Source: an uncultured Clostridia bacterium (GTDB lineage Bacteria > Bacillota > Clostridia > TANB77 > CAG-508). From it: 64,000 nucleotides of DNA. The notes under the pieces were generated by a model. That model did not search any database. It saw only the letters and a list, made by a program, of their open reading frames with translations, and was not told the DNA's origin. Position 1 is the stretch's first letter. Each line of letters starts with the position of its first letter. Shown piece by piece: positions 1 through 64,000 of this stretch. The stretch lies in contig CANRED010000006.1 of the NCBI GenBank assembly GCA_947629555.1, positions 102 to 64,101 of the forward strand. The letters run 5' to 3'. The position numbers were made by a program, and so were the translations under genes.

Positions 1-1
1 T

Positions 2-475
2 ATAATAATAGGTATAGTATTAATTGCAATATTATTAATGTCTGTAGCATATTCAGCATTAGCTACACAAATTTCATTAAATGGAACAGGTAAAATTATT
101 AGCGAGTGGAATGTAAAAATAACTAGTGTTACTGCACAGGACATTAGCGAAGGTTGCAATGCAGGAACTCCTGAATTTACGGATACAAAAATAACTTTTA
201 ATGCTGAACTAGTAAAACCAGGCGATTATATTACGTATTTAATTATGATAGAAAATACTGGTACATTAGATGCTGTTTTAGATACTATCTCATTAACTCC
301 TGATGAAAACGGCTCACCAGCCATTATTTATACCCATACTGACCCAGAAACTTTATTACAAGCAGGAAAAACAACATGCTTTTTAATAAAGGTATCTTAT
401 GATGAAAATACTACAGAAATGCCATCAATTAAAAGTAGAACAATAACAGGCTTTGTAAAATATGTTCAAAAATAA
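2..475 (+). CDS. Secreted or membrane-anchored protein, N-terminus outside window (first gene of a SipW-linked locus)
   Basis: The frame is open from the window edge. A hydrophobic IIIGIVLIAILL segment precedes the first in-window Met at 38, and the stop is at 473-475. It lies directly upstream of a SipW-type signal peptidase gene. No family recognised. Confidence 0.5.
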   Translation: MIIGIVLIAILLMSVAYSALATQISLNGTGKIISEWNVKITSVTAQDISEGCNAGTPEFTDTKITFNAELVKPGDYITYLIMIENTGTLDAVLDTISLTPDENGSPAIIYTHTDPETLLQAGKTTCFLIKVSYDENTTEMPSIKSRTITGFVKYVQK

Positions 476-564
476 AATAGATTGCTAAATAAATTCGAAG
501 GTTAGAATTTGTTTTTTTTAAGTCTAACCTTTGATATTTTTTGCGAATAAGCTTGAAGGTGAAG

Positions 565-1692
565 ATGGTGAGATACTTAAAAAATAAAAATTTATTGTTA
601 ATTATTATAATATATGTGTTTATAACAACTAATTTAATTATTTTAAATAGTACAATTTATACAAATTTTATAAATCCTCTTTTTTGGGGAGGAATAATTA
701 TATATTTAATTATTTATAGAAAAAAGAATTATATTAGGTTTGATAAAAATAAAAAGTACTTTAAGTATATGGTTATAATTACGTGCATACATGTTATTAT
801 TTATTTGTACTTGGGATTTATATTAGGATTTTCAGAAAAAAGAAATAATTACAATTTTATTGCAACTATTATTCCAATAATTGGTATTGAAATGGCAAGA
901 AATGTAATAGCAACAAGTAATAAAAATAATAAGATAGTGCTCATATTTACTACAATATTATTTATTTTGGTAGAACTTAAATATAATATTTTGGTTAATT
1001 TATACCCTTACAAGGAGCCATTTTTTGAATATGCTTGTGAGACGATTTTGCCACTTATAGCATTTAATAGTCTATATACATACTTAACTTTAAAAGGTTC
1101 TTTTGCTATTCCTTTAGTATATAGAATTTTTGTTAGATTAATTGTGTTGGTATTACCTATTTCTTCTAGTGCTGACTGGTTTATTACAGCTACAATAGGT
1201 ATTTTATCTCCTGCAATTATTTATGCTTTATTTAGATATAAATTTGCTAATAAGAATGACGATATAAGGAAAAAGAAACAAAAATTTCACAACAAAATTA
1301 GTTTTACAGTGATTTTTATTTTTTGTATAAATTTAGTCTCATTTATGATAGGAATATTTAAATATGAACCAATAACAATACTGTCAAATAGTATGAAGCC
1401 TATTTATGAAAGAGGAGATGTAGTTATTTTTGAAAAGATGAGTGATAGTGAGTTAAGTCAAATACCTATAAATGAAATAATTGTTTATAGTGTAGGTGAA
1501 CAAAATATAGCACATCGAATTGTAGATAAAATAGAAGAAAATGGTACAGTAATATATCTAACAAAAGGAGATAACAATAATGTATCAGATAAAGTAGCAG
1601 TACAAATAGATCAGATTAAAGGCAAGTATATATTTCATATAAAATATATTGGATTTCCAACAGTTTGGTTATATGAATATTTTAATAAGTAG
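565..1692 (+). CDS. SipW/ER-type (S26B) signal peptidase I fused to an N-terminal ~270-aa polytopic membrane domain
   Basis: The C-terminal ~110 aa carry signal peptidase I motifs (SNSMKP, GDVV, IAHRIV, GDNN). The N-terminal part has 7-8 hydrophobic helices. ATG 565 with an AAGGTGAAG RBS is preferred over TTG 541. Confidence 0.7.
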   Translation: MVRYLKNKNLLLIIIIYVFITTNLIILNSTIYTNFINPLFWGGIIIYLIIYRKKNYIRFDKNKKYFKYMVIITCIHVIIYLYLGFILGFSEKRNNYNFIATIIPIIGIEMARNVIATSNKNNKIVLIFTTILFILVELKYNILVNLYPYKEPFFEYACETILPLIAFNSLYTYLTLKGSFAIPLVYRIFVRLIVLVLPISSSADWFITATIGILSPAIIYALFRYKFANKNDDIRKKKQKFHNKISFTVIFIFCINLVSFMIGIFKYEPITILSNSMKPIYERGDVVIFEKMSDSELSQIPINEIIVYSVGEQNIAHRIVDKIEENGTVIYLTKGDNNNVSDKVAVQIDQIKGKYIFHIKYIGFPTVWLYEYFNK

Positions 1693-1703
1693 AGGGGAAT
1701 TAT

Positions 1704-2780
1704 ATGATAAAAAAAAGAAGAAAACATATAAGTAAGGGAATAAATACTAGAAGGTTTAGGGGAGATAATAGAAAAAATTATGTTAGTATTATAGTTGTAG
1801 TTACTATGATTGTAATAGCAATTATTTTTGTAAAACTCGGGTTAGAATCAGAAAAAAATACAAAATCAATATATCAGTATAAAATTGAAAGAAAATCTGA
1901 TTATGAAGTGTTATTAAAAGAAAATAATTTCTATGTAACTAAAACACTTCCAGCAAATTTATACTATGCTTCTAAATCAATTGACAATTTTAATATAAAT
2001 TTTGAATATAACTTTAAGGGAAATAATAAAGTTGATACAGAATATGATTATAATATTACTGCTAACTTAGTTGGAACAGTGAAAGATGAATATAAAGACA
2101 AAGAGGTTTGGAATAGAAGTTTTAGTATTTTTGAAAACAAGAGCGATAAACAACTTGATAAAGATGAATTTTCAATTAAAGAAACAATTAATATTGATTA
2201 TCAAAAATATAATGATTTAGTACATTTATATGAAAGTGAGTATGGAATTAAAATTGATGCTGTTTTAAAAGTACGCTTTAATATAAGTTATAAAAATAAT
2301 GTAAATACTGAAAAAATAGATGATTTTATAGAATTGAATATACCAATAACTAATACTGTAACAGAGGTAAACGAAAATTATGAAAAAGAGAGTATAATAA
2401 ATGTTATGCCACCAATAGAAAAAATAAAAATAAGAGAATATATTTTGTATGCAACTGCAGGATTATTCGCAATATTAGCTTTAATTGCATTGGCAATAAG
2501 AAATAGTAAATACAAAATGACACCGCAAGAAAAATACGAAAAAAATGTAAACCATATTCTTAAATATTATAGAGATATAATTGTAACAGTAAACAATAAG
2601 CCAAATTTGAGCGATTTAAAAATGATGGAATTAATTACTTTAGACGATTTAATTGATGTTGCAGAACAAAATAATTGTAACATTATTCATTATGAAGACT
2701 TTACAAATAAAACTAACTATTTATATGCAATTGTAGGAAATTATGCATATTACTATATTAATGGGGACGGAGAAGATTGA
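1704..2780 (+). CDS. Membrane protein of unknown function (two TM segments), third gene of the SipW locus
   Basis: 358-aa ORF with a GGGGAAT RBS. It has TM helices near residues 28-45 and 245-265. The last 7 codons lie inside a palindromic repeat. Confidence 0.6.
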   Translation: MIKKRRKHISKGINTRRFRGDNRKNYVSIIVVVTMIVIAIIFVKLGLESEKNTKSIYQYKIERKSDYEVLLKENNFYVTKTLPANLYYASKSIDNFNINFEYNFKGNNKVDTEYDYNITANLVGTVKDEYKDKEVWNRSFSIFENKSDKQLDKDEFSIKETINIDYQKYNDLVHLYESEYGIKIDAVLKVRFNISYKNNVNTEKIDDFIELNIPITNTVTEVNENYEKESIINVMPPIEKIKIREYILYATAGLFAILALIALAIRNSKYKMTPQEKYEKNVNHILKYYRDIIVTVNNKPNLSDLKMMELITLDDLIDVAEQNNCNIIHYEDFTNKTNYLYAIVGNYAYYYINGDGED

Positions 2781-2820
2781 CACGCTTTTTACGTCAATCT
2801 TCTCCGTCCCCATTGACCTA
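2760..2820 (+). repeat. ~62-bp GC-rich palindromic repeat, copy 1 (GGGGACGGAGAAGATTGAC / GTCAATCTTCTCCGTCCCC)
   Basis: 19-bp inverted arms at 2763-2781 and 2793-2811. It is near-identical to 4122-4183, sits between convergent genes and probably acts as a bidirectional terminator. Confidence 0.8.
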
Positions 2821-4035
2821 TTAAACATTCTCTTTATCATTTAACAATTTATATAATTTAATAACAAAGAAGAGATATACTAAAGAAAAAATTAATAAAA
2901 TAATCATTATATAGATTAATTCTACTTTAAGTAATATTAAACTTACTAAAGTTGCTAAAATACATCTTACTATTTTTCTTGATAAATTAAAATTTAATAT
3001 AGCTTTTTGTTGATTCTCCTTACAACAATTATTTAATAATGCGTTTTTCAAAAAATTCATAATTGGATCTCTTGACAATAAAAGCATACAGAATCCTATA
3101 CTCATAATCACAATTCCAATAATATTTGATGGAATTAAATTACCAATAATTAAAAATGATATTGCAGTGATTAAATTAATATTTAAAATAATGATAAATT
3201 TATTTTTTATTTTTCTATATATATTACTAAAAAATATATTTGATAAAACTCTAACTATTCTAGACAAAGCAATAATAATTGATAAGTATATTGCAGTTTT
3301 GTTTACTGATATAAAGTTTTGCAAAGTATACTGAATAAATATTTTACCATTTTCTTGAGCAGTTTCTAAAGTTCCATATAATAATCCATATAATAAAACA
3401 ATTAAGAATAATACTTTTGTCCATTTAAACTTAGAATTATTTTTTTGTATAATTTCTTTTTGTAATTTAGATTCATATAAAAAATTTGATAGTAGTATAT
3501 TAATAAAACATATTAATATACAAATTATCATTGGCAAATAATGATTAATATTAAATATAAATCCAGCTATGAAAGCAATAATCATCGTTGATATAGCATA
3601 TATTAAACTGCTTTTACTTTGAATTTCTATAAATGAGTCCTCATCTTTTAAGTATTTTAAATTTCTTTTCAGAATAACAATATCCATTCCTTTAAAAAGA
3701 AAAGCTATATTATATAACACTTCTCCAATTGATATTACTATAAATGAACTGCCAAATGTTATTATAATTGATGATATAAATAATAGAACTAATCCTAATT
3801 TGACTGATTTTATATTACCTATTTTTTTTATTATCTTTAAAACAATATGTTGAGATAATATTGCAACAAAGCTTGAAATGGCTGATAGTAAACTAACTTG
3901 TGATGCAGAGAGCGACTTAACTGTTGTTAAAAATATTGTATTTATAGCTGCCCAAAATAATAAATCAGCAGACAATCCAGATAAATAAGGAAATATTTTA
4001 TTACTTAATTTTATTTTTTCATTAACTTCATCCAT
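2821..4035 (-). CDS. MFS-type transporter (about 12 TM)
   Basis: 404-aa highly hydrophobic ORF with MFS-like helix organisation. RBS AAGGAG upstream of ATG 4035. Confidence 0.6.
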   Translation of the reverse strand: MDEVNEKIKLSNKIFPYLSGLSADLLFWAAINTIFLTTVKSLSASQVSLLSAISSFVAILSQHIVLKIIKKIGNIKSVKLGLVLLFISSIIITFGSSFIVISIGEVLYNIAFLFKGMDIVILKRNLKYLKDEDSFIEIQSKSSLIYAISTMIIAFIAGFIFNINHYLPMIICILICFINILLSNFLYESKLQKEIIQKNNSKFKWTKVLFLIVLLYGLLYGTLETAQENGKIFIQYTLQNFISVNKTAIYLSIIIALSRIVRVLSNIFFSNIYRKIKNKFIIILNINLITAISFLIIGNLIPSNIIGIVIMSIGFCMLLLSRDPIMNFLKNALLNNCCKENQQKAILNFNLSRKIVRCILATLVSLILLKVELIYIMIILLIFSLVYLFFVIKLYKLLNDKENV

Positions 4036-4121
4036 TGGTACAACTCCTTATTGCATTATAACATATATAATATATTTTTTACTATAATTTTATTGAAAAG
4101 ATTTGAATAATTAATATAACT

Positions 4122-4183
4122 AATGGAGACGGAGAAAGATTGACACGCTTTTTGTGTCATGTATCTCCGTCTCCGTTGACCTA
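4122..4183 (+). repeat. ~62-bp GC-rich palindromic repeat, copy 2
   Basis: AATGGAGACGGAGAAAGATTGACACGCTTTTTGTGTCATGTATCTCCGTCTCCGTTGACCTA aligns end to end with 2760-2820. Arm changes are compensatory (GGGGAC/GTCCCC versus GGAGAC/GTCTCC). Confidence 0.8.
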
Positions 4184-4277
4184 AATATTAAAAACTATAA
4201 TAAAAATATTGCAAAAGGATAGATTATAATATAAAATAGAAAAATAAGATTGAGTAATAAAAGGAGAATGAATAAAA

Positions 4278-5369
4278 ATGAAGATAGGAATAGTTGGACT
4301 TCCAAATGTAGGAAAAAGTACAATGTTTAATGCAATAACAAATGCTGGGGCAGAATGTGCAAACTATCCATTTTGTACTATAGAGCCAAATATAGGAGTT
4401 GTACCAGTACCAGATGAAAGATTAGATAATTTAACAAAAATGTATAATCCTCAAAAAACTACACATGCAATAATAGAGTTTGTTGATATAGCAGGTTTAG
4501 TAAAAGGGGCAAGCAAGGGAGAAGGTTTAGGAAATAAATTTTTATCTCATATAAGGGAAGTAGATAGCATTGTTGAAGTTGTAAGATGTTTCGAAGATCC
4601 CAATGTAGTGCATGTTGATGGAAGCATAAATCCACTAAGAGACATAGAAACAATAAATTTAGAACTTATATTTGCAGATATAGAAACAATTGATAAAAAA
4701 ATTGAAAAAACAATAAAAATGTTGAAAGCGGATAAAAAATATCAAGAAGAATTAGATTTATTAAATAAAATAAAGAATACATTAGAACAAGGAAAATCAG
4801 CAAGAACAATAGATTTTACAGATGAAGAAAAAGAATTACTAAAAGATACATATTTACTTACAACAAAGCCAATACTATATATAGCAAATATTTCAGAAGA
4901 ACAGTTACAAAATGCTTTAAATGACTCAAATGTTAAGCAAGTTGCTGAATATGCAAAATCTGAGAATAGTAAAGTAATACCTTTATGCGTAAAAATTGAA
5001 GAAGAACTTAGCGGACTAGAACCAGAAGATAAAAAAGAAATGCTAGAAGCATTAGGATTAGATGAATCCGGTTTAGATAAAGTAATAAAAGAAAGTTATG
5101 ATTTGCTTGGATTAATGTCATTTTTAACTGCTGGAGAGCCAGAAGTTAGAGCATGGACAATAAAGAAAGGTACAAAGGCACCACAAGCAGCAGGTAAAAT
5201 TCACTCAGATATAGAAAGAGGCTTTATTAAAGCAGAGGTAGTTTCTTATGACGATTTAATGAGAGAAGGTTCAATGGTAGCAGCCAAAGAAAAGGGACTA
5301 GTTCGTTCAGAAGGAAAAGAATATGTAATGCAAGATGGCGATATTGTTTTATTTAGATTTAATGTGTAG
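4278..5369 (+). CDS. ychF: Ribosome-binding ATPase YchF
   Basis: GLPNVGKST P-loop, NYPFCTIEPN, and a C-terminal TGS-like AWTIKKGTKAPQAAGKIHSDIERGFI. 363 aa. Confidence 0.95.
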   Translation: MKIGIVGLPNVGKSTMFNAITNAGAECANYPFCTIEPNIGVVPVPDERLDNLTKMYNPQKTTHAIIEFVDIAGLVKGASKGEGLGNKFLSHIREVDSIVEVVRCFEDPNVVHVDGSINPLRDIETINLELIFADIETIDKKIEKTIKMLKADKKYQEELDLLNKIKNTLEQGKSARTIDFTDEEKELLKDTYLLTTKPILYIANISEEQLQNALNDSNVKQVAEYAKSENSKVIPLCVKIEEELSGLEPEDKKEMLEALGLDESGLDKVIKESYDLLGLMSFLTAGEPEVRAWTIKKGTKAPQAAGKIHSDIERGFIKAEVVSYDDLMREGSMVAAKEKGLVRSEGKEYVMQDGDIVLFRFNV

Positions 5370-5492
5370 AATATAAATAGGAATAAGTTTACATAAATAT
5401 TAAAATTTTCTAAAAAAAGTATTGCATATAATTTTAATTTATGGTATAAATAATAATAGATGTAAAAAATTTAATATATAGGAGAGAAGAAA

Positions 5493-5834
5493 ATGTTAAG
5501 TTTAAAAAAGAATGTTTTAAAAATAGTTATGATTATGTTAGTAATAGTAGCGTTATTAGTACCAGTTGCATCTTATGCAACAGATGATACAGTAAATGTA
5601 ATTACACCAGGAACATCTACACCAACACCTACAACATCTGCAAGTCCAAAGGCAACACCAAAAGCTACATCAACACCAAAAACTACCTCAACTCCAAAAG
5701 TTACACCAACTCCAAAATCAAATTTACCTCAAACAGGAATTGAAGATTATACAGGTTTAATAGTTATAACAGTAGTACTTGGAGCATCAGCAGTATTTGC
5801 ATATAAGAAAATAAAAGATTATGATAGATTATAA
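5493..5834 (+). CDS. Small LPXTG (LPQTG) sortase-anchored protein with a Thr/Pro/Lys-rich repeat stalk
   Basis: Signal peptide, STPK/TPKAT repeats, and an LPQTG motif followed by a TM helix and a basic tail. Confidence 0.8.
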   Translation: MLSLKKNVLKIVMIMLVIVALLVPVASYATDDTVNVITPGTSTPTPTTSASPKATPKATSTPKTTSTPKVTPTPKSNLPQTGIEDYTGLIVITVVLGASAVFAYKKIKDYDRL

Positions 5835-5843
5835 TACAAAAAA

Positions 5844-5877
5844 ATAAATCGCATTGAATGCGGTTTATTTTTTTTTG
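5844..5877 (+). terminator. Rho-independent terminator
   Basis: ATAAATCGCATT / AATGCGGTTTAT stem followed by a T9 run. Confidence 0.7.
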
Positions 5878-5899
5878 TAGGAAAGCTAAATTTCAAACT

Positions 5900-5926
5900 G
5901 TAAGGGTCGCATGGTATGAGACCCTT
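5900..5926 (+). repeat. REP-like GC hairpin unit (degenerate, GTAA foot)
   Basis: AAATTTCAAACTGTAAGGGTC...GACCCTT. It shares the left module AAATTTCAAACTGTA with the next unit. Confidence 0.6.
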
Positions 5927-5958
5927 TTGTTGTGTATTAAGAAAATAAATTTCAAACT

Positions 5959-6045
5959 GTAGGGGTCGGCGAGCATTGCATACTGAGGCTGTAACTCACA
6001 TTCGTTCGAACAGCCATAGCATCCCCGACGACCCGTGTAGCGAAA
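5959..6045 (+). repeat. REP-like unit with a ~55-bp nested insertion
   Basis: GTAGGGGTCGGCG ... CCCCGACGACCC arms enclose a GGCTGT...ACAGCC hairpin. The unit is followed by GTGTAGCGAA. Confidence 0.65.
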
Positions 6046-6087
6046 TATAAAGTAAAAGAGGTCGAATAATCGACCTCAATATAATAT

Positions 6088-7290
6088 TTATTCTTCTTTT
6101 AATGTAACTGTAACAGTTTTTTCTTTGCCATCTCTTACTAATTTTATATCTAATTTATCACCTATAGATTTTGAATTTTTAATTTCTGTTAATTCGTCCA
6201 TTGTAGAAATTTGTTTACCATCAGCTTCTATAATAACATCTCCAACTTTAATTCCTGCAAGTTCTGCTGCACTAAAATCTTCAACAGATTTTACATATAT
6301 TCCAACAGGCAATTTGTTTTTTTCAGCTTTTGCTTCATCTAAATCCATACCTTCAATTCCAATGTAAGGACGTTTAACTTTATTATATTCTATTAATTGT
6401 TTATATATATCTATTGTACTGTTTATTGGTATTGCAAATCCCATGTTTTCTACACCAGTAGCAGATATTTTTAAAGTATTTATTCCTATTACTTGACCTT
6501 GTGAGTTTACCAGTGCACCACCACTATTTCCAGCATTTATAGCAGCATCAGTTTGTAAAAGAACATATTTTGTTCCGTCATTACTTGTAATTTCTCTGTC
6601 AACTGCACTAATAATTCCACTTGTAACTGTACTTTTTAATCCTAGAGGATTTCCAATTGCCATTGCAAATTCTCCAATTTTTACAGCAGAAGAATCACCT
6701 AGTTCGGCAGGAGTAAGGCCAGTTTTATCTATTTTTATAACTGCTAAATCTGTTTGTGCATCAGTTCCAATAATTTCAGCTTCATATGGAGTGGTATCAT
6801 TAAATAAATATACAGTAACACTTTTTGCTTCACTTACTTCATAAAAGGCTGAATTAGAAGATGAACTTACTATGTGATTGTTTGTTAAAATGTATCCATC
6901 TTCACTTATGATTATACCTGATCCAGAAGCTGCTGATTCAGAAGAATACTGCATTCCATAACCAAAATTGCTTGTAACGTTAAATGTTACATTGATACCA
7001 ACAATAGATGGCAATACTTTACTTGCAACACCAACTGCAGTATCTGAAAATTGACTTAAAGAAACTAAATCAACAATTCCAGTATTTTGAGTAGTAATTG
7101 TTGATGGAGAAGATGTTTCTTTTGTTTCTCCAATTAATTTTGTTCTAATAGAAGTATTACCGAAACAAACTCCTATTACTAAAGATGTACCTAAAATTCC
7201 ACTTATAAAAGGAACAGCAATACTATTTTTAAAATTAGATTTTGCTTTTTTAGGTTTTTCATTATTAAAATAATCGTTTATATCATCCAT
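6088..7290 (-). CDS. htrA: HtrA/DegP-family serine protease with a C-terminal PDZ domain
   Basis: N-terminal TM helix, a trypsin-like fold with GNSGGAL around the active-site Ser, and a PDZ-like tail. Confidence 0.9.
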   Translation of the reverse strand: MDDINDYFNNEKPKKAKSNFKNSIAVPFISGILGTSLVIGVCFGNTSIRTKLIGETKETSSPSTITTQNTGIVDLVSLSQFSDTAVGVASKVLPSIVGINVTFNVTSNFGYGMQYSSESAASGSGIIISEDGYILTNNHIVSSSSNSAFYEVSEAKSVTVYLFNDTTPYEAEIIGTDAQTDLAVIKIDKTGLTPAELGDSSAVKIGEFAMAIGNPLGLKSTVTSGIISAVDREITSNDGTKYVLLQTDAAINAGNSGGALVNSQGQVIGINTLKISATGVENMGFAIPINSTIDIYKQLIEYNKVKRPYIGIEGMDLDEAKAEKNKLPVGIYVKSVEDFSAAELAGIKVGDVIIEADGKQISTMDELTEIKNSKSIGDKLDIKLVRDGKEKTVTVTLKEE

Positions 7291-7458
7291 AACTAACCCT
7301 CCTATAACTTCATTTTATAATATACTATTTTTACAAAAAAATAAATATATATGTGAAATTTGTAACTAAAATGTAATATTTAATATTGCATTATAAAATT
7401 TGTAAATATATAATAATAAATAATTATTAAATAAAACTTAAAAAGAAAGAAGAATATA

Positions 7459-8085
7459 ATGAAAGAAAAAGAAATAGATAGATTAAATAAGTTAAAAGAA
7501 TACGAAAATGAATTATATGAAACTGGTTTACAATATATTGCAGGAATTGATGAAGCAGGAAGAGGACCTCTTGCAGGACCTGTTGTCGTTGCTTGTGTAA
7601 TACTGCCAAAAGATTCTTTTATAGAAGGAGTAAACGATTCTAAGAAGGTATCTGAAAAGAAAAGGGAAAAATTATATGAAGATATAACTAATGAGGCAAT
7701 AGCATGGGGAGTAGGAATAGTAGATCAAAATGAGATAGACGAAATTAATATATTAAATGCAACAAAAAAAGCACTTACTATGTCAATACAAAGCTTAAAA
7801 GTAAAACCAGATAGAATTTTAGTTGATGCACTAGAGCATATAGATACTTGTGGAATACCATATACTTCTATAATAAAAGGTGATGCTAAAAATTATTCTA
7901 TTGCTGCAGCATCAATAATTGCAAAAGTTACGAGGGATAGAATAATGCGTGAATGGGATAGTGTATATCCACAATATGGTTTTGCAATTCATAAAGGATA
8001 TGGGACAGCAAAGCATATTCAAGCAATAAAAGAAAATGGAATATGTATGTTGCATAGGAAATCATTTGTAAAAAATATAATATAA
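7459..8085 (+). CDS. rnhB: Ribonuclease HII
   Basis: GIDEAGRGPLAGPVV catalytic motif. 208 aa. Confidence 0.95.
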   Translation: MKEKEIDRLNKLKEYENELYETGLQYIAGIDEAGRGPLAGPVVVACVILPKDSFIEGVNDSKKVSEKKREKLYEDITNEAIAWGVGIVDQNEIDEINILNATKKALTMSIQSLKVKPDRILVDALEHIDTCGIPYTSIIKGDAKNYSIAAASIIAKVTRDRIMREWDSVYPQYGFAIHKGYGTAKHIQAIKENGICMLHRKSFVKNII

Positions 8086-8089
8086 GGAA

Positions 8090-8211
8090 GTTTGAAAAAT
8101 AATCAGCATATTACGTCGTTATTTTTAATGAGAAAATCCTCAACGTACCTTAGTATGCCTCCGGTATTTCTCATTAAAAATGCCTAGTACTATACTAATT
8201 CTTTTTCAAAC
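8090..8211 (+). repeat. 122-bp imperfect-palindrome element (ERIC-like; candidate structured RNA), copy 1
   Basis: The outer arms GTTTGAAAAATAATCAGCATA / TATACTAATTCTTTTTCAAAC and the inner arms ATTTTTAATGAGAAA / TTTCTCATTAAAAAT pair. A second copy is at 18877-18998. Confidence 0.85.
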
Positions 8212-8247
8212 TTAATGTGTAAAATTAGAAAGGAATGGGAAGTATTT

Positions 8248-9549
8248 ATGAATATATTAGATATAATAGCCAAAAAAAGAGATAAGCAAGAATTAACAAA
8301 AGAAGAAATTGAATTTTTTATTAATGGATATACAAATGGAACTATTACAGATTATCAGGCAGCTGCACTTATTATGGCAATTTATATAAATGGAATGAAT
8401 TCAAGAGAGACAACAGATATGACTATGTCAATGACAAATTCGGGAGAAACGTTAGATTTATCAAGCATATCAAATATCGTTGTTGATAAGCATAGCACAG
8501 GGGGAGTAGGCGACAAAATTACAATAATACTTGTACCAATAATAGCATCTTTAGGAATACCGGTTGCAAAAATGTCTGGAAGAGGACTAGGATTTACAGG
8601 GGGAACAATAGATAAATTAGAATCAATTCCTGGATATAATGCATCACTTGAGTTAAAAGAATTTGTAGATAATGTAAAAAAAATAGGAATAAGTGTTATA
8701 GGTCAAACTATGAATTTAGCACCAGCAGATAAGAAGATATATGCTCTACGAGATACTATTTCATGTGTAGATAGTATGCCGTTAATTGCCTCAAGTATAA
8801 TGAGCAAAAAAATTGCTGCAGGTGCAAATAAGCTAGTATTAGAGGTAACATGTGGAAATGGCGCTTTCATGAAAAATAAAGAGGATGCTATAAAACTTGC
8901 TAATGAAATGAAAGAAATAGGAAAATTAGCAAATAAAGAAACTATATGTGTTTTAACAAATATGAACGAACCAATTGGAAAAACTGTTGGAAATACATTA
9001 GAAATTATTGAAGCAATTGATGCATTAAAAGGAAATATGAGCGATGACGTAGAAACAATAATTACTACTGTTGGTGCATATATTATTAAATTATCTGGTA
9101 ATGGAAATAATATAGAAGAAAACAAATTAAAAATAATGGAAAATATAAAAAATGGAAAGGCATATAATAAGTTTATAGAGTGGATATCAAGTCAAGGTGG
9201 AGATATATCTTATGTAGAGAATATAGAAAAATTTGAAAAGGCAAAATATATTATGCCAGTTATATCTAAATGTGATGGATATGTAAGTAAATTAAATGCA
9301 TTAGATGTAGGAAAAATTTCTGTAAATTTAGGTGCTGGAAGAATGAAAAAAGAGGATGGAATAGATAATTCAGTAGGAATAGTTTTAAACAAAAAAATAT
9401 CTGAAAAAGTAGCAGTAGGAGATATTTTAGCATACGTATATGCAAATGATGAAGTAAAAGGAAATAAGGCAGTAGAAGATTTATATAATGCGTATGAATT
9501 TTCAAAAAATGAACCAGAAAAACAGGAACATATATTAGGAATAGTTTAA
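8248..9549 (+). CDS. pdp: Pyrimidine-nucleoside (thymidine) phosphorylase
   Basis: MNILDIIAKKRD..., DKHSTGGVGDK and SGRGLGFTGGTIDKLE motifs. ATG 8248 is preferred over the upstream ATG at 8215, which begins only 4 nt after the repeat element (8090-8211). Confidence 0.9.
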   Translation: MNILDIIAKKRDKQELTKEEIEFFINGYTNGTITDYQAAALIMAIYINGMNSRETTDMTMSMTNSGETLDLSSISNIVVDKHSTGGVGDKITIILVPIIASLGIPVAKMSGRGLGFTGGTIDKLESIPGYNASLELKEFVDNVKKIGISVIGQTMNLAPADKKIYALRDTISCVDSMPLIASSIMSKKIAAGANKLVLEVTCGNGAFMKNKEDAIKLANEMKEIGKLANKETICVLTNMNEPIGKTVGNTLEIIEAIDALKGNMSDDVETIITTVGAYIIKLSGNGNNIEENKLKIMENIKNGKAYNKFIEWISSQGGDISYVENIEKFEKAKYIMPVISKCDGYVSKLNALDVGKISVNLGAGRMKKEDGIDNSVGIVLNKKISEKVAVGDILAYVYANDEVKGNKAVEDLYNAYEFSKNEPEKQEHILGIV

Positions 9550-9628
9550 TATGTAGAGACGAGATTTGTCTCTAGCTAGTTTATGTATAATAGAAAAATT
9601 CAATTATTTTATTTGCTAATTGCAAATT

Positions 9629-9660
9629 GTAGGGAACGACGCCCTCGTCGTTCCTTTTTT
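9629..9660 (+). terminator. REP-like GTAG hairpin acting as the pdp terminator
   Basis: GTAG then GGAACGACG-ccct-CGTCGTTCC followed by T6. Confidence 0.75.
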
Positions 9661-9704
9661 AAAACAATTTGACAGTTGCAGAGGATAGAAGTCTTTGATA
9701 ATCA

Positions 9705-11553
9705 CTACAATTCAATTTTAGGTTTATACATCTCTAGCCACATATTTACTTGAATTAGATATGCCATAAGTTGTGGACCAGTCATTAATTGACCAAACCA
9801 TGGTCTAGTAAATGCTTTTCCATCAGTTTGTATAATTTCTGAAATATATTTTTTATCTAATAAAGAATATATTGGTGCATTGTCATCTTTTATTATTTCA
9901 GTTAAAATTCCCTTTACTTTAGCTAAATAATTAGGATTGTGTGTTTTAGGATATGGGCTTTTCTTTCTATCTACAATTTCCTTAGGCAATAAATCTTTTA
10001 CAACATAACGCAATAATCCTTTTTCTCTTCCGTCTAATGCTTTCATTTCCCAAGGAATATTCCATAAATATTCTACGAGTCTGTAATCACAGAAAGGAAC
10101 ACGTAGCTCTAGACCATTATACATAGCCATTCTATCGGAACGATCTAATAAAGTTTGCATAAACCAATTCATAGTTAAATATGAAATTTTTCTTTTTTCA
10201 GCAGTTTCTTTAGAATCACTATTTAACGAACTCATTTGAGATAAACTACGTAAATATTGATAATCAACATATTCCTTTAAATCTATTTTATTTCTTATGT
10301 TTTCATTTAATAAATTTTGCCTTTCTGTTAGTGCAATAGACCATGGAAAAGTGTTACTATTTAAAGCATCTTCCCTAAAGAACCATGGATAACCGGCAAA
10401 TATTTCATCAGAACACTCACCTGAAAGCACTACTGTTGCATCTTTTTTTATGTGCTTACAAAACAATAACATAGATGAATCAACATCTGCCATACCAGGG
10501 GCATCTCTTGCAATTACTGCATCTTTTAGACAATCTGCTAATTCTGGAGTATCTATAACTATACTATGATGTTTTGTATTAAAAGTTTTTCTCATTATAT
10601 CTATATAATAATTATCAGAGTTAGGTTGAAAATCACTTTTTACAAAATTTTTGTCATTATCAACGTAATCTATTGAATATGTGTCTAATGGTGGAAGGCC
10701 ATTCTTTTTGCAATAGTTACTAGCGTAAGCTGTTATGATACTAGAATCTAAACCTCCGTGATAGCATTAAACATAAAGGTACATCAGAAACTAATTGCCT
10801 TTGTATAGCATCATCTAGTAAATATTTTACTTTATTACAAGTTTCATTAAAATTATCTTTATGTGGACTACTTATAAGTTCCCAATATTTTTCAAAATGA
10901 ATACCTGATTTATTTACTATGGCAAAATGAGCAGGTTTTATTTCATATATATTTTTAAATACAGAAGTCCCTGGAGTATGTGCTGGACCTATGCCAAATA
11001 ATTCACAAATACTTGTAGCATCTAAACAGGCTTCTACATGTGGATGCTTTAAAATTGCTTTAATTTCGGATGCAAATATAAAGTTGTCATCATTATAAGT
11101 ATAATATAATGGCTTAATTCCAAAATGGTCACGGGCTAAAAATAGTTCTTCTTTTTTTGAATCCCATATAGCAAAAGCAAAAATCCCATTTAATTTATTA
11201 ACTACATCATAACCCCAGTAGATATAACTCTTAAGTAATATTTCTGTATCACAATGACCTTCAAAAATAAAACCTTTTTCAGAAAGTTCCTTCCTTAATT
11301 CACTAGCATTATAAATTTGACCATTATAAACTATAGTATAAGTATTTCCATTATAAGTAGCGCTCATTGGTTGTTTACCATTTTCTGGGTCAATTACTAT
11401 TAATCTTTTATGACCTAAATTAATGTGTTTGTCTATAAAATAACCTTCTTCATCTGGACCACGTTTTTTTAAGCAATTATTCATATCTTGAATTATATGT
11501 TTATAATTACTCATATCCTTTGTATAATTAACATAGCCTACAAGACCACACAT
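9705..11553 (-). pseudogene. asnB: Asparagine synthase (glutamine-hydrolysing), interrupted by one +1 frameshift at an in-frame CGG
   Basis: The N-terminal fragment 10741-11553 starts MCGLVGY (Ntn glutaminase). Skipping one nt at CGG (10756-10758) restores LS|GGLDSSIITAYA and runs into the 9705-10595 ORF. The total span is 3n+1 nt. Confidence 0.85.
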
Positions 11554-11629
11554 AATTCCTCCGTTTCTGCTACGATATATAGCAATTACAAATTTAATAT
11601 CTATTTATTATATGCAAAAAAATTAGGTA

Positions 11630-11658
11630 TTGACAAAATAATAAAAAACTAGTATACT
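11630..11658 (+). promoter_or_regulatory. Sigma-A type promoter upstream of rpmF
   Basis: TTGACA, 17-nt spacer, TATACT. Confidence 0.6.
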
Positions 11659-11730
11659 TTTATAGTCACGATTAATGTGTAAGAATAAATTATATAGATA
11701 ACTATGTAAAACCAAGGGGAGGGAATAGAG

Positions 11731-11913
11731 ATGGCACAACCAAAAAGAAGATGGTCAAAAGCTAGAACAGGAGCCAAAAGATCAACATGGAAATTAGATA
11801 AACCTAATTTAGCTACTTGTAAACACTGTAATGAACCAGTAATGCCACATAGAGTTTGTCCAAATTGTGGATATTATGATGGAAAAGAAGTAATAAGCAA
11901 AAAAGAAGATTAA
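11731..11913 (+). CDS. rpmF: 50S ribosomal protein L32
   Basis: MAQPKRRWSKARTGAKRSTW with a CxxC...CxxC zinc ribbon. 60 aa. Confidence 0.9.
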   Translation: MAQPKRRWSKARTGAKRSTWKLDKPNLATCKHCNEPVMPHRVCPNCGYYDGKEVISKKED

Positions 11914-11915
11914 TA

Positions 11916-11940
11916 GGGCGCTGGAACAGCGCCCTTTGTT
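11916..11940 (+). terminator. Rho-independent terminator with a GAA triloop
   Basis: GGGCGCTG-GAA-CAGCGCCC followed by TTTGTT. Confidence 0.75.
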
Positions 11941-11972
11941 CTAATATAAATAATTTAGAAAGGAGACATTTT

Positions 11973-12473
11973 ATGGGACAAACTGATAGAGTAGATAAAG
12001 TAAATTATTATTTAGACATAGCAGAAGCAGTTGCAAGTAGAAGTACTTGTTTAAGAAAAAAATATGGAACTGTTATTGTAAACAATGATGAAATAATTTC
12101 TACAGGATATAGTGGTGCTCCAAGAGGAAGAGTAAACTGTATAGATTTAGGATATTGTACCAAGAAAAAAATGTTTCCCAATCTAAGGCATGCTGGATAC
12201 GATGCATGTAGGTCAGTACATAGTGAACAGAATGCAATAATAAGTGCATCTAGAAAAGATATGATAGGTGGTACATTATATTTAGTTGGATATAGAATAG
12301 ATACACAAGACTATGAAGAAGGAGCTGCACCATGTTTGATGTGTAGAAAAATGATTATAAATTCAGGCATAAAGAATGTTGTTGTAAGAGTAAATAAAAC
12401 AAAATATAATGTTATAGATGTAAATGAATGGATAAACAATGATGAAATACTAAATGGAGAGATTTCATATTAA
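11973..12473 (+). CDS. comEB: dCMP deaminase (ComEB family)
   Basis: Cytidine/deoxycytidylate deaminase zinc motifs VHSEQNAI and PCLMCRKMI. 166 aa. Confidence 0.8.
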   Translation: MGQTDRVDKVNYYLDIAEAVASRSTCLRKKYGTVIVNNDEIISTGYSGAPRGRVNCIDLGYCTKKKMFPNLRHAGYDACRSVHSEQNAIISASRKDMIGGTLYLVGYRIDTQDYEEGAAPCLMCRKMIINSGIKNVVVRVNKTKYNVIDVNEWINNDEILNGEISY

Positions 12474-12490
12474 AAAGGGGACGTAGAGCA

Positions 12491-12679
12491 ATGAATCTTT
12501 TAATAGTTGTAGGGATATTAATAGCATTGATTGGAGTAATCGCAATATATGATGCCAGACCACTAACAAAAAAATTATTCGGATTTGGAGATCAAAACGA
12601 AGCTAGCCTAGGATTAAAAATAGTAGGATTTATTTTAGTAGTTATAGGTGGACTAGTTATATATTTAAATATACAATAA
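12491..12679 (+). CDS. Small two-TM membrane protein
   Basis: 62-aa ORF with two hydrophobic helices and a GGGGAC RBS, tightly packed between genes. Confidence 0.45.
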   Translation: MNLLIVVGILIALIGVIAIYDARPLTKKLFGFGDQNEASLGLKIVGFILVVIGGLVIYLNIQ

Positions 12680-12701
12680 TATTCGAATGGAGAGAAAAAA
12701 C

Positions 12702-14588
12702 ATGTTAGACAAAATTAATTGCCCAGAAGATTTGAAAAAAATAACAATAAAAGAAAAAAAGGAATTAGCAAAAGATTTAAGAAAAATGATTATAGATACA
12801 GTGTCTAATACAGGTGGACATTTGGCATCTAATTTAGGAGTAGTAGAACTTACAATTGCTTTACATTCTATATTTAATGCACCAAATGACAAAATAATTT
12901 GGGATGTTGGACATCAAACTTACGTACATAAAATTTTAACAGACAGAAAAGAAAAAATGAACACTTTACGTAAAATGGACGGAATTGCTGGATTTCCTAA
13001 AACATCAGAATCAGTATATGATGCTTTTGATACGGGACATAGCAGTACGTCTATTTCTGTTGCTTTAGGTATGGCAAGAGCACGAGATTTACGTGGAGAG
13101 TCAAATAAAGTTATTGCAGTCATTGGCGATGGAGCATTAACTGGTGGGATGGCATTAGAGGCTTTAAATGATGCTGGAAGTAGTAAAACTGATGTCATTG
13201 TTATATTAAACGATAACGAAATGAGTATATCTAAAAATGTAGGAGGAATGTCACAATTATTAGGAAGATTAAGAACTAGAAGATTGTATAAAAAAACAAA
13301 TAAACAAACTAAGGCAATATTAGAGAAAGTACCAGTAGTAGGAAACAAATTAGTAAAAATTATTCAAAATGTAAAAAAAGGAATAAAACAGTTATTTATA
13401 CAAAATATGTATTTTGAAGACATTGGATTTTCATATTTTGGACCAGTAGATGGTAATGACATAGAAAAGTTAGAAAGCGTATTAGAGTTAGCTAAAAATA
13501 CAGAAGGGCCGGTACTAGTACATGTTATAACTAAAAAAGGGAAAGGCTATGAGTTAGCAGAAAAAAATCCTGATAAGTTTCATAGTATATCAAGTTTTGA
13601 TATAGAAACTGGAAAAACCGTAAAATCAAAATGTAAAGGTTATTCAGAAGTTTTTGGAGAAAAAATAGTAGACTTAGCAAAAAAAGATAAAAAAATAGTA
13701 GCAGTAACTGCAGCAATGTGCGATGGAACAGGATTGTCAAAATTCGCAAAAGAATTTCCTAATAGGTTTTTCGATGTAGGAATTGCAGAACAACATGCAA
13801 TAGGTATGGCTGCCGGAATGGCAAAAAATGGATTAAAGCCAGTAGTTCCAATTTATTCCTCTTTTTTACAAAGAGCTTATGATCAAATTGTTCATGATGT
13901 ATGTATACAAAACTTACCAGTTACAATCTGCGTAGATAGAGCAGGAATTGTTGGAAATGATGGCGAAACACATCAAGGAATTTTGGATTTATGTTATTTG
14001 AATTCTATACCCAATATAAATATTTTAGCACCGAAAGATTTTATAGAATTAGAAGATATGTTAGAGTTTGCCGTAAATAGTAACAAACCTATTGCTATAA
14101 GATATCCACGTGGAGAAGAAAGTGACTATAAATTTAAACAGCATGATTCATTGAAACTAGGAAAGGCTGAAATATTAAGAACAGGGCATGATTTAACAAT
14201 TATTGCTTTAGGTAAAACTGTAGCAAAAGCAATGATGTTGGCAGAAAAATTTGAAGAAAAAGGAATTTCTATAGAAGTAATTAATTTAAGATTTTTGAAG
14301 CCATTAGATGAAGATACTATATTAAAATCTATAACAAAAACAAAAAACGTAATAACAATAGAAGATGGTTACGTGTTAAACGGAATGGGAAATACAATAA
14401 CAAATTTCATAAATGACCAACAAGTCGACAGCATTAAAATAAAAAATTTAGGGTATCCAGATAAATTTATAAAACATGGAAATGTCGAGCAAATAGAGAA
14501 AAAATATAAATTGGACATTGATAGTATAGAGAAAATTATAGATAATAATTTTACTAAAAACAAAAAAATATTGCATGGGGAATATTAA
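12702..14588 (+). CDS. dxs: 1-deoxy-D-xylulose-5-phosphate synthase
   Basis: GGHLASNLGVVELT, the GDGALTGGMALEALN ThDP motif, and transketolase-like middle and C-terminal domains. ATG 12702 with a GGAGAG RBS is preferred over 12687. Confidence 0.95.
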   Translation: MLDKINCPEDLKKITIKEKKELAKDLRKMIIDTVSNTGGHLASNLGVVELTIALHSIFNAPNDKIIWDVGHQTYVHKILTDRKEKMNTLRKMDGIAGFPKTSESVYDAFDTGHSSTSISVALGMARARDLRGESNKVIAVIGDGALTGGMALEALNDAGSSKTDVIVILNDNEMSISKNVGGMSQLLGRLRTRRLYKKTNKQTKAILEKVPVVGNKLVKIIQNVKKGIKQLFIQNMYFEDIGFSYFGPVDGNDIEKLESVLELAKNTEGPVLVHVITKKGKGYELAEKNPDKFHSISSFDIETGKTVKSKCKGYSEVFGEKIVDLAKKDKKIVAVTAAMCDGTGLSKFAKEFPNRFFDVGIAEQHAIGMAAGMAKNGLKPVVPIYSSFLQRAYDQIVHDVCIQNLPVTICVDRAGIVGNDGETHQGILDLCYLNSIPNINILAPKDFIELEDMLEFAVNSNKPIAIRYPRGEESDYKFKQHDSLKLGKAEILRTGHDLTIIALGKTVAKAMMLAEKFEEKGISIEVINLRFLKPLDEDTILKSITKTKNVITIEDGYVLNGMGNTITNFINDQQVDSIKIKNLGYPDKFIKHGNVEQIEKKYKLDIDSIEKIIDNNFTKNKKILHGEY

Positions 14589-14628
14589 TTATTATATAAT
14601 ATGTATGAAAGTTTAGAAGAGGTGTTAA

Positions 14629-15195
14629 ATGAATAAAACCAAAAGAAAAATATTCGAAGCATCAATGAAATTATTTGCAGAAAAGGGCTATGATGCAACA
14701 AGTATAGAAGAAATAACTGCTACTGTGGGAGTTGCAAAAGGAACCCTATATTACCATTTCTCTAGTAAGGAAGAAATATTTAATTTCTTAGTTGAAGAAG
14801 GAGTTAAACTATTAAAAAATAGTATTGAAATAAAAACACAAAAATTAGATAAAACAATGGATAAACTAAGAGCAATAATATTAATAGAAATAAAGGTAAT
14901 GCTAAAGTATGAGGATTTTATGACGATATTACTTAGCCAAATTTGGGGAAATGAACCAAGAAATAATATATGCCAAAAATATGTATTTGAATATGAACAA
15001 ATAGTAGAAAAAATAGTAAAAGAAGGAATAAAAAAAGGTGAAATAATAGATGGCAATCCAGAAATAATTGCTACAGAAATTTTTGGCGTTATATGGTCAA
15101 GTTTAGCTTATAAAATAAAAATAGGAAGTAAAATGGACATAAAGCAATTATTTGTAGAATACGAAAAAACTATTTTAAGAGGATTACAAAAATAG
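14629..15195 (+). CDS. TetR/AcrR-family transcriptional regulator
   Basis: N-terminal HTH FAEKGYDATSIEEITATVGVAKGTLYYHF. Confidence 0.85.
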   Translation: MNKTKRKIFEASMKLFAEKGYDATSIEEITATVGVAKGTLYYHFSSKEEIFNFLVEEGVKLLKNSIEIKTQKLDKTMDKLRAIILIEIKVMLKYEDFMTILLSQIWGNEPRNNICQKYVFEYEQIVEKIVKEGIKKGEIIDGNPEIIATEIFGVIWSSLAYKIKIGSKMDIKQLFVEYEKTILRGLQK

Positions 15196-15212
15196 AAAGG
15201 ATTGATGATGTA

Positions 15213-16940
15213 GTGGGCGATAAAAGAATCCATGATTACATAGAAATAACTGATATAAAAGATATGCTAAAGAAGTCTGGAGATTTATTCGGAGAAAGAC
15301 CGGCATTTAAATTTAAAACAGAAAAAGAGAATGAATTTAGAATTATAACTCATAAAGAATTTAGATATCAAGTAGATTGCTTGGGAACAAAACTAGTAGA
15401 AATCGGATTAAAGGATAAAAGAATAGCCATTATATCTGAAAACAGATATGAATGGGCTTTAGCATATTTAGCAGTTGTAGCGGGAACTGGAATTGCTGTT
15501 CCACTAGATAAGTCTTTACCAGAAAATGAAATAGAAAGTTTAATAAAACGTTCTGGAGTAGAAGGAATTTTCTATTCAAACAAATATAATGACATAATGG
15601 AAAAAATAAAAACCAATGGGCAAACAAAATTAAAATATTTTATATCAATGGATTTACAAGAACATGACAATGATATTTATTCAGAAAATAAATTAATAGA
15701 CGAGGGAAAGGAATTATTAGAAAACGGCAATACTGATTTTCTTAATGCAAAAATAGATAATGAGTCTATGGGAGTAATGTTATTTACATCTGGAACTACA
15801 GCAATATCAAAAGCAGTAGCATTATCACATAAAAATATATGTTCTAATTTAATGGATATATGTTCTGTAATAGAAGTACATGAAGAAGATACTATGTTAT
15901 CATTTTTGCCATTGCATCACACTTTCGAATGTACAGTAGGCTTTTTATATCCTATATATAAAGGAGCGTGCATAGCATATTGCGAAGGAATAAGACATAT
16001 AGCAGATAATATAAAAGACTATAAAATTACAGCAATGATTTCTGTTCCAATCTTATTTGAAAATATGTACAGAAAAGTAATGAAGGGGATAGAGAAAAAA
16101 GGAAAACTTGAAAAAGTAAAAAAAGGAATAAAAATAAGCAATATATTATTAAAATTTGGAATAGATATAAGGAAAAAATTATTTAAAGAAATACATGACA
16201 TATTAGGCGGAAAAGTAAGACTATTTGTTAATGGCGCTGCAGCATTAGATAAAGAAGTAGAAAAAGGATTTAACGATTTAGGTTTCAAAATAGTTCAAGG
16301 ATATGGCTTAACCGAAACATCTCCAGTTCTTGCAGCTGGAAATGATAAATATACAAGAATAGGTTCTGTAGGAAAAGTTTTTCCAAGTGTTGAAATAAAA
16401 ATAGACAATCCAAATGAACAAGGTATAGGAGAAATTGTAGCAAAAGGACCTAATGTAATGCTTGGATATTATGAAAATGAAGAGGCAACAAAAGAAGTAT
16501 TAAAAGACGGATGGTTTTATACAGGAGATTTAGGTTACTTAGATAAGCAAAATTATTTATATGTTACAGGAAGAAAGAAAAATGTAATAGTATTAAAAAA
16601 TGGTAAAAACATATACCCAGAAGAATTAGAAATTTTAATTGGCAGAATAGAAGGAGTAAAAGAATCAATAGTATACGGAAAGCCGGAAGAAGGCGATGAA
16701 ACAGACTTAAAAATATGTGCAAAAATAGTATACGATGCAGATACAATGAAAGAAGTATATGGAATTGAAACCGAAGAAGAAATTTCAAACAAACTATGGG
16801 AAAAAGTAAAAGAAATAAACAAAAAAATGCCAACTTATAAATATATTAGGGAAATAATATTTACACAAGAAGAACTTATAAAGACTACAACTCAAAAAGT
16901 TAAGAGACATGAAGAATTAAAGAAAATATTACAAAAATAA
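15213..16940 (+). CDS. AMP-dependent synthetase / long-chain acyl-CoA ligase
   Basis: FTSGTTAISKAV AMP-binding motif and GYGLTETS. 575 aa with a GTG start. Probably co-transcribed with the TetR gene. Confidence 0.85.
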   Translation: MGDKRIHDYIEITDIKDMLKKSGDLFGERPAFKFKTEKENEFRIITHKEFRYQVDCLGTKLVEIGLKDKRIAIISENRYEWALAYLAVVAGTGIAVPLDKSLPENEIESLIKRSGVEGIFYSNKYNDIMEKIKTNGQTKLKYFISMDLQEHDNDIYSENKLIDEGKELLENGNTDFLNAKIDNESMGVMLFTSGTTAISKAVALSHKNICSNLMDICSVIEVHEEDTMLSFLPLHHTFECTVGFLYPIYKGACIAYCEGIRHIADNIKDYKITAMISVPILFENMYRKVMKGIEKKGKLEKVKKGIKISNILLKFGIDIRKKLFKEIHDILGGKVRLFVNGAAALDKEVEKGFNDLGFKIVQGYGLTETSPVLAAGNDKYTRIGSVGKVFPSVEIKIDNPNEQGIGEIVAKGPNVMLGYYENEEATKEVLKDGWFYTGDLGYLDKQNYLYVTGRKKNVIVLKNGKNIYPEELEILIGRIEGVKESIVYGKPEEGDETDLKICAKIVYDADTMKEVYGIETEEEISNKLWEKVKEINKKMPTYKYIREIIFTQEELIKTTTQKVKRHEELKKILQK

Positions 16941-16950
16941 TGCTTTTTAC

Positions 16951-16984
16951 ACGGGTCGCCTAAGGACGCGGACCCCTACAGTTT
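16951..16984 (-). repeat. REP-like GTAG hairpin (inverted orientation)
   Basis: The reverse complement reads CTGTAGGGGTCCGCGTCCTTAGGCGACCCGT. Confidence 0.7.
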
Positions 16985-17180
16985 ACATGGATTTTTCCCG
17001 CGTAATAAAAAAATTAAAAATAATGTAAAAAAAGCTTGACTTTTGTAATATTTTTGTAATATTATTGTAACGAAAAAGAAAAATATTTTTTTAGAAATCC
17101 TATTGTAGTATTTTGAAAATAATTGTATAATTAAAAACAGAGGAATACTAAAAAACATAGGACAAAGGAGGGGAGTTTAC

Positions 17181-18011
17181 GTGTCACTGTTCTCAAAATC
17201 AGGCATAGTAAACGTGAAAATGGTAATCACAGAAGAAAAGATTTTATCAAATATTGACAAGGTTCAAAAAATGATAAATCCAAATAGTAAAAAACAAATT
17301 ATCCAATTAGAGGATGATGCTTTCTTTAAGGATTTAATAGGATCAATTAAAACATACTTAGTAGAATATCCTAAAAAGAAAAATTTCCCATCATCAGTGT
17401 ATAAAGCTGCGTATGAACTTGTTGAATATGCAACTAGTCAATTTGAAGATAATACAAAACAAATAGAAGAATTAATTCGTCAAAGAGAAAAAAATATATG
17501 TTTAGCAGGAAAATTAAAAAATGTATTAAAATCTGTACAAGATAAAGAAAAAGATTGGAAAGAAACTGTTAAAGGAATATCTGAAGAAGTATCAGAAGAT
17601 ATAGTAGAATCATTAAATACTATAGGAAGAAGTAAAACAGATAAAACAGAAACATATACTAATTCAGTAAAATTAGTTAATGCAAGAATTGCTAATTTAG
17701 AAAGTAACTTACATATTGAAATAGATATGGAAAGAATAGAAGATAGATCAAAAGCTTTAAGTTATATTGGAATAGAGGTTGCTGAAGCATTAAAAGAAAT
17801 TCCAGCACCTGTTGAAAATACAATAGAAGAAACACCAGTAGTATCTGTAGTGGAAGATAATTATTTAGCAGAAACAAGAGTAAATGTAAAACCATCATTA
17901 TGGCAAAGAATTAAAAATACTAAAATTGTTAGAATTATTAGGAATATAACTAAAATTAGAATTAGAATTGATGTTCCAGCACTTCCAGAGGGCAGAGAAA
18001 ATAATAATTAA
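17181..18011 (+). CDS. Hypothetical coiled-coil-rich protein
   Basis: 276-aa ORF. GTG start 7 nt after AAAGGAGGGGAG. No family recognised. Confidence 0.55.
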   Translation: MSLFSKSGIVNVKMVITEEKILSNIDKVQKMINPNSKKQIIQLEDDAFFKDLIGSIKTYLVEYPKKKNFPSSVYKAAYELVEYATSQFEDNTKQIEELIRQREKNICLAGKLKNVLKSVQDKEKDWKETVKGISEEVSEDIVESLNTIGRSKTDKTETYTNSVKLVNARIANLESNLHIEIDMERIEDRSKALSYIGIEVAEALKEIPAPVENTIEETPVVSVVEDNYLAETRVNVKPSLWQRIKNTKIVRIIRNITKIRIRIDVPALPEGRENNN

Positions 18012-18081
18012 TAAACAATTAGGAGGGCTTATAAACGAGCCCTTCTTTTTTTGAAAATGAATATGTAAAGGGGAAATTAAA

Positions 18082-18873
18082 ATGAGCAAATATGATGAAA
18101 TCTATTTAGATTTAGTAGAAAATATATTAAAAAATGGATATTATGACCAAAACAGAACAGGAATAGCAACTTATAAACTTCCACACCAAATATTACGATT
18201 TGATTTGGAAGAAGAATTTCCAATATTAACAACTAAATATGTTGCTTTTGGTGCTGCAGTAAAAGAGTTATTATGGATATTCCAAAAACAATCAAACAAA
18301 ATTAGTGATTTACATGAGCAAAATGTTCATATTTGGGATGAATGGGAAATGGAAGATGGTACAATAGGAACATCTTACGGTTGGATAGTAAAAGAATTTA
18401 AACAAGTAGACAAACTAATAGATAAATTAAAAAATAATCCTCAAGATAGAAGAATGGTAATAAATTTATGGCAAATACCATATCTTGATACAGGAGCATT
18501 ATATCCATGTGTATTCAATAGTTGTTGGGATGTAACAGCAGGAAAATTAAATTGTCTTTTAACTATTAGATCAAATGATATTCCACTAGGACATCCATTT
18601 AATGTAACACAATATGCAGTGTTTGTACATCTATTGGCACAAGTTACTAATTTAAAACCTGGATTATTAACTGTATGTATAAGTAATGCACATATATATG
18701 AAAATCAAGTAGAAGGAATGAAATTACAATTATCTAGAAGAGATCAAGCATTACCTGCACCAAAGCTTTGGATAAATCCTGAAATTAAAGATTTCTATGA
18801 TTTCACTCCAGATGACATAAAATTAATTGATTATAAACATTTAGGAAAGATACAGATGGATGTAGCAGTTTAA
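18082..18873 (+). CDS. thyA: Thymidylate synthase
   Basis: [22 protein letters not shown] (the region of the catalytic Cys) and [14 protein letters not shown]. Confidence 0.95.
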
Positions 18874-18876
18874 AAA

Positions 18877-18998
18877 GTTTGGAAAATAATCAGCATATTG
18901 CGTCGTTATTTTAACTATGAAAATCCTCAGCGTACATTAGTACGCTTCCGGTATTTCATAGTTAAAATGCCTAGCACTATACTGATTCTTTTCCAAAC
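18877..18998 (+). repeat. 122-bp imperfect-palindrome element, copy 2
   Basis: Collinear with 8090-8211. The inner arms are ATTTTAACTATGAAA / TTTCATAGTTAAAAT. It lies between the thyA stop and the folA start. Confidence 0.85.
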
Positions 18999-19036
18999 TT
19001 AAACTATGAACTTTTTTAGAAAGGAAGATAATAACT

Positions 19037-19525
19037 ATGTTGAGTATAATAGTTGCAATAGCAAATAAAAATGTAATAGGTAAAGATAATACACTAATTT
19101 GGCATTTACCAGAAGATTTAAAAAGATTTAAAACAATTACTAGTGGTAAAACAATTATAATGGGAAGAAAAACATTTGAATCTTTAGGAAGAGTATTGCC
19201 AAACAGAAAGCATATTGTATTATGCAATGATATGGAAATGAAAATAGACAATGAAAATGTAGAAGTAGTTAAAGATATAAAATATTTAGATAAATACATA
19301 AATTCAGATGAAGAAAATTTTATAATTGGTGGAGCTACAATATACAAATTATTGATGCCATATGCAAATAAAATGTATATAACTAAAATTAACCAAGATT
19401 TTGATGGTGATGCATTTTTTCCAAAAATAAGTGAAGAAGAATGGAAGATAATAGATATACAAAAAGGAATAAAGGACGAACAAAATCCTTATGACTATGA
19501 ATATATAACTTATGTAAGAAAATAA
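19037..19525 (+). CDS. folA: Dihydrofolate reductase
   Basis: IVAIANKNVIGKDNTLIWHLPEDLKRFK and IMGRKTFES motifs. 162 aa. Confidence 0.9.
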   Translation: MLSIIVAIANKNVIGKDNTLIWHLPEDLKRFKTITSGKTIIMGRKTFESLGRVLPNRKHIVLCNDMEMKIDNENVEVVKDIKYLDKYINSDEENFIIGGATIYKLLMPYANKMYITKINQDFDGDAFFPKISEEEWKIIDIQKGIKDEQNPYDYEYITYVRK

Positions 19526-19545
19526 ATTGTTATACATTAGATACT

Positions 19546-19575
19546 ATAGGGGTCGATGCCCACATCGACCCGCAC
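19546..19575 (+). repeat. REP-like hairpin (ATAG foot)
   Basis: GGGTCGATG-ccca-CATCGACCC at 19550-19571. Confidence 0.7.
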
Positions 19576-19608
19576 TTCAAAGGCATACATAAATTATAAA
19601 AAAAATTA

Positions 19609-20845
19609 CCAATTCAAAAAATTAAAGCAACAAAATAGATAAAAAAATAGACACATATTAAAATCCAATATATAATGTAAGTGCTAACAAAACATTAAAA
19701 GGAGATTAATATGTGTTTAAATAATTGTAACATAGAAGTAGAAGAAAATAAAGAGAGAAAAATAAATTGTGATTTAACATATGAAGAAAGACTAGAAATA
19801 GAAAGAATGTTAAAAAGTAGAACAAAATATACAATACAACAAATAGCAGATGAAATAAAAAGAAATAAATCAATAGTATCACGTGAAATTCAAAGAAACT
19901 CATATATAAAATGGAACGACAGAATAGCAAAATATGTAAGGATATATTCAGCAACAAAAGCACAGTGGCAATATGAATATAGGAAGAAAAATGCTGGAAG
20001 AAAGTCGTCAGTAGAAACAGATAGAGCGATGAAGCAATTTATTGAAGATAAAATATTAAAAGAAAAATGGTCACCCAAAGAAGTAGCAGGATATATAAAA
20101 AAGCATAATATAAAATTTAAAATACAACCAAGTTTTCAAGCGATATACTATTGGATAGAAAAGAAACAGCTAAAAATAAAAGAAATAGATTTAGTGCATA
20201 AAATGAAATTAGAATCAAAGAGTAAGGAAGAGAGAACAGAGAGATTTCCAAGAAATGAAGAAAAAAGTATTCATAGTAGACCAGAAGAAATAGAAAGGAA
20301 TAAAGAATTTGGTCATTGGGAATTAGATTGTGTAGAAGGAAAGAAAGATAGTAAAAAGACGTATATGACACTATTAGAAAGAGTTACAAAAAAATATATA
20401 GTAATAGAAATGAAAGAACATACAAATCAATGTGTAAAAGAAGCAATAGATAGTTTAGAAGAAAGATATGGAAAATATTTTAAAGAAATATTTAAAAGTA
20501 TGACAACAGATAATGGACATGAGTTTTTAAATTATGAAAAAATAGAGAAATCAAAAAACGATGAAAAAGAACGACGAACAATAGTATATTATACAGATCC
20601 ATATAGTGCATGGCAAAAGGGAATGAATGAAAATTGTAATGGAATATTGAGAAGATTTATACCTAAAGGGACAGATTTAAATAAGATAACAACAGAGAAA
20701 TTAGAAAATATATTAAAAAAGATAAATGGAAAACCAAGAGCAATATTAGGATATGAAACAGCAGATGAATTATTTGAGAAAGAAATAAAAAGAATAGTTG
20801 CATAAAAATATATATTGGATTTTGTTGCTATTGAATTTTGAATGG
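19609..20845 (+). mobile_element. IS30-family insertion sequence (~1.24 kb)
   Basis: Imperfect terminal inverted repeats CCAATTCAAAAAATTAAAGCAACAAAAT (left) and CCATTCAAAATTCAATAGCAACAAAAT (reverse complement of the right end). It holds a single transposase ORF and is flanked by an identical 16-mer, ATTATAAAAAAAATTA, at 19593-19608 and 20848-20863. Confidence 0.7.
19711..20805 (+). CDS. IS30-family DDE transposase
   Basis: N-terminal HTH, HWELDCVEG and TDNGHEF / QKGMNENCNGILRRFIPKG core motifs typical of IS30 transposases. Confidence 0.9.
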   Translation: MCLNNCNIEVEENKERKINCDLTYEERLEIERMLKSRTKYTIQQIADEIKRNKSIVSREIQRNSYIKWNDRIAKYVRIYSATKAQWQYEYRKKNAGRKSSVETDRAMKQFIEDKILKEKWSPKEVAGYIKKHNIKFKIQPSFQAIYYWIEKKQLKIKEIDLVHKMKLESKSKEERTERFPRNEEKSIHSRPEEIERNKEFGHWELDCVEGKKDSKKTYMTLLERVTKKYIVIEMKEHTNQCVKEAIDSLEERYGKYFKEIFKSMTTDNGHEFLNYEKIEKSKNDEKERRTIVYYTDPYSAWQKGMNENCNGILRRFIPKGTDLNKITTEKLENILKKINGKPRAILGYETADELFEKEIKRIVA

Positions 20846-20883
20846 ACATTATAAAAAAAATTATAAAAAAATTAAAAAAAATA

Positions 20884-20912
20884 TTGACAAGCAATAAAAA
20901 ATATATTATACT
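20884..20912 (+). promoter_or_regulatory. Consensus promoter for the tRNA pair
   Basis: TTGACA, 17-nt spacer, TATACT, about 20 nt upstream of the first tRNA. Confidence 0.7.
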
Positions 20913-20931
20913 AAGTCATGCATTAAGAGAT

Positions 20932-21008
20932 GCGCCCTTAGCTCAGTTGGTCAGAGCAACCGGCTCATAACCGGTGGGTCCAAGGTTCGAATCCTTGAGG
21001 GCGCACCA
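20932..21008 (+). tRNA. tRNA with CAU anticodon (Met, or lysidine-modified Ile2)
   Basis: Cloverleaf: acceptor GCGCCCT/AGGGCGC, anticodon loop CTCATAA, T-arm CAAGG-TTCGAAT-CCTTG, encoded CCA. Confidence 0.9.
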
Positions 21009-21035
21009 TTTTTTATGTAAAAAATTCATATACAT

Positions 21036-21121
21036 GGGTAGGTGGCCGAGTGGCTAAAGGCGGCAGACTGTAAATCTGTTCTCATTTGAGTACGATGGTT
21101 CGAATCCATCCCTGCCCACCA
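21036..21121 (+). tRNA. tRNA-Tyr (GUA), long variable arm
   Basis: Acceptor GGGTAGG/CCTGCCC, anticodon loop CTGTAAA, T-arm GATGG-TTCGAAT-CCATC, encoded CCA. Confidence 0.9.
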
Positions 21122-21122
21122 T

Positions 21123-21156
21123 AAAGTACTTCATAGTTTCACTATGAAGTACTTTT
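21123..21156 (+). terminator. Terminator after the tRNA pair
   Basis: 15-bp stem AAAGTACTTCATAGT / ACTATGAAGTACTTT. Confidence 0.7.
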
Positions 21157-21249
21157 GTATGCTAAAAAATGGATTGATTTATATAGTAGTTAATAGTAAA
21201 AGCCCCCAGTATTGTACTAGGGGCTTAACTGATGCCATTTTGATTTACG

Positions 21250-21717
21250 TTAAAATTCAATTGAAATTTCCAAGCAGGACATTCCTTCAAAATCAAAAAT
21301 TGTAGCAGAAATATCTGTGCCTTTAGTTGCATTAATAATGTAGTCATAGAGCATTTCTACTGTCATAGGAGAGTCGCTACTTTTACTTGGCTCAAATTTA
21401 AAAATAATCCTATTATTTTCTTCATTACCAAAATACGGAACGTCACTATCTGTATTAAGATAAACATTACCGTCTTTTAAAATATAAATTTGAATGCCAA
21501 ATTTACCAATGAAATGTTTCTGTTGACTGTCCAAGTATTCTTGAATTTTTGCATCTAATGCAGGAACAATTCTTTCATTTAAAAAGCAATTTGCCTGATA
21601 TTCAAACCAAAAGTCAGTGGTGGGAACCACATCATCAATTTTGGGTCGACTTAGGCCGAATTTTTCTCTCAAATTATCGAATTCCTGCTGGTACCGTTTT
21701 AAAATTAAAAATGACAT
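21250..21717 (-). CDS. Orphan hypothetical protein (155 aa)
   Basis: Strong GGAGGAG RBS. GC-rich terminator hairpin AGCCCC...GGGGCT downstream at about 21200-21226. No family recognised. It contains an in-frame CGG at 21694-21696. Confidence 0.6.
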   Translation of the reverse strand: MSFLILKRYQQEFDNLREKFGLSRPKIDDVVPTTDFWFEYQANCFLNERIVPALDAKIQEYLDSQQKHFIGKFGIQIYILKDGNVYLNTDSDVPYFGNEENNRIIFKFEPSKSSDSPMTVEMLYDYIINATKGTDISATIFDFEGMSCLEISIEF

Positions 21718-21847
21718 AAAATCTCCTCCTTCTAAGAGATAAAATAATACCTGCTTTCCGGAGGATACCCTCCGAAAAGAAAATTCCGGAAGGTAATACC
21801 TTCATGCAAATAAATATATCATGAATTATGTAAAATGTAAATAGGTA

Positions 21848-21876
21848 TTGACAAGTAACAATTTTAATACTATTAT
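21848..21876 (+). promoter_or_regulatory. mgtE promoter
   Basis: TTGACA, 17-nt spacer, TATTAT. Confidence 0.6.
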
Positions 21877-21889
21877 AATATATATAAAA

Positions 21890-21939
21890 AATACAAATCT
21901 TTAAGGGTACGCTTTGACGTACCCTTAAAGATTTGTATT
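21890..21939 (+). promoter_or_regulatory. Perfect 21-22-bp stem-loop at the 5' end of the mgtE leader
   Basis: ATACAAATCTTTAAGGGTACG-ctttga-CGTACCCTTAAAGATTTGTAT, ending 10 nt before the RBS AGAGGTG. Confidence 0.7.
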
Positions 21940-21957
21940 ATAAAAGAGGTGTTAAAA

Positions 21958-23305
21958 ATGGAAAATAATAGCGTACAAGAAAAAATAACAGAATTATTAG
22001 AAAATAGGAAATTTAGCGATTTAAGAAAATTATTAGAAGACATAAATAGCACTGACTTGTCGTTATTATTAAATGACCTCTCAGTAGAAAATATGGTATT
22101 AACATTTAGACTATTAAGCAAAGATCAAGCAGCAGAAACATTTTCATATATGGAACCTGAGTTACAAGAAAAATTAATATTATCATTAACAGATAAAGAA
22201 CTGAAAGAAGTAGTAGACGAATTGTTTATGGACGATACAGTTGACTTAATAGAAGAAATGCCATCTAATGTTGTAAAAAGAATACTAAGGACTATTCCTT
22301 CACAAGAAAGACAAATTGTAAATGAATTTTTGAAATATCCATCAGATAGTGCTCGGAAGTATTATGACAAATGAATTTGTTGATTTAAAAGAAAATATGA
22401 CAGTCGAACAAGCTTTTCAAAAGATTAAAAAAATAGGAATAGATAAAGAAACAATTTATACTTGTTATGTTTTAAATATGAGCAGAAAACTAATTGGTGT
22501 AGTTACTGCAAAAGATTTATTGTTAGCAGATAGAGATAAACTAATAAAAGATATAATGGATACAAATATAATATCTGTAAATACATTAGAAGATAAGGAA
22601 ATTGTTGCAAAAACATTTGATAAATATGATATTATAGTTTTACCAGTTGTAGATATGGAAAATAGATTAGTAGGAATTGTAACAATAGATGATGCTATAG
22701 ACGTAATTCAAGACGAGAATACAGAGGACTTTGAAAAAATGGCTGCTATTACACCAACAGATGATAGTTATTTTAAAACTTCTGTATTTGGACATGCAAA
22801 ACATAGAATAATTTGGCTGTTATTACTTATGCTTTCTTCAATGATAACAGGAGGAATAATAACAAATTATGAAAATGCATTTGCAGCAGTGCCACTTTTA
22901 GTTTCTTTTATTCCAATGTTAATGGATACAGGAGGAAATTGTGGTTCACAAAGTTCAACTTTAATAATTCGTGGACTTGCAATGGAAGAAATAAAGACAA
23001 AAGATGTTTTTAAAGCCCTTTGGAAAGAAATTCGTGTTGCTGTATTTGTAGGTATAATTTTAGCTATAATTAATGCAATAAGAATTATTATACAATACAA
23101 TGATATAAACTTAGCAATAACAGTAGGAATAACATTAATTGCAACAGTTATGTTAGCAAAATCATTAGGATGCATACTACCGATGTTAGCAAAAAAACTA
23201 AAATTAGATCCAGCAATAATGGCAGCACCATTAATTACAACAATAGTAGATACATGTTCTGTATTAATATTCTTTAACATAGCTGTTATGGTAATGAATA
23301 TATAA
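21958..23305 (+). pseudogene. mgtE: Magnesium transporter MgtE, interrupted by one +1 frameshift at an in-frame CGG
   Basis: The MgtE N-domain ORF ends at 22374. Skipping one nt at CGG 22354-22356 gives ...YPSDSA|GSIMTNEFVDL and continues through the CBS pair and the TM domain (22349-23305 ORF). The span is 3n+1 nt. Confidence 0.85.
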
Positions 23306-23340
23306 ATTCAATATAATTATATTTTCTATTTATATAATAC

Positions 23341-23366
23341 GTAGGGAACAGACCAATGTCGTTCCT
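23341..23366 (+). repeat. REP-like GTAG hairpin (degenerate)
   Basis: GTAGGGAACAGACCAATGTCGTTCC. Confidence 0.55.
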
Positions 23367-23394
23367 GAAGTCTATATAATCATAGGAGGCTAAA

Positions 23395-24270
23395 ATGTTA
23401 GACAGATGTACATTATGTGCACATAGATGTAAAGTAAATAGATTAAATGGTCAAGTTGGAAGATGCAAGTCAAATGATAAAATAAAGATGGCACTTGCAT
23501 CTTTACACTTATTTGAGGAGCCTTGTATAAGTGGAAAAAATGGTTCTGGTACAGTATTTTTTTCTAACTGTAATTTGAACTGCAAGTTCTGTCAAAATTA
23601 TGAAATAAGTCAATTAGGAAAAGGAAAAGAAATAACTGTAGAAGAATTAGCAAATATTTTTATTGAACAACAAGAAAAGAAGGCTGAAAACATTAATTTA
23701 GTTACTCCTACTATGTATGTTTATCAAATAATAGAAGCTATAAAAATTGCAAGAAATAATGGGTTAAAAATACCTATAGTATATAACACAAATGCCTACG
23801 AAACAGTAGAAACAATAAAACTTTTAGATGGTTATGTTGATATATACTTGCCAGATTTAAAATATTATTATGATGAAACAGCTTATAAATATTCTAAAAT
23901 AAAAAACTATTTTTCTACTGCAACAGAAGCAATTAAAGAAATGTATAATCAAGTAGGAGTACCTATATTAGATAAAAACGGAATGATGAAGAAAGGACTA
24001 ATGATAAGACATTTAGTTTTGCCTAATAATATAGAAAATTCAAAACAAGTGTTAAAGTGGATAAAAGACAATTTAGATAATAATATATATGTAAGTGTAA
24101 TGGCACAATATTTTCCAACATACTTAGCAAAAGAAGATGAAACAATAAACAGAAAACTTACAAAGAAAGAATATGAAGAAATAGAAAATTATTTATATAG
24201 TTTAGATTTAGATAATGGTTATATTCAAGAACTTGGAGAACATGAGGAAGAGTATGTTCCGAATTTTTAA
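23395..24270 (+). CDS. Radical SAM protein (PflX-like activating enzyme family)
   Basis: CNLNCKFCQNYEIS CxxxCxxC cluster motif. 291 aa. Confidence 0.75.
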   Translation: MLDRCTLCAHRCKVNRLNGQVGRCKSNDKIKMALASLHLFEEPCISGKNGSGTVFFSNCNLNCKFCQNYEISQLGKGKEITVEELANIFIEQQEKKAENINLVTPTMYVYQIIEAIKIARNNGLKIPIVYNTNAYETVETIKLLDGYVDIYLPDLKYYYDETAYKYSKIKNYFSTATEAIKEMYNQVGVPILDKNGMMKKGLMIRHLVLPNNIENSKQVLKWIKDNLDNNIYVSVMAQYFPTYLAKEDETINRKLTKKEYEEIENYLYSLDLDNGYIQELGEHEEEYVPNF

Positions 24271-24364
24271 AAATTTTAATAATGTAAATTATCTTGATAA
24301 TGAAAAAATCAAAGAGTATACATTTTAAACAAGTATTTAAAGTCAGGTTAAATATAGATTAATT

Positions 24365-24393
24365 TTGACATTTAACATAAAGCATGATATAAT
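24365..24393 (+). promoter_or_regulatory. Consensus extended -10 promoter of WG-repeat gene 1
   Basis: TTGACA, 17-nt spacer, TATAAT, with TG at -15/-14. Confidence 0.7.
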
Positions 24394-24476
24394 TTAACAG
24401 CTAATATTTAGCATCCTTTTTACACCGTGAAAAGGCAACGAAGTAAAACAAAATTGTTTTAAGGAGGTATTTTATT

Positions 24477-24911
24477 ATGGCAATTCAGACAAGCAAGTAC
24501 GACTATGTAGGAGATTTCTGCGAAGGATTTGCAAAAGTTCGCAGTCGTGGTGGCAAATGGGGTTTCATTGACGAAAGAGGCAACGAAATCTGCGAATTCA
24601 AGTACGATTTTGTAGATAATTTTTACAACGGCTTTGCAGGAGTTATTGTTGACGACAAATGGGGTTTCATTGACAGAAACGGCAAAGAAATATGCGAATT
24701 CAAGTACGATTCTGTAAAAGATTTCTTACATGGCTTTGCAGCAATTTGCACTGACGACAAATGGGGTTTCATAAACGAAAACGGCGAAGAAATCTGCGAT
24801 ATTAAGTACGATTATGTAGGAAGTTTCTACAACGGCATTGCAGACGTTCGTGTTGACGGTGCGTGGTATCACATGAACACTGAAGGCAAATTGCAAAAAA
24901 TCATCTGGTAA
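24477..24911 (+). CDS. Leaderless WG-repeat protein (4 repeats)
   Basis: About 34-aa repeats of the form KYDxVxxFxxGFAxVxxDDKWGFIxENGxEIC. AAGGAGGT RBS. No signal peptide. Confidence 0.8.
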   Translation: MAIQTSKYDYVGDFCEGFAKVRSRGGKWGFIDERGNEICEFKYDFVDNFYNGFAGVIVDDKWGFIDRNGKEICEFKYDSVKDFLHGFAAICTDDKWGFINENGEEICDIKYDYVGSFYNGIADVRVDGAWYHMNTEGKLQKIIW

Positions 24912-24979
24912 TGCCAAAAGAAAAGGGGGATTCAATGAATTCTCCTTTTTCTATTGTATAGAAAAAATCAATGCAAATT

Positions 24980-25010
24980 GTAGGGGGTCGGCGTCCCGAC
25001 GACCCGTTTT
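24980..25010 (+). repeat. REP-like GTAG hairpin
   Basis: GTAG then GGGTCGGCG-tcc-CGACGACCC, preceded by AAAAATCAATGCAAATT. Confidence 0.75.
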
Positions 25011-25038
25011 TCAACATTATAAAAATTCATTGCAAAAT

Positions 25039-25066
25039 GTAGGGGTCGCACGGTGTGCGACCCGTT
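25039..25066 (+). repeat. REP-like GTAG hairpin
   Basis: GTAG then GGGTCGCAC-ggt-GTGCGACCC, preceded by AAAAATTCATTGCAAAAT. Confidence 0.75.
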
Positions 25067-25098
25067 TCTTGTTGCATAGAAAAATTCATTGCAAGAGT

Positions 25099-25138
25099 GT
25101 AGGGAACAGACCGGGGGCGTCGTTCCGCGTGGCGAAGC
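25099..25138 (+). repeat. REP-like GTAG hairpin plus GTGGCGAAGC tail
   Basis: GTAG GGAACAGACC ggggg CGTCGTTCC then GCGTGGCGAAGC. Confidence 0.7.
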
Positions 25139-25213
25139 TTGTATAAAAAATCACTTACCATGAATATACTTTTTATACAAGTATTAAAAAAACGGTTTAA
25201 ATATAGAGCAATT

Positions 25214-25242
25214 TTGACATTTAACATAAAGCATGATATAAT
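25214..25242 (+). promoter_or_regulatory. Consensus promoter of WG-repeat gene 2
   Basis: TTGACA, 17-nt spacer, TATAAT. The promoter and leader are near-identical to 24347-24476. Confidence 0.7.
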
Positions 25243-25325
25243 CTAACAGCTAATATTTAGCATCCTTTTTACACCGTGAAAAGGCAACAAAGTAAAACAA
25301 AATTGTTTTAAGGAGGTATTTTATT

Positions 25326-25859
25326 ATGGCAATTCAGACAAGCAAGTACGATTATGTAGTAAATTGCTGCAATGGCTTTGCAGCAATTTGCACTGACAAC
25401 AAATGGGGTTTCATAAACGAAAACGGCGAAAAAATCTGCGAGATTAAGTATGATGATGTAGGATTTTTCTGGGAAGGTTTTGCAACAGTTCGTGCCGGCG
25501 ACAAGCATGGTTTCGTTGACGAAAACGGCAAAGAAATTTGCAAAATCAAATACGATAATCTAAGAAGATTCCACAATGGCTTTGCAGCAGTTTGCGCTGA
25601 CGACAAATGGGGCTTCATAAACGAAAACGGCGAAGAAATCTGCGAGATTAAGTACGATGATGTAGGACATTTCTGCGAAGGCTTTGCATTAGTTTGTGTT
25701 AACTACAAATGGGGTTTCATAAACGAAAACGGCAAAGAAATCTGCGAGATTAAGTACGATGATGTGAGAAATTTCGTCAACAGCTTTGCAGACGTTCGTG
25801 TTGACGGCGTGTGGTATCGCATGAACACAGCAGGCAAATTGCTTGACAATCTAAAGTAA
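25326..25859 (+). CDS. Leaderless WG-repeat protein (5 repeats), paralog of 24477-24911
   Basis: Same MAIQTSKYDYV N-terminus and the same repeat architecture as 24477-24911. Confidence 0.8.
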   Translation: MAIQTSKYDYVVNCCNGFAAICTDNKWGFINENGEKICEIKYDDVGFFWEGFATVRAGDKHGFVDENGKEICKIKYDNLRRFHNGFAAVCADDKWGFINENGEEICEIKYDDVGHFCEGFALVCVNYKWGFINENGKEICEIKYDDVRNFVNSFADVRVDGVWYRMNTAGKLLDNLK

Positions 25860-26052
25860 ATTGCAAAAAATCTGTTAATGCCAAAATGAAAGGAGGATTC
25901 GATGAATCTTCCTTTTTCTATGTGGCGAAACCTACTTTTAACCAAATAAAGGAGTATCCCATGTAAAATATTTACACGATTGAAAATTTAGAATAATTTG
26001 CCAAAAAATGTAGAATGTGCTATAATAATTCTATAGTACCTAAGAAAAGGGT

Positions 26053-26394
26053 GTGAGTTATATGGAATTATTATGTATAATATACATATTAATATTTTTA
26101 ATATTTGCATTAGTAGCATTTGCAGTATTACAAATAAGAATGGCAGGAATTAAAGTAAAAGATTTTTATAGTTTCATAGAGGCAAATCAAAAATTAGATA
26201 AATTATATTTATTTGCAAAAAAATATGAACAATTATCTCAGCAACAGCAAATTATATTTTTAATGGAGGCAGAGTCAATTTTTAAAGCTTTTGATAAAGT
26301 ACCAGATGAATTATGGGAAGAAGATTATGATAAATATATGAAGGTTTTAGATACATACAAAGATATAAAAGTTGTAAGATGGGCATCAAATTAA
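26053..26394 (+). CDS. Small N-terminally anchored hypothetical protein
   Basis: 113-aa ORF with one TM helix. The start is uncertain (GTG 26053 or ATG 26062). Confidence 0.5.
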   Translation: MSYMELLCIIYILIFLIFALVAFAVLQIRMAGIKVKDFYSFIEANQKLDKLYLFAKKYEQLSQQQQIIFLMEAESIFKAFDKVPDELWEEDYDKYMKVLDTYKDIKVVRWASN

Positions 26395-26401
26395 AAAATA
26401 C

Positions 26402-26437
26402 AAAAAATGAATAGTTAAAAACTATTCATTTTTTTTG
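26402..26437 (+). terminator. Rho-independent terminator
   Basis: AAAAAATGAATAGTT-aaaa-ACTATTCATTTTTTTT. Confidence 0.75.
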
Positions 26438-26537
26438 CATATATGCTTGTTAGAATAAGTGTTTTGTAATATAATATGTAGGAATATAAAATAATATGGA
26501 AAACTTTGTATTTTAATCATTTTTTGTGGAGGTATTT

Positions 26538-27407
26538 ATGAATATTTTATCTTTAGATGATTTTTCTGTAGAAGAAGTTAATGAAATTTTAGATAGTGCA
26601 AATGAATTTGCAAATGGTAAAGAAGTAGATTACAAAGGGAAAAAAGTAGTAGCAAACTTATTTTTTGAGCCATCTACAAGAACGCATTATAGTTTCGAAA
26701 AAGCAGCATTGAATTTAAATTGCAAAACAATGAATTTTGACGAAAGCAATTCAAGTACAAAAAAAGGTGAAACACTATATGACACTGTAAAAGTATTTGA
26801 TATGCTTGGAGTAGATGCAGTAGTTATAAGACATACTCAAAATGCATATTATAATGAATTAGTAGGCAAATTAAAAGCACCAATACTAAATGCAGGTGAC
26901 GGAACAGGAAATCATCCTTCACAATCGCTATTAGACTTACTTACAATAAAAAGAGAGTTTGGAAAATTTGAAGGATTAAAAGTAGTAATAGTTGGAGATA
27001 TTAAACACTCAAGAGTTGCACATTCAAATATAAAAATAATGGAAAGATTAGGTATGACTGTATATACATCAGGACCTGAAGAATACAAAGAAGAAGGCTT
27101 TAATTATGTTGAGTTAGATAAAATAATAAGTGAAGTAGATATAGTTATGTTATTAAGAGTGCAACACGAAAGACATGAATCACTTATGAAGTTATCATTG
27201 GAGGAATATCATAAGAATTATGGACTAAATATGGAAAGAGTAAATAAAATGAGAGAAAAAGCAATTATTATGCATCCTGCACCTTTCAATAGAGGGGTAG
27301 AAATAGCAGATGATGTTGTAGAATGCAAAAAATCTAGAATATTTGAGCAAATGCGAAACGGCGTTTTTGTTAGAATGGCAATGATATATAAAGCTATAGA
27401 AGAATAA
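26538..27407 (+). CDS. pyrB: Aspartate carbamoyltransferase catalytic subunit
   Basis: FFEPSTRT, HPSQ and HPAPFNRG motifs. ATG 26538 follows a GGAGG RBS. Confidence 0.92.
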   Translation: MNILSLDDFSVEEVNEILDSANEFANGKEVDYKGKKVVANLFFEPSTRTHYSFEKAALNLNCKTMNFDESNSSTKKGETLYDTVKVFDMLGVDAVVIRHTQNAYYNELVGKLKAPILNAGDGTGNHPSQSLLDLLTIKREFGKFEGLKVVIVGDIKHSRVAHSNIKIMERLGMTVYTSGPEEYKEEGFNYVELDKIISEVDIVMLLRVQHERHESLMKLSLEEYHKNYGLNMERVNKMREKAIIMHPAPFNRGVEIADDVVECKKSRIFEQMRNGVFVRMAMIYKAIEE

Positions 27408-27425
27408 TTAAAGAGGTAGAAAATA

Positions 27426-28430
27426 ATGGATGAAAACTTATTAATTCCAAAAATACAAGATGAAACAGAAGAAAGAAATGAAAATAGTTTAAGACCAAAA
27501 ACTTTGGATGAATACATAGGTCAAACAAAAGTAAAGGAGAACATGAAGGTATATATTGAATCAGCCAAAAAAAGAAATGAAACTTTAGACCATGTATTAC
27601 TATATGGACCTCCGGGTCTTGGTAAAACTACTTTATCTAATATAATAGCAAATGAAATGAATTCAAATATAAGAATAACATCAGGACCAGCAATAGAAAA
27701 GCCAGGAGATTTAGCAGCATTACTTACAAATCTTTCTGAAAATGATGTTTTATTTATAGATGAAATTCATAGATTAAATAAAAGTGTTGAAGAAATATTG
27801 TATCCAGCTATGGAGGATTTTTCATTAGATATAATTATAGGAAAGGGACCAAGTGCTAGATCAATTAGATTGGATTTACCAAAGTTTACACTAATTGGTG
27901 CAACAACTAAAGCGGGTTCATTAACTACTCCTTTAAGAGATAGATTTGGAATAGTGAATAGATTAGAATTATATGATGAAAAAGATTTAAAAACAATAGT
28001 ATTAAGATCTGCAAAAATATTAAATATAGAAATAGACGATTTAGGAGCATTAGAAATTGCAAGACGTTCAAGAGGTACTCCAAGAATTGCAAACAGATTA
28101 TTAAAAAGAGTAAGAGACTATGCATCTGTTTTAGGAGATGGAAATATATCTCTTGATATTGCTAGAATTGCATTAGAAAAACTTGGGGTAGACGAATTAG
28201 GACTAGATGAAGTTGATAGAAAAATGTTAGAGACAATTATATTAAAATATACAGGGGGACCAGTTGGACTAGAAACACTAGCAGCAACAATAGGAGAAGA
28301 AACAGAAACAATAGAAGATGTATATGAGCCATATTTAATGCAAATTGGATTTTTGGCTAGAACACCGAGAGGAAGAGTAGCAACACCTCTTGCATATACA
28401 CATTTAGGATTAGAAATTCAAAATAAGTAA
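27426..28430 (+). CDS. ruvB: Holliday junction branch-migration helicase RuvB
   Basis: [27 protein letters not shown] and the arginine finger TTPLRDRFG. Confidence 0.95.
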
Positions 28431-28441
28431 AGGAGAAAAAA

Positions 28442-29386
28442 ATGGATAAAATATCAGTAGTAGTTTCATGTTACAATGAGCAAGAAGCATTACCATTGTT
28501 TTATGAAGAGATAACTAAAATAGCAAAACAATTAAAACAAGCAGAATTTGAATTTATATTTGTAAACGATGGTTCAAAAGATAATACATTAAGTATAATA
28601 AAAGAATTGAGTAAAAAAGATGAAAGAGTAAAATACATATCATTTTCAAGAAATTTTGGAAAAGAATCTGCAATGTATGCAGGACTAAAAAGAGCAACAG
28701 GAGATTATATATCAATAATGGATGCAGATTTACAAGATCCTCCTAAATTATTAATTGAAATGTATGAAACATTAAAACAAAAAGAATATGACTGCGTTGC
28801 AACAAGAAGAGTTACAAGAAAAGGAGAACCACCAATACGTTCGTTCTTTGCGAGAATGTTCTATAAATTAATAAACAAAATATCAAAAACAGAAATAGTT
28901 GATGGGGCAAGAGATTTTAGACTTATGACTAAACAAATGGTAGAGGCAATACTTTCTATGGAGGAATATAATAGATTTTCAAAAGGAATATTTGGCTGGG
29001 TTGGATTTAATACAAAATGGCTAGAATATGAAAATGTAGAAAGAGTTGCAGGAGAAACAAAATGGTCATTTTGGAAATTGTTTAAATATTCAATAGATGG
29101 AATACTAGCATTTTCAACAGCTCCACTTGTTATATCTACAATAATGGGAATATTATTTTGCTTTGTAGCCTTTTTACTAATTATATTTGTAGTAGTAAAA
29201 ACATTAATATATGGAGATCCAGTATCTGGATGGCCTTCAACAATATGTATAATATTATTTGTAGGTGGAATTCAGCTATTCTGTATAGGAATAATTGGAC
29301 AATACCTATCAAAAACATATTTAGAAGTTAAAAAAAGACCAATATATATAGTAAAAGAAACTGAAGAAGATTTAAAGAAAGATTAA
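28442..29386 (+). CDS. Family 2 glycosyltransferase (polyprenyl-phosphate sugar transferase, GtrB/CsbB-like) with two C-terminal TM helices
   Basis: VVSCYNEQEAL and MDADLQDPP DxD region, plus a C-terminal membrane hairpin. Confidence 0.8.
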   Translation: MDKISVVVSCYNEQEALPLFYEEITKIAKQLKQAEFEFIFVNDGSKDNTLSIIKELSKKDERVKYISFSRNFGKESAMYAGLKRATGDYISIMDADLQDPPKLLIEMYETLKQKEYDCVATRRVTRKGEPPIRSFFARMFYKLINKISKTEIVDGARDFRLMTKQMVEAILSMEEYNRFSKGIFGWVGFNTKWLEYENVERVAGETKWSFWKLFKYSIDGILAFSTAPLVISTIMGILFCFVAFLLIIFVVVKTLIYGDPVSGWPSTICIILFVGGIQLFCIGIIGQYLSKTYLEVKKRPIYIVKETEEDLKKD

Positions 29387-29415
29387 TACTAAGAAAGGAG
29401 CATAAATAAAAGGTT

Positions 29416-29958
29416 ATGAAACTATTAATGCATACATGTTGTGCACCTTGCAGCGTATATTGCATAGATACATTACGAGCAGAAGGGATAGAACCAACAC
29501 TATATTGGTATAATCCCAATATACATCCATACAAAGAATACGAAACGCGTTTAAACACATTAAGAGAATATTCAAAAATTATAGATATAAATTTAATAGA
29601 AGAAAATGTATATGGATTAAGAGAATTTTGTAAAAATGTTGTAAACGATTTAGATAATAGATGTGTAAATTACTGTTATAGAGTTCGTTTAGAAAAAACA
29701 GTAAAATATGCAAAAGAAAATGGATATGATAGTTTTACAACAACACTATTAGTAAGTCCATACCAAAAACATGATGAAATAATAAAATTATGTAATGAAC
29801 TTGCTGATAAATATAATATAAATTTCATTTATAGAGATTTTAGAGTAGGCTTTAGAGAAGGACAAGCTAAAGCAAGAGAATTAGGATTATATATGCAAAA
29901 ATATTGTGGTTGTGTATTTTCAGAGGAAGATAGGTATATACATGCCAAAAATAAATAA
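29416..29958 (+). CDS. queH: Epoxyqueuosine reductase QueH (DUF208)
   Basis: LMHTCCAPCS start and CGCVFSEEDRY end, characteristic of QueH. Confidence 0.8.
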   Translation: MKLLMHTCCAPCSVYCIDTLRAEGIEPTLYWYNPNIHPYKEYETRLNTLREYSKIIDINLIEENVYGLREFCKNVVNDLDNRCVNYCYRVRLEKTVKYAKENGYDSFTTTLLVSPYQKHDEIIKLCNELADKYNINFIYRDFRVGFREGQAKARELGLYMQKYCGCVFSEEDRYIHAKNK

Positions 29959-30016
29959 GCCTATAACTGTAAACGATTTAGAAGATATAAATATAACAAT
30001 TAAAACGGAGGAGTGT

Positions 30017-31639
30017 ATGTTTAATAATCTGGGTAAAAAAATATTAGCAATACTTTTTATTATTATAATTTCTGCTAGCATTATTACATTTAGACTAATT
30101 GTATATGCAAAAGATAATACAGGCAATGAACAATATAAAGAAAATTATATACAATCTAATTCTAACGATTCAAATATTGTTTCTTTATATTGTTGGGAGA
30201 TATCTGATTTTAATTTATCAAAATTAAAAGACGAAGTTGAATATTTAAAGGTAAACACATTATATGTTCAAAAACCTGGAAACACATTAGAGAATGATAG
30301 ATTTAAAGAAATTATGGAATTTGCAAAACAATATAATATAGATGTGTTTTTATTAGATAGTGCACTAGATTGGCTTACTACAGGAGATATGACTAATGTA
30401 ACAAATTTAATTGATATGGCTTATGAAATGAACAAAACTTTAGATTATAAACTAAAAGGTGTTAGCCTAGATGTAGAATTCTATTTAACAGAAGAATATC
30501 AGGATGCTGATTATGAAGGACAGCTTGAATTATTTAGAATTTTTACAGAAAATACTAAAAAATGTTGTGACTATGCAAATAGACTTGGACTAGGATACTC
30601 TATGGCTCTTCCAGTATGGATGGATAAATTAGCAGGAGATGAATTAGAAGACTTAATAAATTATAATTATGACCATATTGCATTTATGAATTATTACAAA
30701 GAAACAATTATGGATAATATTAATGAAGAAGTTGAATTTGCTAGAAAAAACAATATAAAAATAGTATCTATAATAGAATTACAAGATCCTAGAAATGGTA
30801 ATGTTGGTGAAGAAGATACTTTTTATAATGATGGTTTGCAAGAAGCTATAGATACTTTAAGTAATATTCAACAAAAATATAATTATGAAAAATTGGGAAT
30901 ATCTTACCACTATTATAAACCACTTCTTGAACTATTAGAAAGAGATACTGATGTAGGAATTGAAAATAAATATGAAATTGAAGTATATCCTTATATAGAC
31001 GAAGAAAGTATTAAAGTTGATGAAGCAACTATTAGTAGTGATGATGGTACATGTCAGCCAATTTATGGATATTATAGCGATTCAGGAGAATATGTTGTTA
31101 ATTTCTATGGGTTAGAATATGGAAAAGAGTATACATTAACAATTAAAAGTGGAAACTATATCGGTACAAAAACTTTTACATATCAAAAAAATGATAAAGA
31201 TTTAGATAAACTGGAAATAGCTTATATAAGTATAGCATTAGAAGAAAATAAAGCAGAAGAAAAAGACCCTAATGAAACAAAACCAGAAGAAAGTAAGCCA
31301 GATAATGAAAAAGACCCTAATGAGACGAAACCAGAAGAAAGTAAACCGGATAATGAAAAGGACCCTACTGAAACAAAACCAGAAGAAAATAAACCAAATG
31401 AAGAAAAAGATTCTACTGAAACGAAACCAAATGAAAACAAACCAGTTGAAAAAAATCCAGAAACAACGAAAAATGAACAGTTAGAAGCGAATAAAGATAC
31501 AACAATGGCACAAACAATATTGCCACAAACAGGAAAAGACGATATTATAGAAAAATTATTAATTGTATCTATAATAGTTATGTTTAGTTTAGCAATAGTA
31601 AATAAAAGGTTATCAAGCAAAATAAGAGGAAACAAATAA
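30017..31639 (+). CDS. LPXTG (LPQTG)-anchored surface protein with an uncharacterised N-terminal domain and an acidic Lys/Pro/Glu repeat stalk
   Basis: ATG 30017 follows GGAGGAG. N-terminal TM/signal segment, about 3.5 copies of a 16-aa repeat, then LPQTG, a TM helix and a basic tail. Confidence 0.75.
   Translation: MFNNLGKKILAILFIIIISASIITFRLIVYAKDNTGNEQYKENYIQSNSNDSNIVSLYCWEISDFNLSKLKDEVEYLKVNTLYVQKPGNTLENDRFKEIMEFAKQYNIDVFLLDSALDWLTTGDMTNVTNLIDMAYEMNKTLDYKLKGVSLDVEFYLTEEYQDADYEGQLELFRIFTENTKKCCDYANRLGLGYSMALPVWMDKLAGDELEDLINYNYDHIAFMNYYKETIMDNINEEVEFARKNNIKIVSIIELQDPRNGNVGEEDTFYNDGLQEAIDTLSNIQQKYNYEKLGISYHYYKPLLELLERDTDVGIENKYEIEVYPYIDEESIKVDEATISSDDGTCQPIYGYYSDSGEYVVNFYGLEYGKEYTLTIKSGNYIGTKTFTYQKNDKDLDKLEIAYISIALEENKAEEKDPNETKPEESKPDNEKDPNETKPEESKPDNEKDPTETKPEENKPNEEKDSTETKPNENKPVEKNPETTKNEQLEANKDTTMAQTILPQTGKDDIIEKLLIVSIIVMFSLAIVNKRLSSKIRGNK
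31259..31450 (+). repeat. 48-bp in-frame tandem repeat (about 4 units)
   Basis: GAAAAAGACCCTAATGAAACAAAACCAGAAGAAAGTAAGCCAGATAAT and diverging copies. Confidence 0.85.
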
Positions 31640-31644
31640 ATAAT

Positions 31645-32220
31645 ATGGAAGAAAAATTACAAAAATTATATAACGAATGTATTAAAGAACTAAATTCGAT
31701 TAAAATAAATGTAGTAGATAATGTAAATATTGGAGAAATAGATATAAGCCTTGCAAAAAGAAATTCTAAAAGATATGGCTGTTGCAAACAAGAAGAACCA
31801 TGTAAAAACTGCTACCATATTGTAAAAAGGGGTAAAAGAAAAGTAAAACAGTATGATGTATTTAAAAAACACCATATAGAAATTAGTAAATGGGTAATGG
31901 AGTTAGATGAGAAAATTATTAAAAATACAATAATGCATGAAATAATACACTGCTTACCTAATTGTAATAATCATGGTGTAGAATTTAAAAAATATGCAAA
32001 TTACATAAATAAAAATTTAGATTATAATATAACAAGATTAGGAAATAAGGAAGAAGATTTTAAAAAAAGTAATTTAGAATATACAGAAAAAACAAAAGAA
32101 TGCAAATACAAAATAATATGTACAAAATGTGGACAACTTATATATAGGCAAAGATTTAGAAAAGATATAATAAGTAAGTATAGATGCGGTAAATGTGGCG
32201 GAACTTTAAAGTTGTGTTGA
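31645..32220 (+). CDS. SprT-like zinc metalloprotease-domain protein with a C-terminal zinc ribbon
   Basis: HEIIH motif and CTKCG...CGKCGG. Confidence 0.65.
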   Translation: MEEKLQKLYNECIKELNSIKINVVDNVNIGEIDISLAKRNSKRYGCCKQEEPCKNCYHIVKRGKRKVKQYDVFKKHHIEISKWVMELDEKIIKNTIMHEIIHCLPNCNNHGVEFKKYANYINKNLDYNITRLGNKEEDFKKSNLEYTEKTKECKYKIICTKCGQLIYRQRFRKDIISKYRCGKCGGTLKLC

Positions 32221-32235
32221 GATTAGGAGGCATAA

Positions 32236-34947
32236 ATGGAGAAGTTATTATTAATAGATGGAAATAGCATTATAAATAGAGCTTTTTATGGAATTATGAA
32301 TTCTAAAATGCTTATGACAGAGGACGGAACATATACAAATGCAGTATATGGATTTTTAGCTATAATGTTTAAAACATTAGAAGAGGTTGAACCAGATTAT
32401 TTAGCTATAGCCTTTGATTTAAAAGCTCCTACACATAGACATAAATTATATGAACAGTACAAAGCAACAAGAAAGGGAATGCCAAACGAACTTGCAAGTC
32501 AAATGCCTATACTAAAAGACGTTTTAAGAGCAATGAATATAAAAATTGTTGAAAAAGAAGGATACGAAGCAGACGATATATTAGGAACATTAGCAAAATG
32601 GGGAGAAAAAGAAAACTTAAATGTAACTGTACTTACAGGGGATAGAGATTATTTTCAATTAGCAAGCAAAAACATAATAATAAAAATACCTAGAACAAAA
32701 ATGGGAAAAACAGAAACAGAAGATTTTGATGAACAAAAAATAATAGAAACTTATGGATTAGAGCCAGCAAAACTAATAGAAGTAAAAGGACTTATGGGAG
32801 ATACATCTGATAACATACCAGGAGTACCAGGAATAGGAGAAAAAACGGCAATTAACCTAGTAAAATCTTATTCATCAATAGAAAATTTATATAAACAATT
32901 AGAAAATAATACAGATAGTTTAAAAGGAAAAGTAAGGGAGAATTTAGTTAATAATAAAGATTTAGCAATTCTTTCAAAAACACTTGGAACAATAGATATA
33001 AATTCTCCAATAGATAAAAATTTAGAAAGCATAAAAAAACAAGAATGGAATAAAGAAGAAGTATTAGAGATTTTTAAAAAATTACGATTTAATAGATTCA
33101 TAGAAAGATTTAATTTAACCGATATAAGCAATCCTGTTGTAAGTGACACAAAAAATATTGAAAGAGTTGAATATGAGGCTATAGATAATTATTCAAAAAT
33201 AGTGGATATCATAAAAAAAGAAAATAAAATGTATTATTACTTTGAAACTAAAAAAGTAGAAGATGAAAAATTAATTATAAAAGAAGAAATAAAAAATGTA
33301 TATATTTATATAGAAAGTCTTAAAAAGGCATTTTATACAAATAATATAAATGCTTTAAAAGAATGTTTTGAAAACGAGAAGATTTTAAAAATTGGATACA
33401 AGCAAAAACATGATTATATATTATTGAAACAAATTGGTATAAACCCCAATAATATGATGCTTGATATAGAAATAGCAGCATATTTACTTAATTCTACGAT
33501 AAGTAAATATACAATAGATTACTTAGCTCTAGAACATATAGCATTTGATATAAATGAGTATTTAAATACATTCGATATAAAACAGACAGACACACAAGAG
33601 CAAATGAATTTATTTGATTTATCTACTGAAAATAATAATAATTCTAACATAGAATTAAATTCAGTATATGCATATTTAATTAAAAAAATATCAGATAAAT
33701 TATGTGAAAAATTAGAAGAATTAGATTTAATGGATTTATTTAAAGATATTGAAATGCCTGTATCTGAGATATTAGCACAAATGCAATATGAAGGAATGTA
33801 TGTAGATAAAAACGAACTTATTGAATATGGAAAAGAACTACAAAAACAAAAAGATGAATTAACAAGTGAAATATACAATTTGTGTGGTCAAGAATTTAAT
33901 ATAAATTCTCCAAAACAATTAGGAGAAATACTATTCGAAAAATTAGGTTTAACAAGTGCTAAGAAAAACAAAAATGGATATTCAACAGATGTTGATGTAC
34001 TAGAAAAAATAAAAAGTGAACATCCTGTAATTGAAAAAATATTAGATTACAGGCAAATTGCAAAACTTATTACAACTTATGTTGATGGACTAATGCCATA
34101 TATAAATAAAAACACAGGGAAAATACACTCATATTTTCACCAAACAGTAACAGCAACAGGAAGAGTTAGTAGCTCAGACCCTAACTTGCAAAATATTCCT
34201 ACAAGAATAGAGTTAGGAAAAAAATTGAGAAAAGTATTTAAACCAGGAGAAGGGAAAATATATATAGATGCAGATTATTCTCAAATTGAATTAAGAGTAT
34301 TAGCACATATAAGTCAAGATAAGCATATGGTAGAAGCATTTAATAATGATGAAGATATACACGCACAAGCTGCATCAAAAATTTTTAATGTTGATTTAAA
34401 AGATGTAACAAAAGAGCAGAGAGGAAAAGCAAAAGCAGTTAATTTTGGAATAGTATATGGAATAAGTGATTTTGGCTTAGGAGAACAAATTGGAGTTGGC
34501 AGAAAACAAGCAAAAGCATATATAGATGAATACTTAAATGAATACAAAGGAATAAAAAAATTCATGAACAATATTGTAGAAAGCGCAAAAGAAAAGGGGT
34601 ATGTAGAAACTTTATATAAAAGAAGAAGATATGTTCCAGAAATAAAATCAAATAATTATGTAGTTAGACAGTTTGGAACGAGAGTCGCAATGAATACACC
34701 AATTCAAGGCACTGCAGCAGATATAATGAAAATTGCTATGATAAATGTATATAAACAATTAAAAGAAAATAATTTAAAATCAAAATTAGTATTACAAGTA
34801 CATGATGAATTAATATTAGAAAGTCCAATAGAAGAAAAAGAAATTGCACAAAAACTATTGAAAAATTGTATGGAAAATGCTATAAAATTAAGAGTGCCAC
34901 TTAAGGCAGAAATATCAGAAGGGTATAACTGGTATGAACTAAAATAA
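32236..34947 (+). CDS. polA: DNA polymerase I
   Basis: 5' nuclease domain (LLLIDGNSIINRAFY), RVSSSDPNLQNIP, DYSQIELRVLAH and QVHDEL motifs. 903 aa. Confidence 0.97.
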   Translation: MEKLLLIDGNSIINRAFYGIMNSKMLMTEDGTYTNAVYGFLAIMFKTLEEVEPDYLAIAFDLKAPTHRHKLYEQYKATRKGMPNELASQMPILKDVLRAMNIKIVEKEGYEADDILGTLAKWGEKENLNVTVLTGDRDYFQLASKNIIIKIPRTKMGKTETEDFDEQKIIETYGLEPAKLIEVKGLMGDTSDNIPGVPGIGEKTAINLVKSYSSIENLYKQLENNTDSLKGKVRENLVNNKDLAILSKTLGTIDINSPIDKNLESIKKQEWNKEEVLEIFKKLRFNRFIERFNLTDISNPVVSDTKNIERVEYEAIDNYSKIVDIIKKENKMYYYFETKKVEDEKLIIKEEIKNVYIYIESLKKAFYTNNINALKECFENEKILKIGYKQKHDYILLKQIGINPNNMMLDIEIAAYLLNSTISKYTIDYLALEHIAFDINEYLNTFDIKQTDTQEQMNLFDLSTENNNNSNIELNSVYAYLIKKISDKLCEKLEELDLMDLFKDIEMPVSEILAQMQYEGMYVDKNELIEYGKELQKQKDELTSEIYNLCGQEFNINSPKQLGEILFEKLGLTSAKKNKNGYSTDVDVLEKIKSEHPVIEKILDYRQIAKLITTYVDGLMPYINKNTGKIHSYFHQTVTATGRVSSSDPNLQNIPTRIELGKKLRKVFKPGEGKIYIDADYSQIELRVLAHISQDKHMVEAFNNDEDIHAQAASKIFNVDLKDVTKEQRGKAKAVNFGIVYGISDFGLGEQIGVGRKQAKAYIDEYLNEYKGIKKFMNNIVESAKEKGYVETLYKRRRYVPEIKSNNYVVRQFGTRVAMNTPIQGTAADIMKIAMINVYKQLKENNLKSKLVLQVHDELILESPIEEKEIAQKLLKNCMENAIKLRVPLKAEISEGYNWYELK

Positions 34948-34969
34948 CTAAAGATTAGGAGTTTGCAAA

Positions 34970-35578
34970 TTGGAAAAGACAGTAAAAAGAAATCAAGAGT
35001 CTAGCATAAATAACTTAAAAGTTATTAAAAAGTCTATATTATCAATACTTATTTTGACAATAATTTTAATAATGTTATTTAATATAATAAGAGTACAAGA
35101 TATTGTAATAAGAAAAATATATCCACAAAAATACAATGAATATGTTGAAAAGTATGCAAATGAATATGGAATAGATAGCATGTTAGTATATGCAATAATA
35201 AAAGCAGAAAGCAATTTTAATCCAAATATAAAATCTAGTAGTAATGCAGTTGGGCTTATGCAGTTATTAGATGAAACAGCAAAAGAAACAGCAGGAAAAG
35301 TAGGTATAGAATATACAGATAACTGCTTATATAATCCGGAAATTAATATACAGTTAGGAATAAAATATTATTCTGAATTACTAGAAGAATATAACAATAA
35401 TTATATGTTAGCATTAACTGCTTATAATGCAGGAACAGGAAACTTAAAAAAATGGCTAGAACAAGGAATATTAAATGAAGATGGAAGTAATATTGAAAAT
35501 ATTCCATATAAAGAAACAAATAATTATGTTAGAAAAATAGTAAGAGACTATAATATTTATAAAGATTTATACAATTAA
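34970..35578 (+). CDS. Membrane-anchored lytic transglycosylase (Slt domain)
   Basis: AIIKAESNFNP, GLMQL and AYNAG motifs. TTG start after AGGAG. Confidence 0.8.
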   Translation: MEKTVKRNQESSINNLKVIKKSILSILILTIILIMLFNIIRVQDIVIRKIYPQKYNEYVEKYANEYGIDSMLVYAIIKAESNFNPNIKSSSNAVGLMQLLDETAKETAGKVGIEYTDNCLYNPEINIQLGIKYYSELLEEYNNNYMLALTAYNAGTGNLKKWLEQGILNEDGSNIENIPYKETNNYVRKIVRDYNIYKDLYN

Positions 35579-35582
35579 GACT

Positions 35583-35613
35583 GTAGGAGTCGATGCCCTC
35601 ATCGACCCGTTTC
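35583..35613 (+). repeat. REP-like GTAG hairpin
   Basis: GTAG GAGTCGATG-ccct-CATCGACCC GTTTC. Confidence 0.7.
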
Positions 35614-35664
35614 TAGAGTAATAACAAAAATTGGTTAATATATTTTATTATAGGAGGTATAATT

Positions 35665-36681
35665 ATGTCAGTACTAGTAACAGGAGGCGCAGGATTTATT
35701 GGAAGTCATACAGCAGTGGAATTATTAGAAGCAGGAAGGGAAATAGTTATATTAGACAATTTTTCAAACAGTAAACCAGAGGCAATAGAGGCAATAAAGA
35801 AAATTACAGGAAAAGACTTTAAATTTTATGAAATAGATTATACAAATAAAAAAGAATTAGAAAAAATTTTTGAAGAAAATAAAATAGATTCTGTAATGAA
35901 TTTTGCAGGCTATAAAGCTGTAGGAGAATCGGTAGCAAAACCAATAGAATATTATACAAACAATGTATCTGGAGCATTAGTATTATTAGACACAATGAGA
36001 AAATATGGAGTAAAAAAATTTATTTTTAGTTCATCTGCAACAGTATATGGAGATCCAGAAGTAGTGCCTATTACGGAAAACTGTAAAATAGGTGGTACTA
36101 CAAATCCTTATGGGACAAGCAAATTATTTATAGAGCAAATATTACAGGATTTATATAAATCAGATAATACATGGGATATTGCAATATTAAGATATTTTAA
36201 TCCAGTTGGTGCACATTCAACAGGATTAATAGGAGAAGAGCCACAAGGAATACCAAATAATTTAATGCCATATATATCAAGAGTTGCAGCTGGAATATTA
36301 AAAGAATTATCTGTATTTGGAAATGATTATAATACACCAGATGGAACTGGTATTAGAGATTATATTCACGTTGTAGATTTAGCAAAAGGACATATAAAAG
36401 CGTTAGAAAAATTAGAAAAAGAAAGTAAAGGATTATACATATATAATTTAGGTACTGGAACTGGATATAGTGTTTTAGACATGGTAAAAGCATTTGAAAA
36501 GGCAACAGGACAAAATGTACCATATAAAATTACAGAAAGAAGACCTGGAGATATTGCAACATGTTATGCAGATCCAACAAAAGCAAAAAATGAACTAAAT
36601 TGGACTGCAGAATTAGGAATAGAAGAAATGTGCAGAGATTCATGGAATTTTATACAAGCAAAAAGCAAAGGAGAAATGTAA
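35665..36681 (+). CDS. galE: UDP-glucose 4-epimerase
   Basis: VLVTGGAGFIGSH Rossmann motif, SSSATVYG and YGTSK catalytic motif. Confidence 0.93.
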   Translation: MSVLVTGGAGFIGSHTAVELLEAGREIVILDNFSNSKPEAIEAIKKITGKDFKFYEIDYTNKKELEKIFEENKIDSVMNFAGYKAVGESVAKPIEYYTNNVSGALVLLDTMRKYGVKKFIFSSSATVYGDPEVVPITENCKIGGTTNPYGTSKLFIEQILQDLYKSDNTWDIAILRYFNPVGAHSTGLIGEEPQGIPNNLMPYISRVAAGILKELSVFGNDYNTPDGTGIRDYIHVVDLAKGHIKALEKLEKESKGLYIYNLGTGTGYSVLDMVKAFEKATGQNVPYKITERRPGDIATCYADPTKAKNELNWTAELGIEEMCRDSWNFIQAKSKGEM

Positions 36682-36708
36682 AATGAAAACTCTAAAACCC
36701 TTGGTATT

Positions 36709-36742
<34 letters not shown>

Positions 36743-36772
36743 TAATTTAGTAAACAAAATTAACAAACATAG

Positions 36773-36829
36773 AAAACACACACTATTCTATGTGTATTTT
36801 TGATACGCATAAAATAGTGTGTGTTTTTT
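36773..36829 (+). terminator. Long-loop hairpin with CA/GT-rich arms and a T-run (probable galE terminator)
   Basis: AAAACACACACTATT (36773-36787) pairs with AATAGTGTGTGTTTT (36813-36827), followed by extra T residues. Confidence 0.6.
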
Positions 36830-36962
36830 GCAAAAAAAAGTAAAATAAGGAAGAAATTTGCATTTACAAATAAGAGCAAAAATGATAATATAAACATAGT
36901 ATGGATAAACATAGTAAGAACTAATAAAAATTCAAATATTAATAGTAAATTTGGAGGTACTT

Positions 36963-49559: not shown

Positions 49560-50441
49560 ATGGAAGAACAAATTAATAACTTTTTAACTTTTTTAAAAAA
49601 TGACAAAAGATTGTCAGAAAACACATTACAATCATACAGAAGAGATGTTGTTCAATATGAAGGATATGTTACTAAAAAAGATATTAATTACCTAAATATT
49701 GAAAAAGATGGAATAAATGCATATTTAAAATCATTACAAAAAAATAATAAAAAATCTTCAACAGTTTCAAGAAGTTTAGCTTCAATAAGATCATTTTATC
49801 AATATTTATTAAGAACTAAATTAATTACAAAAGATCCAACAGAAGGTATACAATCACCAAAAATAGAGAAAAAAGCACCTAGTGTATTGTCTTCACAAGA
49901 AGTAGAATTATTATTAGAGCAACCAACAACAGAAGATTTAAAAGGAATGAGAGATAAAGCAATGCTAGAATTTGCTTACGCCACAGGAATGAGAGTTACA
50001 GAAATAATATCTTTAGACCTAGATTGTGTTGATTTAGAGCAAGGGTATGTAGTATGTAAAAATGGAGCAAAACAAAGAAATATACCATTAGGTACTATGT
50101 CATTAAAAGCTTTAAAAGATTATATAGAAAATGCAAGACCAATAATAATAAAAGATGATTCAGTAAAAGCATTATTTGTAAATATAAACGGAAAAAGATT
50201 AACAAGACAAGGATTTTGGAAAATAGTAAAATACTATAAAGAACAAGCACATATATCAAAAGAAATAACACCACACGTACTAAGACATTCATTTGCAACA
50301 CATTTATTACAAAATGGAGCAGATTTAAAAGCAATACAAACAATGTTAGGACATTCAGATATATCTTCAACACAAGTATATATGCAATTTCAAGACGAAA
50401 ATATAAAAAACATATATAGAAAAGCTCATCCAAGGGCTTAG
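49560..50441 (+). CDS. xerD: Tyrosine recombinase XerD/XerC family
   Basis: SAM-like N-domain and the catalytic RHSFATHLL...LGHSDISSTQVY box. ATG 49560 is preferred over GTG 49548. Confidence 0.85.
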   Translation: MEEQINNFLTFLKNDKRLSENTLQSYRRDVVQYEGYVTKKDINYLNIEKDGINAYLKSLQKNNKKSSTVSRSLASIRSFYQYLLRTKLITKDPTEGIQSPKIEKKAPSVLSSQEVELLLEQPTTEDLKGMRDKAMLEFAYATGMRVTEIISLDLDCVDLEQGYVVCKNGAKQRNIPLGTMSLKALKDYIENARPIIIKDDSVKALFVNINGKRLTRQGFWKIVKYYKEQAHISKEITPHVLRHSFATHLLQNGADLKAIQTMLGHSDISSTQVYMQFQDENIKNIYRKAHPRA

Positions 50442-50468
50442 TCATAATAATATAATAAATAATTTATA

Positions 50469-50490
50469 AGGAACGGCATAAACGTCGTTC
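50469..50490 (+). repeat. REP-like hairpin, degenerate
   Basis: AAGGAACGGCATAAACGTCGTTCC. Confidence 0.5.
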
Positions 50491-50533
50491 CTAATTTATT
50501 ACGATTATAATCATAAATAAAAATAAATTTTTA

Positions 50534-50561
50534 TTGACAAAAATAATCTATAATATATAAT
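50534..50561 (+). promoter_or_regulatory. adhE promoter
   Basis: TTGACA, 16-nt spacer, TATAAT. Confidence 0.6.
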
Positions 50562-50602
50562 ATTATTGGTTAAAATATAAAAAATAAAGGAGGAATTATA
50601 CA

Positions 50603-53206
50603 ATGGCACAAGAATTAAGTCAACAAGAACAAGACAAAGTTAAAAAGATGATTAATGACCTTGTTGCAAGAGCAAAGGTTGCATCTCAAAAATACCTTGA
50701 ATTAAATCAAGAGCAGGTAGATAAAATTGTTAAAGCAATGGCAATGGCAGGATTAGATAATCATATGAAACTTGCAAAAATGGCTGTTGAAGAAACAAAA
50801 AGAGGAATTTATGAAGATAAAATTATAAAAAATATGTTTGCAACAGAGTATATATATCACAATATAAAATATGATAAAACAGTAGGAATAATAAAAGAAA
50901 GCGATTCAGAAGGATATGCACAAGTTGCAGAGCCAATAGGAATAATTGCAGGTGTTACACCAGTAACAAACCCTACATCTACAACAATGTTTAAATCAAT
51001 AATATCTGCAAAAACAAGAAACGTAATAATATTTGGATTTCACCCATCTGCACAAAAATGTAGTGTTGCTGCTGCAACAATACTTAGAGACGCAGCAATA
51101 AAGGCTGGTGCACCAAAGGATTGTATATTATGGATTGAAGAACCTTCAATACTTGCAACACAACTCCTTATGAATCATCCAGATGTAAATCTAATACTTG
51201 CAACAGGTGGAACAGGAATGGTAAAATCAGCATATTCTTGTGGAAAGCCAGCATTAGGAGTAGGACCAGGAAATGTGCCTTGCTATATAGATAAAACAGC
51301 AAAATTAAAAACAGCGGTAAATGATTTAGTATTATCAAAATCATTTGACAATGGAATGATTTGTGCATCAGAACAAGCGGTTATAGTAGATAAAGAAATA
51401 AGCAAAGAATTCGAAAAATTAATGAAAGAAGCCGGTTGCTATTTCTTAAATAAAGAAGAAACAATAAAATTAGAAAAAAGTATGTTTATAGCAGAAAAAG
51501 GTTGTGCTCTAAATGCAGATATTGTTGGTCAAAGACCAGTTGATATTGCAGCAAAAGCAGGAATATCAATTCCAGAAGATACAAAAATAATAGTTGTAAA
51601 ACAAACAGGAGTGGGAGCAGAATTCCCATTATCAAAAGAAAAATTAAGTCCTGTACTTGCATATTACATTTCAAATAATGATGAACAAGGAATAGAATTA
51701 GCAGAAAAATTAATAGAATTTGGTGGACTTGGACATTCTGCTGTAATTCACTCAGAAAATAAAGAAACAATTAAAAGATTTTCAGAAAAGCTTAAAGCAG
51801 GAAGAATAATTGTAAATTCTCCATCAACTCATGGAGCAATTGGTGATATATACAACACTAATATGCCATCATTAACTTTAGGATGTGGTACTTTTGGTGG
51901 AAATTCTACAACAGCAAATGTATCATCAGTAAACTTAATAAATATAAAAAGAGTTGCCGATAGGAGGGTTAATATGCAATGGTTTAAAGTTCCAAAGAAA
52001 ATATATTTTGAAGCAGGTTCAATAGAATACTTACAAAAAATGCCAAACATAACAAGAGCATTTATAGTAACAGATGAATCAATGGTTAAATTCGGATATG
52101 TAGATAAAATATTAGAACAATTAAGAAAAAGAAGAGATTATGTGCACTCAGAAATATTTTCAGCAGTTGAGCCAGATCCATCTTTTGACACAATAAAAAA
52201 TGGAGTTGCAGCAATGAATGCATTTAAACCAGATGTAATTATAGCATTAGGTGGAGGTAGTGCAATAGATGCTGCAAAAGGAATGTGGTTATTCTATGAA
52301 CAACCAGAAGCAGATGTTGAAGGATTAAAATTAAAATTCATGGATATTAGAAAAAGAACATACAAATTCCCTAAATTAGGAGAAAAAGCACAAATGGTAG
52401 CAATTCCAACAACATCAGGTACAGGTTCAGAAGTAACATCTTTTGCTGTTATAACAGATAAAAAGAAAAATATAAAATATCCATTAGCAGATTACGAATT
52501 AACACCAGATGTTGCAATAATAGATCCTAACCTAGTAATGACACTACCAAAGAGATTAACTGCAGATACAGGAATGGACGTATTAACACATGCAATAGAA
52601 TCTTATGTTTCTGTTATGGCATCAGATTATACAGATGGTCTATCAGAAAAAGCAGTACAATTAGTATTTGAATATTTACCAAAGGCTTATGAACATGGAG
52701 ACGATAGAGTGGCAAGAGAAAAAATGCATAATGCAAGTTGTATAGCAGGTATGTCATTTACTAATGCATTTTTAGGATTAAACCACTCAATAGCACATAA
52801 ATTAGGCGGAGAGTTCCACATACCTCATGGTAGAGCAAATGCAGTAATTCTTCCTTATGTTATAGCATATAATGCAGAAAAACCATCAAAATTTGTATCT
52901 TTTCCTAAATATGAATACTTTATAGCAGACGAAAAATATGCAAAATTAGCAAAAATATTAGGATTAAAAGCAAAAGATACAAAGGAAGGAGTAACATCAT
53001 TAATAAATGCAATTAAAGAATTAATGAAAAAACTTGAAATGCCTACATCTATAAAAGAATGTGGAATAGATGAAAAAGAATTTTTAGCAAAAGTTGATGA
53101 ATTAGCAGATAGAGCATTTGAAGACCAATGTACAACTGTAAATCCAAGATTACCATTAGTTAGCGAAATAAAACAAATATTACTTGATTCATATTATGGA
53201 AAATAG
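50603..53206 (+). CDS. adhE: Bifunctional acetaldehyde-CoA / alcohol dehydrogenase
   Basis: 867 aa. N-terminal aldehyde dehydrogenase domain (catalytic Cys in GMICASEQ) and a C-terminal iron-type alcohol dehydrogenase domain (GGGSAIDAAK, HSIAHKLGG). Confidence 0.97.
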   Translation: MAQELSQQEQDKVKKMINDLVARAKVASQKYLELNQEQVDKIVKAMAMAGLDNHMKLAKMAVEETKRGIYEDKIIKNMFATEYIYHNIKYDKTVGIIKESDSEGYAQVAEPIGIIAGVTPVTNPTSTTMFKSIISAKTRNVIIFGFHPSAQKCSVAAATILRDAAIKAGAPKDCILWIEEPSILATQLLMNHPDVNLILATGGTGMVKSAYSCGKPALGVGPGNVPCYIDKTAKLKTAVNDLVLSKSFDNGMICASEQAVIVDKEISKEFEKLMKEAGCYFLNKEETIKLEKSMFIAEKGCALNADIVGQRPVDIAAKAGISIPEDTKIIVVKQTGVGAEFPLSKEKLSPVLAYYISNNDEQGIELAEKLIEFGGLGHSAVIHSENKETIKRFSEKLKAGRIIVNSPSTHGAIGDIYNTNMPSLTLGCGTFGGNSTTANVSSVNLINIKRVADRRVNMQWFKVPKKIYFEAGSIEYLQKMPNITRAFIVTDESMVKFGYVDKILEQLRKRRDYVHSEIFSAVEPDPSFDTIKNGVAAMNAFKPDVIIALGGGSAIDAAKGMWLFYEQPEADVEGLKLKFMDIRKRTYKFPKLGEKAQMVAIPTTSGTGSEVTSFAVITDKKKNIKYPLADYELTPDVAIIDPNLVMTLPKRLTADTGMDVLTHAIESYVSVMASDYTDGLSEKAVQLVFEYLPKAYEHGDDRVAREKMHNASCIAGMSFTNAFLGLNHSIAHKLGGEFHIPHGRANAVILPYVIAYNAEKPSKFVSFPKYEYFIADEKYAKLAKILGLKAKDTKEGVTSLINAIKELMKKLEMPTSIKECGIDEKEFLAKVDELADRAFEDQCTTVNPRLPLVSEIKQILLDSYYGK

Positions 53207-53235
53207 ATTATAAAATAAATAATATAAATAAATAA

Positions 53236-53260
53236 GGAACGGCATGGCGCCGTTCCTTAT
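53236..53260 (+). terminator. GC hairpin after adhE (REP-related)
   Basis: AAGGAACGGC-atggc-GCCGTTCCTT. Confidence 0.6.
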
Positions 53261-53287
53261 TAATTACAATAGGCACATTACATACAT

Positions 53288-53415
53288 TGTAGGGAACGAC
53301 GACATGCTATTCATTATTTATTACAATAGGATATTGTAGGGAACGACGCCCCCGTCGTTCCACGCTCCGAAGGCTCTTGGCTCCCTTATATAAGGGAGCT
53401 GTCACCGAAGGTGAC
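53288..53415 (+). repeat. Composite REP cluster: degenerate unit, intact GTAG unit, a 20-bp palindrome and a GAA-triloop hairpin
   Basis: GTAGGGAACGACGACATGC...TTATTTATTACAATAGGATATT, then GTAG GGAACGACG-cccc-CGTCGTTCC, then GCTCCCTTATATAAGGGAGC, then GTCACC-GAA-GGTGAC. Confidence 0.8.
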
Positions 53416-53426
53416 TGAGGGTTCTA

Positions 53427-53455
53427 TTGACATGATTTACAAAATAATATATAAT
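53427..53455 (+). promoter_or_regulatory. Consensus promoter of LRR gene 1
   Basis: TTGACA, 17-nt spacer, TATAAT. Confidence 0.7.
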
Positions 53456-53556
53456 ACCCGAGTAATCTTTATATTGCAAATTCTTCTTTTGAAGGAATTA
53501 AGGGCAATGACTTAAAGATTCGGACAACAATTCTTTATTACGAAAGGAGAAAAATT

Positions 53557-54042
53557 ATGTCAGAGCAATTGGTACTCAAGTGTGTATTCAAACGGGAAAA
53601 TGGTACAACTTATGAATGTAATGTACCCATTCCTAAAGATGAAACAAGTATTCCTGGACGTTTCTTCAGGAATAATACTAATTTAGTTAGTGTGGAAATA
53701 CCAGAAGGAGTAACAAGCATTGGTAGATTGGCTTTCGCAGGTTGCGTAGGATTAACTACTGTGAAGATACCAAGAGGAGTTACGCACATTGGCTTTTGTG
53801 CTTTCTATGGTTGCACAGATTTGACTAGTGTGAACATACCCAAAGGAGTCACAAGCATTGGTGAGCGTGCTTTTCAGCATTGCACAGGTTTGAATAATGT
53901 AAACCTACCAGAAGGATTAATAAACATTGGCGAAGGTGCTTTCGAAGGTTGTAGAGACTTGACTAGTGTAAACATTCCTAAGGGAGTAGTATTCATTGAC
54001 TATTATGCCTTTGATAGATACACAAAAAGAATTTACGAATGA
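53557..54042 (+). CDS. Short leaderless BspA-type leucine-rich-repeat protein (5 repeats)
   Basis: About 23-aa repeats of the form LxSVxIPxGVTSIGxxAFxxCxxL. No signal peptide. Confidence 0.8.
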   Translation: MSEQLVLKCVFKRENGTTYECNVPIPKDETSIPGRFFRNNTNLVSVEIPEGVTSIGRLAFAGCVGLTTVKIPRGVTHIGFCAFYGCTDLTSVNIPKGVTSIGERAFQHCTGLNNVNLPEGLINIGEGAFEGCRDLTSVNIPKGVVFIDYYAFDRYTKRIYE

Positions 54043-54055
54043 CATAAGCAACTTT

Positions 54056-54086
54056 AGCACAGGGTTAATTCCTGTGCTTTTTCTTG
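54056..54086 (+). terminator. Terminator of LRR gene 1
   Basis: AGCACAGG-gttaatt-CCTGTGCT followed by a T-run. Confidence 0.8.
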
Positions 54087-54112
54087 TTGTATAGGAAAAA
54101 TCAATGTAAACT

Positions 54113-54162
54113 GTAGGGAACGACGCCCCCGTCGTTCCGTTGGAGCTGTCACCGAAGGTGAC
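54113..54162 (+). repeat. REP GTAG unit plus GAA-triloop hairpin
   Basis: GTAG GGAACGACG-cccc-CGTCGTTCC GTTGGAGCT GTCACC-GAA-GGTGAC. Confidence 0.8.
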
Positions 54163-54174
54163 TGAGGGTTTTAA

Positions 54175-54203
54175 TTGACATAATTTAAAAAATAATATAT
54201 AAT
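54175..54203 (+). promoter_or_regulatory. Consensus promoter of LRR gene 2
   Basis: TTGACA, 17-nt spacer, TATAAT. Confidence 0.7.
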
Positions 54204-54306
54204 ATTTAAGTAATCTTTATATTGCAAATTCTTCTTTTGAGGGAATTAAAGGCAATGACTTAAAGATTCAGACAACAATTCTTTATTTACGAAAGGAGAA
54301 ATAATT

Positions 54307-55068
54307 ATGTCAGAGCAATTAATAATTAGCAGTGTGTTCAGGCGGAAAAATGGTACAATGTATAAACGCAAAATATCTATGGCAGAAGGTGAAACAAGCA
54401 TTCCTGAAGGTTTCTTCGAGAATAAAGCTAATCTAGTTAGTGTGGAGATACCAGAAGGAATAAAAAGTATTGATGCTTATGCCTTCTGGAATTGTACAAG
54501 TTTGACTAATGTAAACATTCCTAAAGGACTAATACGCATTGGTGAACGTGCTTTTCAGAATTGCACAAGTTTAACTAGTGTAAATTTTCCAGAAGAATTA
54601 AAAAGCATTGGTAACTGTGCCTTTTGGGGTTGCATAGAATTAACTAGCGTTAATATTCCAAAGAAACTAACAAGCATTGGTACAGGTGCATTTGGAAATT
54701 GCATAGGGTTAACTACTGTGGAGATACCAGAAAAAATAACAGGCATTGCTGATTGGACTTTTTATTGTTGCACAAGATTAACTAGTGTAAAACTTCCAAA
54801 GAGTCTAACAAGAATTGGCAAATGGGCTTTCACTGGTTGCATAGGATTAACTACTGTGCAAATACCAGAAGGAGTAACAAAAATTGCTGAGTTTTCCTTC
54901 ACTGGATGTACAGGTTTGACTAGTGTAAATATTCCTAAAGGGGTAACACTCATTGGCGATTATGCCTTCTGTGGATGCGCAGTATTGAGAGAGGTAGTTC
55001 TTGCAGAAGGAGTAACAAAAATTGCTGAGTTTGCCTTTGATGAATGCACAAAAGTAATTTACAAATGA
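54307..55068 (+). CDS. Short leaderless BspA-type leucine-rich-repeat protein (9 repeats), paralog of 53557-54042
   Basis: Same MSEQL...ETSIP N-terminus and the same repeat type as 53557-54042. Confidence 0.8.
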   Translation: MSEQLIISSVFRRKNGTMYKRKISMAEGETSIPEGFFENKANLVSVEIPEGIKSIDAYAFWNCTSLTNVNIPKGLIRIGERAFQNCTSLTSVNFPEELKSIGNCAFWGCIELTSVNIPKKLTSIGTGAFGNCIGLTTVEIPEKITGIADWTFYCCTRLTSVKLPKSLTRIGKWAFTGCIGLTTVQIPEGVTKIAEFSFTGCTGLTSVNIPKGVTLIGDYAFCGCAVLREVVLAEGVTKIAEFAFDECTKVIYK

Positions 55069-55080
55069 CATAAGCAATTA

Positions 55081-55111
55081 AGCACAGGATTAATTCCTGT
55101 GCTTTTTCTTT
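55081..55111 (+). terminator. Terminator of LRR gene 2
   Basis: AGCACAGG-attaatt-CCTGTGCT followed by a T-run. Confidence 0.8.
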
Positions 55112-55119
55112 TTGAAATT

Positions 55120-55208
55120 GTAGGGAATGACGCTATGCCATTTCTTATTTATTACAATAGAATATTGTAGGGAACGACGCCCCCGTCGTTCCGTCGGAGC
55201 TGTTTCTG
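55120..55208 (+). repeat. Composite REP cluster (degenerate unit plus intact GTAG unit) ending in a truncated cassette junction
   Basis: Collinear with 53288-53361. GGAGCTGT is then joined directly to TTCTGTGCTTTTTCTT, the 3' half of the LRR-gene terminator. Confidence 0.7.
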
Positions 55209-55275
55209 TGCTTTTTCTTCCTTTATACTTATAATTTAGTATTAGTATATAAACATACTTTTATGTAAATTAACA

Positions 55276-55304
55276 TTGACTAAATTACAAAAAAGAATTA
55301 TACT
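55276..55304 (+). promoter_or_regulatory. Promoter of the metal ABC transporter operon
   Basis: TTGACT, 17-nt spacer, TATACT. Confidence 0.55.
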
Positions 55305-55335
55305 AATATAATCTAATAAATTTATGGAGGTAAAT

Positions 55336-56001
55336 ATGAGTGTATTAGAGGTTAAAAATTTACAAACATCATATAATGGACATATAGCATTAGAAAATAT
55401 TAATTTTTCAGTTAACGAGGGAGAATATATTTGTTTAGTAGGAGAAAATGGCTCAGGAAAAAGTACTCTTATAAAAACAATTGTTGGACTTCATAAAAAA
55501 GATAATGGAGAAATAATATTGAATGAAAAACTAGAAAATATCTCATATTTAGCACAAAATAACTTAGTAGATGTGGAATTTCCTGCTACTGCTAAGGAAA
55601 TTATAATGACAGGTGTACAAAAACACAAAGTATTACCTTTTTATACAAAAAAAGATTATAAAAATTTTGAAGAAATTTGTGATTTACTAAAAATAAAAGA
55701 TTTTGTTGATAAAAGAATAGGAAATTTATCTGGTGGACAAAGGCAAAGAATAATGTTAGGACGAGCATTAATTAGAAAGCCAAAGATGTTAATATTAGAT
55801 GAACCCTTTAGTGGACTAGATATTAATATAACAAAAGAATTATATGAAATGCTTGATAAGTTAAATAAAGAAAATAAAATGACTATAATTATGGCAACAC
55901 ATGATTTAGATGAAATTAATCAAAAAAATGTTAGGGTAATAGAATTATCAAAAACAATAAAGTTTGACGGCAATATAACTGATTGGAAAGGAATGAATTA
56001 A
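55336..56001 (+). CDS. Metal (Zn/Mn-type) ABC transporter ATP-binding protein
   Basis: GENGSGKST Walker A, LSGGQRQR signature and ILDEP Walker B. Paired with an ABC-3 permease. Confidence 0.8.
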   Translation: MSVLEVKNLQTSYNGHIALENINFSVNEGEYICLVGENGSGKSTLIKTIVGLHKKDNGEIILNEKLENISYLAQNNLVDVEFPATAKEIIMTGVQKHKVLPFYTKKDYKNFEEICDLLKIKDFVDKRIGNLSGGQRQRIMLGRALIRKPKMLILDEPFSGLDINITKELYEMLDKLNKENKMTIIMATHDLDEINQKNVRVIELSKTIKFDGNITDWKGMN

Positions 56002-56004
56002 AAA

Positions 56005-56814
56005 ATGGACATATTATCATTATTAAATTATCCATTTGTACAAAGGGCTTTAATATGTGGAATAGCTATATCCTTTTGCGCTGCAATTATTGGAGTAATA
56101 CTTGTACTTAAGAAGTATTCAATGATTGGACACGGATTGGGAGAAGTAGGATTTGCTTCATTAACCTTGGCAGTTGCTCTAAATTTACCACCATTATATG
56201 TTTCTATACCATTAGTTATTATTGCAGCTTTTTTAATAATGCTAATTAGCCAAAAAAAGGGTGAAAGTGGAGATATAACAATAGCATTAGTATCTAGTGG
56301 AGCATTGGCAGTAGGAGTAATAGTTACTGCATTAACAAAAGGATTTAGCGTAGATGTTTATAATTATATGTTTGGCAGTATATTAGCAATGAGTTGGTCA
56401 GATGTAATTTTAAGTGTAATTCTTTCTGTAGCATTGATTGTAATTTATATATTATTTTATAATAGGTTGTTTTCCATTACGTATGATGAAAAATATGCAA
56501 AAACTTGCGGAATAAGCGTAACTTTTTACCAGTTTCTAATTTCGCTTATTACTGCATTAGTAGTTGTTTTAGGAATGAGATTAATGGGTACTTTATTAAT
56601 TTCAAGCCTTATAGTTTTCCCTGGAATTATTGCAAGGAAACTTACGAATAGTTTTAAAGGAATGGTAATTTTATCGGCTATTATTTCTGTTGTATGCTTT
56701 ATTGTAGGAATTTTAATTTCATTTGTACTTAATCTTCCTACAGGAGCAAGTATAGTAGCAGTATATATATTATTGTTACTAATTACTACTCTATATAATA
56801 AAATATTAGATTAA
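56005..56814 (+). CDS. Metal ABC transporter permease (ABC-3 / ZnuB-like)
   Basis: 269 aa with 8-9 TM helices and typical ABC-3 layout, directly after the ATPase gene. Confidence 0.8.
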   Translation: MDILSLLNYPFVQRALICGIAISFCAAIIGVILVLKKYSMIGHGLGEVGFASLTLAVALNLPPLYVSIPLVIIAAFLIMLISQKKGESGDITIALVSSGALAVGVIVTALTKGFSVDVYNYMFGSILAMSWSDVILSVILSVALIVIYILFYNRLFSITYDEKYAKTCGISVTFYQFLISLITALVVVLGMRLMGTLLISSLIVFPGIIARKLTNSFKGMVILSAIISVVCFIVGILISFVLNLPTGASIVAVYILLLLITTLYNKILD

Positions 56815-56821
56815 AGAAAAG

Positions 56822-56843
56822 AGGCACCGTATTTACGGTGCCT
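56822..56843. terminator. Bidirectional terminator hairpin
   Basis: AGGCACCGT-attt-ACGGTGCCT between convergent genes. Confidence 0.75.
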
Positions 56844-56853
56844 TATTAGGTCT

Positions 56854-57204
56854 TTAACAAACTGTAGTCCCATAAAGTGATTTACCATCACTAGCCAAAG
56901 AAATAGTGATTTTGTCTTTGAAATGGATTTCAAAAATTTTTTTTAATGCTGGTAGAATACACTCACTTGCAAGAATGTTAGAAATAAATTCATCATTGTT
57001 AAAAGCAATTACATACAGATTATTTTTTTCTTTAATGGAAAATGAAAGAGATTTTAAACCGGTTTTTTGCTTTGTATAATTTTGAATTAACAAGGCAAAA
57101 TCAGCTAAAAACTTCCGTACGGTGCCAGTTGAATCAAGTATTTGTTGATTCGGTTGTGAATAAGTATCAAATACTGCACTAATCTGACTAATTGAATTTT
57201 CCAT
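56854..57204 (-). CDS. Orphan hypothetical protein (116 aa)
   Basis: RBS AGGAGGGG. No family recognised. It contains an in-frame CGG at 57115-57117. Confidence 0.55.
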   Translation of the reverse strand: MENSISQISAVFDTYSQPNQQILDSTGTVRKFLADFALLIQNYTKQKTGLKSLSFSIKEKNNLYVIAFNNDEFISNILASECILPALKKIFEIHFKDKITISLASDGKSLYGTTVC

Positions 57205-57285
57205 TGAATGACCCCTCCTAAAAAGTAATGAAATAAATATATCACAAAAACTTTAAAGAAGCAACAAATGTATAAATTTTCTGTA

Positions 57286-57314
57286 TTGACAATTATTTTA
57301 TTAAAATATATACT
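57286..57314 (+). promoter_or_regulatory. Promoter of the ABC-2 operon
   Basis: TTGACA, 17-nt spacer, TATACT. Confidence 0.6.
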
Positions 57315-57359
57315 AATTCCATGTGTAAAATCGAGCTTAGAAAGGATTGTGTATAAAAA

Positions 57360-58301
57360 ATGATAATAGAGGTAGAAAATCTTGTAAAAAAATATTCAGG
57401 TAAAATTGCAGTAGACCATTTGAATTTACAAGTAGAAGAGGGCATTATATATGGATTATTAGGTCCAAACGGGGCAGGAAAAAGTACAACAATAAATTGT
57501 TTGCTTGGATTATTAAAAAGTGATGAAGGAACTATAAAAATTTTAGGTGAAGAAATGAATAGCAACAATTTAAAATTGAAGGCAAATATTGGTGTAATAC
57601 CACAAAATGTAGCAGTTTTTGAAGAATTGAATGTATATGAAAACATAGATTTTTTTTGCGGATTATATATAAAAGACAAAGAACAAAGAAAAGAATTAGT
57701 AAATGAAGCAATAGATTTTGTAGGATTAACTGAATATAAAAAGTATGTACCTAAAAAATTATCAGGAGGATTACTTAGAAGATTAAATATAGCATGTGGA
57801 ATAGCACATAAACCTAAAATAGTTTTTATGGATGAACCAACTGTTGCGGTTGATCCTCAATCAAGAAATAATATACTAGAAGGGGTTTTAAAATTAAAGG
57901 AGCAGGGTTCTACAATAATTTATACTTCTCACTATATGGAAGAAATTGAGCAGATATGTGATAAAATTGCAATAATGGATTCTGGTAAAATAATTGCAGA
58001 AGGAACAACTGAAGAATTAAAAAATAAGATAACAGATACAGAAAAGTTAGTGATATGTGCTAATGGAATAGATGATAATATAATAGAAAAATTAAAAAAT
58101 ATTCCAGATGTGAAATTAATTGAAAAAGATAATAATTGTATTAAAGTTTCATATAAGAAAACTCAAAATAGTACATTACTTGCTATACTTCAAGTAATAG
58201 AAGAAAAGGGTATAATTATAGATAAAATATATAATGAGGTTCCTACTCTAAATACCGTATTTTTAGAGTTAACAGGAAAACAATTAAGAGATAATATGTA
58301 G
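57360..58301 (+). CDS. ABC transporter ATP-binding protein (ABC-2 / DrrA-like exporter family)
   Basis: GPNGAGKST, LSGGLLRR and FMDEPT motifs. Confidence 0.88.
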   Translation: MIIEVENLVKKYSGKIAVDHLNLQVEEGIIYGLLGPNGAGKSTTINCLLGLLKSDEGTIKILGEEMNSNNLKLKANIGVIPQNVAVFEELNVYENIDFFCGLYIKDKEQRKELVNEAIDFVGLTEYKKYVPKKLSGGLLRRLNIACGIAHKPKIVFMDEPTVAVDPQSRNNILEGVLKLKEQGSTIIYTSHYMEEIEQICDKIAIMDSGKIIAEGTTEELKNKITDTEKLVICANGIDDNIIEKLKNIPDVKLIEKDNNCIKVSYKKTQNSTLLAILQVIEEKGIIIDKIYNEVPTLNTVFLELTGKQLRDNM

Positions 58302-58315
58302 AGTAGGAGGATGAT

Positions 58316-64000: not shown

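Follow-up and report, generated by a model that had tools for sequence, protein, structure and literature searches.

The window, by which we mean the whole 64,000-nt stretch of uncultured Clostridia DNA analysed here, carries a 122-nt hairpin module at two gene junctions. The flanking genes of both copies were confirmed by Pfam, and all four genes and both copies lie on the plus strand. The features of the two junctions are as follows.

8090-8211, plus strand: copy 1, 122-nt hairpin module at the junction of the RNase HII gene (rnhB, 7459-8085) and the pyrimidine-nucleoside phosphorylase gene (pdp, 8248-9549)
8090-8099, plus strand: copy 1 outer stem, 5' strand, GTTTGAAAAA, partner 8202-8211, 4 nt past the rnhB stop codon
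8100-8120, plus strand: copy 1 conserved left arm, TAATCAGCATATTACGTCGTT, pairing imperfectly with the right arm (8182-8201)
8121-8135, plus strand: copy 1 variable inner stem, 5' strand, partner 8167-8181
8136-8166, plus strand: copy 1 apex, with a CC/GG pair, unpaired UCAA and CCUCC, and a 5-bp CGUAC/GUAUG stem closed by a 4-nt loop
8182-8201, plus strand: copy 1 conserved right arm, GCCTAGTACTATACTAATTC
8202-8211, plus strand: copy 1 outer stem, 3' strand, TTTTTCAAAC
8212-8247, plus strand: copy 1 3' tail, TTAATGTGTAAAATTAGAAAGGAATGGGAAGTATTT, with an SD-like GAAAGGA at 8228-8234, abutting the pdp start codon at 8248
18877-18998, plus strand: copy 2, 122-nt hairpin module at the junction of thyA (18082-18873) and folA (19037-19525), 3 nt past the thyA stop
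18999-19036, plus strand: copy 2 3' tail, TTAAACTATGAACTTTTTTAGAAAGGAAGATAATAACT, with an SD-like AGAAAGGAAG at 19018-19027, abutting the folA ATG at 19037

A first-pass annotation of this DNA had described the copies as collinear, each folding into one long hairpin, with six compensated base-pair changes between them, and on both counts it was correct. The copies are 91% identical in an alignment that includes 10-nt flanks. Their inner stems (ATTTTTAATGAGAAA/TTTCTCATTAAAAAT in one copy, ATTTTAACTATGAAA/TTTCATAGTTAAAAT in the other) differ at four positions per arm, all of them complementary, and the two outer-stem differences (GTTTGA..TCAAAC versus GTTTGG..CCAAAC, and ATTACG..AGTACT versus ATTGCG..AGCACT) are likewise compensated. 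Its statement that both copies keep the same internal mismatches is true of most of them: pairing between the arms of copy 1 retains U.C, C.A, C.A and U.C mismatches and a 3x3 loop, but copy 2 has changed one conserved C.A to C-G (CTAATT to CTGATT). The apical stem of copy 1 holds one G.U.

Each copy is predicted to fold as a single interrupted hairpin, with minimum free energies of -33.0 (copy 1) and -51.5 kcal/mol (copy 2). These correspond to z = -8.0 and -11.4 against dinucleotide shuffles, none of which folded as well. The minus strand is the more stable of the two (-43.6 and -58.8 kcal/mol, respectively) because the C.A mismatches of the plus strand become G.U there. A 30-nt arm pattern matched the window exactly twice and 100 shuffles not at all. 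Directly 3' of the hairpin lies CTTAATG or CTTGGTTTG rather than a U-tract terminator; no GC-rich stem with a U-tract was found within 7900-8400, the region of copy 1, and a search for an internal promoter gave a single 9/12 match, not above shuffles. From the end of the hairpin to the next ATG is 36 nt in copy 1 and 38 nt in copy 2.

Family size and covariation

Interspersed palindromic repeats have been well studied in Proteobacteria (REP/REPIN, ERIC and Correia elements) and much less so in Clostridia. The two window hairpins belong to an undescribed repeat family of at least 64 palindromic copies, found by pattern scans and a covariance model in metagenomes and in MAGs of at least 8 Clostridia species. 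When a left-arm 20-mer was searched for as an exact pattern in species-representative genomes, 37 loci matched, and 35 of them were the same element, hosted by MAGs classed as uncultured Clostridia, Clostridium, Eubacteriales and Clostridiaceae; 16 loci came from one MAG, and the left arms from these genomes were all part of short elements. An independent right-arm scan of metagenomes added 21 loci. The covariance model, which the first-pass annotation had proposed building, was trained on 35 copies and run over 0.4 Mb of collected sequence, yielding the 64 copies. Copy 1 scores 139.9 bits on the plus strand and 63.3 on the minus, and copy 2 scores 141.6 bits; across the family the sense strand scores about twice the antisense, leaving the strand unambiguous. 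Among the matches are divergent variants whose arms have also changed in a pairing-preserving manner (e.g., L026:7139, L032:230, L055:12624 and L020:3225). The family has colonised co-directional gene junctions in uncultured Clostridia of low GC (28%) that form a genus-level clade.

Database comparison placed the element in no described family. With Rfam 15 in gathering mode only two tRNAs passed in the whole window, and in E-value mode the element region drew no more than plant miRNA-precursor hairpins that fell short of the threshold (30.8 bits against 100). A blastn search (word 11) of window positions 8086-8250 found no match at E<=0.01 in 5,426 complete E. coli genomes, and nothing was found in plasmids and phages. 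A right-arm pattern scan of IMG/VR gave 0 matches; six left-arm matches there were dismissed as chance, none of them matching the covariance model. Literature searches by sequence string and keywords found no description of the element.

The family shares the architecture of the window copies. A 10-bp outer stem varies with compensation (GTTTGA/TCAAAC, ATTTTA/TAAAAT, GTTCAA/TTGAAC, TTCTAATGAG/CTCATTAGAA) and encloses a conserved left arm (AATAATCAGCATATTRCGTCGTTA) and a conserved right arm (TGCCTAGYACTATACTAATTCTT, or the variant TGCTTGAGCCA). Within these lies an inner stem of ~15 bp that is highly variable and compensated, in a helix with double changes at all 19 pairs. The apex consists of a covarying 2-bp helix (CC/GG or GC/GC), unpaired UCAA and CCUCC, a 5-bp CGUAC/GUACG stem and a 4-5-nt loop. 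Conservation of the apex, which had been noted from the two window copies, extends to divergent subfamilies ascertained through their arms. The arm mismatches (U.C, C.A, C.A, U.C) and the 3x3 loop are kept in 48-53 of 55 copies.

In an alignment of 55 sense copies, 97.4% of 2,401 cells were standard pairs, and 35 of the 44 pairs had double-sided changes. All five covariation measures beat each of 500 column shuffles, and sliding the pairing partner by 1-3 columns reduced pairing to about 40%. Over the 55 copies the covariation is overwhelming. The family is in this respect a clean, information-rich example, with covariation strong enough to define the structure without experiments.

The same constraint operates at fixed loci. 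Nine copy pairs from different genomes have flanking genes in common, and their flanks are 72-91% identical; for copy 1, orthologous filled sites were found at L011 and L041. Over these nine pairs we counted 32 compensated changes against 14 one-sided ones (6 wobble, 8 breaking), and 63 of 318 positions (20%) differed in unpaired columns. By our estimate, from a d of about 0.15-0.2, neutral drift would produce one-sided changes numbering roughly a hundred. Fixed loci, too, therefore maintain the structure, and the counts exclude a dead drifting repeat, as the first-pass annotation had argued from two copies.

Covariation of this kind could in principle arise free of selection, as a by-product of template-switch "correction" of a quasi-palindrome or of copying between paired paralogous copies. 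Double changes do far exceed wobble intermediates, and some "orthologous" copies have wholly different inner stems (L012 versus L058, L013 versus L048), suggesting replacement or conversion. Template switching would, however, erase the four mismatches and internal loops, which persist uncorrected in nearly all copies across species. Arms ascertained on one side are, moreover, still conserved on the other, and at orthologous sites the stems are less diverged than loops and flanks. We regard this origin of the covariation as highly improbable.

Several copies carry inserted sequence at the apex. A nested palindromic insert of ~60 nt (GGAATACAATTTGCGAAGCAAATTGCATACTGACGCTGTAAAAGGCAAAGCCTTAACAGCCTCAG), in either orientation, sits in or replaces the apex in the following copies.

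L021:460-639: copy with the nested ~60-nt palindrome
L035:5421-5600: copy with the nested ~60-nt palindrome
L020:3225-3395: copy with the nested ~60-nt palindrome
L028:2490-2625: copy with the nested ~60-nt palindrome
L035:4018-4153: copy with the nested ~60-nt palindrome

Another, different insert of ~70 nt was seen at L055:7433-7623. The apex looks like a preferred site of a third small repeat.

Operon junctions, the 3' tail and the level of constraint

The first-pass annotation overlooked the size of the family, its orientation bias, the position of the stop codon and the SD-bearing tail, and it is the strict placement relative to stop and start codons, together with that tail, that is unusual. 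Among the 64 copies, 47 lie in the sense orientation between co-directional genes and 4 lie antisense there; at divergent sites 6 copies have a sense gene downstream, and convergent sites hold 2. Where a sense gene lies upstream, its stop codon falls between -13 and +6 nt of the hairpin foot in 45 of 53 copies, and stops inside the hairpin (up to 13 nt in) are the conserved TAA of AAATAATC. Past the hairpin, most copies have 22-60 nt (mode 32-36) before the downstream ATG. Host junctions are those of housekeeping operons (fab, ackA, thyA-folA and polA, also rnhB and pdp), and in the fatty-acid operon of L026 three consecutive junctions are filled (fabG-fabF-accB-fabZ). Lying in sense between a stop and a start, the element must be read through in any operon transcript, and it is in all probability co-transcribed with its neighbours.

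About 40% of copies share a 3' tail of ~36 nt that ends at the next start codon and carries a Shine-Dalgarno-like GAAAGGA just before it. The tail consensus, TTGGTTTGTGCCTTGGAAAGGAATGTGATTAATAAT, is common to many unrelated loci. A local-alignment score of at least 12 against the tail was reached by 25 of 64 element flanks and by 5 of 220 other gene leaders, and AAAGGAATG is found in 22% of the flanks of elements and in 1.3% of other leaders. Ordinary leaders in these sequences have GGAGG-type SDs. The window tails are weak examples, with borderline scores of 12 (copy 1) and 11 (copy 2); they hold the sole SD candidate for pdp and folA. The tightness of the spacing between tail and start codon, seen also at divergent-gene sites, is beyond what random insertion and selection alone would give.

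Tails also occur by themselves. Rare solo tails directly after a stop codon, with no hairpin, were found at L019:~4845 (minus strand) and L023:~3475 (plus strand), e.g. TAAGATTTTGTGCGGTGGAAGGAAGTGTAATTAAATATG; they could be footprints of hairpin deletion between GTTTG direct repeats, or tail precursors. A candidate solo tail at window position 55985 was rejected as a coincidence, since it lies inside a coding 3' end. At L031:3353-6047, two tandem acetate-kinase paralogues both end in the first ~35 nt of the element (GTTTAAAAAATAATCAGCATATTGCGTCGTTATTTAAA), and the full hairpin follows only the second; the gene duplication therefore took in half an element.

The element has been gained or lost between related genomes. 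The thyA-folA spacer is 163 nt in the window and -4 to 28 nt in seven relatives whose ThyA homologues are 81-86% identical; in these, thyA and folA overlap (TAATG) or lie 8-28 nt apart, with GGAG-type SDs. No element copy was found in 76 kb from these relatives, and the empty junctions indicate a gain at this site. At window position 28426 the junction is empty and its counterpart in L016 is filled, the element there replacing the last codons of the upstream ORF and supplying a new stop. At an asnB-like/polA junction shared by L035 and L021, the element, with the same nested insert in both, lies in opposite orientations, which suggests in-place inversion via the palindrome arms or a second insertion. 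Within species we saw no insertion polymorphism, and the same filled thyA-folA site is present in the same-species contig L074. The contig of one relative also carries, upstream of the thyA region (L072:1054-2360), a Thoeris-like defence pair (ThsA_Macro and ThsB_TIR) that is unrelated to the element.

The first-pass annotation had raised a structured RNA as a candidate, and the wobble counts lend that no support: with one conserved U.G excluded, the sense strand has 18 G.U cells against 29 A.C, so there is no enrichment of G.U on the transcribed strand and no sense-RNA signal. The constraint looks like plain Watson-Crick complementarity. Given also that the antisense folds better, it fits a DNA-level hairpin or a strictly selected RNA duplex equally. 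Nor did an anti-SD idea, in which the apical CCUCC pairs with the downstream SD, survive: mean pairing was 4.60 observed versus 4.63 permuted, with no covariation. GC skew puts the element-sense strand on the G-rich strand in 42 of 42 sense contexts and on the C-rich strand in 4 of 4 antisense contexts; transcription and replication orientation are inseparable by this measure because all flanking genes lie on the G-rich strand. On our best reading, selection keeps the element as a hairpin, and an RNA-specific function is a candidate only.

These observations bear on the possibility that the element serves the host as a cis-acting RNA module, recruited to many junctions within operons as a hairpin with or without its own SD. 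Such a module would act in differential mRNA processing or stability, through an RNase III-type site as in the processing of phage T7 early RNA, or in stop-start coupling, with a protein reading the internal loops and apex. The sense orientation in 47 of 51 co-directional contexts, the fixed position between stop and start, the use of housekeeping operons (fab, ackA, thyA-folA, polA) and the very high stability of the hairpin as RNA all speak for it. So do the conserved mismatches, an apex (UCAA-CGUAC-N4-GUACG-CCUCC) that is conserved however the copies were ascertained, and compensated evolution with persistence at orthologous sites. Persistence across about 15% divergence with stems intact looks more like a host-level constraint than the behaviour of a purely selfish element. 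Against it, G.U is in no excess over A.C and the antisense folds better, unlike typical RNA families; the apical CCUCC does not covary with the downstream SD; and Rfam holds no such family. The same junctions work without the element in close relatives, and antisense copies exist, one of them at the junction of a sense copy (L021 versus L035). We consider a recruited RNA module, the foremost alternative to our preferred account, possible and, on balance, unlikely.

Mobility and relation to known repeats

No direct repeat indicative of a TSD flanks the 64 copies, the 3' boundary being uncertain owing to the tail, and the flanks show only an A at -1 and a T at +1, an extension of the palindrome. 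Upstream information is at most 0.8 bit, at -1 only, with no conserved tetranucleotide. Variability is among the highest in the outermost 10 bp, where changes are compensated; conservation is sub-terminal. Classical MITEs have conserved TIRs of 15-30 bp, TSDs and identifiable parent IS families. The element differs on each point, its termini being the most variable part, with no TSD seen and no parent IS found. IS200/IS605-derived PATEs insert 3' of a conserved tetra- or pentanucleotide and have separate LE and RE hairpins, whereas the element is one continuous hairpin with no conserved target.

Between folA and a pair of tRNA genes, 700 nt past copy 2, there is an IS30-family insertion sequence.

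19612-20843 (ORF 19711-20805, plus strand): IS30-family IS with HTH_38 and rve domains and 25-nt TIRs, ATTCAAAAAATTAAAGCAACAAAAT / ATTTTGTTGCTATTGAATTTTGAAT
20932-21005 and 21036-21118, plus strand: two tRNA genes directly downstream of the IS30-family element (Rfam tRNA, 73.5 and 61 bits)

It has hundreds of homologues, on ~1.2-kb contigs of public assemblies. As a parent for the hairpin it was rejected: all that its TIRs, or those of relatives 71-78% identical, have in common with some outer stems is a low-complexity 10-mer (TTCAAAAAAT), and it is missing from about 400 kb of other element-bearing genomes. A scan for RAYT-like or integrase ORFs by HUH and YxxxNP motifs found 0 in about 0.6 Mb, a weak negative that covers part of the genomes only.

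A second repeat family, of GTAG type, resides in the same genomes. It consists of (T)TGCAAAnTGTAGGG followed by a GC-rich hairpin, e.g. GTAGGGAACGACGCCCTCGTCGTTCC, and about 13 copies occur in the 64 kb of this 28% GC genome, nearly all on one strand and some in tandem ~60 nt apart.

5959, 9629, 23341, 24980, 25039, 25099, 53289, 53336, 54113, 55120, 55167 and 62182, plus strand: GTAG-type repeats in the window
16979, minus strand: GTAG-type repeat in the window

At no fewer than ten loci (L009, L016, L019, L026, L027, L031, L036, L037, L039 and L049) such a repeat lies 10-60 nt 3' of the 122-nt element. The presence of this separate family of GTAG REPs suggests that a RAYT exists in these genomes.

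REP arms are short GC-rich palindromes with a GTAG (or CGTC) tag, and REPs and REPINs are associated with a single-copy RAYT, a tyrosine transposase of IS200/IS605 type that is usually flanked by repeats. REPINs are REP doublets that form hairpins, with conserved inverted ends, a spacer constrained only in length and hairpin capacity, and common compensatory changes (Bertels and Rainey 2011; PMC3116915). By that definition (PMC3116915) the likeness is close: the element also has two conserved inverted arms and a variable hairpin-forming spacer with compensatory changes, and both are about 100-120 nt, extragenic, multi-copy and non-coding, with no TIR or TSD. The differences are that the arms of the element are AT-rich, not self-complementary and without GTAG; that an outer stem of variable sequence and a conserved apex are added, and many copies also have a tail with an SD; and that it is strongly sense-biased in a Firmicute host. 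CGTC occurs in the left arm only (GCGTCGTT), with CTTACG or CCTACG instead in one species. A 2013 survey of GTAG/CGTC REPs leaves Firmicutes unmentioned (PMC3733652).

The first-pass annotation had also called the element ERIC-like, which was apt for the kind of repeat, an imperfect palindrome of ~120 bp that is intergenic and operon-embedded, and did not extend to homology. ERIC, from enterobacteria, is an imperfect palindrome of about 127 bp found in transcribed intergenic regions, and ERIC/IRU hairpin RNA can affect the flanking mRNA. ERIC/IRU and YPAL have been listed as MITEs (PMC3733652). The 122-nt element has in common with ERIC a size of about 125 bp, an intergenic and often intra-operon position (with probable transcription) and a long RNA hairpin. 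It differs in lacking sequence similarity (0 matches in the 5,426 E. coli genomes), in its phylum, in showing no TA duplication, in sitting at the stop codon and in having an SD tail. Correia/NEMIS of Neisseria, RUP/BOX of S. pneumoniae and bcr1 of B. cereus are small non-coding hairpin repeats that lie by coding sequences and are co-transcribed (PMC3733652); the element is likewise small, non-coding, hairpin-forming and beside coding sequences.

The element also has points in common with integron attC sites. These run 5' to 3' from R'' (RYYYAAC) to R' (GTTRRRY) and lie in cassette arrays beside an integrase. Likeness to attC (e.g., the 123-126-bp Vibrio cholerae repeats) extends to size, to an imperfect palindrome defined by structure and a few unpaired bases, to a start at, or close to, the stop codon of the gene before it, and to one orientation for all copies. 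The ends of the element (GTTTGAA...TTCAAAC), however, give the inverse R''/R' order on either strand, and there are no cassette arrays or integrase by the element, whose neighbours are core genes (rnhB, pdp, thyA, folA, fabG/F, accB and ackA).

On a further reading the element would be a DNA-level site, a hairpin extruded in replication ssDNA that serves as substrate for a recombinase or HUH enzyme, as integron attC or REP/RAYT do, with its orientation following the fork and not transcription. The Watson-Crick constraint, symmetric between strands, agrees with this, as do the conserved extrahelical or mismatched positions within a variable 120-125-nt hairpin (as in attC/VCR), the absence of TIR and TSD, the agreement of orientation with GC skew in all 42 sense and all 4 antisense contexts, and the GTAG-type REP family that co-resides and often abuts the element. 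Weighing against it are the inverted R''/R' order, the housekeeping operon neighbours in place of cassettes, the weak negative from the integrase and RAYT scan, and the lack of a conserved target tetranucleotide; it also leaves the SD tail and stop-codon position unexplained. We think it improbable that the element is such a site.

A bolder proposal combines position and mobility. The element would be a self-contained "intercistronic cassette", a hairpin with its own 5' stop codons and its own 3' SD tail that is inserted sense-only, exactly between the stop and the start codon of tightly coupled genes. It would have moved without TIR, TSD or linked transposase, by way of either RNA or an ssDNA-hairpin recombinase that would be new to Firmicutes. 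A dedicated protein would read its loops, and the dozens of junctions would form one regulon. We hold this to be a rather unlikely account.

The best reading of the element, to our mind, is as a new family of an already familiar kind of repeat, non-autonomous and REPIN/ERIC-like. The fuller account, which we judge somewhat probable, is that it spread through a hairpin intermediate, survives at the 3' edges of genes where it is sense and folded, and brings a tail that replaces the displaced SD. The intermediate would be single-stranded DNA; the enzyme handling it in trans would recognise the conserved, mismatched arms and would not be a DDE transposase acting on TIRs. Insertions would survive only where they are harmless, at the extreme 3' end of a gene, and the surviving orientation and fold would be those that keep the stop codon near the start codon, and the tail would make ribosome binding possible again. 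Within the transcript, the interrupted duplex of ~50 bp is a likely RNase III target or stability determinant, presumably as a side effect rather than the raison d'etre of the element. Against this account, the scans found no mobilising gene, and a TSD, conserved termini and a conserved target are absent. The lack of insertion polymorphism within species, the intact stems at orthologous sites, the close tie of the tail to start codons and the confounding of transcription with replication orientation weigh against it too. The persistence of the element at orthologous operon junctions across species is of note. Were its relation to stop and start codons a matter of function or targeting, the family would represent a repeat that lives inside translationally coupled operons without breaking them, and it would also be a natural way into the study of RNA structure between cistrons in uncultured gut-type anaerobes.

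The element has a practical side too, in that it breaks short-read assemblies at defined points and could serve as a lineage marker. Three same-species short-read assemblies (L076, L077 and L078) have their 3' ends precisely on the final base of the copy 2 left arm, and a fourth (L075) begins, at its 5' end, at the first base of the conserved left arm of copy 2. Such breaks are as expected for a multi-copy repeat.
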